Source: a virus
Reading direction: 5' to 3' (one strand)
Length of the DNA stretch: 64,000 nt
Virus record (IMG/VR): IMGVR_UViG_3300021961_010439
Span: 15,638-79,637 of that record
Shown: positions 1 to 64,000 of the stretch, one piece after another
Layout: every line of letters begins with the position of its first letter
Numbering within the stretch: the first letter of the stretch is position 1
Program-made: the position numbers and the translations under genes
Notes under the pieces: generated by a model
What the model saw: the letters and a program-made list of their open reading frames with translations, nothing else
What the model was told of the DNA's origin: nothing
The model's database searches: none

Positions 1-2
1 TT

Positions 3-3000
3 TTAGACTTAAATCCTAAATTTAGACTCAAACCTATACCAGTGTCTGTAAATGCATCAGTTATTTATTCAGATACTTTTGTTATTAATGATCCATATGA
101 TGTATATGCAGGGGTTAGGGTTTCTAGTAATATAGATCCAGGAGTAAATACTAGTGAATGTACTAATATTATTTTGCCAAATATTGGTGTTCCAGGAGAT
201 GTTGGATCATCACAAACATTTAATTGGGCAAGATTTAATAAAGAAACCACATTTGGCGATCCATATATACAATATCCTATATTATGCGATAAGGATACTG
301 GAACAACTTGTTCAAAAGGTACTCTTTCTATAACACCAGTAGGTTCTGTTAAAGCACAATCTAGATTTCATAATTATATTTATCAATATGATACTATTAG
401 CAGTTTAGGGGATGAAATAGAGCTAGGTATTTCTATAGATGCTGGTTTATATACTAGCTTAGGAACTACTAGATCAGTACCATATGTTAGTAGAGCAAAT
501 TTTTCAGCATACACTCCTTTATTGCCAACTTTTAATTTATTAAACAGTCCTTCTTGCATAGGTGGAGCTTCTTATGTGCCTTTAGAACATAATCTTAGAT
601 CATGGGATGGTCTTTTTCAAACAGAAATAGCTAATAATTTAGTAGATAATCTTAATATAGATATATGGGCTAATGAAATTTTATTTAGAACATTGTATGG
701 ATCTAGAGAGAAAATAGGCTTTAATAATATATCAAAATCTTATTCAGATAATATTATTGGTAGAGAAAGTATATTAGATAATCTTGTTAATAAAACATCT
801 AGTAGCTTAGTATCATTATATGACAGCATACCTATGGACTATGACACCGCTGCTGCTCCAAATAATTTAAAAATAGCTGGCACAGTAAATATAATTGGTA
901 AGGGAGCCGTAGGAGATAATATTCAGTTTTATTTTAATGACACCTTATATAATATTCGTATCACAGAAAATAGTAATGGAGATATTATTGCTGAGTGTCC
1001 TGAGATAAATGCTAAAGGATTATTATGGCAAAATTTTGTTACTTCGACATCTTACTCAATCAGAGAAATAGATAGTGGAGCTAGTACTGTTATAGGAAAT
1101 AATGTTACCGAAAATATTATAGGAAGATGTAGAACTGCTGGATCAACTAGTGTTAGTGCGTCTTGTGTATGTGGTGGTAATGGCGAAGGATATAAACAAA
1201 AACTATATTTAGGATGTTTTCCTTATGATACTTGTTATCCAAATGCTGTAGATATTACTAATGATTTTTATCCAGAAGGGGTCGGTGGGTCTTGGCCATC
1301 CTTTAGCGTGCCATCATGTTCAGCATTTCCTATAAAAGATAAAAATTCTAATAATAGCGCTGGACCTATTGATGCTGGATGGACAAGATATGGTATATCT
1401 TTTGGTTTTAATGCTCCTGTTGGTGGAGAAAGTATTGGATTAGAATGTGGATCTTGGAGCGCTAGTTTAGGACAAGGAACATCTTGTTGTCCAGATAGCG
1501 AAGTACCCGAGGCCAATCGCTCACCGGGAGCAGGGTTGTTTAATAATGGTAGATCAATTATTAGCTATAATATTAATAATTGTCATTATAGTTTTACTCT
1601 AAAGGGAGTAGTAGAAAATAGTATACATAGAGCCGCAACTTTAAATTTTGTTAATCCGACTCCTAATCAATGTGTTCAGGGTCCTCCGATATTCGCTTCA
1701 GAAGGTAAAGTCGATGGTAGTTTGTGTGACTGTAATAATCCAGATGTCTGCTATGGTGGTGGTAGTGATAGGTTTGTAAACTGTGAGGCTTATATGCAAT
1801 ACTGTGTGCCAGCAGTAGATGAAGGATTCAGTGACGCATGCAATTTTGCAAATTTTGGTCAATGTTGTAAAGATTTTTGTTCAGGTAGTTCTTTTCCTAG
1901 AAGACCAGGTTTTTGTTTCGAATATGAAGAATCACAAGGTCCAGAACAATATGAGATATCTTCAACTTCATCCCCAGGAATACAATATGAGGTTGTAGAA
2001 ACTATTACAACTAGCGCATCAACAACAGTATATACAGCTAATTGTGATAAATTTATTGCTAGTATAATATATGATAATAATCAATTAAAAATTAGTTTAG
2101 GAACTAAACATGTTGTAAACAATATTGTAATTTATAATGGTGGAAATTGTACTCCTTTGGGTATTTCACAGTGTCCGAGTTTAAGAATAGTATTTCCTGA
2201 TGGAACATATAGTGCAGATCATTCTCAAGATAATAGTTGTACAAGATGTAAGAATCAAAATAATATTATTGAGATTACAGAATCTCCAACTTTTGATTTA
2301 ATTACAGAAACTAGATATTGTATATTAGGAATATTTAGTTATGTTACTCCTATGGAGGCTAATAGAACTGCGGGATTCCCATGTCCTGGAACACCAAGCC
2401 AAGTAGAAAGTCTAAATTATAGGATAAGAGAATGTAATAAACCTCTCGAAAGTTATTTAATCGGCGGAACAGCATATTCTGCATGGCATTATTATTTACC
2501 TAGTCCAGCATTGGCCTTAGAAACATTACAGAAACCAGAAAAATCAGCGTGTTCTTTCCAACCATATTTATCTGATGCTGTTATGGTCGGAGTTAGTAAT
2601 GTAATGAGCAATCAAGCTTCCGCATCTGCTACTATAGACGCTTGGAAAAGTAGCATGAACGAGGCTTTTTTAACAAAAAGTTTTTGTTTTAATGGTGGAG
2701 TAGATGCTGATGATATTATAGAAGGGCCAATTCCAGGATCATGTTCTTTAAATTTTGGTGGTGGAAGTTGGCCGGTTTGGGCAGTAAGAACAAAAAGATC
2801 ATTAACTGCTGGCATAGATTGGGAATATGATTCCGAAGTTTCTCAAACTTCAGCGAGCGCTTTGGTGGCCTATGTGTCATACTCATATAAGCGTCCAGTG
2901 AGTATAGGTGAACAATTTATTGATAAAGAAATTCGTGGAGAATGCGCAAGCTTTTTCGGACCAGCTCCTAAAAATGGAGTATGTGCTTCGACATCATATA

Positions 3001-3134
3001 ATATGAAAGAAGTATTTAAGAGCAGAGAAACTATTGATAGTAATTGCGTTAGTAATCCAACATGTTATGATAGTACTAAAGGGTGTGCCCCAGATAATTA
3101 TTGTTGTGGTGGAAATCTTATAAATGGAGGATAG
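3..3134 (+). CDS. Large Cys-rich protein, probably virion-associated (tail fibre/adhesin-like); 5' end truncated by the window
   Basis: Frame is open from position 3 through the GTG at 42. More than 1030 aa rich in Ser/Gly/Asn/Cys with many CC and CxC motifs; no enzyme motif recognised. Confidence 0.5.
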   Translation, partial: LDLNPKFRLKPIPVSVNASVIYSDTFVINDPYDVYAGVRVSSNIDPGVNTSECTNIILPNIGVPGDVGSSQTFNWARFNKETTFGDPYIQYPILCDKDTGTTCSKGTLSITPVGSVKAQSRFHNYIYQYDTISSLGDEIELGISIDAGLYTSLGTTRSVPYVSRANFSAYTPLLPTFNLLNSPSCIGGASYVPLEHNLRSWDGLFQTEIANNLVDNLNIDIWANEILFRTLYGSREKIGFNNISKSYSDNIIGRESILDNLVNKTSSSLVSLYDSIPMDYDTAAAPNNLKIAGTVNIIGKGAVGDNIQFYFNDTLYNIRITENSNGDIIAECPEINAKGLLWQNFVTSTSYSIREIDSGASTVIGNNVTENIIGRCRTAGSTSVSASCVCGGNGEGYKQKLYLGCFPYDTCYPNAVDITNDFYPEGVGGSWPSFSVPSCSAFPIKDKNSNNSAGPIDAGWTRYGISFGFNAPVGGESIGLECGSWSASLGQGTSCCPDSEVPEANRSPGAGLFNNGRSIISYNINNCHYSFTLKGVVENSIHRAATLNFVNPTPNQCVQGPPIFASEGKVDGSLCDCNNPDVCYGGGSDRFVNCEAYMQYCVPAVDEGFSDACNFANFGQCCKDFCSGSSFPRRPGFCFEYEESQGPEQYEISSTSSPGIQYEVVETITTSASTTVYTANCDKFIASIIYDNNQLKISLGTKHVVNNIVIYNGGNCTPLGISQCPSLRIVFPDGTYSADHSQDNSCTRCKNQNNIIEITESPTFDLITETRYCILGIFSYVTPMEANRTAGFPCPGTPSQVESLNYRIRECNKPLESYLIGGTAYSAWHYYLPSPALALETLQKPEKSACSFQPYLSDAVMVGVSNVMSNQASASATIDAWKSSMNEAFLTKSFCFNGGVDADDIIEGPIPGSCSLNFGGGSWPVWAVRTKRSLTAGIDWEYDSEVSQTSASALVAYVSYSYKRPVSIGEQFIDKEIRGECASFFGPAPKNGVCASTSYNMKEVFKSRETIDSNCVSNPTCYDSTKGCAPDNYCCGGNLINGG

Positions 3135-3135
3135 T

Positions 3136-3612
3136 ATGAATTTTTTTTGTGAGTTCGTTGATACAAATACGACATTTAAGGGCAAAAAAATATATGAGTG
3201 TAAATATTGTAATATTAAATTAACTCTAGAAAATCCAGATACTAGAGTTTTATGCTTTAAAAAGCAAAGAGAATTAGAAACATTGTTAAATCCTCATATT
3301 GATCCTCCTATTGATAATATTAAAAGTGTTGATGATATAGTGTCGATAGCTCAACAACAACTATATGAAAAGGGACCAATAACAGAGGATACTTTTAATC
3401 CATCAGCAGAATCAAAAGCTCAATCAGATAATTTATGTTCTAAAGAACAAATAGACCATAGAATGTCAATTTGTCAAACATGCGAATATTTCAAAGAAAA
3501 TTCATGTTTATTATGTGGATGTAATATTGTTAGAGAAAAGAACTATAACAATAAATTAGCACAGAAAAATCAGCATTGTCCAATATTCAAATGGAAAGAG
3601 ATAAAGGATTAG
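3136..3612 (+). CDS. Cys-rich metal-binding protein with a C-terminal DUF6171-like domain
   Basis: GGAGG RBS before the ATG at 3136. C-terminal RxxICxxC...CxxCGC...KL...CPxxKW motif; N-terminal CKYC. Confidence 0.65.
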   Translation: MNFFCEFVDTNTTFKGKKIYECKYCNIKLTLENPDTRVLCFKKQRELETLLNPHIDPPIDNIKSVDDIVSIAQQQLYEKGPITEDTFNPSAESKAQSDNLCSKEQIDHRMSICQTCEYFKENSCLLCGCNIVREKNYNNKLAQKNQHCPIFKWKEIKD

Positions 3613-3935
3613 TCTTTATCTTTACCAGTCCATTTATGCCAACCTTTATTTTGTAGCCAATTTCCTTCGTCATCTTTACGCTTAGGAAATAATGTTCCAC
3701 CCTTTTTGTGTTGGCCGAAAGCTAGTACCGCGCCGCAATCATTGCATCTTAATTCATAGTAATCATTACTATCAACTGTTCTAACAACAAAGCGTAAATT
3801 ATTTTTGCCACATAACCCACACTTTTCTTCTGCAAAAATTTCTTGAATAATAGCTAGTTCTTTAAAGATTTCTTTTTGTCCAGACCCTTCTAGTTCAAAT
3901 TCTAGCTTATCTCCTACGCGGTACTTAACTTTCAT
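3609..3935 (-). CDS. Zn-ribbon hypothetical protein
   Basis: CGLCG...CNDCG motifs; last gene of the minus-strand operon, with its stop overlapping the convergent gene's stop. Confidence 0.7.
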   Translation of the reverse strand: MKVKYRVGDKLEFELEGSGQKEIFKELAIIQEIFAEEKCGLCGKNNLRFVVRTVDSNDYYELRCNDCGAVLAFGQHKKGGTLFPKRKDDEGNWLQNKGWHKWTGKDKD

Positions 3936-3942
3936 AGTTCAC

Positions 3943-4650
3943 CTACTTCCAATTTTGATCATATATTTTAATATTATCAGGAATACTATCAACACTTTGT
4001 TGTAGTTTTGATAACTCTCTAATAATAGAAACAGCATTATCATGAGTCAAGTTTTTAATATTATCATGGGGCAGATTCATGGATTCTATCAATTTAACCA
4101 CATTAACATTAAGTCTTTTAGCAATAACATCCATAAAGCTAACCTGATTAGATGTTATTTTACCAACACTATCCCCCATAACATCATCTTCCACATTTGT
4201 GGCTAATTCTTCTGCTGCTACAACTTTACGTAGTCTTAAAGCTCTTCGTAGTGCTCGTCCTTCCGCTCTTGTTTCCGCAACAGCAACGGGATGATTACGA
4301 TAGATCTTGTCACAGTTACCCCAATAAACGTCCGCAGAGCCATCCACAGTCAAGGTATTAATACCGTTTGGGTCGTCAGACTCTGGATTTAAACGATACG
4401 TTAACGAATGAACAACAGTTGCTCTTTTTTCGTTGTCTGGACTAGGAGATTGAGTTACCTGAGATGTTGACGCTATTAACCTACATTTTAATGCTATTTC
4501 AAATATTCTTCGTAATCCATCAGTAGTAGGATTACCACTAATCTTTTCATCGTCTGATAATAATCCTAGAACATAATCGTTCCATTCCAGATCATTAGGT
4601 GTAACAGTTACTTCTTTATCTTGCACAGGTTCCACACTTTTCTTAACCAT
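3943..4650 (-). CDS. Putative single-strand annealing protein (Rad52/Sak-like)
   Basis: AVAETRAEGRALRRAL...AEE motif typical of phage SSAP-like proteins; C-terminal ITxxQ helical tail. Confidence 0.5.
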   Translation of the reverse strand: MVKKSVEPVQDKEVTVTPNDLEWNDYVLGLLSDDEKISGNPTTDGLRRIFEIALKCRLIASTSQVTQSPSPDNEKRATVVHSLTYRLNPESDDPNGINTLTVDGSADVYWGNCDKIYRNHPVAVAETRAEGRALRRALRLRKVVAAEELATNVEDDVMGDSVGKITSNQVSFMDVIAKRLNVNVVKLIESMNLPHDNIKNLTHDNAVSIIRELSKLQQSVDSIPDNIKIYDQNWK

Positions 4651-4651
4651 T

Positions 4652-5452
4652 TTATTCTCCTATTAGAATAGTTCTATTATCTATATCTGGAAATTTAATC
4701 TTAATTTTTTCTAGAATATCTCTTAGTTCTTGATATAACAACAATGCTCTAGATTTAGAAAAATCTTTGCTTTGCTTAACCCTGATTAATACTAATCCTT
4801 TCCCCAAAATTAGTCCTGTTTTTTTATTATCGTATTTGATATTCTTTTTCAAAGCATCGTCGCCCCATACAGGAGCAAAATGAGATGGTCCGTCTACCTC
4901 TATCGCTACATTCATAGTAGGCAAAAAGATATCAATCTGCAACTTGGTGTTCAATAGTATTTGTTCTTTGTGAAACTCTACTTTGTAGCCATCGGCTATT
5001 AAATTATTAAGTAGGTATTTCTCTAATTTTGATCCTGTTTTACTAGTTTTTCTAACAGCTTCATTTGCTGATTTTAGTATCTGCTCTTTAGTGTCTTCAG
5101 ATAAGTTATTCCAATTATCTCTAGCAACTTGTTGTCTTTGTTGTTTTATATCATCAGAAAGTTCTTCCCAACTAATCATTACTGATTGTCCAATTTTTTC
5201 TTTGGTTTCTTCGTCTCTGGTTTGTCCTTTTGTGGGGTGTTTGTGTCTACCAGATTTTAGTGCTGTTTTTTGTGCAATGCTTTTATCTCGTAAAACTATC
5301 CCATATTTTTTTGCATCTCGGCGTATTCTATTAGCATATGTTGATAGCTTATCGGCTATGACTGCTAAGCTTTCTTTTTTATCACTATAAAGCTTTTTAA
5401 TTATAGACTTTTTTTCTTGATCTGTCATTTTGTCATAAGCTTTGTATAACAT
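4652..5452 (-). CDS. NUMOD3 + DUF559/Vsr-like PD-(D/E)XK endonuclease (homing endonuclease-like)
   Basis: HPTKGQTRDEETKEKIG NUMOD3 motif; SKLE...IDIFLP...AIEVDGPSHF nuclease motif; AGGAG RBS before the ATG at 5452. Confidence 0.75.
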   Translation of the reverse strand: MLYKAYDKMTDQEKKSIIKKLYSDKKESLAVIADKLSTYANRIRRDAKKYGIVLRDKSIAQKTALKSGRHKHPTKGQTRDEETKEKIGQSVMISWEELSDDIKQQRQQVARDNWNNLSEDTKEQILKSANEAVRKTSKTGSKLEKYLLNNLIADGYKVEFHKEQILLNTKLQIDIFLPTMNVAIEVDGPSHFAPVWGDDALKKNIKYDNKKTGLILGKGLVLIRVKQSKDFSKSRALLLYQELRDILEKIKIKFPDIDNRTILIGE

Positions 5453-5894
5453 TCTGACACTCCTGTAAATTAAAACCATCTTGCATATTTAGGATTGGTT
5501 GATCAAAACAAATACTATATAAATCATATGTTTTTTTGTTAAGAGTAACTATTTTCGTTTGTGAATTTAGTAAATTGTTCCATGTTGTAGATGGGAGAAA
5601 TTTGTTTTGCCAGACAATAGAATCGGCGATAAAAACTTTATGAGATGGTCCAGGAAAAGAGTTTATAATAGATAAAGAGTCTACGTCAAAACAAAATAGT
5701 ATCCCATAAAAATAACGAGCATTTACAGACGGCAATAAGCAAAATTTACGATTATTATCTGTTTGTTCGTAAATAGTATTAAACAATATAGTATTAGTAG
5801 AGGACGTTGTTAATCCGTTAAGAACATCCACAATCAAGCGATGATGAGGCATGACTGTGATATGGGGGCAATAAAATCCTATTTGATGTTTCAT
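5433..5894 (-). CDS. Hypothetical protein resembling a glycosyltransferase (GT-B) N-terminal domain
   Basis: Coupled ORF with an alpha/beta pattern (IGFY..., KVFIADSIVW); sits in a GT cluster. Confidence 0.4.
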   Translation of the reverse strand: MKHQIGFYCPHITVMPHHRLIVDVLNGLTTSSTNTILFNTIYEQTDNNRKFCLLPSVNARYFYGILFCFDVDSLSIINSFPGPSHKVFIADSIVWQNKFLPSTTWNNLLNSQTKIVTLNKKTYDLYSICFDQPILNMQDGFNLQECQNVIQSL

Positions 5895-6670
5895 ACTAGA
5901 CGCTCTGTTATATTTTGAATAAAAGTTGTGATTTGTGTAGTATCTTTATTAAGTATTTGGGGCTCATTATTTATCCAATTGTCTTCAACAGTATATGCTG
6001 GTATACTACATGCAATAATTTCAGCTTCGTAGGATCCAGACAAGTCTAAAACACTACCAAACGAATTTAAAGCATTATTCATATCAAAATCAAACATTAA
6101 TCCGATATTTTGGTCATATTCTACTTCTGGATTATTCACCATAACAATAGGCTTATTCGTGTTCGGGTATAAATATGGCTTGACATAATCAATACAACTA
6201 ATATCTCTATCTAAAATAACTAGAATCTTATTATTTCTAGTACTATGATTTGTATTAAAAATAATGTCGTTATATAGTCTATGATATGGTATCAGCTTAT
6301 TTTGATCAACTCCACCCTCTACCAATGGAGTATAAAGATCAATTGGTAATATAAGACTCACATTTAATAATTCATTTTTATGCAAATCAAGGATTAAATT
6401 TTTATATTTGTCAAATAATGAAGGACAGTTATCTACTGTTAGAATAATTTTTTTATCATATAATGACTTATCATTAATAAATTGATGAATTTCTTGAGTA
6501 TATTCTTCTATTTGTAATATTATTGTAGAAGGTCTAGACGATAAACATGTGTCGTAGATATTGTTGTGTAAATTTTCTAGTCTTACATTTGGAAAAGCAT
6601 ACAAGCATCCTCTTGTAATAATACTATGAGTTTTTGAATAAGAGTTTTTATGTATTAAAATATTAGTCAT
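5891..6670 (-). CDS. Hypothetical protein, divergent glycosyltransferase-like
   Basis: Coupled ORF; YEAEIIACSIP resembles the degenerate GT-B ExxAxGxP motif. Confidence 0.4.
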   Translation of the reverse strand: MTNILIHKNSYSKTHSIITRGCLYAFPNVRLENLHNNIYDTCLSSRPSTIILQIEEYTQEIHQFINDKSLYDKKIILTVDNCPSLFDKYKNLILDLHKNELLNVSLILPIDLYTPLVEGGVDQNKLIPYHRLYNDIIFNTNHSTRNNKILVILDRDISCIDYVKPYLYPNTNKPIVMVNNPEVEYDQNIGLMFDFDMNNALNSFGSVLDLSGSYEAEIIACSIPAYTVEDNWINNEPQILNKDTTQITTFIQNITERLV

Positions 6671-7361
6671 TATAGACCTTGCTGGATTTTAGTATGTTAT
6701 TAGATACATACGAATATTGTCTAGGCTTAAGTGGGAAATGATCAAATTTTATACCATTATCGATAAGATAGTTAACTATCTCGAATAAAAATAATGGATC
6801 AGTAAATTTTAGATTGTTTATATGTTTTAGTAATCTGATAGTCTCGTTATTAAAATAACACATTCCATTCCAATAGTTGGTTGATGTTCCATAAGATATA
6901 TGTTCAACTTTACCTTCCACAACATTGCATGTCATATCTTGATTGTTACCATCTTTAGATACTGTAAAAATATAATTGTTATTTGGATCAAGATTAATAT
7001 TCTGAGTAATTAGATAGCTAACATCAGAAATGATAAAAAGACCATCAAATTTAGTTCTATCGTACTTGAGTAGTGTATCTTTAATAATCTTACCATGATT
7101 AGTATTCTTATAATCTAAAACTATATTATAGCTTAGATTTTTTATATCTTTTAATAGTTTCAGTGTTTTTTCTGCCTCGAAGCCAACGACAATATGATGC
7201 TTAGTATCCTGATCATTAAATAATTTACATACATAATCTATATTATGCTCTATAAGAGATTTTTTGTGTTTTTGTATGGGTACTATAACTGATGATTTTG
7301 GACCAATATATTTCATATTTTTAGTTGGTTGATAACAAAAATATATACTATATATAGACAT
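6663..7361 (-). CDS. Divergent nucleotidyltransferase-like protein (LicC/sugar-phosphate NTP transferase fold)
   Basis: MKYIGPKS...SLIEH...IVVGFEAEK...YKNTN pattern; the canonical LAAGxGxR motif is missing. Confidence 0.55.
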   Translation of the reverse strand: MSIYSIYFCYQPTKNMKYIGPKSSVIVPIQKHKKSLIEHNIDYVCKLFNDQDTKHHIVVGFEAEKTLKLLKDIKNLSYNIVLDYKNTNHGKIIKDTLLKYDRTKFDGLFIISDVSYLITQNINLDPNNNYIFTVSKDGNNQDMTCNVVEGKVEHISYGTSTNYWNGMCYFNNETIRLLKHINNLKFTDPLFLFEIVNYLIDNGIKFDHFPLKPRQYSYVSNNILKSSKVYND

Positions 7362-7376
7362 ACATTATTCCTTACA

Positions 7377-7781
7377 TTAATTTTTAACTACATGTAGTTT
7401 TAACTTATAGTTATGAGAATATTTCTTTTGTACTTTATATTGTGGAAAATTTCCAATATGTTCTAATATATCAAATTCATAACTTACCGATACTGTATTT
7501 TGTATTAATGATGAGACAGTTTTTGATGATAAAGAACCTGATGATATATCTTTACCAATAGCTATCAAATCTAATAGTTCAATTACAAGAATACCATTAT
7601 ATTTCATTTTATTAAGAACATTTGAAATTAATGGCAGTCTTTCGTTATATGAAACATTGTCTAATTTAGTAAATAAAATCTCATCTATAGATCCATTAAC
7701 AATACTATCTATCTGAGATATGCTAATATTTTGATATCCATCTATAACATCTTGATCAGATAAGCATATATTAATTTTCAT
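7377..7781 (-). CDS. Truncated/degenerate class I SAM methyltransferase-like protein
   Basis: KINI...DGYQNI...SIDEI...LNKMKYNGILVIELLD parallels small phage methyltransferases; the GxG SAM motif is absent. Confidence 0.45.
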   Translation of the reverse strand: MKINICLSDQDVIDGYQNISISQIDSIVNGSIDEILFTKLDNVSYNERLPLISNVLNKMKYNGILVIELLDLIAIGKDISSGSLSSKTVSSLIQNTVSVSYEFDILEHIGNFPQYKVQKKYSHNYKLKLHVVKN

Positions 7782-8686
7782 AGTACAAAGGCTTTCTTCG
7801 AATAAGTTTGAATAATTGATAGAATATTTTCTTTAAAATTATCATGAGATACATAAATACTAGACGGAATACTATTGTCCACACGTATCATATCTTGTTG
7901 TAATAGTTGTACTAATTCTTGCATAGAATTTGCTATATATAAATTAGGTATGTTTTTGTATTGACTTAAGGACTCATTTACATCCATAATAATTGCAATA
8001 CAACCACAAGCAACAGACCATAGAGCATTTATAATTGATCCTGGGTCTAACTCCACAGTTATTTTAAACTTATTCAAGGTAGTATTTACATCTTTTATGC
8101 ACGAAGGTATTTTTTGTAAATTAGTAGAGTCCACTCCGGCGATATTTTTTAGATAATCATTATCCATGTGTTTATTATAACACATCATACCTATATCTGT
8201 TCTATCTTTCGGGTTGTTGTCAATTTGTAGTTCTTCAGGAATACTGTATTTAATTTTATCTGATGTTATCTTTGGACAAGAAAAACTACTCATTTGATCA
8301 GAAAAGTAGTATATGGCGTCGTTGGGCTTGATAGTATTACTGCATATTAAAAATATATCTTCCCTTTTTAAACCTAACATCTTTATGTCATGACATAACA
8401 TTACATTATTGAGATGCATTGGTGTTGTTATATTATTCTTAATGCTTAATAATGGATTATTAGTAATATATACTGAATAAGATTTATGATATAAAGATTC
8501 TTCGTTATATCTAATCAAAGACGAGTTTTTATCAAAAAAAGTTTTTGCGTTTTCATCAAAAGAATAAAGACACAAATCTAAATCGGTCATAGCAACATCA
8601 AATAAACTATAGTGCGGCTGATATAGAATATTGGTGTTATCACTAACTGATTCTAAAATATTACTTATGCAGAAGCCTGGATACAT
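7778..8686 (-). CDS. Hypothetical protein, divergent glycosyltransferase-like
   Basis: LWSVACGCIAI resembles GT4 EAMACG; sits in a GT cluster. Confidence 0.45.
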   Translation of the reverse strand: MYPGFCISNILESVSDNTNILYQPHYSLFDVAMTDLDLCLYSFDENAKTFFDKNSSLIRYNEESLYHKSYSVYITNNPLLSIKNNITTPMHLNNVMLCHDIKMLGLKREDIFLICSNTIKPNDAIYYFSDQMSSFSCPKITSDKIKYSIPEELQIDNNPKDRTDIGMMCYNKHMDNDYLKNIAGVDSTNLQKIPSCIKDVNTTLNKFKITVELDPGSIINALWSVACGCIAIIMDVNESLSQYKNIPNLYIANSMQELVQLLQQDMIRVDNSIPSSIYVSHDNFKENILSIIQTYSKKAFVL

Positions 8687-9786
8687 AATTTTTTACCTAT
8701 ATTGGAATAACTAAATTGATCTTTTTGAGACATTCCCATTTCGGATTTGGTTTTCCAAGCAGTATTGTCTTTTTTGTACATTGTATACGCCGCCTGCAAC
8801 TGTTTAATTAAGTCATAAATATCTATTTTATACCAATACTGTCTAGCATTATAGTAGTCAGTATTACCTGATATGGGGTGATTTTTTAGTATAACTGGTG
8901 TTTTATGACTATTAACTAAAAATCCATTTTTATTATCTATATAGTCTTTCATACCACTATTTTTATTAATTATTGGATTTTTCCCAAGACACAATGCTTC
9001 TGCTGCTGGACGACAAAATGCTTCTCCATATGAAGGCATAACAAAACAATCACAACTAGAATGTAATCTTAGAATATCTTCATACGATACCCTTTGGGTC
9101 ATCCATACTTCGCTTCTAAAGGGTTTAGACAATTGTAAAGACTGTTTTATCTGATTAGAAAATTCTGTTAATTCTCTAATGTCCCCATTTGTTTTGATAA
9201 TTAGAGACACAGGATCGGTAATATTAAAAGCTAGATTAAAAGCTATAATAAGATCTTCTAGATTTTTTCTAAAATTATTTTCACATATAGTATAAAACTT
9301 AAACGTGTGAGCTATTGTAGGATTTAGTGATGATGCTGGATATGGCTTTATATTATCAGTATCTAATGCTTCGCTAATAACCCTAATAGGTTTTTGTAAA
9401 CCACTAGACACTAGAGAATCTTTTTCTATGGAAGATGGAACCCAAATTTCGTCCATTCTTTTCATATTTTCGATAGTTTTGGTTTGACTAAAGTCATTAA
9501 TTTCTAACGTAAATAATCCAATATTTTTTCCAAATCTTGCATCATAATGAAAATATTCTGGTAGTGTTTTTTGAATTACATAATCATAATGATCATAGAT
9601 TTGATTTTCATATCTGATAATTTGATCATCATTAAAATGAGCATCATTATAACCAGGAGCTAAGTATACTGGTCTAGTAGTAATATTAAGGCTGGGTATT
9701 GTTGCGAGAGATCTTATATAGTCTCTTGTGGCTAGTCCCCAACCATCTAGTTGTCTATATGGTCCAATAAAAAGAATATTTTTCAT
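8665..9786 (-). CDS. Glycosyltransferase family 4 (GT-B)
   Basis: DCFVMPSYGEAFCRPAAEALCLG; RKNL; DEIWVPS. Confidence 0.9.
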   Translation of the reverse strand: MKNILFIGPYRQLDGWGLATRDYIRSLATIPSLNITTRPVYLAPGYNDAHFNDDQIIRYENQIYDHYDYVIQKTLPEYFHYDARFGKNIGLFTLEINDFSQTKTIENMKRMDEIWVPSSIEKDSLVSSGLQKPIRVISEALDTDNIKPYPASSLNPTIAHTFKFYTICENNFRKNLEDLIIAFNLAFNITDPVSLIIKTNGDIRELTEFSNQIKQSLQLSKPFRSEVWMTQRVSYEDILRLHSSCDCFVMPSYGEAFCRPAAEALCLGKNPIINKNSGMKDYIDNKNGFLVNSHKTPVILKNHPISGNTDYYNARQYWYKIDIYDLIKQLQAAYTMYKKDNTAWKTKSEMGMSQKDQFSYSNIGKKLCIQASA

Positions 9787-11456
9787 CGATTGTTTCCTAA
9801 ACTAGCTTTAAGATGAGCATACTTAATATAGTCATCTGTATTTAGTTTGTCTTGATTAATCATTGCTTGTTGAGCAAAGTTGTGGTTTGATATAATTGTC
9901 TGAAAGGTATCGAGCACATTTTGTCTAGTAAATGGACTGATCTGCATTCCATTTTGCGTATAGCCATACTCTAAATCTCTTATCATCTGTAGGGGTATAA
10001 TACTATTAACTATTGAATGATTTGGTAAAAATTGTCTAAGTATAGTATATACAAAGTTATAGTGATTAATATCTTTTGTCTGTTCTAAAACAGTAGGCGG
10101 TATTGGAGACAAAGGACTAAGAGGCTTATCCCATTGGCCCTGTAATCCAGTTAATTTAGCGCTATCAAAATATTTTTCCCATTTTTTAGCTATGTCGTCC
10201 CAATTATAATAGATCTCTGTTAATTTTCTAGTTTCTTGTCTTTTTTGTTTTTTAAGTAGTTGGGGTTGTTGTTCTAGGTTTTCTATAATTTCAATTAGAT
10301 GATCATTATCCGGATAAACCCTAATAGCCTGAGTTTCTAGTTCCTTAAAAGATCTTTTGACTCTAATAGGAAAACCTTTTAATTTGTGTACCACATCGTT
10401 CATAGCGCTATAATCCACAGCAGCCACGGGAATTCCACAAGCCCCAGCTTCTACTTGAGGCATGCCGAACCCTTCACAAATAGCGTATTGAACGTATAAA
10501 TCAAACATATTGATTATATGTCCTAATTGTTCAGAACGTATTCCGTTATTTACGCTTGGTAATTGCATAGATTTATTACCGCATCTTGGACATCCTGCAA
10601 CAACATGACTAAATAACATAGAACTAATATTACCACAATGTTTACATGCATAAGTAAAAAATACTTTATTAGATATATCGTATTCTTTTAATAGTTGTGG
10701 TATATCCCATCCAGCATCAGGATAACTAGTATGAATATATAAATATGTTTTTTCGTATAGATTAGGATTTTTAAATTTGAGTAAACGAATGGTGTCAAAT
10801 AAATCTGGAATTAATTTTCTTTTCTGATTTCTAACAACAGAGCCAACCACAAACGCATCTTCTGGAACACCGAATGTTTTCCTAATTTCTTTTTGTTCGT
10901 CTATCATTGGTCTAAATGTTAATAAATCAACACCAGGAGATGTTGTGTCTATATAATTAGCATGACCATTACTTTGTTTTATGATTACATCTCTACCAAA
11001 GTCGGAGTAAGTAAAGATGGCATCTGCGGAAATATATGTATCTATCCATGTTTCTTGTTGAGGTTCAGAATCTATAGTAGGCATAACTACCCAGTGATAG
11101 TATGGTCTAAATGGAGAATATTGCTGATATGAATTCATCCAATAGTCTCTGATATCGAATACAATATCAGGTTTAAAATCGAGTAATACTCTATCAAACC
11201 TCCACTTGCCAAACTGATTTTCGCTATTAGAATTATATTCTCTACTTCTAGGATCATTATCTGCTGGAGCATTAGCATATAGCATCCAAGGAATATCACT
11301 ATCTCTTGGATCATTTACTTTAGCATACGAAGCAAATTCTGCAACCTCATATTTATTAGTCGCATATAGTCTTTTCAAGAGTTCACGAGCATATCCAGAG
11401 AAGCCGGAACTTAAATAGCTTGCCTCGGAACACATTAAAAGTCTAAGTTTTTTCAT
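9783..11456 (-). CDS. Glycosyltransferase family 4 with an inserted Zn ribbon
   Basis: RNQKRK and EGFGMPQVEAGACGIP motifs; CKHCG...CPRCG insertion. Confidence 0.88.
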   Translation of the reverse strand: MKKLRLLMCSEASYLSSGFSGYARELLKRLYATNKYEVAEFASYAKVNDPRDSDIPWMLYANAPADNDPRSREYNSNSENQFGKWRFDRVLLDFKPDIVFDIRDYWMNSYQQYSPFRPYYHWVVMPTIDSEPQQETWIDTYISADAIFTYSDFGRDVIIKQSNGHANYIDTTSPGVDLLTFRPMIDEQKEIRKTFGVPEDAFVVGSVVRNQKRKLIPDLFDTIRLLKFKNPNLYEKTYLYIHTSYPDAGWDIPQLLKEYDISNKVFFTYACKHCGNISSMLFSHVVAGCPRCGNKSMQLPSVNNGIRSEQLGHIINMFDLYVQYAICEGFGMPQVEAGACGIPVAAVDYSAMNDVVHKLKGFPIRVKRSFKELETQAIRVYPDNDHLIEIIENLEQQPQLLKKQKRQETRKLTEIYYNWDDIAKKWEKYFDSAKLTGLQGQWDKPLSPLSPIPPTVLEQTKDINHYNFVYTILRQFLPNHSIVNSIIPLQMIRDLEYGYTQNGMQISPFTRQNVLDTFQTIISNHNFAQQAMINQDKLNTDDYIKYAHLKASLGNNR

Positions 11457-11475
11457 AAAATTCTACTTTCGTCCC

Positions 11476-11508
11476 AAAAGACACAAGCCCATATGGGCTT
11501 GTGCTTTT
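11476..11508. terminator. Intrinsic terminator-like hairpin downstream of ssb
   Basis: Perfect 22-bp palindrome CACAAGCCCATATGGGCTTGTG (11482-11503) flanked by AAAAG and CTTTT. Confidence 0.7.
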
Positions 11509-11522
11509 AGGATCGACTAGCA

Positions 11523-11897
11523 TCAGAATGCTACTGTTTCTTCCTGATTAGATTCCTTACCCTTTTTGGATAAACGAGTAATCTTAGAAAAGTTATTAAC
11601 TCTTACTTTAAGAGTACTATGCTTAACTCCATCCTTCTCCCAGTTATCGTTCCTTAGAGAACCTTCAACCATTACTGGATCACCCTTCTTGAAAGATTCT
11701 CCGATAACTTCTGCTCCACTATCCCAAGCTTCGCAATTAACAAAAGTTGTAATCTTATCGCGATCACCATTTGACTTAGTATATTCCCTAGAAACAGCTA
11801 CTGTAAAATTAACAACAGCAGTTTCTTTACCACCCGTTGTAATATATCTAAGTTCTGGATCTCGTGCTAGATTACCCTTTAGTAAAGTGATATTCAT
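11523..11897 (-). CDS. ssb: Single-stranded DNA-binding protein
   Basis: GNLARDPELRY...VVNFTVAV...CEAW...KGDPVMVEGSL OB fold; acidic C-terminus EETVAF. Confidence 0.96.
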   Translation of the reverse strand: MNITLLKGNLARDPELRYITTGGKETAVVNFTVAVSREYTKSNGDRDKITTFVNCEAWDSGAEVIGESFKKGDPVMVEGSLRNDNWEKDGVKHSTLKVRVNNFSKITRLSKKGKESNQEETVAF

Positions 11898-11940
11898 AAT
11901 TTATGTTACTCCTCGAAAAAAATAAAACTCAATACAACCT

Positions 11941-11969
11941 ATTATAACAGGGCCACGCGGCCATGTCAA
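11941..11969 (-). promoter_or_regulatory. Consensus sigma70 promoter for ssb
   Basis: TTGACA-17 nt-TATAAT with an extended -10 TGn on the minus strand, 44 nt upstream of the ssb ATG. Confidence 0.85.
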
Positions 11970-13573
11970 GACGATGGTAGAAAAACCTTTTCAACAATTA
12001 ATCCATCTTTCGTATTAGATTTTTTACCTTTAATAATAATAACATTACCTTCAAATAGTACGTGTCTAAACTGTTTATACTGTTCAGAAAAACACACTAT
12101 TGAATCTGCACAACCAGTACCATCAACAACAGATAAAAAGGCCATATCTTGACCCTTACTTTTGCCGCTTTTGGTTTTTACAACATGTATTCTATCTATT
12201 TCTCCTGCTAGTAGAATATTAGATAAGTTAATATTATTTTTAATATCTCTACATGTTGCATTGGTCATTGTTATATCATACATATCAATTTTAGAACATG
12301 TTATAGGACATCCTAATAGTTCATTTTCTGTATCTGATATCCACTCAGCAGAATCTTCTAAACTAAATGGTGGATGTAATACAGTATACATTAATTCTTG
12401 TACAATAGCTAGCCTATTTTTAGATAGTTTATTTTGTGCAAGATATTGGAGGCTACTATAAAGATTATTATTTATGTTCGACTTGATAATCTCTAGTTCT
12501 CTCGCTGTTAGTTGAGATAATATTGATAGGTCGAACAACATACCATTACGACTTTTTCCAAAAATATCTAATGCTCCCGACCCTATTAATGCTTTGGCCG
12601 CTACACTATTAATTTTTAATAGAACGTCTATCAAGAATAGATACCAGTAATTAGAATCGTATTTAACATTAGCGGCCTCAATAATTTTAATCATCTTATC
12701 AAATACTGATTTACCAACACCCTTAATATCTGTTAGTCCAAAATAAATATTTTCATTATATAAACAGAAGAATTCATTTAGTAATCTTATATCTGGTGTT
12801 CTTATAGAAATATCCATTTCATTACCATTTTGAACCAATTCTTTAATTTCTTGCTGAGGATCTATTTTGTCTTTAGCAAATCTTAGATATGAAGCAAAGA
12901 ATATTTTTGGAAAATGAGCTTTAGTGTAGGCCGATAAATATGCATTAATAGCATAACTAACAGCATGACTTTTATTAAAAGAATATCTTTGGCTTTTCTC
13001 GATCCATCCGAAAATTTCTTCTGCCTGATCCTGATTAACTATTTGTTGATTTTTCGATCCTTCAAGGAATTTTAATTTTACTTTTGCCATTTCTTCTGGT
13101 TTCTTTTTACCAATAGCTTTTCTTAACATATCGGCCTCTTGAAGATTAAAACCAGCAACAGTTTGTGCTATTTCCATAGCTTGTTCTTGATAAATCATTT
13201 CTCCATAAGTGGTCTTTAGTGCTTTTTCAAGAGACGGATGAAAATAATCTAAACTTTCTTGTCCATTCTTTTTATCTATATAATGGTTGCTAACACTTTT
13301 ACCTTCTCTAAAAGCTTCAAGAGATCCTGGTCTCATGATGCTAATTAAAGCAGAAAGTTGTTCTATATTTTCTGGTTTAAGTTTTTTGGCCATAGTTCGT
13401 CCAAGTCTTGATTCTAACTGAAAACATCCTTTGGTATTTCCGGACGAAATCAAGTCCCAAGTTCTAGAACACTCCAGGTTAATATTATCTATAGAAGCAT
13501 TAAAATCTATAGATAATGATTCTTCATTTATGACTGGAAATTTACAGCCACAAGGATAAGTAAAATATTTCAT
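11966..13573 (-). CDS. dnaE: DNA polymerase III alpha, C-terminal half (fingers, HhH, OB)
   Basis: GCFQLES, IYQEQ, ADMLRKAIGKK, YSFNKSHA and FGLTDIKGVG motifs; OB fold MAFLSVVDGTG. Confidence 0.93.
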   Translation of the reverse strand: MKYFTYPCGCKFPVINEESLSIDFNASIDNINLECSRTWDLISSGNTKGCFQLESRLGRTMAKKLKPENIEQLSALISIMRPGSLEAFREGKSVSNHYIDKKNGQESLDYFHPSLEKALKTTYGEMIYQEQAMEIAQTVAGFNLQEADMLRKAIGKKKPEEMAKVKLKFLEGSKNQQIVNQDQAEEIFGWIEKSQRYSFNKSHAVSYAINAYLSAYTKAHFPKIFFASYLRFAKDKIDPQQEIKELVQNGNEMDISIRTPDIRLLNEFFCLYNENIYFGLTDIKGVGKSVFDKMIKIIEAANVKYDSNYWYLFLIDVLLKINSVAAKALIGSGALDIFGKSRNGMLFDLSILSQLTARELEIIKSNINNNLYSSLQYLAQNKLSKNRLAIVQELMYTVLHPPFSLEDSAEWISDTENELLGCPITCSKIDMYDITMTNATCRDIKNNINLSNILLAGEIDRIHVVKTKSGKSKGQDMAFLSVVDGTGCADSIVCFSEQYKQFRHVLFEGNVIIIKGKKSNTKDGLIVEKVFLPSS

Positions 13574-14268
13574 ACTGTTGATGTTGCAAATGAATCTTTA
13601 AATAGGATTTTATGAGATAATCTACGATGTAGTTTCATAAATCTAATCAAAATCTCAGCAGTATCTTTAACGTCCTTAATAGCATCGTGAGCGCCTTCTT
13701 TGGGTATGCCAAAATAATCTCTAACATTATCTAGTGTATAACTAGTTAGGTCTTGGTTGTTTTCAAACCATAAAAACATTACATTCATAATATCAACAAC
13801 ATCTCTCATAAAAAATAGATTACTTCTACTTTCTTTATTAAGATTATTATACTTCTTACTTAGTCTTTCGATAATCTGTAGATCAAATCTGTGAATATTG
13901 TAGCCTGCGGCAATTGGAGCCGTAAATTGGCTCTTTTTACCTCCTCTACAATGATATTTCATAAGATAATCTACAAATAAAGACCAAGAGCTTTTTTGAG
14001 AAGGATACTGATTCCATTCTGCTAGTACATTCTCTTTTGTTGATCCTTTAACTTTAGCATGAAAATCTAGGATATCTCCCTCATAAATATAATTAGGATT
14101 ATCTTCTAGAACCTCTGGCTTAAAATTAATATTGAATTCTGATCCAGGAATAATTGACAACTGTAATGGATCAACCATAACGGCCGCGATTTGAACAGGA
14201 CTACAAATAAATGGATCCGAGCCATCTGTTTCAAAATCAAAAACACAAATTTTGTTATAATTAATCAT
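13570..14268 (-). CDS. DEDDh 3'-5' exonuclease (DnaQ/epsilon-like)
   Basis: FDFETDG (ExoI), AGYNIHRFD (ExoII) and AHDAIKD (ExoIII). Confidence 0.9.
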   Translation of the reverse strand: MINYNKICVFDFETDGSDPFICSPVQIAAVMVDPLQLSIIPGSEFNINFKPEVLEDNPNYIYEGDILDFHAKVKGSTKENVLAEWNQYPSQKSSWSLFVDYLMKYHCRGGKKSQFTAPIAAGYNIHRFDLQIIERLSKKYNNLNKESRSNLFFMRDVVDIMNVMFLWFENNQDLTSYTLDNVRDYFGIPKEGAHDAIKDVKDTAEILIRFMKLHRRLSHKILFKDSFATSTV

Positions 14269-14446
14269 TTACTTCCACTTGTGCAACTGGTACAATAAAT
14301 CTTTTATCTTCTGGATTATCTTTTTTAGCAGCGTTAAGTGCTGTGCAGCAACTTACTCTAATTGTTTCTATCTTAGTATAGTTTTGACCCTCATATACAA
14401 ATGAAGATCCTACGGCTAATTCATGAAATTGTACACTCTTGGACAT
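14261..14446 (-). CDS. Small hypothetical protein
   Basis: 61 aa ORF with a GGAGG RBS, coupled between dnaE-N and the exonuclease. Confidence 0.7.
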   Translation of the reverse strand: MSKSVQFHELAVGSSFVYEGQNYTKIETIRVSCCTALNAAKKDNPEDKRFIVPVAQVEVND

Positions 14447-16322
14447 TTTTTCCTCCAGTTTTAAGTAAATCTTTAATTGTCATAATCTTATCTAACATTG
14501 CTATACCCAATATATCGAATTTAATTATACCGATACTTTCTAAATCTTGCATTTCCATTCCCGCAATAAGTTGTTCGTTTTTTGAATCGTATACCATCGG
14601 GCAAATAGTTTCAAGCTGTTTTTCTGCTATAACAACTCCTGCCGCGTGTTTGCTTTGATTCGACTTTGTTCCTTCTAATCTAATAGCCTGCTCAAACCTT
14701 TTGGCAAGTGGCCCTTTTAATTCTTGTGTGTCTTTATCCAGATAACACCAGTCTTTGAGATTGTCCGCATTATTTTCTAATGCCCACTGTATAATAGATG
14801 CTTCGCCGTATTCTTCTTTCATTTCTTGAAGTTCATCTGCTATTTTGGCTTCATCAGGAATATACTTGGTTATTTTATTCATTTCATCAAACGATATATT
14901 ACCATATACTCTTAAAACATCTTTTAGGGCTCCTCTACCTTTCATTGTATTAAAAGTTATCATTTGAGATACTTTATCGAAACCATACTTTTGTTTAATG
15001 TATGTAATAATATTTTCTCTTTTGTTGATTGGTACGTCAACATCTATATCTGGCATTGATACTCTATCTTTTGTATTTCTTCCAGCATTATAAAATCTAT
15101 CAAAAATTAGATTATATTTAATTGGATCAATACTTGTTATACCAATAAGATACGAAACTAAACATCCCGCAGCGCTTCCTCTTCCGGGTCCGGGTAACCA
15201 ATTATTGGCTTTTACATAATTAACTATATCTTGAACAATAAGAAAATAACTAGATAAACCAGCTCCTTGTAAAACATCTAATTCATATTTAATTCTGTCA
15301 ACATATTCACTTTGATTTTCTTTTGCAATACTGTTTGCTATTTTTTCTTTCCACCCATCTCTACATAATTGTCTTAAATATTCAGCATCATCATAATTGG
15401 ATGGACACTTAAACATTGGTAGCATTGGTTTGTGTGTAATATCATATTCTTCACATAATGAATCTACATATTGAGTATTTTCTATTTCTTCCTCTGTATG
15501 TAAATTATTAATCTCTTCTTGTGATAAAATATGAAAATTATCAGAAGTAAAAAAACAACTCATACCAACTTCTTGGTCAGAATCCATTTTAGACTGTATA
15601 TTCTGAAAAGTTGTTTTCAAATTATTGCATAATAGCACTCTTTGATCAACAGCATCTTCTTTTCTGCAATAATGAGCATCTGGAGTACATATTACTTTTG
15701 TGTTTGATGCTAATCCTAACTCTCTAATTTTTTCTGTAAGAGTTTCTTGTATAGGATTATTAATTTTATCCATTAATTGGGCTTCTAAAAATAAATTATC
15801 CCCAAATATCTCTTTAAGTTCTGATATGCAATTGAGACCAATTTTTTTCCAGTCATCTATGATAGTATCATTTAGTACTATTCTATCAGCTAACACCGAT
15901 CCAAGATGACCACAAATGCCTATAAGGTCAGGCCCACAAACGTTTTTGAGTCCGTTTAGATCGATCCTAGGCTTCCTATAAAAACTTTCCGGGCTGTTGG
16001 ATACAGAAATTAAACGGATAAGATTTTGCCAACCTCGTAGATTCTTAGCCAATACAAGAAAATGAGATAGTTTGCTATTTTCTTTAACTTTATTTTTAGG
16101 ATCATCTTTGCATACATATATTTCACAACCAAGAATAGGCTTAATATTCTTTTTCTTCATAGATGTAAAAAACTGAACAGATCCAGCAATATTACCATGA
16201 TCCGTCAAGGCACAAGACTTTGCTCCTATCTCGTGACATCTATCAGCAATTTGCTCAGGTTTGCTTAGTCCGTCTAATAAAGAAAAATGAGAATGTACAT
16301 GGAGAGGAATATAAGTTTTCAT
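14421..16322 (-). CDS. dnaE: DNA polymerase III alpha, N-terminal half (PHP + palm/thumb)
   Basis: LHVHSHFSLLDG, TDHG, GRGSAAG and catalytic PDIDVD and KFDILG motifs. Confidence 0.95.
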   Translation of the reverse strand: MKTYIPLHVHSHFSLLDGLSKPEQIADRCHEIGAKSCALTDHGNIAGSVQFFTSMKKKNIKPILGCEIYVCKDDPKNKVKENSKLSHFLVLAKNLRGWQNLIRLISVSNSPESFYRKPRIDLNGLKNVCGPDLIGICGHLGSVLADRIVLNDTIIDDWKKIGLNCISELKEIFGDNLFLEAQLMDKINNPIQETLTEKIRELGLASNTKVICTPDAHYCRKEDAVDQRVLLCNNLKTTFQNIQSKMDSDQEVGMSCFFTSDNFHILSQEEINNLHTEEEIENTQYVDSLCEEYDITHKPMLPMFKCPSNYDDAEYLRQLCRDGWKEKIANSIAKENQSEYVDRIKYELDVLQGAGLSSYFLIVQDIVNYVKANNWLPGPGRGSAAGCLVSYLIGITSIDPIKYNLIFDRFYNAGRNTKDRVSMPDIDVDVPINKRENIITYIKQKYGFDKVSQMITFNTMKGRGALKDVLRVYGNISFDEMNKITKYIPDEAKIADELQEMKEEYGEASIIQWALENNADNLKDWCYLDKDTQELKGPLAKRFEQAIRLEGTKSNQSKHAAGVVIAEKQLETICPMVYDSKNEQLIAGMEMQDLESIGIIKFDILGIAMLDKIMTIKDLLKTGGKNVQECTIS

Positions 16323-17362
16323 TCAACGCTTCCTGGGGCTTTGTATTTACCAACAGTATAACCGGGAACCGTGTATTCGTCAACTACCTCTTTCATTCCT
16401 TTAAGTTCCAAATCGTGCTTAACTTGTTCACATTTAGTCATTACTTTATTTGTTGGAGTTAATTGATTATCCCTATATTCTATAATAGGTAATATATTAC
16501 TATTTTCAAATGTTGTTTTTCCAAAATGACACAGTTTACTACACATCCAACTTTTGTTTAGTCTTGGTTTTTTAGTTTGCTTAATATATTCAAATTTATC
16601 TCTAATCATACTTTCTGTTGCGTTCATATCTGACTTATTAAAGCAAACAGAAAATGGCCCCCCATCATTAATAAAATATATTGTTACAATAATATTTTCT
16701 ATCTCTGGATATAAATGTCTTAAAGCATAGTGATAGATTCTGAGTTGAGGATCTATTTCTAGTTTTTCTTGAGTTTTTTCTGCTCCTGTTGCCCAATCTA
16801 ATCTTCTGCCAGTTTTCCAGTCTATAAGTTCATATGTATTATCGTCTATTTTTGTTATTAGGTCGATGGTGCCTTTAATTGCTAAATTACCTTGTAATAT
16901 ACCATCAGATGTTTCGTATTTATATGCTGACCATGGTTTTTTGATTTCGATATCAAATCTTTGTTCCGGACAAACTATGGTGCGGTTTCTTGGATCAAAT
17001 AATCCATTATGGTAATTTAAAGCTTTATATACCCAATTATAACAATCTTTGTAGTCTTTATTCTCCCATACATGATGATTAAACTCTCCTATATAATACT
17101 TATAAACTTTTTCTATGATAATATCTAAATTATATTTTGTAGTATTAATTTCTCCAATAATATCGTCTGTTATAGACTTTTGGTTATTCTGAATACCCTG
17201 CTTAATTACTGCTAATATTTCTAATACTTTATGAACTATCGTGCCTTTATCTGCCTTTTTGTTTGATGGTCCACGCCAACCCAAAACATACTCAAAAAAG
17301 TATTGTTGTTCACACATATTATGGGTATTATAACTAGAACTTCTGAAGTATGTAATTATCAT
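16319..17362 (-). CDS. PD-(D/E)XK exonuclease, RecB/Cas4-like
   Basis: SSY...C N-terminus, GTIVHKVLE, GTIDLI...LIDWKTG, QLRIY and CSKLC (possible Fe-S ligands). Confidence 0.85.
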   Translation of the reverse strand: MIITYFRSSSYNTHNMCEQQYFFEYVLGWRGPSNKKADKGTIVHKVLEILAVIKQGIQNNQKSITDDIIGEINTTKYNLDIIIEKVYKYYIGEFNHHVWENKDYKDCYNWVYKALNYHNGLFDPRNRTIVCPEQRFDIEIKKPWSAYKYETSDGILQGNLAIKGTIDLITKIDDNTYELIDWKTGRRLDWATGAEKTQEKLEIDPQLRIYHYALRHLYPEIENIIVTIYFINDGGPFSVCFNKSDMNATESMIRDKFEYIKQTKKPRLNKSWMCSKLCHFGKTTFENSNILPIIEYRDNQLTPTNKVMTKCEQVKHDLELKGMKEVVDEYTVPGYTVGKYKAPGSVE

Positions 17363-17961
17363 TTAGGTTGCTCTATTGGTAGAATATTAAAATGAACCAT
17401 GAGTTTTTTTAATGTTTCGAATTGTTCTCTTACTGTCATATGTTCGTTACTTATAACAGAACTAAAATTAGTCCAATCGTAGTGAGTAGCATCCAATATT
17501 GATTCGCTAATATGATCAGATTTATGAGGATTTCTATTAAGTCTAAATACTAATCCATTATTTTGTTTGATCGCTTCTATTTCATTGGGAAATCTACAGT
17601 CTGAAACTATTACAATTTCATGATTGCTTCTTTTAATTTTATTGATGAGTGCATTTACCCAAACATTATTATTGAGTTTTCTAAATATATCAGTACCAAC
17701 CAATTGCATTAAATCTCTGGCAGTTAATTGCTTACCATCCCAATAAGCATCTACTAATTCATTTTTATTATCATCTTCTCCATAGCATTGAGCATATGTT
17801 AATCCAAACATATTCATACATATATCTTCTTTTAGTGGATCTGCGAAGTTATATATAACAATATCTTTATATCCATTAGAAGTTAATAGTTCTCGTAAAA
17901 ATTCACAACAAACAGTTTTGCCCGACTGTTTGCGACCAGAAAATGCAATAATTTTAGTCAT
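17359..17961 (-). CDS. Deoxynucleoside monophosphate kinase
   Basis: GRKQSGKT P-loop, FADPLKE, RDLMQLVGTD, SDCRFPNE and HISE motifs. Confidence 0.9.
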   Translation of the reverse strand: MTKIIAFSGRKQSGKTVCCEFLRELLTSNGYKDIVIYNFADPLKEDICMNMFGLTYAQCYGEDDNKNELVDAYWDGKQLTARDLMQLVGTDIFRKLNNNVWVNALINKIKRSNHEIVIVSDCRFPNEIEAIKQNNGLVFRLNRNPHKSDHISESILDATHYDWTNFSSVISNEHMTVREQFETLKKLMVHFNILPIEQPK

Positions 17962-19124
17962 TTAACTTGCTCCAGATATGTTTTGATCTCTTTATTTATC
18001 TCTTCGGATGTCATATCTCCAACATCATTTTTAGATATTGTTGGTATATATACATTATAGGTTTTTTCACACTTGACCTTTATTTGTTCTGCTGCTTTTC
18101 TTCCAGCATCATCATTGTCTGTGAGTACAATTAGATTCATTGCTCCAGAAGCGTCTAATATGAATTTTTGTCTATCGCTCAATGAACAACCAAACATGGC
18201 TACGCTATTGTGAATATTATTTTCCTCTAACCTCCAAACATTACCAGGACTTTCAACTAATATTGCTGTTTGTGAAGAGAGAATATGCTCTTTTGCATAC
18301 CAATAGTTGTATAAATAATTTTGTGACTTAAATCCATAACTATGTTTCCATTTGGAATATTTCCATGAATTATCTGAGGATGGACAAGATGTATTGTGTT
18401 CATGAAAACTATCGCATATAGAGCATTTATCAAATATGGATCGGGCAGTACAACCAACAATAAATCTGTGATCATTATCATAAATAGGAGCAACAACTCT
18501 ATTATACATTTCTTTGCCGGGCGTGGAACACAATCCAATATCATATTTTTCTAAAATATCACTAGAGTATCCTCTTTGAATATAATATTGTGCAGGAATC
18601 AATAGTGCTGAGATAACGTATTTCCTATCTATGACTGTGGTATTGGTATCAGTATTTTTATTTTGTATGTTACTAACAATTTGTGTGAATTTGCTTTTTT
18701 CTTGTGCTTTTCTCGAAACCTTGAAATCTTTTATATCTTTATCAAGAAAATTTAGAGCAAAATCTACTGCCTCATTAAATGAACACATATTATTATCATT
18801 ATTTGGCCAGTCATATTTTTCGACAGATAGTAAGCCTCTGATGAATCCTATGATCGATGACTTAAAAACTTTCTCGCAACTATGTGTTCTACAAGTCCAA
18901 TTACCTCTATAATTATCTCCAAGATGATAAATATTTAATGCTGACGCATTATCTCCGCCATGTATTGGGCATGACATAGTATACATCTTATTGTTCTGTT
19001 TATAGTCTATGCGAAAAGTATCTAATAAAGATTCTATATTATCGCACAGATTATCACAAATCAATTTTAATTGAGTTTGATTATAGGAACGGGATCGCTT
19101 CATTGTCTGATTCATCTGATACAA
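17958..19124 (-). CDS. dnaG: DNA primase (CHC2 Zn finger + Toprim)
   Basis: CPIHGGDN...CRTHSC; ILVESPGNV; DNDDAG; adjacent to the helicase. Confidence 0.88.
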   Translation of the reverse strand: MYQMNQTMKRSRSYNQTQLKLICDNLCDNIESLLDTFRIDYKQNNKMYTMSCPIHGGDNASALNIYHLGDNYRGNWTCRTHSCEKVFKSSIIGFIRGLLSVEKYDWPNNDNNMCSFNEAVDFALNFLDKDIKDFKVSRKAQEKSKFTQIVSNIQNKNTDTNTTVIDRKYVISALLIPAQYYIQRGYSSDILEKYDIGLCSTPGKEMYNRVVAPIYDNDHRFIVGCTARSIFDKCSICDSFHEHNTSCPSSDNSWKYSKWKHSYGFKSQNYLYNYWYAKEHILSSQTAILVESPGNVWRLEENNIHNSVAMFGCSLSDRQKFILDASGAMNLIVLTDNDDAGRKAAEQIKVKCEKTYNVYIPTISKNDVGDMTSEEINKEIKTYLEQVK

Positions 19125-20535
19125 AGCCTTCTGTTTTATTATTATTACTACCTAATTCTAGTTTAGTTTTACCCTCTGTTATCTTGGCGCACCAACCCTT
19201 CATACTACAATTTATATAGTCGTTATCATCTAATCCTCCTCCGTGACGACTAATTAAGGGCACTAATTTTCTATTACCATTACTAGTTCCGTCTTCTGCT
19301 ATTTCTTCGTCGCTCTTTCTTTTGAAAATGGTAAAATTACTACATAGCCATATTATGCGGTCAGAACCACTAGCAGAATCGGTGCTTTCTTTAGTAATAC
19401 CATCTCTGTTTAATTGTATAAAAGCTAATATTGGAACCTTATATCTTACAGCAAAATTATGTAATGATGTCATCATAAAACCAAGAACCTGATATTCTTT
19501 GAGATCTTGCGTTAAACCACTAGTATCCATTAGTTTGAGATAGTCATATACTATAACACAATCTTTGGCGGATCCGTCGTCGTTTAGTCCAACCTCTTGA
19601 ACTAACCATCTACGCATAATGGCTAATTGTTCATCAAAGCTTTTTCCGGCGATTGATTTGTGATACAATGGTGCGTTCTTTAGAATATCAACAGCTTCTG
19701 CTATTTTTGTTTTTTGTACAGGAGAGTCCGTGAACTTTCCTGTTTCTATTTTATTGATCTCTATTTCGGTTAGCATTGCTAGTATTCTATGGATATGATC
19801 TTCTTTATTCATTTCTGTATCCATATTTAATACTGGAATATTTTGTCTAGCTATATGCAGACCCATATTATCAGAGAGTAATGTTTTACCAACCTTTGGT
19901 CTAGCACCAATAACATTAATGGTGCCTTTTCTTAGTCCGCCGCCAATAGCCTGATCGTATACTGGAAATCCAGTAGAAATACCAACTTGATCTATTTTAT
20001 TGGTTTGTAGATAATCAATATAGTCATCTATACCAGCAGACATCATTGATGGATTATTATCGCCATCGTTTCCAAGCTCGGTAGAAAAATTAAATACCGC
20101 ATCTTCAGCTATGGCTAAAATACTAGTAATAGATTCAGATCCGGAAATATCTAATAATTTATCTTGAGTATCTTCTAATTGTTTGTGTAAAGATCTAGCA
20201 ATTTCTAGTTTTCTAATCTTAATAGCAAATTTTCTAACATTATCTTTACTAACTGGAAATTCTAGTATTGCTCTAAGATGTTGAGCTTCTTCTTTTGATG
20301 TTAATAGATGAGAAATACCAATTTCGCTTGCTGCAGAATATATAGATGCTATGTCTATATTTAGTTTAGCATCTTTATCGTAGATATGTTTTATACATCT
20401 AAAAATTAGACCATTACTATCTACTGTAAAACACTTTTCATTAACAAGATCATTAATATCGATATATATTTCTTCACCATAAGAACAGATGCCTGCCAAT
20501 ACTGCTCTTTCTGCTGCTGTATCACTGAGTATCAT
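19081..20535 (-). CDS. dnaB: Replicative DNA helicase
   Basis: AERAVL N-terminus, GARPKVGKT Walker A, DTEM, YDYLKL and QLNR motifs. Confidence 0.93.
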   Translation of the reverse strand: MILSDTAAERAVLAGICSYGEEIYIDINDLVNEKCFTVDSNGLIFRCIKHIYDKDAKLNIDIASIYSAASEIGISHLLTSKEEAQHLRAILEFPVSKDNVRKFAIKIRKLEIARSLHKQLEDTQDKLLDISGSESITSILAIAEDAVFNFSTELGNDGDNNPSMMSAGIDDYIDYLQTNKIDQVGISTGFPVYDQAIGGGLRKGTINVIGARPKVGKTLLSDNMGLHIARQNIPVLNMDTEMNKEDHIHRILAMLTEIEINKIETGKFTDSPVQKTKIAEAVDILKNAPLYHKSIAGKSFDEQLAIMRRWLVQEVGLNDDGSAKDCVIVYDYLKLMDTSGLTQDLKEYQVLGFMMTSLHNFAVRYKVPILAFIQLNRDGITKESTDSASGSDRIIWLCSNFTIFKRKSDEEIAEDGTSNGNRKLVPLISRHGGGLDDNDYINCSMKGWCAKITEGKTKLELGSNNNKTEGFVSDESDNEAIPFL

Positions 20536-20537
20536 AA

Positions 20538-21035
20538 TTAATTCTTAATAGATGCCTTTGATCTGTAAACCATTGTTAAAATATCAGCCAAATTTTTAAT
20601 ATTGCCAGATAAATATGACAACCTATCGGACCTTTGTTTGGCATACTTCTTAATTTTATTCAGTGCGGTCGCCTTGTCATTGTGTTTGATAGCCTGAAGA
20701 GATTTTTCCATGAAACCATAACCTTTATAGTTATTGATCTCATCTGCTATAACTTCTTTCATTGTCTCATCTGCCCAATTGTATCTAGCTAATTCTCTAT
20801 TGTTTGTTCTTTGTATGTGCAATGATAATTGCGTTAGTCTATATGCTATCTGTAAACAATCTTCTGGAGTTAATTTTTCTATCTGATCCCTATTCATTGA
20901 GAAATATATATTACTCTCTGATTCTGGAAAAAGATCTGACTGATATTTAGCAAGTCCGATAGATGATTCATATTCATCTAGTATCTTGTCCCATTCTTCT
21001 AATTGTTCTTTTGCTGTTCTAGTCGTTTCTGCCAT
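20538..21035 (-). CDS. Helical protein, possibly a UvsY-like recombination mediator
   Basis: 165 aa coiled-coil pattern located between recA and dnaB; assignment from size and context only. Confidence 0.35.
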   Translation of the reverse strand: MAETTRTAKEQLEEWDKILDEYESSIGLAKYQSDLFPESESNIYFSMNRDQIEKLTPEDCLQIAYRLTQLSLHIQRTNNRELARYNWADETMKEVIADEINNYKGYGFMEKSLQAIKHNDKATALNKIKKYAKQRSDRLSYLSGNIKNLADILTMVYRSKASIKN

Positions 21036-21412
21036 TGTTCATCGCTTTCATCAAAAGGAAATTCTATGTAAATAATACCATTTTTATCACACCATTCTTG
21101 TTTTTCAAAATCTCTTTTTCTATGTCTAAGAAATCCTAAAGTATTACCATGATAATGAGCAACAAATTTATAGTGTTGTTCTCCATGGGTCTCTATGCAC
21201 ATTCTTTTTAATGGTATATAAAAATCCAAATATAATGTATCGCTTTTATGTGTCTTTATGGGAACTTCTTCCAATATTTGTAATGTTGGATAAGTAGAAA
21301 TAATAATGTTTCTAGCTCTTAAATGTAACGAAGATTTTTTAATATTCAGATTTGGTTTATGTCCAACCAAATTCCAAGCATACATATTATCATCTAAGTC
21401 ATATACATTCAT
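20999..21412 (-). CDS. DUF559/Vsr-like PD-(D/E)XK endonuclease
   Basis: LDFYIP...CIETHGEQHY...RD..KQEWC motif. Confidence 0.8.
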   Translation of the reverse strand: MNVYDLDDNMYAWNLVGHKPNLNIKKSSLHLRARNIIISTYPTLQILEEVPIKTHKSDTLYLDFYIPLKRMCIETHGEQHYKFVAHYHGNTLGFLRHRKRDFEKQEWCDKNGIIYIEFPFDESDEQWQKRLEQQKNN

Positions 21413-22425
21413 GCTTTGATACCAACTGTGGACTTAATTGCAGTATATAGTTCTTCATATCTGTTTGGATTATCAACAAGATATTGTCTAACTTTTTCTG
21501 CTCCTTGAAATTTCAGTTTTTCATCGGTTACAAAATCAAGAGTATACCAAGCACCACCCTTGTTGATTAGACCCATGTCTGTAGCTATCATAACCAGTTC
21601 TGTGTGTTTATCAATACCCTCTCCATATCTAATATATGATGTTATGGTGCCTCCGGGAGGACCTAATGCTGAACATAATACTTGCCATTCTACTTCTTGT
21701 CCTATTTGAACACCATCTGTTCCTAAAGACCACGCCTTATGAAACTTAGCTCTTAATTTTACATCAGTTTGATAAGCAATTGCTTGTCCACTTTTTTCTT
21801 TCCATTCGCTCGTTCCATATCCCGGATTACCCATGAGATGCGTAATACCTATCACTATATTTCTATTAACTGGAATAACATTTGCAACCTTACGACAAAA
21901 TTTAGCTAAAAGTTTTGCACCATCGGCTCTTTGCATCTTGTCCATATCACTGGTAATCTCTGCTTCGGTACATAATGCAGAATAAGAGTCTATAATTATT
22001 AGTGACCCTGGTTCTTCATTAATAAGTTTTTCAGCTATTTGTAAATACTCTTCAGCGTGTAGAATTTTACCTTGCTGTGATCCTATAACATCAAATCTGT
22101 CTAGATCTAATCCAGGGATTCCTTCTAGGTCTCTCTTTTTTAATCGACCTTCTATATTTAGATAGTATACATGTCTAGGTTTTTTAAGATCTCCTTGGTA
22201 TTCTTCTTTTTGTGCTGTAGCAGCAAATGCCAGAGATGTTGTTGTTTTCCCGCACTTGGGTTGGCCCGTAAATACAACGAAACTCCCTTCTGGAATACCA
22301 CCTTGCAATACCAGATCTAATGCTGGGCTTACAGGAATTACGATAGACTTTCTATCTATAATAGCATTAGCAGATAGGATAATATCTGATCCATAATCTT
22401 TTTTAACATCTTCTTTAACTGCCAT
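21409..22425 (-). CDS. recA: RecA/UvsX recombinase
   Basis: SPALDLVLQGGIP, GQPKCGKTT, IIIDSYSAL and GLINKGGAWY motifs. Confidence 0.93.
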   Translation of the reverse strand: MAVKEDVKKDYGSDIILSANAIIDRKSIVIPVSPALDLVLQGGIPEGSFVVFTGQPKCGKTTTSLAFAATAQKEEYQGDLKKPRHVYYLNIEGRLKKRDLEGIPGLDLDRFDVIGSQQGKILHAEEYLQIAEKLINEEPGSLIIIDSYSALCTEAEITSDMDKMQRADGAKLLAKFCRKVANVIPVNRNIVIGITHLMGNPGYGTSEWKEKSGQAIAYQTDVKLRAKFHKAWSLGTDGVQIGQEVEWQVLCSALGPPGGTITSYIRYGEGIDKHTELVMIATDMGLINKGGAWYTLDFVTDEKLKFQGAEKVRQYLVDNPNRYEELYTAIKSTVGIKA

Positions 22426-22834
22426 TTTCTATATCCTTTATTTTTGAAATGATATTTTTTTTATTTTGACCAGATACTCTATGATTTATATTTTCTTTTC
22501 TTTCAAAGTTTTGCGTTAACGTTGTATTTGTGGTTTCTAATATTTTTTGTTGTGTAATAATAATGTCTTTAAGAAAAGGTGCTCTTAAAGAGTATATTGA
22601 TTTTGCTTTAGGATCATGTAATGCCTTAATAATTGCTCTCGCATCATAATCTTTGAGTAATTTATTTGCTGTTGCTATTTGATCCCTAAAGAATTTTGCC
22701 CATTTTTTTAAAGTCCAAAAACGATAGTGTAAATCTGATCCATCTTTTTGGGCCTTTCTTTCACAGATAATCTCAGTAATATACTGAGCTGCTGTGACTG
22801 ACTTATTATTAGAGTATTTAGAGATAAACTGCAT
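22415..22834 (-). CDS. Hypothetical protein
   Basis: Coupled 139 aa ORF. Confidence 0.7.
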   Translation of the reverse strand: MQFISKYSNNKSVTAAQYITEIICERKAQKDGSDLHYRFWTLKKWAKFFRDQIATANKLLKDYDARAIIKALHDPKAKSIYSLRAPFLKDIIITQQKILETTNTTLTQNFERKENINHRVSGQNKKNIISKIKDIENGS

Positions 22835-22835
22835 A

Positions 22836-23162
22836 TCAAATATTTTTTATCGCGTTAACAATAGATTCAATAATTGGTAATGGTTCTTCACCAATCATTA
22901 CTTTTTTAGTAAAAGGAAATTCTAATGCTTTAATTAATTCCACCCTTTCTCCTAACTGATTGTGTCTAAATAATTTTGTATTTAGTACAAGCTCTATCTG
23001 ATAGGGGTATTTTATATCTTTTTCCTTAATAGTTTCATCTTCTGTCACTATGTCATTGGCTATTCTCTGATTTAGAATAGCAAATAAATCAACAAATTTT
23101 ACATACTCTTCGTTTGTAAAATACTGTTTAGCTAATAGTCCTATTTTTTCTATTGGGTCCAT
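22836..23162 (-). CDS. Hypothetical protein
   Basis: Coupled 108 aa ORF. Confidence 0.65.
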   Translation of the reverse strand: MDPIEKIGLLAKQYFTNEEYVKFVDLFAILNQRIANDIVTEDETIKEKDIKYPYQIELVLNTKLFRHNQLGERVELIKALEFPFTKKVMIGEEPLPIIESIVNAIKNI

Positions 23163-23166
23163 TTTA

Positions 23167-23748
23167 TTAAGAATATAAGGATAGATAGTTTTTCCATGCT
23201 GCTGGCATGTCTATACCTATAGTAGAAAGTTGTCTCGACACTGGCAAGAACCTAGAATCATATTTGGGTTTATGTGGGTTTGTTAGTAGTTTCATACTTG
23301 CTTGTTCTGGTGTCTTATTATTTTTTCTTCTATTGCATACTGTACATGCTGTTGTTATATTGCACCAATTAGTTGCTAATTCTTTGTTTGCTCCAAATTT
23401 ACTTTTAGGAATAACATGATCATATGTTAGTTCTTGATATGCAAAACTTTTACCACAATATTGACAAGTATAATTATCTCTTATAAAGAGATTTTGTCTA
23501 GAAAATTTTAATGACCTATTGAATAGATTAAAATACTTTACTGTTTTAGCAACAGACGGTACTGGGTGTCTTTTATCGTTAGTGCCTTGTATATATTTAT
23601 CTTGGTAATACTCAACTATTTCTATAGCATAGTTATGATCATATTGATATTTCATAGACCATATAATTGCTTTTTGCCAACTAATAATCTTTAATGGTGA
23701 ATAGTCAGCATTTAATAGTAAGCATGTGCTATTTTCTGCCTTGTTCAT
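23167..23748 (-). CDS. HNH endonuclease (McrA-like)
   Basis: LLLNADYSPL N-terminus; RDNYTCQYCG...DHVIP...CTVCNRRK. Confidence 0.92.
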   Translation of the reverse strand: MNKAENSTCLLLNADYSPLKIISWQKAIIWSMKYQYDHNYAIEIVEYYQDKYIQGTNDKRHPVPSVAKTVKYFNLFNRSLKFSRQNLFIRDNYTCQYCGKSFAYQELTYDHVIPKSKFGANKELATNWCNITTACTVCNRRKNNKTPEQASMKLLTNPHKPKYDSRFLPVSRQLSTIGIDMPAAWKNYLSLYS

Positions 23749-24466
23749 AAATATCTAGTTTTGCTAAAATTTTGGCAATAATAGGATTACGTACAATATC
23801 ATTATCTGTTAATGTTGAAATACCTATACCTTCTACATTTGCAAGATTATTCATCATCTCATAAAAACCACCCTGCAAATGTCTAGCAAGATCTGATTGA
23901 GAAACATCGCCAGTTAGAACCATTTTACTGTTTTGTCCGATTCTTGTCAATAACATCTTTAATTGCTCATATGACGCATTTTGACATTCATCAGCCACAA
24001 TAAAACTATCATGAAAATTACGCCCTCTCATAAAACCAAGTGGTACGATTTCTATCTTGTTATTAAGCTTTAAAGTAGCATTAAGTGCTTGACCAATAAA
24101 ATAATTAATTTCATCTTCTATGGGCAATAAATATGGAAATAATTTTTCTTCATATTTACCAGGTAGATAACCTATCTTTTCTCCTGCTTCAACAACAGGT
24201 CTGGTGATAACAATTTTTTTAACCCTATCATCTAATAGATACTCTAAAGCAAGTCCAACTGCACAGTGTGTTTTACCACTACCAGCAGATCCTTGACAAA
24301 AAGTAATAGTATTTTCTACTATTGATCTTATGTATTCTTTTTGATTTTCTGTTCTTGGTTTTAACCTATTTCTATAAGATAATCTTGAATTATCAGCATT
24401 AAGGGGCACATTTGTGAGGTCAATAATTTTTTCTTTTCTTGCATTAGCATTTTTTTTCTTTCTCAA
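23729..24466 (-). CDS. phoH: PhoH-like ATPase
   Basis: GSAGSGKT, ITRPVVE, GYLPG, FMRGR, DECQN and GDVSQSD motifs. Confidence 0.95.
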   Translation of the reverse strand: MRKKKNANARKEKIIDLTNVPLNADNSRLSYRNRLKPRTENQKEYIRSIVENTITFCQGSAGSGKTHCAVGLALEYLLDDRVKKIVITRPVVEAGEKIGYLPGKYEEKLFPYLLPIEDEINYFIGQALNATLKLNNKIEIVPLGFMRGRNFHDSFIVADECQNASYEQLKMLLTRIGQNSKMVLTGDVSQSDLARHLQGGFYEMMNNLANVEGIGISTLTDNDIVRNPIIAKILAKLDIYEQGRK

Positions 24467-24505
24467 GTTATGCCCTTTATAATAAGGTAAATACTTTTAT
24501 CAATG

Positions 24506-24520
24506 TATTAATATACACCA
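24506..24520 (-). promoter_or_regulatory. Candidate phage-sigma promoter motif TGGTGTATxxA
   Basis: TGGTGTATATTAATA upstream of phoH; the same core recurs at 48365-48380 and 54914-54929. Confidence 0.45.
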
Positions 24521-24526
24521 TAATAT

Positions 24527-24892
24527 TTATATTACAAATGGCTTTAAATTAGGAGGTTGCCAGTTGTCGGGCTTTAGTACTTTACCATCATCTCTCTTTT
24601 TAACCTTACCTGTATGTTCATCTATTTTAGCAAAATTAGTTTTCATAACTTCGTTCCATGCACTTTCTCCATTGGCTCCCATACTATTTATAGCTCCAAC
24701 AGTAACAACAATAATATCTATTAGAGCATCCAGTATTTCTACTCTATCATTAGAATCAAATGCTTCTTGTAGTTCCTGAGTTTCTTCTTTTATTAAATCA
24801 TGATACATGTTTAGTTGTTTCTCATTCCATTCACAAACACTTTGATCACAAGCAGTCATAAATTTGGTTTGATCTTTAAATACGTTTGACAT
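24527..24892 (-). CDS. MazG-like/PRA-PH nucleotide pyrophosphohydrolase
   Basis: LIKEETQEL...EILDALIDI...EVMKTNFAK...DGKVLKP motif. Confidence 0.88.
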   Translation of the reverse strand: MSNVFKDQTKFMTACDQSVCEWNEKQLNMYHDLIKEETQELQEAFDSNDRVEILDALIDIIVVTVGAINSMGANGESAWNEVMKTNFAKIDEHTGKVKKRDDGKVLKPDNWQPPNLKPFVI

Positions 24893-24906
24893 AATTTTCC
24901 TTTTTA

Positions 24907-26559
24907 TTAAGATTCACAATTTGTACAGGATAATATATTTCTAGCTAATTCTTGTGCAGGATTGGCGCTTCTTTGATAATAGAAAGTTTTGATTCCTAAT
25001 TGCCATCCTTCTATTAAAAGATCACTAACTTGTTTTGGCGGAATATCTGGACTGATCATTAGATTCAAAGATTGTGATTGGTCAATATGTTTTTGTCTTT
25101 GCGATGCCTGTATTACAATTTCTTTTTGACTAATCTCTCCGAATGTTTTGAATACTTCTTTCTCACTATCGGTTAAAAACTTTAAGTGTTGCACAGAGCC
25201 GCCTTTAACAAGAATACTCTTCCATGTATTTTCGTCATTTTTATCATACTTCTTGAGTATTTCTTTTAGATGCGGATTCTTATATGTAAACTTACCCTTC
25301 GCCAAGTTTTTAACAAAATAGTTACTATTCAAAGGTTCTATGCTCGGACTAACTTGACCTAGTATAAAACTACTACTTGTTGTTGGAGCAACAGCTAATG
25401 TTGTTACATTCCTACGACCATAACCTTCTAGTATTGGAGCTTCGCCAAATTTTTCTGATAATTGTATAGTTGCTATATCTGCTTTTTCTCTAATAGTTTG
25501 CCATATATTAGCATTTATTAGTTTAGCTTGCATACTTTCAAAGCTAATCATTTTGCTTTGTAAGTAAGAATGCCAGCCTAAAACTCCCATACCTAATGCT
25601 CTTTGATTTAATGCAAAATTTCTTGCGCCTTTCATAAAGCGTATATTTTCTGTTTTATCAATAAATTCTTGATTTACGCTGTCTAAAAAGTAAATCATAG
25701 TTTCGACAGCATCTGTTTTTTCTATCTCATCCCAATGTAATAGATTTAATGAACTAAGAACACAAACAAAACTATTATTCTCATCAGATTGTAAAGTAAT
25801 TTCTGAACATAGGTTACTAGAATTGACTTTAATATTTTTATCTTGGTATACTTGGGGAGAGTTCTTATTTACTGTATCAGAGAATAAAAGATATGGATAT
25901 CCACTCTCGAATCTTTTTTGAATGATCTTTGCCCAAATTTTTCTTTTATTTTTATCCCCTTCTATCATACTGTTCATCCAAGAGTCGCTGATAGTAACTC
26001 CTATGCTCATATTTTGAATAGGATGACCCTCATTACGAATTTGTAAAAATTCTTCTATATCAGCATGTTCTACTGGAAGATATGCTGCAAAAGATCCTCT
26101 ACGAGCAGAACCTTGACTAATTACATCTGCAACCTTATCAAATAATTCCATAAAATGGACTGGGCCGCTACTTTCTCCGCCTACACTAATGCTAGCCCCT
26201 CTTGATCTAAGATCGCCAAAATATCCACTAGTACCTCCTCCTAATTTGCTCATCATACCAACTTCGGCCACCTTATATAGGATACTATCCATTCTATCGC
26301 TAATATGAGAATTAAAGCAACTAACTGGTAATCCTCGGGAGTTGCCGTAATTTGTCCAAACCGGCGTAGACAATGAGTAATATCCCAAACTCATATAATG
26401 CTCAAATTTCTCAGCAAAATTTGGTATATTTAATATCTTTTCTGCATTAATAGCTATATCCCTTATTCTATCCACAGGATCCTTGTCATTAGGAAGGTAT
26501 CCTCTTTCTAAGAATAAGCGACTATGAGAATTGAGCCAATAGTAAGGTTTTGGTGTCAT
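24907..26559 (-). CDS. nrdA: Ribonucleotide reductase class Ia alpha subunit (no ATP cone)
   Basis: VSCF, SNLCSEI, APTTSSS, TFYY and C-terminal CTNCES motifs. Confidence 0.95.
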   Translation of the reverse strand: MTPKPYYWLNSHSRLFLERGYLPNDKDPVDRIRDIAINAEKILNIPNFAEKFEHYMSLGYYSLSTPVWTNYGNSRGLPVSCFNSHISDRMDSILYKVAEVGMMSKLGGGTSGYFGDLRSRGASISVGGESSGPVHFMELFDKVADVISQGSARRGSFAAYLPVEHADIEEFLQIRNEGHPIQNMSIGVTISDSWMNSMIEGDKNKRKIWAKIIQKRFESGYPYLLFSDTVNKNSPQVYQDKNIKVNSSNLCSEITLQSDENNSFVCVLSSLNLLHWDEIEKTDAVETMIYFLDSVNQEFIDKTENIRFMKGARNFALNQRALGMGVLGWHSYLQSKMISFESMQAKLINANIWQTIREKADIATIQLSEKFGEAPILEGYGRRNVTTLAVAPTTSSSFILGQVSPSIEPLNSNYFVKNLAKGKFTYKNPHLKEILKKYDKNDENTWKSILVKGGSVQHLKFLTDSEKEVFKTFGEISQKEIVIQASQRQKHIDQSQSLNLMISPDIPPKQVSDLLIEGWQLGIKTFYYQRSANPAQELARNILSCTNCES

Positions 26560-26588
26560 TTAAAGTCCTATAATACCACAGAGTTTAA

Positions 26589-27560
26589 TTAAAATAAGGT
26601 CTCTATATCGAACGACAGAGCCTTCTTGGAATATTCCACAGGTCTGGAATGAAAGAAATCAGTCATGTTGTTTCCTAAGATTTGCTCATCAAACCAAGAT
26701 GTTTGAGACAGCAAATTATCGTCGATTTCAAAAACAGAAGAATATCCTATCTGGTTCAGAGAATCATTTAGCCTATATTTAATAAATTCTTTAAGTAACG
26801 GAGCGTTAAGGTGTTTATCTTCGTATCCGTTAACTATCCAATCAATAATTTCACATTCATACTTTACAGCTTCTTTGGACTCGTAAAGAATTTTATCTTC
26901 TAGTTCTTTGTCAAATAATTCAGGATATTCTTGTTTTATCGTATTAATAATTTTTATACCTATCATAGCATGAAGATTTTCTTCTCTACTAGTATATTCT
27001 ACTTGTTTGTTAGTGTCCTTTAGCAGGTTCAAAAAACGCCCAAAATAACTAATAGTATAGAACTGAGAAAATAATGCTATATTCTCTACAAACAAAGTAA
27101 ATAAAATTAGTGAGTATATAAATTGCTTCTTATTATTATCATGAAATTTATGAAGATGCTTACGTAAATAATTTACGCGACCTTTAATAATATCTAGCTC
27201 AAGAATTTTTTCAAAGTTATCATCAATACCTAGTATCTCTAATAGTCTTTCGTATGCATCACCATGAATAACTTCAACATGAGCCATAGTATATCCTAGA
27301 TCATTCAACGATGGATGGGGTAGATTATCTCCTAACTTGGCCCAAAACTTTTTAACACTTATTTCTAATTGACCTATGGTTGACAATGCGCGAACTATAA
27401 TTTGTTTTTGTTGTTCTGTTAGATTAACTCTAAAATCTTGTACGTCACTACTAAAAGTAAATTCTCTATGTGTCCAAAATCCATTGTGCATAGCCTCAAT
27501 AAAATCTTGTGTCCATGGATAATTGTCTGGTTTGCGAGATACTTGTTCGTTAAAAATCAT
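26589..27560 (-). CDS. nrdB: Ribonucleotide reductase class Ia beta subunit
   Basis: EVIHGDAY, VENIALFSQF, REENLH and DFFHSRPVEY motifs. Confidence 0.95.
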   Translation of the reverse strand: MIFNEQVSRKPDNYPWTQDFIEAMHNGFWTHREFTFSSDVQDFRVNLTEQQKQIIVRALSTIGQLEISVKKFWAKLGDNLPHPSLNDLGYTMAHVEVIHGDAYERLLEILGIDDNFEKILELDIIKGRVNYLRKHLHKFHDNNKKQFIYSLILFTLFVENIALFSQFYTISYFGRFLNLLKDTNKQVEYTSREENLHAMIGIKIINTIKQEYPELFDKELEDKILYESKEAVKYECEIIDWIVNGYEDKHLNAPLLKEFIKYRLNDSLNQIGYSSVFEIDDNLLSQTSWFDEQILGNNMTDFFHSRPVEYSKKALSFDIETLF

Positions 27561-27573
27561 TATAGTGACTCCG

Positions 27574-27711
27574 TTATTTTTTATTTAGAATGGCTAATAA
27601 ACCTAAAAATACAACTCCAACAAATTCATTACCGATACTATTAAAATTATCTCTTGTAAAGTAGTTGAAGTAATAATTACCTATCATTACATAGAAAAGG
27701 ATACTTGTCAT
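27574..27711 (-). CDS. Small hydrophobic protein (45 aa, not in the ORF track)
   Basis: MTSILFYVMIG...VGVVFLGLLAILNKK; ATGA overlap with the dCMP deaminase stop; fills the gap. Confidence 0.55.
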   Translation of the reverse strand: MTSILFYVMIGNYYFNYFTRDNFNSIGNEFVGVVFLGLLAILNKK

Positions 27712-28175
27712 AGTACACCAATCATATCCTTTAACCAATCAAGATTTGGTTGTATATAAAATATTTTCATACCACTCATTCTAATAAAATTATCAAACAA
27801 TGATTTAGCTTGTGTATCAAATAATACTGTGCCGTGAGTATCTGTCATATAGACCGTATTGACACCTTCTTGCCATAGTGCCATAATACAATCGTTACAG
27901 CACTGACCAGTAACATATGCTATTCCGTTATCTGGTCTAACAACACAATTTGCTAGAGCATTACGTTCAGCATGAATCATCCATTGATATTTATCAGGTC
28001 TATTGGTGGGTAATTGAGTATCGTCCAAACCTCTAGGAAACCCATTATAACCAACTCCCAATATTCTATTATTGGAATCGGTAATAACGCACCCATGCTG
28101 AGTATGTATATCGTGGCTACGTTGCGAAGCAACCTTAGCCAGTCCTAGAAAATAGTTGTGCCACGTTGGTCTCAT
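27708..28175 (-). CDS. dCMP deaminase (ComEB-like)
   Basis: GYNGFPRG, HAERNAL and CCNDC Zn motif. Confidence 0.93.
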   Translation of the reverse strand: MRPTWHNYFLGLAKVASQRSHDIHTQHGCVITDSNNRILGVGYNGFPRGLDDTQLPTNRPDKYQWMIHAERNALANCVVRPDNGIAYVTGQCCNDCIMALWQEGVNTVYMTDTHGTVLFDTQAKSLFDNFIRMSGMKIFYIQPNLDWLKDMIGVL

Positions 28176-28182
28176 ATCCTAT

Positions 28183-28210
28183 ATGATACCATGATCAAAG
28201 CCAAAGTCAA
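28183..28210 (-). promoter_or_regulatory. Sigma70-like promoter, possibly giving a leaderless dCMP deaminase mRNA
   Basis: TTGACT-16 nt-TATCAT with TGn; the -10 ends 8 nt before the ATG. Confidence 0.5.
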
Positions 28211-28212
28211 TG

Positions 28213-29526
28213 TCATGCGAATACAAAAGTTTTTTTATCGAGCAGTAAATCTCTATTATTAACTTTTATATACGAATTAGTTAAATCGTTTTTATTTTTA
28301 ATGTCTATAGTAAAGGGAGGTACTTCGTAAATGCCTTCAGAACGAGAACTTATCCATTGATTTATTTGAGAAATAAACTGTTGTCTGTTTTGATTAAAGT
28401 TATCTATTAAATCCGAATAATTTATAGATATGTTAATATCGTGAGTGTGAATAAAATTAGATTGATACTGTATATGATTATCTATTGTAGAGTTATTGAA
28501 TAGATATTTGACTTTATTCCAATGATCTGTTGAATAATCCCATCTAAGATTTGTATAATACTGATATTCAAATAAAATTCTTCTATTTAATTCTGTAGCA
28601 ACACTTTCATCATTTAGATATAGTGTTTTACAGTAAACTTCTAAAAATTGTAATACATTAAAATCTACAAATTGATCAATATTTAAATATATACCAATAT
28701 CAAAAATAGGTTTAGCATCATGTCCAAAAAATCCCCACTTTCGAGTAAATCTTTTTAATTCTTGATAATCAGCATATTGTTGTAAAATATTTTTTTGTTG
28801 TATTTTTTTATCTGATTCAGCTTTGAACCAATCTTTTCCACGAGAAGAAACACAAGTAAAATGGTAAACACTAGCATCCCATGTTTGTACTAATTTTAAA
28901 CCAGCTAATTTCATTCTAATAATCATATCAGAATCTTCTCTAGAACATCTAAATTGTGTATCAAAACCACCTAAAGTTTCAAGCCATACATTCTTATATA
29001 ATGCAAATGGCGCAAAATGTCCTTCTGTATTTTGTTTGTTTGATTTTTGTAATTGAGTAGCAAATTCTTGAAATTCATCATATTTAAAGATCTCGGGACT
29101 AGTTCCAAAGTCTTGAATAATTTTTTCTGGCGATGCTGGATGTAGCGGAGGCTCTATGCGTGTACACGTTAAGACTATAGATTCATTGTGTAGATTTTTA
29201 CTAATATGTTTATCAAAATCCCTACATGCTACCATATCTGATTGTAAATAACATACAATATCGTTAGATGCCGCATCAAACATTAATGATATGTTTCTTT
29301 GTCCCCCTATTTGGGTTGGTAAAGTATTTCTATATATTTTTAAATTTGGGACAGTTTTTTGAAATTCTACTATTGCTTCATACGAGTGTTGATTATCACT
29401 ATCTATAAATATTAGTATTTCATGTTTATCAATTTGTGTATTTTCTTTTAATGATTTCAATAGTAATAATACATATTCTTTTTCGTTTTTGGCTGTTGGT
29501 ATACAAAATGTTATTGGTTTTATCAT
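28213..29526 (-). CDS. Glycosyltransferase family 2
   Basis: FCIPT...IFIDSD...LQSDM...GGFD...REDSD...VYHF GT-A pattern. Confidence 0.85.
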   Translation of the reverse strand: MIKPITFCIPTAKNEKEYVLLLLKSLKENTQIDKHEILIFIDSDNQHSYEAIVEFQKTVPNLKIYRNTLPTQIGGQRNISLMFDAASNDIVCYLQSDMVACRDFDKHISKNLHNESIVLTCTRIEPPLHPASPEKIIQDFGTSPEIFKYDEFQEFATQLQKSNKQNTEGHFAPFALYKNVWLETLGGFDTQFRCSREDSDMIIRMKLAGLKLVQTWDASVYHFTCVSSRGKDWFKAESDKKIQQKNILQQYADYQELKRFTRKWGFFGHDAKPIFDIGIYLNIDQFVDFNVLQFLEVYCKTLYLNDESVATELNRRILFEYQYYTNLRWDYSTDHWNKVKYLFNNSTIDNHIQYQSNFIHTHDINISINYSDLIDNFNQNRQQFISQINQWISSRSEGIYEVPPFTIDIKNKNDLTNSYIKVNNRDLLLDKKTFVFA

Positions 29527-30356
29527 ATTTTTCCTTTATTTTTATATGTATTATACATCAACTTTATACTATTTTCAAGACCAAGGTACTGAATATGTGT
29601 TTCAACATATTGCCCAATATAATCTTTATCTAAAATACTAGATGGATATTCATATTTTATATTAACTTTATGAGTATCAAGGTTATTTATTATCTGAGCA
29701 ATATCAGATAGTTTTACCTTTTGCTTATAGCAACAATCAAAAAGCTTTGGTATATTATTTGAATCAAGAAAAAAATGTATCAATTGCGCCAAATCACCAA
29801 CGAAGAAAAAATCCATTTTTCTATCTTTATGAATTATAATGTCTTCATTATTAATATATTTGATAATATTACCTCTAATCATCCTATCGGGCTCTTCGTC
29901 TAGGCCAAAACAATTGTAAATTCTAAAATTACATAATTTTGGTTCATCAGCAGAGATTTTATCTATAATGCTTTTTGATAATCCATATGGATCAATAGGA
30001 TATCTATTAATAGCCTGTGGATTAATATCATATCTTCTATCTAATTCTGCTCCGGACCCGAAAGATATAATGCATTGGTAGTAATTTTGATTACGTAATA
30101 AATTATATAACATTAAGATATTATTATATACTATATCATTGGTATCATGAATATTTCTTCGACCACCCTGAATAGCTGTATGAATAACAAGGTCAAAAAA
30201 TACTTTTTTATTAGCAAAGTAATTATTAACAGAATCGCTATCTAATAGATTAATGTCGTCTCTTGTTAATGTGTATATATTATACTTATAAGATCTTAAT
30301 ATTTTACAAAGATTTCTTCCTATAAATCCATCTGAACCAGTAATTAGAATATTCAT
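29523..30356 (-). CDS. NAD-dependent epimerase/dehydratase (NDP-sugar reductase)
   Basis: ITGSDGFIG and YGLSK extended-SDR motifs. Confidence 0.9.
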   Translation of the reverse strand: MNILITGSDGFIGRNLCKILRSYKYNIYTLTRDDINLLDSDSVNNYFANKKVFFDLVIHTAIQGGRRNIHDTNDIVYNNILMLYNLLRNQNYYQCIISFGSGAELDRRYDINPQAINRYPIDPYGLSKSIIDKISADEPKLCNFRIYNCFGLDEEPDRMIRGNIIKYINNEDIIIHKDRKMDFFFVGDLAQLIHFFLDSNNIPKLFDCCYKQKVKLSDIAQIINNLDTHKVNIKYEYPSSILDKDYIGQYVETHIQYLGLENSIKLMYNTYKNKGKI

Positions 30357-30359
30357 GTA

Positions 30360-30926
30360 TCACCTAGAAGCATATACAAGATTACATATATTATATACTC
30401 TAGGATAAAATGTACAAACAGTATTTATCTTAAAATCTAGCTTATCAAGCTTTTTAATTATATGATTCAACAAATCTTTATTATGGGTCTCTATTGCAAC
30501 ATGTTTTAATGTTGGAAAACTACTATCTGAATTAATAAAATGAATTTCTTCACCTTCTATATCCATTTTTAATGAAGTTATATTATAAGAATCGATATAG
30601 TGATTTACTTTATTTGAAGAGTCTATAGCATCGTGATAAAAGCTATGTAATGGAAATAGTTTTTTAAACGTTGCGATGTCGTTATATTCAGTATCAACAC
30701 CAATAATTTTAGCGGCTTGTTTTTTGATAAAATATTTAGGAGTAGAATCCCATCCAGGTTCAATCATATGAAATCCACAGCCCAAATCCAAGACTATTTC
30801 GTCTTTAACTGGTAATAGATTCCAGTGATGATCTGGGTGTTCTGATTCTATATGAGCATGTTTTATGTTTGGAAATTGTAAAAATATTTCCGGATATAAA
30901 AAATTTTCTAGTACTTTATTTGACAT
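30360..30926 (-). CDS. FkbM-like SAM methyltransferase
   Basis: VLDLGCG, LKMDIEGEE and IETH motifs. Confidence 0.75.
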   Translation of the reverse strand: MSNKVLENFLYPEIFLQFPNIKHAHIESEHPDHHWNLLPVKDEIVLDLGCGFHMIEPGWDSTPKYFIKKQAAKIIGVDTEYNDIATFKKLFPLHSFYHDAIDSSNKVNHYIDSYNITSLKMDIEGEEIHFINSDSSFPTLKHVAIETHNKDLLNHIIKKLDKLDFKINTVCTFYPRVYNICNLVYASR

Positions 30927-30928
30927 AA

Positions 30929-31684
30929 TTATTTTTTCCTAAAAACTGCTAGATAGTTAACATTATTTTTGTCTAATACCATTTCTATTAATTCAAAATT
31001 ATTTTGTAAATCTTCATTTTGTCGATCATGTAAAAAGTGAGATTTAATAATGCCATTATGTTCTGACATCAGTAGATCTTCTGTTAGTAGTGAATTATCA
31101 TATTTAAATTTACCTCTAGTATATCTAGGATTTTGTAAATCTTCCATAAAATAATATCCACCAGATCTTATCATGTCTCTAGATTGCCATAAGCTTACTA
31201 TCATATGATTAGGCCAATGACTACCATCTTCTACAAAAAAATCAAAATCTTTTGGACATTCGTTTTTAAGTTCATTCCAATCACAAAAATTTCCCTGATC
31301 GGCATAAACAAAATTTACTCCCCAACTATTTATCATTTCTATTTCATTAATTCTATCTTTCAGATATGTGCCCCAAAAATTATCTACTCCATATAAATCT
31401 ATATTTTTAAAGTATGATAACCACAATTTAGGAGAAGCATATGGAAACCTTTTATCACAAATACCTATTTCAAAAAGCTTAATAGATTTTTCTCTATATT
31501 CGTGCATATATTTTTCATATGTTTTGGTATATCCCATACACACATGTTCTGGCCAATCCTTACCCCAAGACAATAAATTTTTATCAGCATCTCCCTTGTC
31601 TGTTTCTAATAAATTGGCTATTTCTGTTAGACATTTAGTATTATCATAAAAATTATTATTTGATGTTTTGGGAAATAGTTTCAT
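30929..31684 (-). CDS. Class I SAM sugar O-methyltransferase-like protein
   Basis: TDKG, FEIGI, YGVD, ADQG, EDGSH and GGYYFMED motifs. Confidence 0.8.
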   Translation of the reverse strand: MKLFPKTSNNNFYDNTKCLTEIANLLETDKGDADKNLLSWGKDWPEHVCMGYTKTYEKYMHEYREKSIKLFEIGICDKRFPYASPKLWLSYFKNIDLYGVDNFWGTYLKDRINEIEMINSWGVNFVYADQGNFCDWNELKNECPKDFDFFVEDGSHWPNHMIVSLWQSRDMIRSGGYYFMEDLQNPRYTRGKFKYDNSLLTEDLLMSEHNGIIKSHFLHDRQNEDLQNNFELIEMVLDKNNVNYLAVFRKK

Positions 31685-31692
31685 AAAAGTCC

Positions 31693-33471
31693 TTAAATAT
31701 TTAGGTCTATTGGAGAAATTAATAAATTAGCTAAAAATTCTTCTCTGTCTAAAAATGGAGCAAGATCTTCCATGGGTCTTGTTTCAAAACTACCATCAGC
31801 TTTTTTATATACCGAGGCTTTTGGCATAGTTTTATGATTTTGGTCCACTAATAATTCACATATAATTGGTCCTTCTGTATTTAAAACATTTTCCAGTTCT
31901 TCTGCGAGATTAGCTTGATTCTTAATCAAAACATATGGTATATTATATGCAAATGCATTTTTTTCTATAGAAGGTAGTGTCAATCCGCTTGCTGGATCGC
32001 TTGCTATTACTCTTCCTCCAAAATGAGTATTTTGTGTTGTTCTAATAGATCCGTATCCATTATTGTTAAGAACAAAAAATTTGATAGGTAAATTATATCT
32101 ATGTACTAATTCAAGTTCTTGAATATTCATAAAAAATCCACCATCACCATCAATAGAAATGGTAGTTTTTTTATTATTAGCTAAACATCCACCAATAGCT
32201 GCTGGTATTCCAAATCCCATAGATCCTAAACCTTCGCTATTATATATTCTAGTTTTATTTTTAACCCTAAAAGCCTGCATTGTAACTTCACTACAAGCAC
32301 CAGAACTACCAGGAACTAATAATGATTCTTCTGGTAATAGATCGGATAGATAATGAATAAATGCATAATTATTAACTCTTGGAAAAGATGGGTCCAAATA
32401 TTCTGGTAATATTACTGGATATTTATTATATAGATTTTTACAAAATAATAGCCACTCATCTATTTCTAGTTTGTTAATTAAATCATTTATGGATGAGAAA
32501 AAAACTTTAGCATCCATTGGTACTGGATATTCAATTTCGCAGGTTAGTTTATTTATCTCATTTGGATCGACATCTACTATACATTTCTTCGCCTCTCTTG
32601 CAAAATACTTATGCTGATATGCTAACTGACCATGGTCTAATCTAGCTCCAACACAAATAATAAAATCAGAATTTTGTTGATTAAAATTAGCTCCTCTTTG
32701 ACCGACTCCTCCAGGTCTGCCAACAAATTGAGGATGATCATCAGCGAGTAAATCCATCATTTTCCATGATGTCAAGACTGGTATGTTTGTTTTTTGAATA
32801 AATTCCAAACATGATGGTATACTATCGGATAATCTAACTCCATTTCCAACTAGCAGTATTGGACGTTTAGCTTTTGTAAGATCTTCTTTTATCTTTGATA
32901 TAATACTAGTATCATAATTAAGTTTTGGTGGATTGAATCCTAACAGACTATCAACATCAATTTCTGTTGATTGTATATCCAAAGGGATATCTAATAATAC
33001 AGGTCCGGGGCGTTCGTGAGTTGCCAACCATATAGCTTTTTCTAAATGATACCTTATATCTTTGGCATAATCAACCGTTATAGCATATTTAGTTATTGAT
33101 TTATATATCTTAACAGTATCTATTTCTTGAAATCCTAACTGTCTAATGCCAAGATTTTTGGCCCTATCTTTATTTTGTACTTGTCCAGATATAATTAAAA
33201 CAGGTATAGAGTCTAGCCAAGCAGATGCTATTCCTGTAACAGCGTTTGTTGCTCCGGGTCCAGTAGTTACTAATAGTGCAGAAAGAGAATTGGATTTTTG
33301 AGCATATGATTCTGCTGCTATAGACGCAGACTGTTCGTGTAAAACTGGTATTAATTCAATTTTTGATTTGCTAAAAGAGTCTACTAAATGTATACATCCA
33401 CCGCCGGGCAAAAGAAATAGATGTTTTATATAACCCTCCAACACCTGAACTATATAGTCTGATAATTTCAT
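31693..33471 (-). CDS. TPP-dependent acetolactate synthase-like enzyme (YerE-like, NDP-sugar branching)
   Basis: HEQSA, TTGPGATN, RPGPVLLDIPLD and GDGG...NN TPP motif; located in a sugar cluster. Confidence 0.85.
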   Translation of the reverse strand: MKLSDYIVQVLEGYIKHLFLLPGGGCIHLVDSFSKSKIELIPVLHEQSASIAAESYAQKSNSLSALLVTTGPGATNAVTGIASAWLDSIPVLIISGQVQNKDRAKNLGIRQLGFQEIDTVKIYKSITKYAITVDYAKDIRYHLEKAIWLATHERPGPVLLDIPLDIQSTEIDVDSLLGFNPPKLNYDTSIISKIKEDLTKAKRPILLVGNGVRLSDSIPSCLEFIQKTNIPVLTSWKMMDLLADDHPQFVGRPGGVGQRGANFNQQNSDFIICVGARLDHGQLAYQHKYFAREAKKCIVDVDPNEINKLTCEIEYPVPMDAKVFFSSINDLINKLEIDEWLLFCKNLYNKYPVILPEYLDPSFPRVNNYAFIHYLSDLLPEESLLVPGSSGACSEVTMQAFRVKNKTRIYNSEGLGSMGFGIPAAIGGCLANNKKTTISIDGDGGFFMNIQELELVHRYNLPIKFFVLNNNGYGSIRTTQNTHFGGRVIASDPASGLTLPSIEKNAFAYNIPYVLIKNQANLAEELENVLNTEGPIICELLVDQNHKTMPKASVYKKADGSFETRPMEDLAPFLDREEFLANLLISPIDLNI

Positions 33472-34982
33472 AGCCAATAGGTCACTAGGGTTTTCCTGTT
33501 ACAATTTGTATTTATAGACTCATCTGTATAGTATGAATCGGTGGAATCGTGTCTAGTAGAGACTTCTTCAATAATACAACCATTAACAGTATAAAAACTA
33601 TGTCTAACTCCTGGTTCTATAGTTGCATTATCTCCTGTGTACAGAATTTTTTCTACTCCGTTTAGAGATAATATAACATCTCCATATAATACAATAAAAG
33701 TTTCTTCTTTATGTTTATGATATTGTTCTGGATGATTTTGGTTAGGTAATAAGATTAATAATTTTTTACAATACTCTCTATTAACAACAGTAATCATTGT
33801 TAAGCCAGTTTTATCAAATTGATCTATACCATAATGATGTGAAATTTCTAGATCGGCTTGTCCTGGATAAACAATTTTTGCTTCTGATATAAAACCTTTA
33901 ATTTTTTGTACTATATTCCATATTTTTTCTCTTGTATTAACTATAGAAATATCAGATTTTAGTAGTGGCTCATTGGTGTGTATATCTTTTAGACATATAG
34001 TATTATTATATTTTGACATATCATTAGCTAATAATTGATTGGCTTCAGATGGCCAAGCAAAAAACACATTATTCTTTGATATTGTAGAATTGATAGTTAG
34101 ATTATTTTTAACAAACACACCTCTTTTGAATTGTAGTAGGTCAGATTTTTCTTTTTCAGAAATATCATGTCTTTGTCCAGAAATACCACAAATTTCTATA
34201 GCTTTTTTTGTTTTATTTAACCATTCTATCATTTGCTCTGGATTTAAAGAATATGCGTTAATACTATATTTAGCATTATATAGAGCAACGTGTTTTTCTA
34301 TTACTGACACTCCCTTTGCAACTGCTATCATTACGGCATCTGTTTCGTTAGGCTCTTCGTGTGTAGAATAACCAATTGGAATATTAATATATCTATTTCT
34401 AAGCAAATCTATTTGATTTAATTGCAATCTATCATGACTAGTAGGATACTCTCCCACACAATGCATTAGTGTAATGTTTTGGTTTCTATGCACCATAAAA
34501 CTAACAACACTGTCTATATCGCTTAAAGATGAACCAGCTGTAGATAAAATGATTTTTTTATTATATCTTACATTTGTTTCTACTATTTTATTTAGTAATG
34601 GCCAATCAGTAAAAGAACAACTAGCCACTTTAATAATATCAAAGTTCATATTAAAAACATTATCAACAGAAATTTCATCAAATGCTGTACACATTGTTAT
34701 GAAACCACTGGATTGAGCAATATTTTTTAATTGAGCAAAGTCCGATTGTGGAAGATTGGTTTCTAAAAATCTTTTAACATATTTATGCTCTAGATTATTT
34801 TTATATTTTGGGTGTATAAACGTATCTAAATTTCTAAACTGAAATTTCCATGCAAAATCAAAAGTATCTTTAAAAGTATTTAGTATTTTTGCATATTCAT
34901 TGATCATATTTTGAGCATGATTGATATCTCCCATATGATTATTAGCCATCTCAAATATGATTAAAATTTTGTTAGTATTCAT
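33468..34982 (-). CDS. NeuB/SpsE-family nonulosonate synthase with SAF and C-terminal cupin domains
   Basis: EMANNHMGD, KFQ, KVAS, MHCVGEYPT, GYSTH and IEKH motifs; cupin HPEQYHKHKEETF...H. Confidence 0.88.
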   Translation of the reverse strand: MNTNKILIIFEMANNHMGDINHAQNMINEYAKILNTFKDTFDFAWKFQFRNLDTFIHPKYKNNLEHKYVKRFLETNLPQSDFAQLKNIAQSSGFITMCTAFDEISVDNVFNMNFDIIKVASCSFTDWPLLNKIVETNVRYNKKIILSTAGSSLSDIDSVVSFMVHRNQNITLMHCVGEYPTSHDRLQLNQIDLLRNRYINIPIGYSTHEEPNETDAVMIAVAKGVSVIEKHVALYNAKYSINAYSLNPEQMIEWLNKTKKAIEICGISGQRHDISEKEKSDLLQFKRGVFVKNNLTINSTISKNNVFFAWPSEANQLLANDMSKYNNTICLKDIHTNEPLLKSDISIVNTREKIWNIVQKIKGFISEAKIVYPGQADLEISHHYGIDQFDKTGLTMITVVNREYCKKLLILLPNQNHPEQYHKHKEETFIVLYGDVILSLNGVEKILYTGDNATIEPGVRHSFYTVNGCIIEEVSTRHDSTDSYYTDESINTNCNRKTLVTYWL

Positions 34983-34986
34983 AGTT

Positions 34987-35301
34987 TTAGGTTATTTGTT
35001 TAAAAAAGTCATTAAAGTCTAAAACATTTATATTTTTATCATCAATAAACACATCATAGTATGGCTTGCCAAAAAGAAGATCATGATATTTTACTTCCCA
35101 CAATCTAAATTGATCTTTTGTTATAGTTGACCAATCTTTACCACTAATAGTACCTCTCGCTGTCCAATATATAATAGTATGTCCTTGGTCGTATAGGGCA
35201 TTTGCTTTTTCAATATTTTCTTTTATAGGAGTACTTTTAGTATAATCCGATTTATCTGGGGTTTTGCAGATTGTGTCGTCTATGTCTATGTATATGATCA
35301 T
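34987..35301 (-). CDS. HAD-family phosphatase (capsule biosynthesis type)
   Basis: DIDDT, WTARG and KP..DVFIDDK motifs. Confidence 0.88.
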   Translation of the reverse strand: MIIYIDIDDTICKTPDKSDYTKSTPIKENIEKANALYDQGHTIIYWTARGTISGKDWSTITKDQFRLWEVKYHDLLFGKPYYDVFIDDKNINVLDFNDFFKQIT

Positions 35302-35894
35302 ACTTTTTTACAAATTACTTGATAATCTGACCATAAAATTTCATAAAAAGAATTGTATATATGTATAAAATAGTCTATTGCTATTTTTGGATAAATATGT
35401 TCATTTGTATCTTTCCATAAATAATCATCAAAAATTAATAATCCATATTGTTTTAGTAATCTATGACAAAGTACAGCATCTTCTAATATATTATGTGCTT
35501 TATGAGATCCATCTATATAAATGATATTATATGTGGGTTTTAAATCTAGTTTTCTTAGTATAGAATGAGATTCTCCAATATAAATATTTACTTTATTTTT
35601 GTGCTTATGAATATTATATTTGAATCTATCTAAGAGATTTTCTAAATCTAAAGTCTTCATACCTAATTCAGAATTAGATCCATTGAATGTATCAATAACA
35701 TCTATTCGACACGTATCGTGTGTAAGAACATTATCTAATAAATATGTTGTTGCTCTACCTTCAAAACAGCCTATTTCTAAACATTTTAAATCCGACATTC
35801 CTATAAAATTATTATCTCTAAAAAATCTTTCCCATATTGGTATATTATAACTGAACCAATCTGTAGTGAATATATAATTATCTTTATCTAGCAT
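35298..35894 (-). CDS. Class I SAM methyltransferase (Methyltransf_24-like)
   Basis: LEIGCFEG, IDTF, IYIDGSH and FDDY motifs. Confidence 0.87.
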   Translation of the reverse strand: MLDKDNYIFTTDWFSYNIPIWERFFRDNNFIGMSDLKCLEIGCFEGRATTYLLDNVLTHDTCRIDVIDTFNGSNSELGMKTLDLENLLDRFKYNIHKHKNKVNIYIGESHSILRKLDLKPTYNIIYIDGSHKAHNILEDAVLCHRLLKQYGLLIFDDYLWKDTNEHIYPKIAIDYFIHIYNSFYEILWSDYQVICKKV

Positions 35895-35897
35895 AAT

Positions 35898-36851
35898 TTA
35901 CCAAATAAAGTTTTTTGTATAATGATCAACTATAGGACCTATTTCATTTTCAAACTTTTTATATGTTTTCCATCCTAATGATTTTAATTTATCATCATTA
36001 AGAGCGTATCTGATATCTTGACCTGGACGAGATAAGGAAAAATCTATATACTTCTCATATTCTGTGACATTTCCATATATATGTCTAATTATAGTTTTTA
36101 TAGTGTCAATATTTTTTTGTTCAAAACCACCAGCAATATTATATATTTCATTGATTGTGCCAGACTCTATAATTCTTATTATTGCTTCTGTCGTATCAGA
36201 AACATGCAACCAATTACGAATTGGTTCTCCATAATTATGGACAGGAATTTTTTTTCCTAATAACAAATATTTACATGTTTTAGGAATAAGTTTTTCTACA
36301 TACTGGCCAATCCCATAATTATTTGTTGGTCTAACTATTATATATGGTAAATTATATGTTCGTGCCCATGCTAGTATTAACATATCTGCAGCAGCTTTTG
36401 TAGCAGAATATGGGTTGCTTGGTTTTAATAGATCTTTTTCAGTATGAGCTCCATTATCTATGTCTCCATATACCTCATCGGTACTAAAATGTAAAAAAAT
36501 AGGCTTATAAGAAGATTCAGCCCTATAGTTTTTTAATAGTTCTAACAGATTATAGACCCCATCTATATTAGACTTTGTAAAATCTTTGCTTTTTGTAATA
36601 GAATTGCCTACATGCGTCTCTGCTGCAACATTAATAAAATAATCACATTCATATAAAAATTCTATATGATTAATGTCTTTATGTTCAAATATAAAATTTG
36701 GATATTGATTAAATTCTTTTAACAGTTCTGGATTAGCGGCGTATGTTATTTTATCGATACCCCTTACATACCATCCTTTTTGTAGAATGGTTCTGGTAAT
36801 ATAAGATCCTATAAATCCTAAACAACCAGTAATATAACAGATTTTTTTCAT
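35898..36851 (-). CDS. rfbB: dTDP-glucose 4,6-dehydratase-like protein
   Basis: GCLGFIG, DKITYAA, AAETHV, STDEVYG, YSATKA and RPGQDIRY motifs. Confidence 0.88.
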   Translation of the reverse strand: MKKICYITGCLGFIGSYITRTILQKGWYVRGIDKITYAANPELLKEFNQYPNFIFEHKDINHIEFLYECDYFINVAAETHVGNSITKSKDFTKSNIDGVYNLLELLKNYRAESSYKPIFLHFSTDEVYGDIDNGAHTEKDLLKPSNPYSATKAAADMLILAWARTYNLPYIIVRPTNNYGIGQYVEKLIPKTCKYLLLGKKIPVHNYGEPIRNWLHVSDTTEAIIRIIESGTINEIYNIAGGFEQKNIDTIKTIIRHIYGNVTEYEKYIDFSLSRPGQDIRYALNDDKLKSLGWKTYKKFENEIGPIVDHYTKNFIW

Positions 36852-37672
36852 TACAAAGCTATCCAGTTTTGAGGATAATAATTACCATTAATAACTGTAG
36901 CTAATTCGTGGTTATTTACATAATTTTTTGGACAAATTACTATTTTATTGGGATTTTTATTTAAATAAGCCGCCCACCAACTAAAAGAACTATTTGCTAT
37001 TATATTATGATCACATAAACTCATCAAACATAAATCAATATAATCACTATTTTTATCTATATATGAAATATTATGATGTAATTGATTTAAATTAGTTTTG
37101 CACCACTCTATATCATTCGAAAAGATTAAAAGTTGATAATCTTGCAAGTTACCAATTCTATCCAACGCTTTGGCATAGTATTCAAAATTAAGCTGAGTAT
37201 AAAAACTATGTTGAGGTAATAAATAATCTCCTCTGCGAACATGGATACTGATTGTTTTTGTACTATTTTTTATTGATGTTATTTGATTGTTTGCTTGTTC
37301 TAGTATCTCATCATCAAACTCTATTTTATCCACCATATTTTTGATATGCTGATACCAGTAGTGATATAGATCAAATCTAGCCATAAATGCATAATTTGTA
37401 TCTGTATTAAGATTAAAAACGTTATTATCAACTATAACATAGTTATTGATGCCAACAAAAGTAAATTTTTCGATATAAGAATCATCTATTATTGAAATAT
37501 TTGTTTTTAATAGTTTGGCAAATTTGAATCCAAATCCTTTATTTAGAGACGCTTTTGGAAATACAAGAGTTTTATTATTGATTTTAGCAATTGATTCTAA
37601 TGCAAAATATTGTTGAATTTGAGAACCAAGGTTTCCAACTTCTCCTATTAAAGGCATTGTTATATAGCTCAT
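36851..37672 (-). CDS. Alpha-1,2-fucosyltransferase, GT11
   Basis: GNLGSQ, HVRRGDY, FSND and IANSSFSWWAAYL motifs. Confidence 0.9.
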   Translation of the reverse strand: MSYITMPLIGEVGNLGSQIQQYFALESIAKINNKTLVFPKASLNKGFGFKFAKLLKTNISIIDDSYIEKFTFVGINNYVIVDNNVFNLNTDTNYAFMARFDLYHYWYQHIKNMVDKIEFDDEILEQANNQITSIKNSTKTISIHVRRGDYLLPQHSFYTQLNFEYYAKALDRIGNLQDYQLLIFSNDIEWCKTNLNQLHHNISYIDKNSDYIDLCLMSLCDHNIIANSSFSWWAAYLNKNPNKIVICPKNYVNNHELATVINGNYYPQNWIAL

Positions 37673-39033
37673 TTATTCTCCAATATAAATTGATCGAGCA
37701 TATTTTCTATATAATCTAATTGATCACTTGTAATACCAGGATATACTCCTAAAAAGAATGTATCTGTTGTAGATTTAGTCGCAATAGGAAATTCTTTTGC
37801 TGGGTCATTATATTCTACTGCTAAATCAGCATAAGCAGGATGAAATAAAGCATTACCAGTAAAGTATGATCTTGTTTGAATTTTTTTACTTTCTAGATAG
37901 GATACTATCTTAGCTTTTGTAAATGGACAATTATCTTTCAATGTTACAAGAAATCCGAACCATGAAACATCAGCCTTATCAAATTTATTTGGAAGCATAA
38001 AGTATTCATTATACTTATTAAATATTGTATATAGCCTATTAAAATTATTTTTTCTTTTAGAATGCATAATATCTAATTTTTTAATTTGCTCTAAGCCCAT
38101 AGCGGCTTGCATCTCTGTTGGTTTTAAATTATATCCTATTTCATCGAACACATAACGATGATCATAAATAATATCTGGTCTATATTTAAACCAACTATTA
38201 AATCTTGTGCCACATGCTGTGCCACACGTTACATCGCCGGGTTTTTTAGTATTACAATAACATGCCCTACCCCAATCTCTTAAACTGGATACAACAATTC
38301 TTTCTTTAGGAGAGTTTACTCCAACATATCCTCCTTCTCCCATAGTCATATGATGAGCAGGAAAAAATGAGCAGCTAGATAAATGTCCAAAAAATCCTAA
38401 TGGTTTATTGTCCCAAGTAGAACCTAGAGCGTCGCAAGAATCTTCTAAGAATATAAGATCATATTTTTTAACTAAATCCATAACTCTATCCATATCGGGC
38501 GGATTACCCAATACATGAGCAAATATTAGTCCTTTAATTTTTTTATCTTTATCTTCTCGTAACTTTTGTTCAACTTGATCTAAATTTAGATTTAAAGATG
38601 GTAATGTAACATCCACAAATACTGGCTTGAAACCATTTTGAATAATAGGATTAATAGTTGTAGGAAAACACACTACAGACGTTATAAATTCCGATCCCGA
38701 TGGTAGATTAAAAAGCCTCTTAGACTTGCAGGCGGCGAGCATTAAAAGATTCGCTGAGGAACCTGAGTTAGTTAAAACTCCATCTGTTTTGCCTAAATAA
38801 GGAGCAAAAGTAGTCTCAAACTCCCTAGCCTTTGCTCCTAAGATTAACCACTCATCAAGTAAACTATCAATAGCTGCAACATATTCATTATGATCAAAAT
38901 AAGGTCCAGAGTAATTTACCCAATTTTTGTTCGGAATCCAAATTTTATCATATTTTTTCTTTTGTTTAATAAAAGACTTAATTAGTTGGAGTATTAGTTG
39001 TTTTTTGGTTTTTAGCCAAAATTTGTTGAACAT
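37669..39033 (-). CDS. rfbH: CDP-4-keto-6-deoxyglucose 3-dehydratase (RfbH/DdhC, E1)
   Basis: NSGSSANL, EDSCDALG, SFFPAHHMTMGEGG (His at the usual PLP Lys position) and DWGRACYC...C Fe-S motif. Confidence 0.88.
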   Translation of the reverse strand: MFNKFWLKTKKQLILQLIKSFIKQKKKYDKIWIPNKNWVNYSGPYFDHNEYVAAIDSLLDEWLILGAKAREFETTFAPYLGKTDGVLTNSGSSANLLMLAACKSKRLFNLPSGSEFITSVVCFPTTINPIIQNGFKPVFVDVTLPSLNLNLDQVEQKLREDKDKKIKGLIFAHVLGNPPDMDRVMDLVKKYDLIFLEDSCDALGSTWDNKPLGFFGHLSSCSFFPAHHMTMGEGGYVGVNSPKERIVVSSLRDWGRACYCNTKKPGDVTCGTACGTRFNSWFKYRPDIIYDHRYVFDEIGYNLKPTEMQAAMGLEQIKKLDIMHSKRKNNFNRLYTIFNKYNEYFMLPNKFDKADVSWFGFLVTLKDNCPFTKAKIVSYLESKKIQTRSYFTGNALFHPAYADLAVEYNDPAKEFPIATKSTTDTFFLGVYPGITSDQLDYIENMLDQFILENK

Positions 39034-39937
39034 AATTATTATATATCCTTGGAATAGTGTCTTTAAAAGATGAAAAATTAAAAGAACCTATAGATTGTTT
39101 CATTAAATCTATTGATACGTCTTTTCTATACTGACCATCTGGTTTTGTAGAATTATACTCGATAGTCCAATTATTTTTGCCTAAAATTGATAATATCTCT
39201 TTAGCCATATAGTCTATACTAAGATTACTATCATCGGGGGCAACATTAAAACTATGTTGTATATTTTTTTCAACCATTAATTTAATAATTTTACTTAAGT
39301 CGCCAGCATACATAAACTGTCTCATTGGTTTACCAGTACCGAATAATTCTATAAAACACTTATTATTTATTTCAGCTTGAGCAATTTTGTATAATAAGGA
39401 TGTTATGAAGTGCATTTTTGTAGTGTTGTGTAATATATCGAATTCGCTATATAAATTACATGGAAAAATATAATTATAACAAGTTCCTAATTGTTTATTT
39501 GCAGCATCAATCTGTACACTCATATTTCTTTTTGCATAAGAATATGCAAAATTAGCTTTTGATGGTGGGCCATCATGTAAATTATTTTCTTTCATTGGAT
39601 ACTCTGACACTATGTCTGGATATGCGCATGTGCTGGATATCGCAATAAGTCTTGGAATTTTACTATTAATAGCTGCTTTAATAATATTAGTATTTATAAT
39701 AGTATTTTGTTCAAAAAAATCGTATGGAGAAGATAAATTATCTTCTATCCCTCCCACTTTAGCAGCAGCATGAATGATAAAATCTGGTCTATGTATATTA
39801 AGATATGTGTTAATTTCATTAATTTCATAAAGATTAAGTTCTTTGCGTGAAGGAAATAGTGCTAGTGGAAATTCTTCTTTTAGGTGGCTACCTAGCATAC
39901 CACTTCCGCCAGTAACTAAAATTTTAGATTGTTTCAT
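38978..39937 (-). CDS. fcl: GDP-L-fucose synthase-like protein
   Basis: TGGSGMLG, AAKVGGI, SSTCAYP, YSYAKR, PCNLY and KPDGQYRK motifs. Confidence 0.87.
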   Translation of the reverse strand: MKQSKILVTGGSGMLGSHLKEEFPLALFPSRKELNLYEINEINTYLNIHRPDFIIHAAAKVGGIEDNLSSPYDFFEQNTIINTNIIKAAINSKIPRLIAISSTCAYPDIVSEYPMKENNLHDGPPSKANFAYSYAKRNMSVQIDAANKQLGTCYNYIFPCNLYSEFDILHNTTKMHFITSLLYKIAQAEINNKCFIELFGTGKPMRQFMYAGDLSKIIKLMVEKNIQHSFNVAPDDSNLSIDYMAKEILSILGKNNWTIEYNSTKPDGQYRKDVSIDLMKQSIGSFNFSSFKDTIPRIYNNYVQQILAKNQKTTNTPTN

Positions 39938-40550
39938 AATATGAATTTTGATTTTCTTGTTTACTGATAGTTTTTTCATGTAGTAAACAAAATCTCGGAT
40001 CCTGTGGTAATGATGCTTGAGCCGTACATCCTATAATAATCTCGTGGACCTTGTTTTGCCACATGATGTGAGGTAAATTTTTAAATAATCGGGCCTGATA
40101 ATCTGGAAAATTAATTCTATTTAGACTATCCAAATTCCAATTCCATTTTTTGATATGATCTGAGGTAATACCATTTACAAAGTTTTCTCTTGGTATCCAA
40201 AATAATTCTATCGATGAATTTTGATCTATTATAGAGTGAATATTTTGTATAAGAAAAGAATTAGGTATTTCATCTGCATCGATTTGAAATATATAATTTT
40301 TGGAACACAAGCTCTTAAGTTTATTTTTCCAGTCAGAAAAATGATTAGTAAAAGAATCTTCAAAATATTTTATATTACCATAATTAACATGATTATTACA
40401 AAATTGTTTGATCTGATCATTAGTTTTAGTAATATCACACAATACTACAATTTCGTCTTTATCTAAATCTATTAATTTTAGTAAATGAGATATTAGTTTT
40501 TCTAATTCTAAATATTCATTACAAACAGTAATAGCATAAGAAATATTCAT
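39924..40550 (-). CDS. Glycosyltransferase family 2
   Basis: ISYAITVCNE, QIDADE, PDYQARL and VHE motifs. Confidence 0.87.
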   Translation of the reverse strand: MNISYAITVCNEYLELEKLISHLLKLIDLDKDEIVVLCDITKTNDQIKQFCNNHVNYGNIKYFEDSFTNHFSDWKNKLKSLCSKNYIFQIDADEIPNSFLIQNIHSIIDQNSSIELFWIPRENFVNGITSDHIKKWNWNLDSLNRINFPDYQARLFKNLPHIMWQNKVHEIIIGCTAQASLPQDPRFCLLHEKTISKQENQNSYYETI

Positions 40551-42736
40551 AAAATATCTTTCAGATTAAAAGATTGTGTGTAACCACTCTGACCAAAATA
40601 AGATCCAAATATTTCTTTTCCTCTTGGACCTATTATTTTAGCTCGTGTATAAGTATTGCAACAATTAGTGCCAACTAAGACAGTTTTAATAATAAAACGA
40701 CAATAGCTATCTATATCTTGTGGAGTAATAGTGACAGGGATTGTTATTTTTGTTTGAGGACATGGTTGATTGGTAAGAGAATTTACGCCGCAGCACCCAG
40801 GAGGGGTAGATACAAGATCAACTCTCTGAATTAATCTTGTTACTTGAGTTTCTGGATTCTGAATAAATATATCGAAAATATCATCCTCACATCTATTTTC
40901 ATCCAAAAATTCTATAGTTATATTAGCAGGAGTACGGCATGGTGTGTCTCTATCTAAAAAGAATTGTTCGTATTTCATGTCTTTTCTTTTAAATGGTGGA
41001 TTATCTTCAAAAGATAATGCAAAAGCTATTCCCCATGCTTGCTGATTACTACCACACTGTTTAAAATCACATCCATTAAAATCAAAACAATTATTACCAC
41101 AATTTTCTGTATCTTTAAGCTCTACTTCCAATGCTCTATTACATGCTCTTTCTGATACATAATTAATTCTTACAAATTTACAATTTACTCTTGTCCATAC
41201 AGTCTTAAATGATCTTTCTAAACGAATATATCCACCTCTGCCTCCAAATCCATCCGATATTGGAACTCCTACGCCATCAGGTGATGATGTACTTCTCCCT
41301 TCTATTTCTAATGGTTGGCATAGGGTTTTGTAAAAAGGATTACAGTCATTAATTTTTTCAACATTTGCTGATGTTTGTAATATACAATCTAAATGTGTTC
41401 CAGTAATTAAAAATGATCCTTTCGGGATTGGTCCCCAGTCTGGCTCTCCGCCGCTATTCCATTCGCCCCACGAATTAGCTATAAGAAATAAACTATCTGG
41501 ATGTAATCTTCTGGTATCATCACACCCAATAATAGCCATTGTATGATACCATAGTCTATCAGGATATGATAATCCAATACTATCTCTAACATTAGAAAAC
41601 CCTACATTGGTGCTAAGAACTATTCCATATCCATTATGTAGAAATGCTCTTGCTTGTACACTATCACTAACTCTCATTATGCTTTTTATACGTTTTACTG
41701 GTAATACAGTATTAGATGGTAGTCTACGATTTGTTCCATAGTAATGCTCTTCCTCATTTAATACATTATATTGTAATCTATTATAGTCAAAACCATTTTG
41801 TTGTTGAGCATATCGTATAAAAATTTTAGGATCTCTTGTAGAATTAAAACTATCACTACTTTTATTGATAAAATTGCCATATCCTCCATAAGATTTTCTT
41901 AAAAAATATCCAGCATGAATATAGTCTGTTATTTTATCAAAAGGAAAACCAGACCCAAGAGGAGCATTACCACTAGGCCATGATGGATAAGGTTCCTCTG
42001 CGCATTCTGCTAATGCTCTGCCAGTTTTTTCAGAACATCCCCAATCTCCACCAGGAATACATTGTTTTCTTATTGGCGGACAAGCTTGAGCGGGAGGACA
42101 TGCACATCCGTATTTTCCTCCTAATAGGGTAGGAAAACATTCGATATTAGGTCCTCCAGAATATCTTCTATTTGAATATGTTGTTGGTATAACATTAGGG
42201 CCACAAGATATTAATCCTTTTATTAAAGAATTTTTAGCAAATTGATATATTGGTTCTGTAGCTCCTCTAGCCTCCCAGTCATATAGTGGATCGCTAGTAT
42301 TAGTTTCGTGTGCCTTAAAAAAAAGATCACATGCTCTACTAATATCAGCAGCATTACGTATAGCATTTGCTATACTATGATATTGACTATCTTGTATTTC
42401 TTGAAAACAATCAGGATCTAATATTTGTAAAAATTTATATGGTAAAGATAATCTACCAGCACTACTAGCAGCAAAACCATAAAATTTTACTTTCCATTGT
42501 TCTAGTATTGGTAAAGAATCAACATTATCAAGATCTTGAGAAATTGATATATTATCAAGTTTAGATTTATATGAGTTATAACAAGGAAAAGGTAGCATCT
42601 TGCTAAGATGAGCCCAACCTTCCATATCATAAACAGCACCTTTGCCCCATTTTAGATTTCTACTACCCCATGTATAGCTAGTATCACAGTAATTATATGA
42701 AAATTCAAAATAATATTGTTGGGGTGTTAAGGCCAT
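40547..42736 (-). CDS. Papain-like (C1) peptidase paralogue with Cys-to-Ser at the nucleophile position and Cys-rich insertions
   Basis: Aligns with 45295..46224 (ARGATE, HTMAIIG, NSWGEWN, WGPIP.GSFLI); Ser121 replaces the catalytic Cys. Confidence 0.75.
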   Translation of the reverse strand: MALTPQQYYFEFSYNYCDTSYTWGSRNLKWGKGAVYDMEGWAHLSKMLPFPCYNSYKSKLDNISISQDLDNVDSLPILEQWKVKFYGFAASSAGRLSLPYKFLQILDPDCFQEIQDSQYHSIANAIRNAADISRACDLFFKAHETNTSDPLYDWEARGATEPIYQFAKNSLIKGLISCGPNVIPTTYSNRRYSGGPNIECFPTLLGGKYGCACPPAQACPPIRKQCIPGGDWGCSEKTGRALAECAEEPYPSWPSGNAPLGSGFPFDKITDYIHAGYFLRKSYGGYGNFINKSSDSFNSTRDPKIFIRYAQQQNGFDYNRLQYNVLNEEEHYYGTNRRLPSNTVLPVKRIKSIMRVSDSVQARAFLHNGYGIVLSTNVGFSNVRDSIGLSYPDRLWYHTMAIIGCDDTRRLHPDSLFLIANSWGEWNSGGEPDWGPIPKGSFLITGTHLDCILQTSANVEKINDCNPFYKTLCQPLEIEGRSTSSPDGVGVPISDGFGGRGGYIRLERSFKTVWTRVNCKFVRINYVSERACNRALEVELKDTENCGNNCFDFNGCDFKQCGSNQQAWGIAFALSFEDNPPFKRKDMKYEQFFLDRDTPCRTPANITIEFLDENRCEDDIFDIFIQNPETQVTRLIQRVDLVSTPPGCCGVNSLTNQPCPQTKITIPVTITPQDIDSYCRFIIKTVLVGTNCCNTYTRAKIIGPRGKEIFGSYFGQSGYTQSFNLKDIL

Positions 42737-42740
42737 AGTC

Positions 42741-43118
42741 TCACCCCGGAGATATAGAACATCTATTGCATTTATATCTGTCTATTTCTGCGCTAGTAGC
42801 AACCTGTGGATTTATTTTCTCTGTTTTACCACAAACTCTGCACTTAACACTTATTGGTTCATAAGTTCGTGTTCTTGGTACAGGGGGGTGAACTGCTAAC
42901 TGTTTGTCTATGGCTATATCTTCTTTATGCATATGTTTTTCCATCATTTTATCAAATTTATTCCATGTATTTGTATTTTTAATACTAGGTTTAATTTGAG
43001 TAAATTTTTCTGGATTTTGATCTTCTTCTACTACCGTTGCTGATAAAGACTCTGGGGTTTCCAGCATACTTTGTAAAATAGATATCATTGCTTGTATTTT
43101 ATCTGGATCGACATTCAT
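42741..43118 (-). CDS. Hypothetical protein with a C-terminal Zn ribbon
   Basis: CRVCG...CNRC motif. Confidence 0.7.
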   Translation of the reverse strand: MNVDPDKIQAMISILQSMLETPESLSATVVEEDQNPEKFTQIKPSIKNTNTWNKFDKMMEKHMHKEDIAIDKQLAVHPPVPRTRTYEPISVKCRVCGKTEKINPQVATSAEIDRYKCNRCSISPG

Positions 43119-43444
43119 GATATTTTATGTATGTAAGAAGAGTTACCGGGTTTTTTAGGATAATTTTTTCTTGCTTCGTCGTTTATCATAGAAGCCTGTT
43201 GTGTCATAATAGATACGCTATTATTATTATTTTGGGAATGTCTAATCATAAAGTCTTTTGAACTAGTTTTTGATATGGGCTTATTTTCTGGTTGTGATTG
43301 TTGAATCTGAGGTTGTTCTGATAAAATTTTGTCTATCTGTTTTGTTGTAACACCTAGTTCTTTACAAATATTTTCAGCACTATTTCCTTGACTATTTAGC
43401 CACAGTATAGCATATTTGTTACTTTTACTTAATCTCGCCATCAC
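43115..43444 (-). CDS. HTH-containing hypothetical protein
   Basis: SAENICKELGVTTKQI helix-turn-helix. Confidence 0.65.
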   Translation of the reverse strand: MMARLSKSNKYAILWLNSQGNSAENICKELGVTTKQIDKILSEQPQIQQSQPENKPISKTSSKDFMIRHSQNNNNSVSIMTQQASMINDEARKNYPKKPGNSSYIHKIS

Positions 43445-43845
43445 TCAGCCTCTCTTTCAGCATTTGTTAACCAGGATATATTTTTGGTTTGTAAAAATTT
43501 TACGTATAGATTAAGAGTTTTTTCGCTAACCTCTTTAAATTTTTCATTTGATCTACATATACGATCTAGAAAAGTTTTATTATTTTCTGCACCATAAATA
43601 GATACAGGATTATAAAACTTATTATTTGAATCTATTCTGATCATATATTTTTTAGTTCCATCATTTCTAGATATTGATTTGGCGCATATCGGTTCGCCAT
43701 TATGGGTTGTCAAGGTATTATTATTAATATCTTGTTCTTTATACTCATATTGGTCAGATAATGTATAAACTATAATATTTTCTTGAATTATAGATTGATT
43801 ATTAAATATGCTATTATTATGAATACATGTAAAGTCTAGTGTCAT
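43441..43845 (-). CDS. Hypothetical protein
   Basis: Coupled ORF. Confidence 0.65.
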   Translation of the reverse strand: MTLDFTCIHNNSIFNNQSIIQENIIVYTLSDQYEYKEQDINNNTLTTHNGEPICAKSISRNDGTKKYMIRIDSNNKFYNPVSIYGAENNKTFLDRICRSNEKFKEVSEKTLNLYVKFLQTKNISWLTNAEREAE

Positions 43846-43846
43846 A

Positions 43847-44194
43847 TTAGTACCACTTATTTTTAATTTTTTGTTTTTTCATACGACTCATACCAGTTGG
43901 CAATGATTTATGGCTTGGTTGATCTTTATAGTCATTATGTTTAGAATATAATTCTACTTTTTGATCATTACTCATTCTATCTCGATTACGATTAGCAATA
44001 TCACCTATAGTTTTTAATTCACTATCAGACTTTTTTACAAAACTAATACTTTGTTGAGCATCATCTACATATGATCTAATAGTTTTAGATGATGAGCAAT
44101 AAGAGCACTTGGGTTGATCAGTATAGTCTTTAAAAAAGAAAAATAGTTCAAATTTTTTGTTGCACTTTTGACAACAATATGTATAAGTAGGCAT
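43847..44194 (-). CDS. FmdB-family Zn-ribbon protein
   Basis: MPTYTYCCQKC...FE...CSYCSS motif. Confidence 0.85.
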   Translation of the reverse strand: MPTYTYCCQKCNKKFELFFFFKDYTDQPKCSYCSSSKTIRSYVDDAQQSISFVKKSDSELKTIGDIANRNRDRMSNDQKVELYSKHNDYKDQPSHKSLPTGMSRMKKQKIKNKWY

Positions 44195-44211
44195 AAATCC
44201 TTTCCTTTTAG

Positions 44212-44242
44212 ATTATAGTAAGTCCAAATTGCCGAGTATCAA
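44212..44242 (-). promoter_or_regulatory. Sigma70-like promoter
   Basis: TTGATA-16 nt-TACTATAAT upstream of the FmdB-like gene. Confidence 0.55.
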
Positions 44243-44243
44243 A

Positions 44244-44492
44244 CTACTTTTGCATAAGATTATTGTATAATAGAAGAGTTACTATGCCGCCGGTTACTCC
44301 CATAAAAATACCAGATGGACTAAGACTATCATATGTTCCGAGCATATATAAAATGGCCCCGCCCATATAAGAGCCTGCTACTCCAAGAGCAACAGTTTGA
44401 AAAAAGCCAAGTCTTAAATTAACAGGAACAATTGCTTTGGCTAATGAGCCAACAAATAAACCATAAACTACCCATACTAAAAGACTAAACAT
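44244..44492 (-). CDS. GlsB/YeaQ/YmgE transglycosylase-associated membrane protein
   Basis: W.V.GL.VG.LAK...P...G...T..LGVAGS..GG motif; three TM segments. Confidence 0.88.
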   Translation of the reverse strand: MFSLLVWVVYGLFVGSLAKAIVPVNLRLGFFQTVALGVAGSYMGGAILYMLGTYDSLSPSGIFMGVTGGIVTLLLYNNLMQK

Positions 44493-44874
44493 TGGTTGCC
44501 TCCAGAAGTGTTAAAGATTCTTCGTCATTTAGATTCTTACCAACTTCCATGATGGCGTTTTTAAGACTAACTCCATATTCTTTGTATTGTTGTTTACTAA
44601 GGTGTTGTTTAATTATTCTATTTAATCTATAATTATTCAACCAATTGTCTTTGATGGTTAAATTAACTATAGTATGACGTAGATCAAGAGCTTCGCTCAT
44701 TTTATCATTCTTTCTTCTTTTACTTCGGCACTCTTGTATAACGCGAATAAGACTAAGAATAACTCCAATAACAATTATGATAGTTATAGGGTCAAATCCA
44801 TGATTTTCATTTTTAATATTAGCTTTGGTAATAATTTTTTGTGCTAAATTTGATAACTTAGGATCTATTGTCAT
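44485..44874 (-). CDS. Membrane protein
   Basis: DPITIIIVIGVILSLI TM segment followed by a basic stretch. Confidence 0.7.
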   Translation of the reverse strand: MTIDPKLSNLAQKIITKANIKNENHGFDPITIIIVIGVILSLIRVIQECRSKRRKNDKMSEALDLRHTIVNLTIKDNWLNNYRLNRIIKQHLSKQQYKEYGVSLKNAIMEVGKNLNDEESLTLLEATNV

Positions 44875-44883
44875 AAAAATCTC

Positions 44884-45120
44884 CTATTTTTCTGGAACAC
44901 AATATCCACAATCAACCATTTTAATTCCATCTCCACTCAAATATTGACCAGTTCCTTTACATACTGGACATTCTTTTCTTTTATACTTTTTACTAGGTTC
45001 ATTTCCAATATTTTTTACTACCGATCCTGCCACAATTACAGGAGCTAATGATCCTCCATCATATCTATGTGAACTAAAAAATAAAGATACTATTAAAAGT
45101 GGTAAAATTAATTTATTCAT
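44884..45120 (-). CDS. Small membrane-anchored protein with a DnaJ-type Zn motif
   Basis: N-terminal hydrophobic segment; CPVCKGTG...CGYC. Confidence 0.7.
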   Translation of the reverse strand: MNKLILPLLIVSLFFSSHRYDGGSLAPVIVAGSVVKNIGNEPSKKYKRKECPVCKGTGQYLSGDGIKMVDCGYCVPEK

Positions 45121-45287
45121 TTTTTGCCTCTAGGAAATAATTTTTTTCGTTTTAGAGGAGGTGTAGGAATTATAGGAGTATTATCTGTGTCTGTTTTTAT
45201 GGGTGTTATCAGTTTTATAACAGATAGGATAAATGAAAGTATAATAGATATTAGTCTATTGAGCGCTAATTTATCAAGAAATCTCAT
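45117..45287 (-). CDS. Small membrane protein (56 aa, not in the ORF track)
   Basis: MRFLDKLALNRLISIILSFILSVIKLITP...KRKKLFPRGKK; ATGA overlap with the next gene. Confidence 0.6.
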   Translation of the reverse strand: MRFLDKLALNRLISIILSFILSVIKLITPIKTDTDNTPIIPTPPLKRKKLFPRGKK

Positions 45288-45294
45288 AGTTTTC

Positions 45295-46224
45295 TCATCT
45301 TTCTAAATAGTCAAAACCATAATTTGGTAATTTTTGTAATGGAAAACCGTCGAAGTCACTGAAAGCATATGCTCCGTTACCCTTTAACATTCCGGCAGCA
45401 ACATCTGCTTTAATTAAAAATGACCCGTCAGGAATCGGTCCCCACGCTGGGTGACCGCCATCATTCCATTTACCCCAACTATTCTGTACGAGAAAAGCTG
45501 GTTCACTACCAGTATCGTCGCAAGCAATCCATGCCATAGCATGAGCCCACGATCCTTGTGGTTTTGCAAATCCTTTACTATCTCTTTTACTGCTAAATCC
45601 ATAACTACTACAAACACTAATACCATATCCATTAGCTAAAGCATCTCGTGCTTCTTCTACTGTTCTAATAAGACTTACTGTTTTAACTTGGTGATCATTA
45701 GCTAGATCAATAACTTTATCTGGTAGTCCACGACCTCCCCATCCAGCACCTAACATTCCTTGATATTTAGTTAAGTCTACAACTCCTTTATAATTTTTTC
45801 TAACTAGTACTCCTCCAAATCTACTAACAAATTCTGCGGCTCTTGCACAACTCATACCTTGACCACCATGACCCCTAGCGCCATATATGGCTTCTGTCGC
45901 TCCTCTTGCTGTCCAACTTTCTTTATTCGTATGAACATCTATTTCTACTGCTCTTGTAATATCAACAGCGTTTCGTGTACTATGTGAAACACAGTCTCCA
46001 GTAACTTGTCTTTCATTATAAGGATTCTTATCAAACTTTAATACGCTTTTGTATGGAGCTGATAATTTACCCTTACCAGTTCCAGTTATTTTTTTTGCAC
46101 CATCTCCAAAGTAAGCATATTTAGAATTTTCTAATAAACTTTCAAATACATGTTCTTCCCATAAACATCCTTTAAATCCGTCTTTATAAAGTTTTAATAG
46201 CTGATCTGGAGAAAATTTAGACAT
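45295..46224 (-). CDS. Papain-like (C1) cysteine peptidase, intact
   Basis: Q73...GDC78VS, WAHAM and QNSWG, i.e. the Q/C/H/N catalytic set. Confidence 0.85.
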   Translation of the reverse strand: MSKFSPDQLLKLYKDGFKGCLWEEHVFESLLENSKYAYFGDGAKKITGTGKGKLSAPYKSVLKFDKNPYNERQVTGDCVSHSTRNAVDITRAVEIDVHTNKESWTARGATEAIYGARGHGGQGMSCARAAEFVSRFGGVLVRKNYKGVVDLTKYQGMLGAGWGGRGLPDKVIDLANDHQVKTVSLIRTVEEARDALANGYGISVCSSYGFSSKRDSKGFAKPQGSWAHAMAWIACDDTGSEPAFLVQNSWGKWNDGGHPAWGPIPDGSFLIKADVAAGMLKGNGAYAFSDFDGFPLQKLPNYGFDYLER

Positions 46225-46718
46225 TATTTGCTACCTTCATAAAATGCCCATGATAAACCATTAAAAACTTCAACAGCTTTTTTCCTTAAATTTTGATCTA
46301 GTACAACATTATCGTCACCAATATAGTTAATAACAGCGCTATTAGTTACATTAGCTAATTCCGGATATTTACCTTTAAGGTCCAAATTATATAGTAGTCC
46401 TGCGAGTCTATTAGAGTCTCGTATTTCATCTGTATTTTTTATAACTTGATTAGTTTCGTCTAAACTAATTAGTTTAGCTAAATCAGAATATAAAGAACTT
46501 AATTTAACGCCATCAACAACCCTGTCAGAACTACCATTTTTTAGAACATCTATTATTTTTTCACAATCTTTTCTAAGATTAGGATCTAATGGACTTTCTA
46601 CTACAACAGATGTGATTGGAGTTGGGTTGATTGTTGGTTTAATAACTGGACCAATAACACCATATGCTACCAATAGTCCACCAATAACTAGCAATATTAC
46701 ATTAGTATATTTATTCAC
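46224..46718 (-). CDS. Membrane-anchored hypothetical protein
   Basis: N-terminal TM, Pro/Thr linker and helical domain; GTG start with an AGGAG RBS. Confidence 0.7.
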   Translation of the reverse strand: MNKYTNVILLVIGGLLVAYGVIGPVIKPTINPTPITSVVVESPLDPNLRKDCEKIIDVLKNGSSDRVVDGVKLSSLYSDLAKLISLDETNQVIKNTDEIRDSNRLAGLLYNLDLKGKYPELANVTNSAVINYIGDDNVVLDQNLRKKAVEVFNGLSWAFYEGSK

Positions 46719-47071
46719 TTGGTTTTCTCCTGTATGCAATTATATGGTCCTAAATGTGGAAAAACATTGTCTAGTAATTTTACTGATTCACTACATCCCA
46801 TTTTTTCTGCTAGATCTCTTGTATTTTTCCAACTACTAACTAGTTTCAAAAAATCAGCATCATTTTTAACAACGGAGGGGTTTGTTGTTGTGGTTTCTGT
46901 TGATTTAATCTTGTTGGTGATATTATTGACTATATTCATAGCCCATTCTTTAAAAGGTACTAACTTATCCTTAAATAAGACAAATAGAACTAGAGCGGCT
47001 CCGCCGTAAACCATCAAATCCGTTGAAGATAATCGACTACTAAATTCTTGAAAAGTTTCTGTATAATTCAT
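46715..47071 (-). CDS. Membrane protein
   Basis: Single TM segment LMVYGGAALVLFVLF. Confidence 0.7.
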   Translation of the reverse strand: MNYTETFQEFSSRLSSTDLMVYGGAALVLFVLFKDKLVPFKEWAMNIVNNITNKIKSTETTTTNPSVVKNDADFLKLVSSWKNTRDLAEKMGCSESVKLLDNVFPHLGPYNCIQEKTK

Positions 47072-47082
47072 AACCTATCCTT

Positions 47083-47514
47083 TCAGAGTATATAATTTTG
47101 TTGAACAACTAATTTGGGTTTAAAAATTCCTGCCTCTCTAAAAATTTTGACCATACTATCTATGGTGGAACCAGCTAATATCATTAAAAAGCTTTTAACA
47201 TAAGAATGTATGTATCCCTCTATTATGGATGGAACAAAAGGGATGTCAACAACCAAAAATAAGCTATCATAGAATTTACTAATCATACTCATAGCTAAAG
47301 CTTTTTTCTCTGGACTACTTAAATCATTTCCAATAATTTCTATTATTTGTATAATACTAGCTATTGCTAGCTGTAAAAGTTTCCATGCTTGATCAACTGC
47401 AAATCGTTTAACATCCTTGAAAGACGATTTAGTTGTTTGTATTAGTTTTTCTACTTCTTTTACTATTAGTTCTTGGCTTGTTGTTTTTTCTGGCTGGTTG
47501 TCGTTTTGGCTCAT
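47083..47514 (-). CDS. Hypothetical protein
   Basis: AGGAG RBS before the ATG at 47514; amphipathic helices. Confidence 0.65.
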   Translation of the reverse strand: MSQNDNQPEKTTSQELIVKEVEKLIQTTKSSFKDVKRFAVDQAWKLLQLAIASIIQIIEIIGNDLSSPEKKALAMSMISKFYDSLFLVVDIPFVPSIIEGYIHSYVKSFLMILAGSTIDSMVKIFREAGIFKPKLVVQQNYIL

Positions 47515-47779
47515 TTTTCTTCTCCTTTTTAACTTCTGGTTCTTTTGATTCTTCCACAATCGTTGTATTTATTTTAGCAGTTTTTCTAGCATTAATATAC
47601 TTATATAGTATTACAAATTGTCCACCAATAAGAATACAACTTTCAACAGCATGACTAACTACGCTGATAAGTTCTTCTTTATTTGAGTGATCATTAATAA
47701 TACCAGTTAAATATAATCCACTAAATATAAAACTAACTAAAGTAAACCAAAATTCACTTGTTCTATAACCAGGTTTCAT
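47429..47779 (-). CDS. Holin-like membrane protein
   Basis: MKPGYRTSEFW motif, two TM segments and a highly basic C-terminal tail. Confidence 0.55.
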   Translation of the reverse strand: MKPGYRTSEFWFTLVSFIFSGLYLTGIINDHSNKEELISVVSHAVESCILIGGQFVILYKYINARKTAKINTTIVEESKEPEVKKEKKNEPKRQPARKNNKPRTNSKRSRKTNTNN

Positions 47780-47795
47780 ATTTATCTCCAATTAT

Positions 47796-48011
47796 TTATG
47801 ATATATAGCCAGAACCTTGAACCCCATTACCATAGTAGTAACTAGGATCATCAAATCTGTCTGTATATTTTGCTTGTATATCTGTTATGACAGGAGTATT
47901 TTTTACATAAGTATTTAATGTGTTATAATAACCAGTAAATGTTGTTGTAGTAATAGTTGTACCATTTTTTATAGCATTAGCGCTAATAGCTTTTGCAATA
48001 TCATTTGCCAT
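47796..48011 (-). CDS. Hypothetical protein
   Basis: Coupled 71 aa ORF. Confidence 0.65.
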   Translation of the reverse strand: MANDIAKAISANAIKNGTTITTTTFTGYYNTLNTYVKNTPVITDIQAKYTDRFDDPSYYYGNGVQGSGYIS

Positions 48012-48014
48012 ATA

Positions 48015-48335
48015 CTATGCCCTTTCTATTCTTTCTTCTAGTGCTTCTAGTGTTTTACCCAATGTAACTAGTTGTATTTTAAGTTCGTTCATTACTTCTG
48101 TATTTCTTTGTAATGCAGAAGCGAATGCTGCTTGACTTTCTTTGTTAGCAGCTAATCTTTCCATAATGAATTGTCTATCTTGAGAATATGGACTTTGAGT
48201 CTCAATCATGTGTAAGACATCACTTTTGCTAGCCATATTCCGACCAATGGTTACCCAAAATCCTATCATTGTTACTATAATTCCAACTAATGCAGTAGCC
48301 AAACTTTGCCAGAAATGAATGATAGTTTCACCCAT
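48015..48335 (-). CDS. Membrane-anchored coiled-coil protein
   Basis: N-terminal TM followed by a heptad coiled coil. Confidence 0.7.
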   Translation of the reverse strand: MGETIIHFWQSLATALVGIIVTMIGFWVTIGRNMASKSDVLHMIETQSPYSQDRQFIMERLAANKESQAAFASALQRNTEVMNELKIQLVTLGKTLEALEERIERA

Positions 48336-48364
48336 ATTATTTTTCTCTCATAAGAAATAAAGTC

Positions 48365-48380
48365 TATATTAGATACACCA
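48365..48380 (-). promoter_or_regulatory. Candidate phage-sigma promoter motif
   Basis: TGGTGTATCTAATATA immediately after a terminator and upstream of the membrane cluster. Confidence 0.45.
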
Positions 48381-48394
48381 CTGGCCTTATAAAT

Positions 48395-48425
48395 AACAAA
48401 AGCCAGCGAAAAGCTGGCCTTTGTT
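48395..48425 (-). terminator. Intrinsic terminator
   Basis: GCCAGC-GAAAA-GCTGGC stem flanked by AACAAA and TTTGTT, downstream of 48451..49011. Confidence 0.8.
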
Positions 48426-48450
48426 GATTATTTAAAACAATCTGTTTAAA

Positions 48451-49011
48451 TTAGCCATTCTTGGCTGGATAATCTGCTTGTACTGCTGACTTACCTAATG
48501 TATAAGCAAATTCACCAGGAGCACTTCGTGAAGCACGAGCAGCATCATCACTACCGAAAGAATCAGTACTTGTTTGCGGATATCCTGCTTCATACTCTCC
48601 AGTATATCTATTATACTTATTAGCTCTGATAGCAGAAGCAGTTTTAACAGTACTAGCGCTTTCAATACGATTAATACTTCTAGTTAAAATTGGTGTACTA
48701 CCAGCACTTCTGAGAACATTATTAGCTTGACCAGCAATTTCTGTTGTTGATCTTAATATAATTCCACGAGGATGATCATGAGCAAAACCACCGGCACTTA
48801 TTGACTTGCCAGCATCATCACCGTCGTATGGAGTGGATGCAAAAACAGTTGTGTTAGTTCTGGTCACACCTACTTTTGAAAATTTGCCAGAAGCGATGGT
48901 GCCACCTTTAACTCCGGCAATAACACCACCATCATTATCAGAACCACTACCTACTCTATTTGGTGGATTACTGGCCGAATATGCATTACCGTCAACTTTT
49001 GCGATAGCCAT
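48451..49011 (-). CDS. Gly/Ala/Ser-rich protein, probably virion structural
   Basis: Composition, a GGAG RBS and its own terminator suggest high expression. Confidence 0.5.
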   Translation of the reverse strand: MAIAKVDGNAYSASNPPNRVGSGSDNDGGVIAGVKGGTIASGKFSKVGVTRTNTTVFASTPYDGDDAGKSISAGGFAHDHPRGIILRSTTEIAGQANNVLRSAGSTPILTRSINRIESASTVKTASAIRANKYNRYTGEYEAGYPQTSTDSFGSDDAARASRSAPGEFAYTLGKSAVQADYPAKNG

Positions 49012-49055
49012 AAAAATCTCCATTACTTAAAAGGGATTAAGGTGAACAGTATATA

Positions 49056-49724
49056 TTACCCCAAAGATTTTAATTCTAAGTATTTTTTATACAATAGGGT
49101 TAAAGCCTGTATACTGTATACCCTAACTCCATATGGTTTGATATCAAAAATTTGATCAATTTGAGATTCGCTCCATATATTACCATTATAAACAACTTGC
49201 ATTTTTGGTACTTTTTTCTTTATCATAGCCCCAGCAAGTATATTATCATATATATTATCTAATCTATAACCAGATGACGGTAGTATTTCAAATATATTAT
49301 ATGTTGATAGAATTTGGGCCAATTTGTATAATGTTTCATAATTAAATACTCTATATTCAAACATATATCTTGGTCTAATATTTACGGATAGACAAAGATC
49401 TACACTAGATTTAATATCATCTCTAAATTTTTCATATTTTCTATTGCATACTATTTGATGAGGAATCATGATATCTACTATATTAGCACCATTTTTGGCA
49501 GCATATTGGATCATGGATAGTCTAGTTTCAAGACTATTTATACCTAAAGGATAATCTATAGGACAAGCTATAGAAATGTTAGAATTCAGAATAGATTTTG
49601 ATGTTTTTAAAGATGATGGTAATATGCTTATAGTATGTATAGAGAACTTATTTAGTTCTGTTAATATATTTTTTAGTTCTAAATCATTAAAACTAGTATC
49701 ATGGATAGCATATTCTATATTCAT
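49056..49724 (-). CDS. DeoC (deoxyribose-phosphate aldolase)-like TIM-barrel protein lacking the catalytic lysines
   Basis: IDYPLG...GANIVDIM...DDI motif; KTSTG is replaced by LPSSG and VKASGG by VVYNGN. Confidence 0.7.
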   Translation of the reverse strand: MNIEYAIHDTSFNDLELKNILTELNKFSIHTISILPSSLKTSKSILNSNISIACPIDYPLGINSLETRLSMIQYAAKNGANIVDIMIPHQIVCNRKYEKFRDDIKSSVDLCLSVNIRPRYMFEYRVFNYETLYKLAQILSTYNIFEILPSSGYRLDNIYDNILAGAMIKKKVPKMQVVYNGNIWSESQIDQIFDIKPYGVRVYSIQALTLLYKKYLELKSLG

Positions 49725-50396
49725 TTATTTTAATTTTTTTATGGCTTCTATATTAGGATATTTCTTACTACCTAATACACCATCTGCGAAGCCATAGTAT
49801 ACCGCTTCGCTTGCATCAAGAATCCAGTCACTCTTTTGAGCAAGTTGCGACATTATGTGTTTTCTTATAATCATTTTTTTCCATTTCTTCTCTGTTGCGA
49901 GCGGGCTTAATAAACATTTTTCTGCAAAAATATCTATCATCTTTTGAGATTCTTTTTCGCTCCACTGTAAACTACTCATCGCTGCTTTGTGTTCATTATC
50001 TATACTAAGAGAACCATAGTGAATAAGAACGTGTGTATTTGGCATCAGTATTCTATAATCAGAGGCTTGTAACAAAACACTGCTGGCTGATTCAACTTTT
50101 GCATATGCAAGAATTATTACTTTACTTTTGCTTGCTTTAATAGTATCATACATTCCCAAACAATCTTCCCATATGCCTCCTGGTAAATGCATATGTATTA
50201 ATATTGGATCATTAGATATCAGGTTAAAATATCTAATATTTTTTTGTAGTCTTATAGCTGTTCTAAACTCAATACCAGATTCTTCTTCGGAGTCTATGGG
50301 TGAGTGTAAATAAATTTCTCTATTTTTTAGATCTATTCCAAAATCATGTATATTATATAATTCATTGTCTTTGTCTTTATCTGTTGCGTGTGTCAT
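49725..50396 (-). CDS. clpP: ClpP-like serine protease
   Basis: REIYL, PGG, VESAS (Ser), LIHYG (His) and DWILDASEAVYYGFAD (Asp). Confidence 0.85.
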   Translation of the reverse strand: MTHATDKDKDNELYNIHDFGIDLKNREIYLHSPIDSEEESGIEFRTAIRLQKNIRYFNLISNDPILIHMHLPGGIWEDCLGMYDTIKASKSKVIILAYAKVESASSVLLQASDYRILMPNTHVLIHYGSLSIDNEHKAAMSSLQWSEKESQKMIDIFAEKCLLSPLATEKKWKKMIIRKHIMSQLAQKSDWILDASEAVYYGFADGVLGSKKYPNIEAIKKLK

Positions 50397-50401
50397 GACA
50401 T

Positions 50402-50854
50402 TTACTCTAGGAAGAATTGGTATATGTTATTATTTATATCTCTCATAATAGAGGAATCCACAAATGCTTTACCAATACCAATCCTAAATCTATATCGAGT
50501 AAAAACATCAAACGTTTCTATTCCCTCAGCATTTTCTATAATATCACAAATTTTGCTACTAATATTGAAATTGGTGTGTCCTGTCCAAAAATTAAATAGT
50601 TTACTACATGCTGTATTTTCTGTATAAGGTATGATGCCCATTGGAGTAAACATAAACGGCATCTTTGGTTTAAAGAAATGATCTGATATATTTTTGACAT
50701 TTTCTGGTTTTTCATCTGTAGTTTCGTCTTGAGCATCTATAAAATTTTCTGGATCATCTTCTTGATTCAATATGTGTTCGTTAATATCTAATATGTCATC
50801 ATATCCATATGGATCCCTCCATTTTTCCCATATAATTTTAGGATCTTCTGACAT
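50402..50854 (-). CDS. Hypothetical protein
   Basis: Coupled ORF; FWTGHTNF...TRYRFRIGIGK. Confidence 0.7.
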   Translation of the reverse strand: MSEDPKIIWEKWRDPYGYDDILDINEHILNQEDDPENFIDAQDETTDEKPENVKNISDHFFKPKMPFMFTPMGIIPYTENTACSKLFNFWTGHTNFNISSKICDIIENAEGIETFDVFTRYRFRIGIGKAFVDSSIMRDINNNIYQFFLE

Positions 50855-50858
50855 AGTT

Positions 50859-51209
50859 TCAAGCCTTGTTTTGGTAAATAAAAGCTTTACGTGGACTAAT
50901 TACTGGTTTGTCACTATTTAAAGCTGTAATTTTTTCTGCTTCAGATAATCTATTAAGAGTATAAGAGATAAATTTTCTAGATAAAGTATTTTCTTCTTCT
51001 TTGTCTTCTTTTACTTGAAGTAAGAGTTTAACTATATCACCTTTAAATCCCCCATAGTTAATAACAGAGATTAGTGCAGAATAGTTGCTTGCCCACAATT
51101 TTACGTCATCCATTTCTGGGGGCCAATCTAAATCTATTTCAATATTACCTTCATGATCCATGTAGAAAGCAACTTTGCACACAGGCTTATTTTCTTCTGT
51201 GTTTTGCAT
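50859..51209 (-). CDS. Hypothetical protein
   Basis: ORF track gives 50859..51290; the likely start is the ATG at 51209. Confidence 0.6.
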   Translation of the reverse strand: MQNTEENKPVCKVAFYMDHEGNIEIDLDWPPEMDDVKLWASNYSALISVINYGGFKGDIVKLLLQVKEDKEEENTLSRKFISYTLNRLSEAEKITALNSDKPVISPRKAFIYQNKA

Positions 51210-51216
51210 ACTGATA

Positions 51217-51573
51217 CTAGGCGTATCTAATTGCCTTTTGAACACAAGGCGATAAAAGTTCTTTAGTATTAATTGGAATAAATTGACCATTATTTATTTT
51301 TGTTTCTATAGGCATTCTACACATATAATATATATGTATATTATCTTCGATTTGCTCAATGTCTAATAATTGATCATCTAGCCATGATAATTTTAAATCA
51401 GTATATTGCGATAAACACTGTTCTCTAGCTTCTAGCAAGTTTTGACCATTTAACAGTTGAATATTTGGCAATGATAAATCTTTATCTGTGCTAAGTATAT
51501 AGTATTGAACTCTTTTTTGTATATCATCAAATTTTAATGATAATACAATATAATTAATGTAGATATTAAACAT
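51217..51573 (-). CDS. Degenerate Nudix-fold-like protein
   Basis: LSLPNIQLLNGQNLLEAREQCLSQYTDL parallels the Nudix box but lacks its Glu residues. Confidence 0.4.
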   Translation of the reverse strand: MFNIYINYIVLSLKFDDIQKRVQYYILSTDKDLSLPNIQLLNGQNLLEAREQCLSQYTDLKLSWLDDQLLDIEQIEDNIHIYYMCRMPIETKINNGQFIPINTKELLSPCVQKAIRYA

Positions 51574-52138
51574 ATGATTTGATTTGGCTAATTCCTTTAA
51601 GTAAACTTTGACGTATAGCTTCTCTTGTGACTCCATATTTTTTACCGATATCAGCCAATGTCATATTTTCAAAATAGTATAAATTGATATGTTCTTTTTG
51701 TTTATCTGATAAAATATTGGACGATAGTATATTTTTTATACATTCTTTTTGAATACTATCTGATTCGTTGTCTATAAGAATATCTAATGGATTATCTTCA
51801 TATGAATTAATATGAGCATGTAGATCTGGTTCATAACTAGTAGAACCTTTGTTATTCTTTTTGTACTTAGAAGATATATATGTTTTTATTGCCCATATCG
51901 CACATTGGTTTCTATAAGAGTATTTAGTTTTACTTTGTCCTGTAGTTTTACCAACTCTGCCATTGTCATATTTCCAGTCAGCAACCATAATAGCGTGAGC
52001 AACATCCGCTACTGCGTCATCATTTGATAACATTTCATGTGATAAATTCTTATAGAACTTGGGAGCAAACTTTGATATAGTTTTCTTAGCTAAAGAAATG
52101 TATGTAGACAAAGAGTCGTATTGGGATTGGGTTTCCAT
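51566..52138 (-). CDS. Phage sigma70-family sigma factor
   Basis: Region 2-like KYSYRNQCAIWAI; region 4 HTH MTLADIGKKYGVTREAIRQ. Confidence 0.85.
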   Translation of the reverse strand: METQSQYDSLSTYISLAKKTISKFAPKFYKNLSHEMLSNDDAVADVAHAIMVADWKYDNGRVGKTTGQSKTKYSYRNQCAIWAIKTYISSKYKKNNKGSTSYEPDLHAHINSYEDNPLDILIDNESDSIQKECIKNILSSNILSDKQKEHINLYYFENMTLADIGKKYGVTREAIRQSLLKGISQIKSYV

Positions 52139-52166
52139 TTAAAAGTCCTTATGTGATTGTTAAAAA

Positions 52167-53105
52167 TTATTTTGTCAGTCTTTTCCATTGCTCAGATTCT
52201 GGTCTATCTTTATCTCCAGGTTTTGCTGGTTTATAGTTTTTCCCCATTTTTTCTCTTTTTCTGCGGATATTTTCCCATAATCCAGGCTTACTCTGCGCTA
52301 ATGAATTATCGTCTTCGCCGGGGACATACTTTACAAAATCGTGAATAGTTCTCATGTAGTCCTCGGTGATCGCAATTTTACCCTGTAACCAGCTTTCTGT
52401 CAAGTTCTCTTTGACCATAGGATTAGTTTTAATTTCTTCTAGAATTGACATAGCATGATTCATTATTGCCATTAAGGATCCAATATTCATAGATAAGAAA
52501 TCTTCTTTATATTCTTCCAATTCCATTTCAGGTGTTTCGTCGTCTGAAGCAGGAGTTTCCATTACTGTATCATAGTCTGGTTCCATAAGAGCCAACTGGA
52601 CCTCGGTTTTTGTCAGACTATCTCCAGCAGACCATGTTTTACCAGAATTTATTGTTTTGTAAGTAACAACTTTACCCATGTCGTTTGGTAAATCAGAAAT
52701 ATCAGTTATAACACCTTCGCTACCATAGTGTTTGCATTGAGCATTAATATTTTTAACAGCATCTCCGACTTTAAACATTGATGATGCCATTGATTTTTTA
52801 TCTATTCCGAGACGATCTTTTGTTGCTTTTGGTAATGCAGCAACGAATTCTGGTCCTTTACGTTTAGCCATATTGTATAATTTTTTAAGAAATGCGTCGT
52901 AACTCATTTCTCCTTTCATGCGTCCAAAATTACTGATAGCATCAGGAACGTCTCGTGGACTTACAATTGGAAAAGATCTTGTTTCTGGAAAAAGAAAGTC
53001 GCTATCTTTTAATTCGCTACGTTTTTTCCCTTTGTACGTTTTTTGTGCTGCGTCGGATACATAATTTGATATATCATTAAGAATTTGATAAAAACGACTA
53101 TTCAT
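52167..53105 (-). CDS. Multidomain phage hypothetical protein
   Basis: RSELKDSDF...FPI and KPGLWENIRRKR modules recurrent in large-phage head-associated proteins. Confidence 0.6.
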   Translation of the reverse strand: MNSRFYQILNDISNYVSDAAQKTYKGKKRSELKDSDFLFPETRSFPIVSPRDVPDAISNFGRMKGEMSYDAFLKKLYNMAKRKGPEFVAALPKATKDRLGIDKKSMASSMFKVGDAVKNINAQCKHYGSEGVITDISDLPNDMGKVVTYKTINSGKTWSAGDSLTKTEVQLALMEPDYDTVMETPASDDETPEMELEEYKEDFLSMNIGSLMAIMNHAMSILEEIKTNPMVKENLTESWLQGKIAITEDYMRTIHDFVKYVPGEDDNSLAQSKPGLWENIRRKREKMGKNYKPAKPGDKDRPESEQWKRLTK

Positions 53106-53773
53106 AGTAATCTCCTATCATAAAGTTTGTCTATTAGTAATATAGCAGCATCTATATCTGATTGGTAATGGATACCTTGCATCATTCTAGCCCTGCCAGT
53201 TAAATACACACAATTATAAAGGTCTATTTTAGGAATATTTGGATATAAAGAAGTTACTATTTTATAGGCTAAATATGAGTATACAGTATGTCCGGATGGA
53301 TATGATGGGGTATGATGGGTTTTTGTTTCTATCTTTTTTATATCTAAATTATAGAAAGGAGCTAGTTGGTATGGTCTTGGTCTATTATAGTATTCTTTGA
53401 TAGCCATAACTAAATCATAAACATCTTTGTATGTATCTTTAAATAGTTTATTTGGAAATTTTACATTATATTTTTTAAGTATAGGATAAAATAAATCTAA
53501 AGGTTCTTTATCTACTAAATGTATAAGTTGCTCGTCCTGAGACGTTCTATTATTTACTAATTTAGATATTTGTTGTATTTCTAATATAGTCTGACTACTA
53601 CTGTTTTTTGGTGGTGGAGGTAATAAATTTTTCCAGTCAATACTAGAAAATTTTTTAGGAACTTTTATATCTTCTATAATTATATCTGGATCATATTTAA
53701 TTCGATTAATTTTTAGATTAGTATCTAATTGACTGTCTACTTTAGATAAAAAATCTATATAGTATAGAGACAT
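53102..53773 (-). CDS. PAP2 / acid phosphatase-haloperoxidase superfamily protein
   Basis: KxxxxRPRP, SYPSGH and R..QGIHYQSD motifs. Confidence 0.88.
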   Translation of the reverse strand: MSLYYIDFLSKVDSQLDTNLKINRIKYDPDIIIEDIKVPKKFSSIDWKNLLPPPPKNSSSQTILEIQQISKLVNNRTSQDEQLIHLVDKEPLDLFYPILKKYNVKFPNKLFKDTYKDVYDLVMAIKEYYNRPRPYQLAPFYNLDIKKIETKTHHTPSYPSGHTVYSYLAYKIVTSLYPNIPKIDLYNCVYLTGRARMMQGIHYQSDIDAAILLIDKLYDRRLL

Positions 53774-53782
53774 TTTAGTAAA

Positions 53783-54310
53783 CTATACTTGCAAAGTAAG
53801 AAAATTTTCAAGACCCATTTGCTCTATGAGCTTAAGATATGATTCATATAATGATATTCCATCCTCGCTGCCTTGTAGCAAAGGTATCATCATATTTGCT
53901 GTTATTTCATCTCCAACAGCCCTAGCAGCAACAATTGTTGCTCTTTCGGCAAGAGATGCTTCTCTTACAGAGTCTAAGTTATATCTTATCATTGCTACCA
54001 TATCATGTCGTGTCCAACTTGGCGGAATAATAGATAATGGTTGATAATCAACATCAAAAAATTCTAGTCTCTTAATATTTACAGCAGCATGCTCGTGTTC
54101 TTGTTGTGCATCGGCTTTTAATATAGCAGCTAATTTTTTATATCCCCATCTTTCTAAATGAATAGCTTGGGCTGTTAGTGATGTAGTTTGTTGCCAATGA
54201 ATATTTAAAGATTTTTTTAATAGCTCGATAACTTTATCAGTGCTATATCCTTCTACTTCTTGAGCTTGATTTTGTTCTTGTAATAAATCATCAATAGTTT
54301 TTTCTACCAT
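53783..54310 (-). CDS. Bacterioferritin-like protein, divergent metal centre
   Basis: HLERWGYKKLA...EHEHA...RLEFF...GDEITA...IEQMGLENFL. Confidence 0.78.
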   Translation of the reverse strand: MVEKTIDDLLQEQNQAQEVEGYSTDKVIELLKKSLNIHWQQTTSLTAQAIHLERWGYKKLAAILKADAQQEHEHAAVNIKRLEFFDVDYQPLSIIPPSWTRHDMVAMIRYNLDSVREASLAERATIVAARAVGDEITANMMIPLLQGSEDGISLYESYLKLIEQMGLENFLTLQV

Positions 54311-54329
54311 TATAAAAGCTCCTAGAATA

Positions 54330-54878
54330 TTAGGTTAAGTCTGATACATTAGGTCTCGACCAAAATTTACAACTCCAATATCTTGCTTTCCATTTTGGCC
54401 CAGCATTATCGCAGTTATGTCTTGCTCTAAAATTTTTACGTCTTTCTGGATCATCTCTTTTAATTTCCATATTTGGATCACCAAAATTAACCTTAACAAT
54501 ATTTCCTTTTTCATTTTTAACATAGACGCTAAATTTTTTTGGACCATCAGGAGTTCGGAATGGTTTGTTTAATGTAACATTTTTTTTAGCTCTTGTGGAA
54601 CTCATTAGTCGGTCTTCATCATCATACTCATCAACAATTTGATCAATTTCAATATCCCAAACAAATTCATCCCATTCGTCGTTCCACATATAATTGCTGG
54701 CAAATAAAGAGTCATGAACAGCTTCTATTAGACTAGCTTTATTTGTCCTAGTCTGAGATAAACATATAGCGATTCTTTGTTGACTATCTGGATAGTCCTT
54801 TTTCATAGTTTCGTTGCCCATACATCTAGCAACAAAGTTTTGTTTATTCTCGCCTCTTTTAGGATCTGGAATGGGCAT
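54330..54878 (-). CDS. Conserved phage protein (DUF6321-like C-terminus)
   Basis: MPIPDP..GE..NFVARCM N-terminal domain; KVNFGDP...RRKNFRARHNC...ARYWSC. Confidence 0.65.
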   Translation of the reverse strand: MPIPDPKRGENKQNFVARCMGNETMKKDYPDSQQRIAICLSQTRTNKASLIEAVHDSLFASNYMWNDEWDEFVWDIEIDQIVDEYDDEDRLMSSTRAKKNVTLNKPFRTPDGPKKFSVYVKNEKGNIVKVNFGDPNMEIKRDDPERRKNFRARHNCDNAGPKWKARYWSCKFWSRPNVSDLT

Positions 54879-54913
54879 ATAGTACCTCTAAAATATAAAA
54901 ATAATACGGCTTT

Positions 54914-54929
54914 AAAATAGTATACACCA
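54914..54929 (-). promoter_or_regulatory. Candidate phage-sigma promoter motif
   Basis: TGGTGTATACTATTTT in the intergenic region about 40 nt upstream of 54878. Confidence 0.45.
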
Positions 54930-54938
54930 CAACAAATA

Positions 54939-56009
54939 TTATGTTTCGATAGCAGATGCTATCTGATTGGCTGTATTTTGCCAATTATATTTTTTAGCAG
55001 TTTCTATGCCTTGTGGATTTGTGCTAATATTATTAGTATATAAATGTCTCATATATTCGATCATTTGATCCTTATGAGATTGATCTATTTTTGCCCAATT
55101 TCCTTCTCCATTAAACCATTTTCCGTCATGAGCAGATTCTGTTTCTGATGGCTTAACAAGGTAAGAGTTTTGTTCGTTACAAAATTCTGTATGACTAGAA
55201 TAAAATGTAGTAATTACTGGCTTACCAACAGACATCATTTCCAATAACTCAAGATTCCATCCTTCTGCTCTTGATGGAAAAATTCCACAATTAGCATACG
55301 ACATTACTTCTGCTAAAGCATGGTGAGTATCTAGTCTATTGAATAATCTAATCTTTGATGACAATTTACTATTCTTTACTAGTTCTGCCCAAAACATATT
55401 TTGTTCTTTATTTAAGAAAGGATTTTCTGTTACTAGCCATAGTTCTACATTGTCTGATTCTTGAAACGCTTGTCCAAACATTTCTATTAAAATTTCATGA
55501 CCCTTTCTAATTTCCCATTTACCAACATTAATAAATATATATGGTAGATTTGTTCTATCTATATCACCCAATACATTTTCATTAAAAATGGTTCTGTCTA
55601 CACCTAAAGGAGCTACGGTAATAGGCTTATCTATACCATTCTGTAGTATAACTTGCTTTGCCCACTCAGTTGCTACAACGATATGATCCGGATGATGTAG
55701 ATGGTGTTTTTCTTTATTTGTGAATTTGTCTAGTTCAAAGAATGGATATGCTACAAATTTACCCCTTCCTGCTCTTAATCCAAGATCAAATTGATGCCAA
55801 ATTTTGAAGCATGGGGCGTCAAAATCAAAATCATCTTGATTATTGATACATTGTTGAACTAAAGAAACATCTTTCGGATTATCTATGTGTGGTTGACCTA
55901 TTGGAAAATAGGTAATATTATACAAATCCGATAATTCTTTTAGAATATTGTGTGCGGCTATACCATATCCGGTTACTCCTAAAGGAGAAATAAAATTTAA
56001 ATTTTTCAT
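54939..56009 (-). CDS. Glycosyltransferase family 4
   Basis: TGYG, GKWEIRKG and PSRAEGWNLELLEMMSVG motifs. Confidence 0.9.
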   Translation of the reverse strand: MKNLNFISPLGVTGYGIAAHNILKELSDLYNITYFPIGQPHIDNPKDVSLVQQCINNQDDFDFDAPCFKIWHQFDLGLRAGRGKFVAYPFFELDKFTNKEKHHLHHPDHIVVATEWAKQVILQNGIDKPITVAPLGVDRTIFNENVLGDIDRTNLPYIFINVGKWEIRKGHEILIEMFGQAFQESDNVELWLVTENPFLNKEQNMFWAELVKNSKLSSKIRLFNRLDTHHALAEVMSYANCGIFPSRAEGWNLELLEMMSVGKPVITTFYSSHTEFCNEQNSYLVKPSETESAHDGKWFNGEGNWAKIDQSHKDQMIEYMRHLYTNNISTNPQGIETAKKYNWQNTANQIASAIET

Positions 56010-56030
56010 TATGATTACCTTAATTATAAG

Positions 56031-57182
56031 TTATAAACCAAATACAGGGTTTTTATTAGAATGTATTTGATTGACTCGAGAAAATTGACCACACTTGGGC
56101 ATATGTTTTATAGATGATGAGCCTATATAGCAACAACATGATCTTATGCCTCCCAATAGTTCTTGAACTATTTTATCTATATTTCCTTTATATGTTGTTG
56201 TTATTTTTGTGCCTTCACTAGCTCTATAGTCTTTTTTACCATCCTCAAATATATCTTGAGAATGATGACTACTCATTCCATAGTATGTAAATTTGATTTT
56301 TCTTATATCTTCTGGTCCAGTACCGCCGGGATCGAATGGTTGCCACCACTCTTGCACAACCTTATTATCGTTATCAATTATGGCTCTACGATATTCATAT
56401 GTCCATTCTCCATCACACTCTTCCGTTCCAGCAAAATATCCACCCAACATAACAAAGTCAGAGCCAGCACATAATGCTTTACAAACATCTCCGACTGTCT
56501 TATGTCCACCGTCAGAACAAATTAAGCCAAGATGTTTTTCTTTGCTTTGTAACCCGTGAGCAACGTAAGCATTATCTAAAACACAGGACAACTGTGGAAT
56601 TCCGCATCCTGTTAAAAAGCGTGTCGTACAAGCGGAACCTCCGCCTATGCCGACCTTTACTATGTCAACACCACCATAAATTATTAGTTCTTGAGTAGAC
56701 GATGTATGAGTTACATTACCAGCTAAAATAATTGATTCAGGAAAATTTTCTCTAACTTTCTTGCAGTACTTAACAAAAACATCCATATGTCCATTAGGCA
56801 CATCTATACAAATATTAGGTTGTATTCCTGATTGTTCTTTAAACTTAAGTAGGTGCTCTATATCGCTTTTTTTATAACCTATAGAAATAAAAGTATAGTC
56901 TATGTTCTTGGGATATTTATAGAAGTAATCTAGTAATTTATCTAATGCGTGATATTTATGTAAACAGGCTATCATTTTATGTTTTGCTAGAGCCTTAGCC
57001 ATTTCAAAAGAACAAAAGCTCATATTTGCACTAATAATTGGAGTGCCTGTCCATTCTCTCGGAGAATGATAAAAATAGAATGTTTTTTCTAAATTAATCT
57101 CAGATCTACTGGTTAACGTGGATCTTTGAGGAACAATCAGAACATCATCAAAATCTAATTTAATACCATCTATAATTTTCAT
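56031..57182 (-). CDS. guaC: GMP reductase
   Basis: KLDFDDVLIVP.RSTL.SR, CIDVPNG, KVGIGGGSACTTR, YYGMSS and YRASEG motifs. Confidence 0.9.
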   Translation of the reverse strand: MKIIDGIKLDFDDVLIVPQRSTLTSRSEINLEKTFYFYHSPREWTGTPIISANMSFCSFEMAKALAKHKMIACLHKYHALDKLLDYFYKYPKNIDYTFISIGYKKSDIEHLLKFKEQSGIQPNICIDVPNGHMDVFVKYCKKVRENFPESIILAGNVTHTSSTQELIIYGGVDIVKVGIGGGSACTTRFLTGCGIPQLSCVLDNAYVAHGLQSKEKHLGLICSDGGHKTVGDVCKALCAGSDFVMLGGYFAGTEECDGEWTYEYRRAIIDNDNKVVQEWWQPFDPGGTGPEDIRKIKFTYYGMSSHHSQDIFEDGKKDYRASEGTKITTTYKGNIDKIVQELLGGIRSCCCYIGSSSIKHMPKCGQFSRVNQIHSNKNPVFGL

Positions 57183-57185
57183 GAT

Positions 57186-57716
57186 TTATACCGAAAAGAA
57201 ATACCATCTCCTATATGTATTTATATTTTCTGCTGAATTTATATGCTCAAGATAAGCATAGATATCCATCCAATCTGAAAAAATCATCTGGTGAGGAATA
57301 ACGCCAAAAAGCCAATCTGGAGCATTTTGTTTACCTTGCACCATATGTACTATAATAGGTTTCTTTTGTCTGTTCGCCCAAAAGATTTCTTCCAGAGTAC
57401 CACAAGGATGAACATCCAAATCAAGATTGACTATCATAAAATCACTAATATCGACTAATCTCAAATCAACAGATCTTATAACTTTCATCATATTAGAAAG
57501 TTCTTCGTATCGTTGTTGTTTTTTTAACTTGGCTTTTAAGTTATGAGTATCTTGATCCTCTAAACCTATCTCAGATGGTTTTAAAATAGGATTAAAAACT
57601 ATTACTCCTAGTTTTTTTAGAAATGGAGAAATTTCTTCTCTCCAACCTCTTCCTCTGTCTTTGGCCCTATCTATAGCGCCAGCAAGATAAACTCTTTGAT
57701 TTTTTAGTCTATTCAT
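57186..57716 (-). CDS. Nucleoside 2-deoxyribosyltransferase-like protein
   Basis: VYLAG...WRE...FNP...DL..V..SD...GTLEE motif. Confidence 0.8.
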   Translation of the reverse strand: MNRLKNQRVYLAGAIDRAKDRGRGWREEISPFLKKLGVIVFNPILKPSEIGLEDQDTHNLKAKLKKQQRYEELSNMMKVIRSVDLRLVDISDFMIVNLDLDVHPCGTLEEIFWANRQKKPIIVHMVQGKQNAPDWLFGVIPHQMIFSDWMDIYAYLEHINSAENINTYRRWYFFSV

Positions 57717-57850
57717 TTTGATCTAATGTCAAATAGAAAGTCAAAAAGATTGTTATAAATAGGAGAACCAGAACTAGATGTACTAAGTTTACTTAATCCG
57801 TGCAAAATACCACCAATCATAGTAAAAATAACGATTGTATCAATTAACAT
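57713..57850 (-). CDS. Small hydrophobic protein (45 aa, not in the ORF track)
   Basis: MLIDTIVIFTMIGGILHGL...; ATGA overlap with the NDT start. Confidence 0.5.
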   Translation of the reverse strand: MLIDTIVIFTMIGGILHGLSKLSTSSSGSPIYNNLFDFLFDIRSK

Positions 57851-58388
57851 TTTTTATCCTTTTTGAAGCAATATAGTTATATATAAATACGTTATTATAT
57901 CCCCAAATATCATCGATAAGATCTTCTATGAATAGCCAGTTACCACCAGCACTACCTATGCCGAATTTAGGACAATGTAGTTCCGATGTAAAATCAGGAA
58001 ATTCTATTTTTAGATTTTGTATAAAGTTTTTTATTTCATACATACAATATACTAATTGACCATAATGTAGAGATCTTTTATTATATTTTTTAGTAGTCTG
58101 ACAATACATATTTGCAACTATTACTTTAGCTTTAGTAGTTGGATTTGAGTCAACAACTAATGTACTGCATAGTTTTTTAGGAGCATTTGTCACAGAAATA
58201 TTGGTTTCCAGCAGAGGATATCTATTGTATAGTTCTTTAGAAAAACCTGAAATATTTTTGTTATACTCTACACAAACATGAGGAATAATAAAATGTTTTG
58301 AAGTTTCATTCTTAATCAAATAGTCTATTTGCTTAAAAATGTCTATATTATTATATGTTGTTATTGATTTAGTATTTAGGGTTTTCAT
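57840..58388 (-). CDS. Macrodomain protein (Poa1p/TARG1/DarG-like)
   Basis: IIPHVC...GFSKEL...YP...VANMYCQ...PKFGIGSAGGNW motif. Confidence 0.75.
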   Translation of the reverse strand: MKTLNTKSITTYNNIDIFKQIDYLIKNETSKHFIIPHVCVEYNKNISGFSKELYNRYPLLETNISVTNAPKKLCSTLVVDSNPTTKAKVIVANMYCQTTKKYNKRSLHYGQLVYCMYEIKNFIQNLKIEFPDFTSELHCPKFGIGSAGGNWLFIEDLIDDIWGYNNVFIYNYIASKRIKNVN

Positions 58389-58636
58389 AATTCTGGTCCC
58401 CACTTGCCTATTGGACACTTTTGATCCGCCCATGCTAATTTATTTAGGAATTTCTTTTTTGGAGAAATGTTACAGCCACATTGTAGGCATTCGGTATTAT
58501 CTCTATCAAAAAACTCACAACCAGAACATATTTTAAATCTATGGTTTATTTGTTCTTGAGAACACTTAGGCAAACCGTAACCTATGTGAAACCATAGTGC
58601 TTTGATAAAGTTTTTAATTTTAACTGCTAAACTCAT
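58385..58636 (-). CDS. DUF6171-like Cys-rich protein
   Basis: RFKICSGC...CLQCGC...KLAW...CPIGKW motif. Confidence 0.7.
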   Translation of the reverse strand: MSLAVKIKNFIKALWFHIGYGLPKCSQEQINHRFKICSGCEFFDRDNTECLQCGCNISPKKKFLNKLAWADQKCPIGKWGPEL

Positions 58637-58868
58637 CTGTCTTTTTAGTTTCTTTAATAGGTATTATTGTACTATTATGATCCATAGTGAATATAGGAAT
58701 ATTATCTACTACTGTACTAGAATCAATCCACCTAGAAGACCCATCAGATAATGATACGCACCTTTTAAAATCATTAGTTTTTCCTGTTTTAAAGTCTGTA
58801 GTTAATAAAAAATAGATATTATCTACATTAAAAACATCACCACCAGATAATTCTTCTAATAGTCTCAT
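58620..58868 (-). CDS. Hypothetical protein
   Basis: Coupled 82 aa ORF. Confidence 0.65.
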   Translation of the reverse strand: MRLLEELSGGDVFNVDNIYFLLTTDFKTGKTNDFKRCVSLSDGSSRWIDSSTVVDNIPIFTMDHNSTIIPIKETKKTDEFSS

Positions 58869-59041
58869 CTATAGTAGTCTTTCCAAAATTCCCAATCCTC
58901 TTGATCCAAATCCTCTTTTTTGGCTTTTATCTCTTTTTTTTGTTTTTTATACTGACGATATTCGTCTGTATAGTTTTTCTTATCGTCTATTTTCTTATCC
59001 AAACTTTGTTTTCTTTGTATTTTTCTATCGTCCGGATTCAT
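58865..59041 (-). CDS. Small charged protein (58 aa, not in the ORF track)
   Basis: MNPDDRKIQRKQ...EDWEFWKDYYR; GGGAG RBS, upstream promoter and ATGA overlap with the next gene. Confidence 0.7.
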   Translation of the reverse strand: MNPDDRKIQRKQSLDKKIDDKKNYTDEYRQYKKQKKEIKAKKEDLDQEDWEFWKDYYR

Positions 59042-59060
59042 CTATCGTCTCCCTGGTTTT

Positions 59061-59088
59061 ATAGTAGACACGGCCACAAAAGAGTCAA
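59061..59088 (-). promoter_or_regulatory. Sigma70-like promoter
   Basis: TTGACT-16 nt-TACTATAAA. Confidence 0.6.
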
Positions 59089-59114
59089 GAAGCATCTTTT
59101 GAAGACAATGCAAC

Positions 59115-59142
59115 TTGACAAACATAGAATACTCATTACTAT
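59115..59142 (+). promoter_or_regulatory. Sigma70-like promoter pointing antisense into the subtilase gene
   Basis: TTGACA-16 nt-TACTAT on the plus strand; no plus-strand gene starts downstream. Confidence 0.5.
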
Positions 59143-59167
59143 TGATGCAGCTTGGGTGATGTTATTC

Positions 59168-60106
59168 TTATATAACAACAGGGTATATAATACCATTTCC
59201 TTCATATCTTCTATCCCCAGCGTATTCTGATTGAGACAAATGTCTTGAATATTTACTAAATATTTCTATATATTCATCTTTGGTTAATTTCTTACTAGAG
59301 ATTCTCATTCTTGCAGACGACAGCAAAAGCGCAGCACATCCTACAGCAAAAGGCGTAGCCATACTTGTACCACTCATTAGAGCATAAGAATTATTGGGCA
59401 TACAACTTGGTATATCTTGACCGGGCGCCACAAAGTCCAGACTATCTCCTGTGCAACTAAACGAACAAATTTTCAAATTTTTATCTATTGCTCCTATACT
59501 AATAGTTTGAGAATATTTTGCAGGATATTTTATATCTGTATCATTACCAGAATTACCAGCAGCACAAAAAATCACAACATTTCTTGATACAGCATATTTT
59601 AGAGCATCTTCTAATTGTCTAGACGGATGATCCGAACCAAGTGACATAGTAAGAATATCTGCACCGTTGTCGCAGGCCCATATTATACCTCTAGCAACAT
59701 CGGTATTTGAACCCATACCCTCTTCATTTAGAACTTTAACAGGTAGTATTTTGATTTTTGGAGCAACTCCGACAACGCCAAGAAGATTATTTGCGGCACC
59801 TATTGTACCAGCAACATGTGTACCATGACCATTATCATCGCTAGTATTCGCATTATTTTTGATAGCATTCCACCCTTGTAGTAGATTATCTTTAAGATCA
59901 TCATGAGAAGAGTCACATCCTGTATCAAGAACACCAACAGTAACATTTTCACCCATAGTTTTATTCCAAACTTTTTCTACATCGAATAATTTAATTGGCC
60001 AAGGATAAAATTGCATAGATCCATATAAACCATGAATATTTTCTCTGGTATGTGGAAGAAGACCGCATTCGTTTTTTCTTTTAAAGTTGAACATATTTTT
60101 GAACAT
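59168..60106 (-). CDS. Subtilisin-like S8 serine protease
   Basis: VGVLDTG (Asp), GHGTHVAG (His), AAGN and SGTSMATP (Ser). Confidence 0.95.
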   Translation of the reverse strand: MFKNMFNFKRKNECGLLPHTRENIHGLYGSMQFYPWPIKLFDVEKVWNKTMGENVTVGVLDTGCDSSHDDLKDNLLQGWNAIKNNANTSDDNGHGTHVAGTIGAANNLLGVVGVAPKIKILPVKVLNEEGMGSNTDVARGIIWACDNGADILTMSLGSDHPSRQLEDALKYAVSRNVVIFCAAGNSGNDTDIKYPAKYSQTISIGAIDKNLKICSFSCTGDSLDFVAPGQDIPSCMPNNSYALMSGTSMATPFAVGCAALLLSSARMRISSKKLTKDEYIEIFSKYSRHLSQSEYAGDRRYEGNGIIYPVVI

Positions 60107-60107
60107 A

Positions 60108-60881
60108 TTATTTCTTACTTTCTATTTCTTGTACTGAATTATTTATCCAATCAGAATATCTACTGATCCTAGTATGAAGACTCACCGCACCATATTTTGA
60201 CTTACCTTTATTTGGTTTATCTTCTATTACTCCAGAATGTATGCCCGCTAATTTACTATCTATGAATAAACCTCCTCCGCTATCTCCCGGAGAGATTAAA
60301 AACTCTAAAGATGTTTTTCTATATGATAAAGAAGGAGAGCAAAATAACATATGATCATTTACATGATCAATAACATTAGATCCTGCTCTCTTTTCTCCTC
60401 CATTCCTATTTACACCTGTGATAAAGTTACCAGTTGATCCAAATCCAGATAAACAACTAATTTTACCTGATTCATTATTTTCTACATACAATGATGGATA
60501 CCATTTTAAGTCTAAATTTTCTGATAATATACAAATCGCTATATCATAACTACCAAATTTTTCATAATCATATTTTGGGTGAATAATTATTTCTTTAATC
60601 AAAATTGGTTTTTTGTTGAATATCACAGCGGCCTGTTTATTTTTATGAAACAAATGAGCAGCTGTAATAACAATATTAGACTTATATGCAACAGCAGATC
60701 CAGAATATGGAGAATTATCTTCTTTTGTACCAACTAATAATCCTATAAATGGAAAATGTTGTGCATATTCTATATATTTTTGATCTGGTACTTTAGGATC
60801 TATTGTACCAGCATAACATTCTGGTAAAGAATAAGATAAAAATAGTATCAAAAATTTAATAAAGTATTTCATAAAATCCAA
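60108..60881 (-). CDS. Trypsin-like S1 serine protease with signal peptide
   Basis: TAAH, YDIAI and GDSGG motifs; hydrophobic N-terminus. Confidence 0.92.
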   Translation of the reverse strand: MDFMKYFIKFLILFLSYSLPECYAGTIDPKVPDQKYIEYAQHFPFIGLLVGTKEDNSPYSGSAVAYKSNIVITAAHLFHKNKQAAVIFNKKPILIKEIIIHPKYDYEKFGSYDIAICILSENLDLKWYPSLYVENNESGKISCLSGFGSTGNFITGVNRNGGEKRAGSNVIDHVNDHMLFCSPSLSYRKTSLEFLISPGDSGGGLFIDSKLAGIHSGVIEDKPNKGKSKYGAVSLHTRISRYSDWINNSVQEIESKK

Positions 60882-60882
60882 C

Positions 60883-61890
60883 TTATAATACTTGAGAAGC
60901 TATTAGACATCCTTTTGCTACAGCGTGTAAAGGATCGTCAGCATGTATTACTTCTTTGATTGGAAGAGGAAAATTATTAGAAACTAATTTTGAATGAAAA
61001 GTTTCTACATATCCTTTTGCTAACGATGTCCCACCAGCAACAACAACTTTTAATGGGTCTTTAAATTTTGGCAATAGTTTATGATTAGTTAAAGTTAAAC
61101 TTAAATGTTTGGTTGTATAATCTATAAGTCTATCATAATATGAGCAAACAGCATCTAAAATTGGATTACTATTATGTTCTCCTATCTTATAGATACCCTG
61201 TTCCTTTTCTGCTTGTACAACACTATCCGGCTCTCCAAGAGCAACAGATACCATTCGATCTATCCAGTCTCCAGACTTTGTTGTGCTAAATGTTACGGTT
61301 GGTTCTCCATTCAACATAACACAAACATTTGTCATACCGGCACCACAACTAACACCTATGCCAGTATAATCACTATCCTCTAATCCAGCATAGCATAATG
61401 CTTCGGCTTCATTAATCGCCCTAGCATCATAACCCTGTTCTGCTAAAATTGATTTTACTACATCTTCGTGATATCCAACATCAAAATCATTATCTTCAAC
61501 ATCAACAGGTTGAGCGGGTTTGCAAAATACTAATTTTTCACCGGGCTCCGAAGCAACGCCGACTACTTCTTTTAGTATAAAAGCTAATACTTTTTTTGCT
61601 TCTTTTTCTTTTGATGATACAACGCCCTTGTACATTGGCCTTTTAGCGCTATCATTTCTTTCTATAGCTTTTTCTATAGCATCTTTACCTAAGAGAATAA
61701 ATGAATTATCACTATCTTTGATAAATACTTTTCCAGATAATCCTTTTTCAATCATTTTTGTGGCTACTGGAGTAGTTGGTCTAATGATGTAAAAAGCATC
61801 TCTAAAATCTGTATAGCTAATATTATTTTCCACATTTTTTGCTAGTACTATAAAACTAGTACCAACATCAAGTCCAACACCACTACTCAT
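60883..61890 (-). CDS. Actin-fold ATPase (MreB/MamK/FtsA-like)
   Basis: GLDVGT (phosphate 1), INEAEA (connect 1), SCGAGMT (phosphate 2), VAGGTS (adenosine) and DPLHAVAKG (connect 2). Confidence 0.88.
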   Translation of the reverse strand: MSSGVGLDVGTSFIVLAKNVENNISYTDFRDAFYIIRPTTPVATKMIEKGLSGKVFIKDSDNSFILLGKDAIEKAIERNDSAKRPMYKGVVSSKEKEAKKVLAFILKEVVGVASEPGEKLVFCKPAQPVDVEDNDFDVGYHEDVVKSILAEQGYDARAINEAEALCYAGLEDSDYTGIGVSCGAGMTNVCVMLNGEPTVTFSTTKSGDWIDRMVSVALGEPDSVVQAEKEQGIYKIGEHNSNPILDAVCSYYDRLIDYTTKHLSLTLTNHKLLPKFKDPLKVVVAGGTSLAKGYVETFHSKLVSNNFPLPIKEVIHADDPLHAVAKGCLIASQVL

Positions 61891-61901
61891 AAAGACCTCC
61901 G

Positions 61902-62198
61902 CTATTGTTTTAGATTTTTGAGTTTGTTAACAGATGACTGAACATTATCTGTAGTGATTTTTGTTTCTCCTAACGAATTATACTTTTTTTCCATTCCATC
62001 AGTATTTATTTTTGTGACTACTTTGCTAGTATCTATTTCTATCTTAGGTTTACTATTTTTTTCTTGATCAAAAAAACTCTTAGTGTTTTTATATTCTGTA
62101 CTAGTAGAACCACTTTTACCCAATAGGTATCCAAGACTAAAACAAACTATGTTCAGTAATAATAGTATAAATATGACTATATCATTAACGCTTAACAT
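61902..62198 (-). CDS. Single-pass membrane protein
   Basis: N-terminal TM IVIFILLLLNIVCFSLGYLLG and a charged tail ending VNKLKNLKQ. Confidence 0.75.
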   Translation of the reverse strand: MLSVNDIVIFILLLLNIVCFSLGYLLGKSGSTSTEYKNTKSFFDQEKNSKPKIEIDTSKVVTKINTDGMEKKYNSLGETKITTDNVQSSVNKLKNLKQ

Positions 62199-62216
62199 TT
62201 TTACACCATATTTTGG

Positions 62217-63488
62217 CTAAATAATAATATTTGATATAGGTTGACCGTTATCAATAATTTTAACTGGTCTATTTCCAGGAGCCATTAAATGTTTTGAGTG
62301 ATCAATACCTAGCAAGTGATAGATGGTCGCTCCCCAATCCTCAACTCCTACAGGATCATCTTGTGGTTCGCTCGCTGTCTCGTTGCTTGAGCCATGCACG
62401 ACCCCTTTTTTAATTCCACCGCCTGCCATGAGGGTACTAAAAACTTTAGGCCAATGGTCGCGTCCTGCCGTTGGATTGATTTTTGGTGTGCGTCCAAATT
62501 CAGTGGCTACACAAACTAATGTACTATCCAATAAACCTCTAGAATCTAAATCATTTATTAAAGAACTTAGAGCTTGATCAAATGGTGGTAATTGAACAGA
62601 AATATTATTAGCTATATTATCATGATGGTCCCATCCGCCATATGTAACGGTAACAAATCGTACTCCAGCCTCAATCAGTCTACGACTAAGCAATAGTCTC
62701 ATTCCAGCAGAATTTTTTCCATAACTATTTTTGGTTTCTTCATTTTCTTTATTCAGATCAAAAGCATCTATCGCTTGTGTTGAATTCATTATATCATAAG
62801 CATTTTGATAAAAAGAGTTCATCGAGTCTAAAGCGTCTGATTTTTGACTAACATTGAATTCTTTGTTGACTACTTCTAACATAGCGCGTCTTTTATCAAA
62901 TCTTTGAATACTAATTCCATCTGGTAATTTTAAATCTCGTACTTTAAAGTTAGGATCTTCAGGATTACCACCAAGACTAAATGATGAATAACTATGACTT
63001 AAAAATCCAGCACCAGCAAATTCATTTGGAACATTTGGTACGGTCACATAAGGAGGTAGACTATTCCTGACTCCCAATTGTTGACTGACTACTGATCCTA
63101 AACTGGGATATTGAAGGGCTGGACTTGGCCTATATCCAGTAAACATATTATTTGTTCCACGCTCATGTGCTGTTTCACTATGGGTCATAGATCTTATAAT
63201 ACTAATTTTATTAGCAATTTTACTTAGTTCTGGTAAATATTGACTAAAATATATTCCTGGTATAGATGTTTGAATACTACTTAATGGTCCACGATAATCT
63301 ACTGGAGCATTAGGTTTAGGATCAAATGTTTCTTGATGAGCATATCCACCCGGTAGATAAATATAAATCACAGATTGAGCCTTGGCATTTTGTACATTGT
63401 TATCTTCGGCTCTTGCAGATAAATAGTCACCTAAATTTAGTCCTAAATATCCTAAAGAACCCGCTTGTATAAAATTTCTTCTTTGCAT
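62217..63488 (-). CDS. DUF1501 family protein with a Tat signal
   Basis: MQRRNFIQAG twin-arginine signal; LPGG..HQETFDPKP, RRLIEAGVRFV, GWDHH and EFGRTPKIN..GRDHW motifs. Confidence 0.92.
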   Translation of the reverse strand: MQRRNFIQAGSLGYLGLNLGDYLSARAEDNNVQNAKAQSVIYIYLPGGYAHQETFDPKPNAPVDYRGPLSSIQTSIPGIYFSQYLPELSKIANKISIIRSMTHSETAHERGTNNMFTGYRPSPALQYPSLGSVVSQQLGVRNSLPPYVTVPNVPNEFAGAGFLSHSYSSFSLGGNPEDPNFKVRDLKLPDGISIQRFDKRRAMLEVVNKEFNVSQKSDALDSMNSFYQNAYDIMNSTQAIDAFDLNKENEETKNSYGKNSAGMRLLLSRRLIEAGVRFVTVTYGGWDHHDNIANNISVQLPPFDQALSSLINDLDSRGLLDSTLVCVATEFGRTPKINPTAGRDHWPKVFSTLMAGGGIKKGVVHGSSNETASEPQDDPVGVEDWGATIYHLLGIDHSKHLMAPGNRPVKIIDNGQPISNIII

Positions 63489-63528
63489 AATTAAATATCC
63501 CTTTGGAACTAATACACTATTATAAGAA

Positions 63529-63553
63529 AATAGGTGGGATATACCCACCTATT
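63529..63553. terminator. Hairpin (probable terminator) between ruvB and DUF1501
   Basis: AATAGGTGGG-ATATA-CCCACCTATT perfect 10-bp stem, followed by a T-run on the minus strand. Confidence 0.75.
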
Positions 63554-63589
63554 GTAGAGATTAAAATAGAATTATAAGAGTATTTTTAC

Positions 63590-64000
63590 TTACTTATGTT
63601 TATACTCTGAAATTACTCTACCCTTTTGGGTTCTTGATATGAACCTTTTTCTAACAAGATATGGTTCGATACTATTCTCGATAGTTTCTATTGCTATTCC
63701 TGTTAGTGATGATATGGCCTTTAATCCAAGAGGATTACCCTTGCTACTAACAAGCAATTCTAAATACATTCTATCATAGTTATCCAACCCATTCTCATCA
63801 ATACCCTGAATGTCAAATATTTCAGAAATACTTTTTGTAGATTCTGGATGACACAATTTGTAATTCTTATACCATTGTAGTCTAGAGTTCAAAATTCGTG
63901 GAGTGCCTTTGCTTCTTTTAGCAATTTCTAGCAATTCATCTTCGCCAATATCAATAGCCAGTTTATCAGAGTTCGATCTTGCTAGTTTAGCTAAATCAGT
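63590..64000 (-). CDS. ruvB: Holliday junction branch-migration helicase RuvB, C-terminal part (truncated by the window)
   Basis: EIAKRSKGTPRI, IDENGLD..D, GPLG-like GNPLG, IEPYL and RTQKGR motifs; frame is open to the window end. Confidence 0.9.
   Translation of the reverse strand, partial: TDLAKLARSNSDKLAIDIGEDELLEIAKRSKGTPRILNSRLQWYKNYKLCHPESTKSISEIFDIQGIDENGLDNYDRMYLELLVSSKGNPLGLKAISSLTGIAIETIENSIEPYLVRKRFISRTQKGRVISEYKHK

What the first reader, a model, noticed from the sequence alone, without database searches (positions are those of the whole stretch)
59168..63488. Phage module: Tat-DUF1501, membrane protein, actin-like ATPase, trypsin and subtilase
Seen: five co-oriented genes with gaps of only 18, 11, 1 and 1 nt, bounded upstream by a hairpin (63529-63553) and downstream by a promoter region. 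They encode a twin-arginine DUF1501 protein, a single-pass membrane protein with a conserved-looking C-terminal helix, an actin-fold ATPase with all five actin motifs, a signal-peptide trypsin and a subtilase without a long prodomain, both proteases with full catalytic triads. Known: actin homologues are rare in phages, DUF1501 is an uncharacterised family expanded in Planctomycetota, and planctomycetes lack FtsZ and have an unusual envelope. Inference: a membrane-tethered phage cytoskeleton coupled to proteolysis on both sides of the inner membrane, serving envelope remodelling, virion positioning or egress. This is my best candidate for an undescribed system.
Basis: partly seen in the sequence, partly recalled or inferred. 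Interest (0 to 1): 0.8.

Follow-up and report, generated by a model that had tools for sequence, protein, structure and literature searches.

The report
Phage membrane-anchored actin with neighbouring proteases
An uncultured freshwater/estuarine phage carries its own actin-like filament gene paired with a small membrane-anchor gene; two serine proteases are frequent neighbours and may work with the pair, but the DUF1501 gene is a recent unrelated insertion, so the proposed five-gene system is really a two-gene core with accessories.

Summary
All five genes exist as described: same strand, with the stated gaps, intact catalytic motifs and the upstream hairpin. They are not one conserved module.

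**What 110 related phage loci (72 distinct actins) show**
- The invariable unit is the 98-aa single-pass membrane protein followed directly by a Volactin-family (Pfam PF25216) actin, seen in 70 of 72.
- RuvB lies upstream in 41 of 44 loci.
- DUF1501 is present in 5 of 44. It is 56-65% identical to Planctomycetota/Verrucomicrobiota genes and sits as an insertion between RuvB and the anchor.
- The exported trypsin is nearby in 43 of 54 loci. It is often separated from the actin only by an HNH homing endonuclease. In one lineage it is fused in frame to the anchor's outer end.
- The signal-less subtilase, which resembles an intracellular subtilisin, is nearby in 25 of 54.

**Links to cellular systems**
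- The anchor's C-terminal L-x-K-L-K-x-L motif also ends the genes upstream of Volactin-family actins in Planctomycetota (18 of 42 versus 1.5% of control ORFs).
- The family was found in 113 of 301 sampled Planctomycetota genomes and 0 of 301 Verrucomicrobiota.

**Reading**
This is most likely a membrane-tethered phage actin filament, with a periplasmic protease probably working at the same site. What the filament does is still inferred.

Earlier agents in this scan found the anchor-actin pair on other DNA. No paper I could search describes it.

The parts
63590..64000 (-). 3' part of a RuvB-like gene (AAA lid plus winged helix), cut by the contig end. It is the conserved upstream neighbour of the anchor-actin pair.
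   Evidence: Pfam RuvB_C 1.9e-20 and AAA_lid_4 4e-7. RuvB lies upstream in 41 of 44 related loci.
63529..63553 (-). Terminator-like hairpin after RuvB (AATAGGTGGGTATATCCCACCTATT followed by a T-rich tail).
   Evidence: (10 pairs, 5 G-C) and the sequence.
62217..63488 (-). DUF1501 protein with a twin-arginine signal (MQRRNFIQAG). A lineage-specific insertion acquired from PVC bacteria, not part of the conserved unit.
   Evidence: Pfam 6e-116. It is 56-65% identical to Planctomycetota/Verrucomicrobiota genes. It is present only in L002-L011 and L206, that is 5 of 44 unique loci.
62201..62207 (-). GGTGTAA motif directly upstream of the anchor gene. The same GGTGTA(W) motif precedes the anchor in relatives that lack DUF1501, so it may be the pair's own start signal.
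   Evidence: The motif is not enriched in the window overall. Four of its six minus-strand copies lie in short spacers just upstream of gene starts.
61902..62198 (-). 98-aa bitopic membrane anchor: N-terminal TM helix, variable linker, and a conserved cytoplasmic tail ending ...SVNKLKNLKQ.
   Evidence: It is adjacent to the actin in 70 of 72 unique loci, mostly with gaps of 1-13 nt. Invariant residues are G23, I55, I64, K72, K92 and L93. The same terminal motif occurs in planctomycete partner genes. N-out topology follows from the trypsin fusion in L074.
60883..61890 (-). 335-aa Volactin-family actin-like ATPase.
   Evidence: Pfam PF25216, 202.9 bits against a cut-off of 35. AF2 pLDDT 95.5. 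Foldseek matches MreB, MamK and BeeR at TM 0.63-0.76. It is 77-90% identical across 80 phage loci, the most conserved gene of the neighbourhood.
60108..60872 (-). Exported trypsin-like serine protease: signal peptide, then a conserved GTIDP mature N-terminus.
   Evidence: Pfam Trypsin 1e-13. TAAH and GDSGG are kept in 54 of 54 unique homologues, all with signal peptides. Present in 43 of 54 loci. Fused to the anchor in L074/L076.
59168..60106 (-). Subtilase without signal peptide or prodomain, resembling an intracellular subtilisin, with a conserved N-terminal LLP[YH] motif.
   Evidence: Pfam S8 8e-58. It aligns end to end with intracellular subtilisin proteases 7xr8, 2x8j and 2wv7. The triad motifs are kept in all 29 sequences, allowing DSG and HGS variants, and LLP[YH] is conserved. 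Present in 25 of 54 loci.
58869..59167 (.). 299-nt spacer downstream of the subtilase, holding sigma-70-like hexamers on both strands.
   Evidence: The count of promoter-like sites is not above the shuffled expectation.

Best explanation
**Core unit.** The functional core is a two-gene phage cytoskeletal unit.
- The 98-aa protein sits in the inner membrane with its short N-terminus outside and its tail in the cytoplasm.
- Its conserved C-terminal motif (L-x-K-L-K-x-L) recruits or nucleates the phage's own Volactin-family actin.
- Infected cells would therefore build membrane-tethered actin filaments.

**Proteases.**
- The exported trypsin-like protease is probably a working partner on the periplasmic side of the same anchor. 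It is the next non-mobile gene after the actin in most relatives, and once it is covalently fused to the anchor.
- The cytoplasmic subtilase, which resembles an intracellular subtilisin, is a looser and optional companion.

**DUF1501.** It is a recently captured PVC-type exported enzyme inserted between RuvB and the unit. It is not part of the unit.

**Timing and purpose.** The unit lies among replication and nucleotide-metabolism genes on the same strand. I infer that it acts during the replication phase to organise the infected cell, for example by positioning phage DNA or assembly sites at the membrane or reshaping the cell, rather than at lysis.

**Shown versus inferred.**
- Shown: gene content, fold, pairing, motif sharing, the fusion and the distribution.
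- Inferred: polymerisation, tail-actin binding, protease coupling and the cellular purpose.
For: **The pairing**
- Anchor plus actin are adjacent in 70 of 72 unique phage loci.
- The actin is 77-90% identical. The anchor (34-54%), trypsin (40-59%) and RuvB (58-83%) have diverged much further. This is expected for a polymer with many contact surfaces.

**The actin**
- Pfam Volactin, 202.9 bits.
- AF2 pLDDT 95.5.
- MreB, MamK and BeeR are the top structural matches.
- The nucleotide-binding glycines and aspartates are invariant in a 49-sequence alignment.

**The tail motif**
- It is shared with genes upstream of Volactin-family actins in Planctomycetota: 18 of 42 versus 21 of 1418 control ORFs, Fisher p about 1e-19 (examples).

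**Published precedent**
- Haloferax volactin forms dynamic filaments that touch the membrane by their tips (PMC10869688).
- Its gene neighbour HVO_2016 is a CdpA-like membrane protein with TM segments, a disordered linker and a small C-terminal domain (PMC12126565).

**The trypsin link**
- Present in 43 of 54 loci, and within 1.5 kb downstream in 30 of them.
- The common ~300-nt insert between actin and trypsin is an HNH endonuclease.
- L074/L076 encode one ORF of signal peptide, trypsin, TM segment and tail, followed by actin and then subtilase. This ORF is topologically coherent.
- Signal peptide, TAAH and GDSGG are kept in 54 of 54.

**DUF1501 as an insertion**
-.

**Independent assemblies**
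- They bridge the junctions.
Against: - No binding, polymerisation or expression data exist.
- The phosphate-2 motif reads S-C-G-A-G rather than the usual D-x-G-G-G. This is family-wide: S181 is nearly invariant. ATPase chemistry may therefore differ.
- The related phages are collinear, so conserved neighbourhood partly reflects common descent rather than function.
- Eight of 54 loci have neither protease within 6 kb. Among them is the L012-L015 group, which is 81% identical in the actin.
- The trypsin-anchor fusion is a single evolutionary event, seen in two near-identical contigs.
- In two huge phages, distant actin relatives (31-34% identity) have no TM partner and no protease nearby.
- The individual tail-HMM hits in planctomycetes are weak (best E = 0.016). 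The case rests on the recurrence of the motif.
Confidence: 0.5

Rival explanations
1. Only the anchor-actin pair is a system. The trypsin, subtilase and DUF1501 are independent exported or cytoplasmic enzymes that happen to sit in a variable accessory-gene hotspot of a collinear phage backbone. They could serve host-protein degradation, superinfection exclusion or lysis of a protein-rich envelope.
For: - Spacing and order vary. Trypsin lies 0-5 kb downstream or upstream, and subtilase sits before or after the trypsin or alone.
- Eight of 54 loci have neither protease.
- Other exported or mobile genes come and go at the same spot: thioredoxin in 39 of 110 loci, HNH, and DUF1501.
- Phage S8 proteases are known in unrelated large Bacillus phages without any actin.
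- The window also encodes other peptidases, according to earlier notes.
Against: - The in-frame trypsin-anchor fusion, with coherent topology, sits next to actin and subtilase in L074/L076.
- Trypsin is the next non-mobile gene after the actin in most loci once the HNH inserts are discounted.
Confidence: 0.3
2. The actin is not a cytoskeletal filament. It is a membrane-recruited actin-fold ATPase acting as an adaptor or regulator, as PilM does with PilN, FtsA with FtsN, or the cytoplasmic domain of GspL. It would control whatever the anchor does across the membrane.
For: - PilM appears among the structural matches, and weak Pfam hits to PilM_2 and FtsA occur in relatives.
- The partner is a bitopic membrane protein with a short conserved cytoplasmic peptide, as in PilN.
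- The phosphate-2 motif is atypical.
Against: - The best structural matches are the filament formers MreB, MamK and BeeR, at higher TM-scores (0.63-0.76) than PilM (0.53-0.55).
- The family's founding member forms dynamic filaments in vivo (PMC10869688).
- The very high sequence conservation fits a polymer.
Confidence: 0.1
3. It is a ParMRC/AlpAC-like DNA segregation or transport system. The actin would move or partition phage genomes, for example in a plasmid-like carrier state or towards membrane replication sites, with the anchor as the fixed end.
For: - Prophage AlpC/AlpA is a precedent (PMC4446434, PMC5539076).
- Some cellular Volactin-family actins are fused to a ParB-type HTH (P0142, P0147; L223).
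- The pair follows RuvB and lies among replication genes.
- Volactin dynamics have been likened to ParM.
Against: - No DNA-binding domain was detected in the anchor.
- No centromere-like repeat array lies around the module.
- The partner is membrane-embedded rather than DNA-bound.
Confidence: 0.07
4. One reading: all five genes, DUF1501 included, form one co-evolved system that couples a cytoskeleton to proteolysis on both sides of the membrane.
For: - Tight spacing and a shared strand in this window.
- The arrangement is reproduced in independent assemblies and in L011.
Against: - DUF1501 is present in 5 of 44 relatives. In L002-L005 it lies 3.1-3.8 kb upstream of the actin.
- The anchor keeps its own conserved upstream motif downstream of DUF1501.
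- Subtilase is absent from more than half of the loci.
Confidence: 0.03

Closest known systems
Volactin (VolA, HVO_2015) of Haloferax volcanii with its CdpA-like membrane neighbour HVO_2016
   Same: - The same Pfam family (PF25216, 202.9 bits).
[quoted passage not shown]
- Volactin filaments contact the membrane by their tips (PMC10869688).
   Different: - It is phage-encoded. The phage clade is monophyletic and separate from the sampled cellular sequences.
- The anchor has one TM helix, not four.
- Homology between the two partners' tails could not be tested here.
- Proteases neighbour the phage pair.
- Volactin's role is cell-shape transition in an archaeon.
Volactin-family actin plus coiled-coil partner cassettes of Planctomycetota
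   Same: - The partner gene lies directly upstream of the actin and ends in the same L-x-K-L-K-x-L motif.
- The family is found in 113 of 301 sampled genomes.
- One subclade has a membrane Peptidase_MA_2 gene directly after the actin, echoing the order partner, actin, protease.
   Different: - Cellular partners are 160-640 aa and show no TM segment by hydropathy.
- The peptidase belongs to a different family.
- As far as I could find, these cassettes are themselves uncharacterised.
AlpC/AlpA of the Corynebacterium glutamicum prophage CGP3, and ParM/ParR
   Same: A virus-encoded actin-like protein with a small adaptor gene. The adaptor is proposed to tether the filament to its cargo or site (PMC4446434, PMC5539076).
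   Different: - A different actin family.
- AlpA and ParR bind DNA repeats. Here the partner is a membrane protein, and no repeats were found.
MreB-RodZ and MamK
   Same: These are the best structural matches (TM 0.63-0.76). MreB is coupled to a bitopic membrane protein (RodZ, 2wus).
   Different: - Sequence identity is only 14-18%.
- The Pfam MreB match is partial and sits at the threshold (28.4 against 27 bits, residues 57-213).
- No PDB sequence hit.
- The partner has no RodZ-type HTH domain.
Intracellular subtilisin proteases (ISPs) of Bacillus and relatives
   Same: - The subtilase aligns end to end with ISP structures 7xr8, 2x8j and 2wv7.
- It lacks both signal peptide and prodomain.
- It has a conserved N-terminal LLP[YH] motif that resembles the inhibitory LIPY motif of ISP pro-peptides. 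Papers on that motif are listed (PMC6220982); its role is taken from my own knowledge and that abstract.
   Different: - It is phage-encoded.
- The motif differs by one residue, and an inhibitory role is untested.

Membership tests
Volactin family (Pfam PF25216) | The profile HMM match is above the curated gathering score over the full length | tested here: met
   202.9 bits against a cut-off of 35, residues 5-331 on profile positions 3-320 of 321.
Volactin family (Pfam PF25216) | Actin/MreB-type two-lobed fold with conserved nucleotide-binding motifs | tested here: met
   - AF2 pLDDT 95.5, pTM 0.92.
- Foldseek top hits are MreB, BeeR and MamK.
- Invariant residues D8, G10, G183, G185, G286 and G287.
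- Phosphate-2 is S-x-G-A-G, a family-wide trait.
Volactin family (Pfam PF25216) | Forms dynamic filaments | not testable with these tools
   Known only for Haloferax VolA (PMC10869688).
Volactin-partner pairing (membrane or coiled-coil partner with a conserved C-terminal motif) | Partner gene directly upstream, ending in L-x-[KR]-[LM]-[KR]-x-[LMFV] | tested here: met
   - Phage: 70 of 72 loci, with K92 and L93 invariant.
- Planctomycetota: 18 of 42 versus 1.5% of control ORFs.
Volactin-partner pairing (membrane or coiled-coil partner with a conserved C-terminal motif) | The partner tail binds the actin | not testable with these tools
ParMRC / AlpAC type II partition systems | DNA-binding adaptor protein | tested here: not met
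   The anchor has no Pfam or PHROG domain. It is a TM protein, and its nearest Atlas clusters are unnamed viral proteins.
ParMRC / AlpAC type II partition systems | Centromere-like repeat array next to the operon | tested here: not met
   Only scattered weak two- or three-copy repeats in 58800-64000.
MreB | Full-length match to the MreB_Mbl profile | tested here: not met
   A partial match only (residues 57-213, 28.4 bits against a cut-off of 27). No PDB sequence match at E <= 0.01.
Peptidase S1 (trypsin), exported | His-Asp-Ser triad and an N-terminal signal peptide | tested here: met
   - Pfam Trypsin 1e-13.
- TAAH and GDSGG in 54 of 54 homologues, all with hydrophobic N-terminal leaders before GTIDP.
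- The Asp is read in the window sequence (YDIAI).
Intracellular subtilisin proteases (S8, ISP type) | S8 triad, no signal peptide, no I9 prodomain, short N-terminal extension with a LIPY-like motif | tested here: met
   - Pfam S8 only.
- End-to-end alignment to ISP structures.
- DTG/HGT/GTS and LLP[YH] are conserved in 29 sequences.
- The inhibitory function of the motif is not tested.
DUF1501 (PF07394), Tat-exported | Full-length profile match and a twin-arginine leader | tested here: met
   388 bits, profile positions 1-390 of 390. MQRRNFIQAG sits at the N-terminus. Closest relatives are in Planctomycetota and Verrucomicrobiota.

The most novel reading that the evidence does not exclude
The anchor is a trans-envelope coupler. 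Phage actin filaments in the cytoplasm would set where, through the single-pass anchor, an exported trypsin-like protease acts in the periplasm, and where an intracellular subtilisin acts on the inside. That would be cytoskeleton-guided, spatially restricted proteolysis of the host envelope during infection. Nothing like it has been described for any virus of bacteria.
Probability: 0.15. Interest if true: 0.85.

Novelty: new variant of a known kind. Interest (0 to 1): 0.6.

Why it matters
Known phage cytoskeletons are the tubulin PhuZ/TubZ and a few ParM-like actins tied to DNA. This would be a different kind: a very strongly conserved Volactin-family actin tethered to the membrane by a minimal adaptor.

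It is widespread.
- 217 IMG/VR stretches encode relatives.
- About 2,200 proteins match in the large protein collection.
- This very stretch occurs in at least ten independent freshwater, estuary and drinking-water studies.

The phage anchor is a 98-residue, naturally minimised form of the partner found next to the same actin in a third of sampled Planctomycetota. Its architecture also resembles the CdpA-like neighbour of volactin in Haloferax. The phage pair is therefore a convenient handle for working out how this whole, barely studied actin family is attached and regulated.

The natural trypsin-anchor fusion gives a concrete and testable hypothesis: filaments and periplasmic proteolysis are spatially linked.

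Tried and rejected
- **The look-up of encoding contigs.** The contexts of the 40-55% identical relatives (P0121, P0123, P0125 and others) therefore stay unknown.
- **The search for related loci with P0121 and P0123.** These returned only members of the same phage clade or nothing.
- **A stand-in for the complex prediction.**
  - I folded P0126, a natural relative whose actin carries a 110-aa N-terminal extension.
  - Residues 1-35 came out confident (pLDDT 86-91) ahead of a disordered linker.
  - No coordinates are returned, so docking on the actin cannot be checked.
  - The tail HMM does not match P0126 or P0132, so I draw no conclusion from this.
- **The long planctomycete fusions of 600-940 aa.** They have acidic disordered extensions without the tail motif, so they were no use for the same purpose.
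- **Sequence search of the actin against the PDB.** No hit.
- **PHROGs for the actin, anchor and DUF1501.** No family.
- **Megablast of the module against INPHARED.** No match. Only two huge uncultured phages carry a 31-34% identical actin, and there it lacks a TM partner or a nearby protease.
- **Atlas look-up of the anchor.** Only unnamed viral clusters came back.
- **RNA evidence.** No RNA holder is listed, so co-transcription could not be examined.
- **GGTGTAW as a general phage promoter.** The motif is not enriched in the window (8 found, 11.9 expected). It is kept only as a local observation.
- **Recent planctomycete origin of the phage actin.** Rejected, because the clades are separate.

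Full report
**1. What is there**

The window is the last 64 kb of a 79,637-bp IMG/VR viral contig. It has about 31% G+C, and nearly all its genes are on the minus strand. PHROG matches to a split PolIII-alpha-type DNA polymerase, a DnaB helicase and ribonucleotide reductase identify it as a large tailed phage.

The five ORFs of the finding exist at the stated coordinates with gaps of 18, 11, 1 and 1 nt.
- The 443-aa ORF (DUF1501, 6e-116) has a Tat-like MQRRNFIQAG at its internal ATG, position 63488.
- The 335-aa protein is Volactin PF25216 (1e-59, 202.9 bits), with only a partial, threshold-level MreB match.
- The 257-aa protein is Trypsin (1e-13).
- The 312-aa protein is Peptidase_S8 (8e-58).
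- The 98-aa protein matches nothing.

The hairpin at 63553-63529 is real. Promoter-like hexamers in the downstream spacer are no more frequent than chance. Contigs from independent public runs bridge the gene junctions, so the arrangement is not an assembly artefact. Near-identical sequence occurs in at least ten studies of fresh water, estuary and drinking water.

**2. Which genes belong together**

The actin brought in 217 related stretches from IMG/VR. I examined 80 of them, plus 30 more from a second scan.

Results over 72 distinct actin variants:

| Feature | Frequency |
|---|---|
| Anchor homologue upstream of the actin (mostly 1-13 nt away) | 70 of 72 |
| RuvB upstream | 41 of 44 loci with enough flank |
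| DUF1501 | 5 of 44 (only the closest relatives) |
| Trypsin within the flanks | 43 of 54 loci with at least 5.9 kb downstream |
| Trypsin within 1.5 kb downstream | 30 of 54 |
| Subtilase | 25 of 54 |
| Both proteases | 22 of 54 |
| Neither protease | 8 of 54 |

- In L002-L005, DUF1501 lies 3.1-3.8 kb upstream of the actin.
- The frequent ~300-nt insert between actin and trypsin is an HNH homing endonuclease. The underlying order is therefore actin, then trypsin.
- An exported thioredoxin sits directly upstream of the anchor in 39 of 110 loci, but not in this window.
- In relatives without DUF1501, a GGTGTA(W) motif precedes the anchor gene. In the window the same motif sits in the 18-nt gap between DUF1501 and the anchor. 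This suggests the pair keeps its own start signal and that DUF1501 was inserted upstream of it.
- DUF1501 is 56-65% identical to genes of Planctomycetota and Verrucomicrobiota. It is a captured host-type gene.

**3. The core pair**

*The actin*
- It is by far the most conserved gene of the neighbourhood: 77-90% identical, against 34-54% for the anchor, 40-59% for the trypsin and 58-83% for RuvB.
- It folds with pLDDT 95.5. Its best structural matches are the filament formers MreB, MamK and BeeR at TM 0.63-0.76, ahead of PilM.
- It has no sequence match in the PDB.
- The nucleotide-binding residues are invariant across a 49-sequence alignment. The phosphate-2 motif is S-x-G-A-G throughout the family.

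*The anchor*
- It has an N-terminal hydrophobic helix, a variable linker and a conserved ~45-residue tail: I-D-D-x-K-x-V-x-x-I-x-T-x-G-L-E-K-K-Y-x-x-L-G ... S-I-N-K-L-K-N-L-K-G. Residues K92 and L93 are invariant.

*The family in cells*
- The Volactin family has about 893 clusters at 50% identity.
- It was found in 113 of 301 sampled Planctomycetota genomes and in 0 of 301 Verrucomicrobiota.
- In Planctomycetota the gene directly upstream of the actin is a 160-640-aa coiled-coil protein without a TM segment.
- That gene ends in the same L-x-[KR]-[LM]-[KR]-x-[LMFV] motif in 18 of 42 cases. Several misses are gene-calling errors. The rate in control ORFs is 21 of 1418.
- This independently reproduces a claim made by earlier agents of this scan on other genomes.

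*Published work*
- Volactin filaments in Haloferax are dynamic and touch the membrane by their tips (PMC10869688).
- The phage anchor looks like a minimal membrane-bound version of this recurring partner.

*Phylogeny*
- In a FastTree phylogeny the phage actins are monophyletic and lie outside the clade holding 40 of the 42 sampled planctomycete sequences. This is an old phage lineage, not a recent capture.

**4. The proteases**

*Trypsin*
- All 54 distinct trypsin homologues keep a signal peptide, a GTIDP mature N-terminus, TAAH and GDSGG.

*Subtilase*
- It has no signal peptide or prodomain and aligns end to end with intracellular subtilisin structures.
- It keeps its triad and a conserved N-terminal LLP[YH] motif. 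This resembles the inhibitory LIPY motif of ISP pro-peptides (papers).

*The fusion*
- The strongest hint of a functional link is L074/L076. There, one ORF encodes signal peptide, trypsin, TM helix and tail. It is followed 4 nt later by the actin and then directly by the subtilase.
- The fusion is topologically coherent: protease outside, tail inside. It also fixes the anchor's orientation.
- It is, however, a single event in two near-identical contigs.

*Against a strict dependence*
- Some lineages have no protease nearby (L012-L015).
- Distant actin relatives in two huge phages have neither a TM partner nor proteases nearby.

*A suggestive parallel*
- One planctomycete subclade has a membrane Peptidase_MA_2 gene directly after the actin.

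**5. Mechanism**

*Most likely*
- The anchor tethers or nucleates phage actin filaments at the inner membrane.
- The exported trypsin probably acts at the same site.
- The subtilase is an optional cytoplasmic companion.
- DUF1501 is unrelated.

*Timing*
- The unit lies among replication and nucleotide-metabolism genes on one strand. This argues for action during replication rather than at lysis.

*Still inferred*
- Polymerisation, tail binding, protease coupling and the cellular purpose (positioning of DNA or assembly sites, or cell reshaping).

*Rivals*
- A pair-only system with unrelated neighbours.
- A PilM/FtsA-like non-filament adaptor.
- A ParM/AlpC-like DNA mover. ParB-HTH fusions in some cellular relatives favour it. 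The lack of a DNA-binding domain or centromere repeats counts against it.

**6. Novelty**

Phage actins (AlpC) and the Volactin family are known. I found no paper describing a phage Volactin-family actin with a membrane anchor, or its association with proteases. The pair has already been reported by this scan on other DNA. What this window adds:
- the demonstration that DUF1501 is an insertion;
- the quantified protease linkage;
- the HNH explanation for the variable spacing;
- the natural trypsin-anchor fusion.

**7. Limits**

No RNA run holds the stretch. Homology of the tail to the haloarchaeal CdpA-like domain could not be tested. The host is unknown: a PVC, probably planctomycete, host is suggested by DUF1501 and by the actin family's distribution, but it sits oddly with 31% G+C.

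Noticed in passing
P0122 (protein; 56% identical to the window actin): A relative of the phage actin is split by an intein with a LAGLIDADG homing endonuclease, inserted right after the phosphate-2/'FSTTKS' region (Pfam Intein_splicing, LAGLIDADG_3). Several other ~700-aa representatives also match in two stretches.
   Followed up: partly
L074:4448-4759 and the equivalent position directly after the actin in about 48 of 110 related loci: A 104-aa HNH endonuclease gene is the common ~300-nt insert between actin and trypsin. This explains much of the variable spacing. It is absent from the window.
   Followed up: yes
L074:4074-4445 and 39 of 110 related loci, directly upstream of the anchor: An exported thioredoxin (signal peptide, WCPAC) often sits between RuvB and the anchor. 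It is one more periplasmic protein at this spot. Absent from the window.
   Followed up: partly
window 62201-62207, 54922-54928, 48373-48379, 24513-24519 (minus strand): GGTGTA(A/T) lies in short spacers just upstream of gene starts at four of its six minus-strand occurrences. It also precedes the anchor gene in many relatives. This may be a phage-specific promoter element. It is not enriched overall.
   Followed up: partly
L212, L213, L215, L216 (Planctomycetota loci; also L168, L172): In one planctomycete subclade the Volactin-family actin is followed by a membrane protein of the Peptidase_MA_2 family (3.8e-9 in L172). The order there is partner, actin, peptidase.
   Followed up: partly
P0142, P0147, L223:3584-5458: Some cellular Volactin-family actins carry an N-terminal ParB-type HTH domain. 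This hints at DNA-linked roles for part of the family.
   Followed up: no
Genome samples: The Volactin family was found in 113 of 301 sampled Planctomycetota genomes, often in two or three copies, and in none of 301 Verrucomicrobiota. This is a striking phylum-level difference within the PVC group.
   Followed up: partly
L154 (RFNS01000161.1, labelled Alphaproteobacteria MAG, 7.2-kb contig): It carries a DUF1501 gene 84% identical to the phage copy, far closer than any PVC genome. This is probably a contig of a related phage binned into a bacterial MAG.
   Followed up: no
window 11966-16322 (minus strand): The PolIII-alpha-type DNA polymerase is split into two ORFs. ORF 14421-16322 covers PHROG 405 positions 42-616, and ORF 11966-13573 covers positions 622-1076. 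A 232-aa ORF (13570-14268) lies between them.
   Followed up: no
P0126 residues 1-35 (model m05695d79c896): The N-terminal 35 residues of a relative's actin extension are predicted with pLDDT 86-91 ahead of a ~65-residue disordered linker. Whether this element docks on the actin domain could not be checked.
   Followed up: partly
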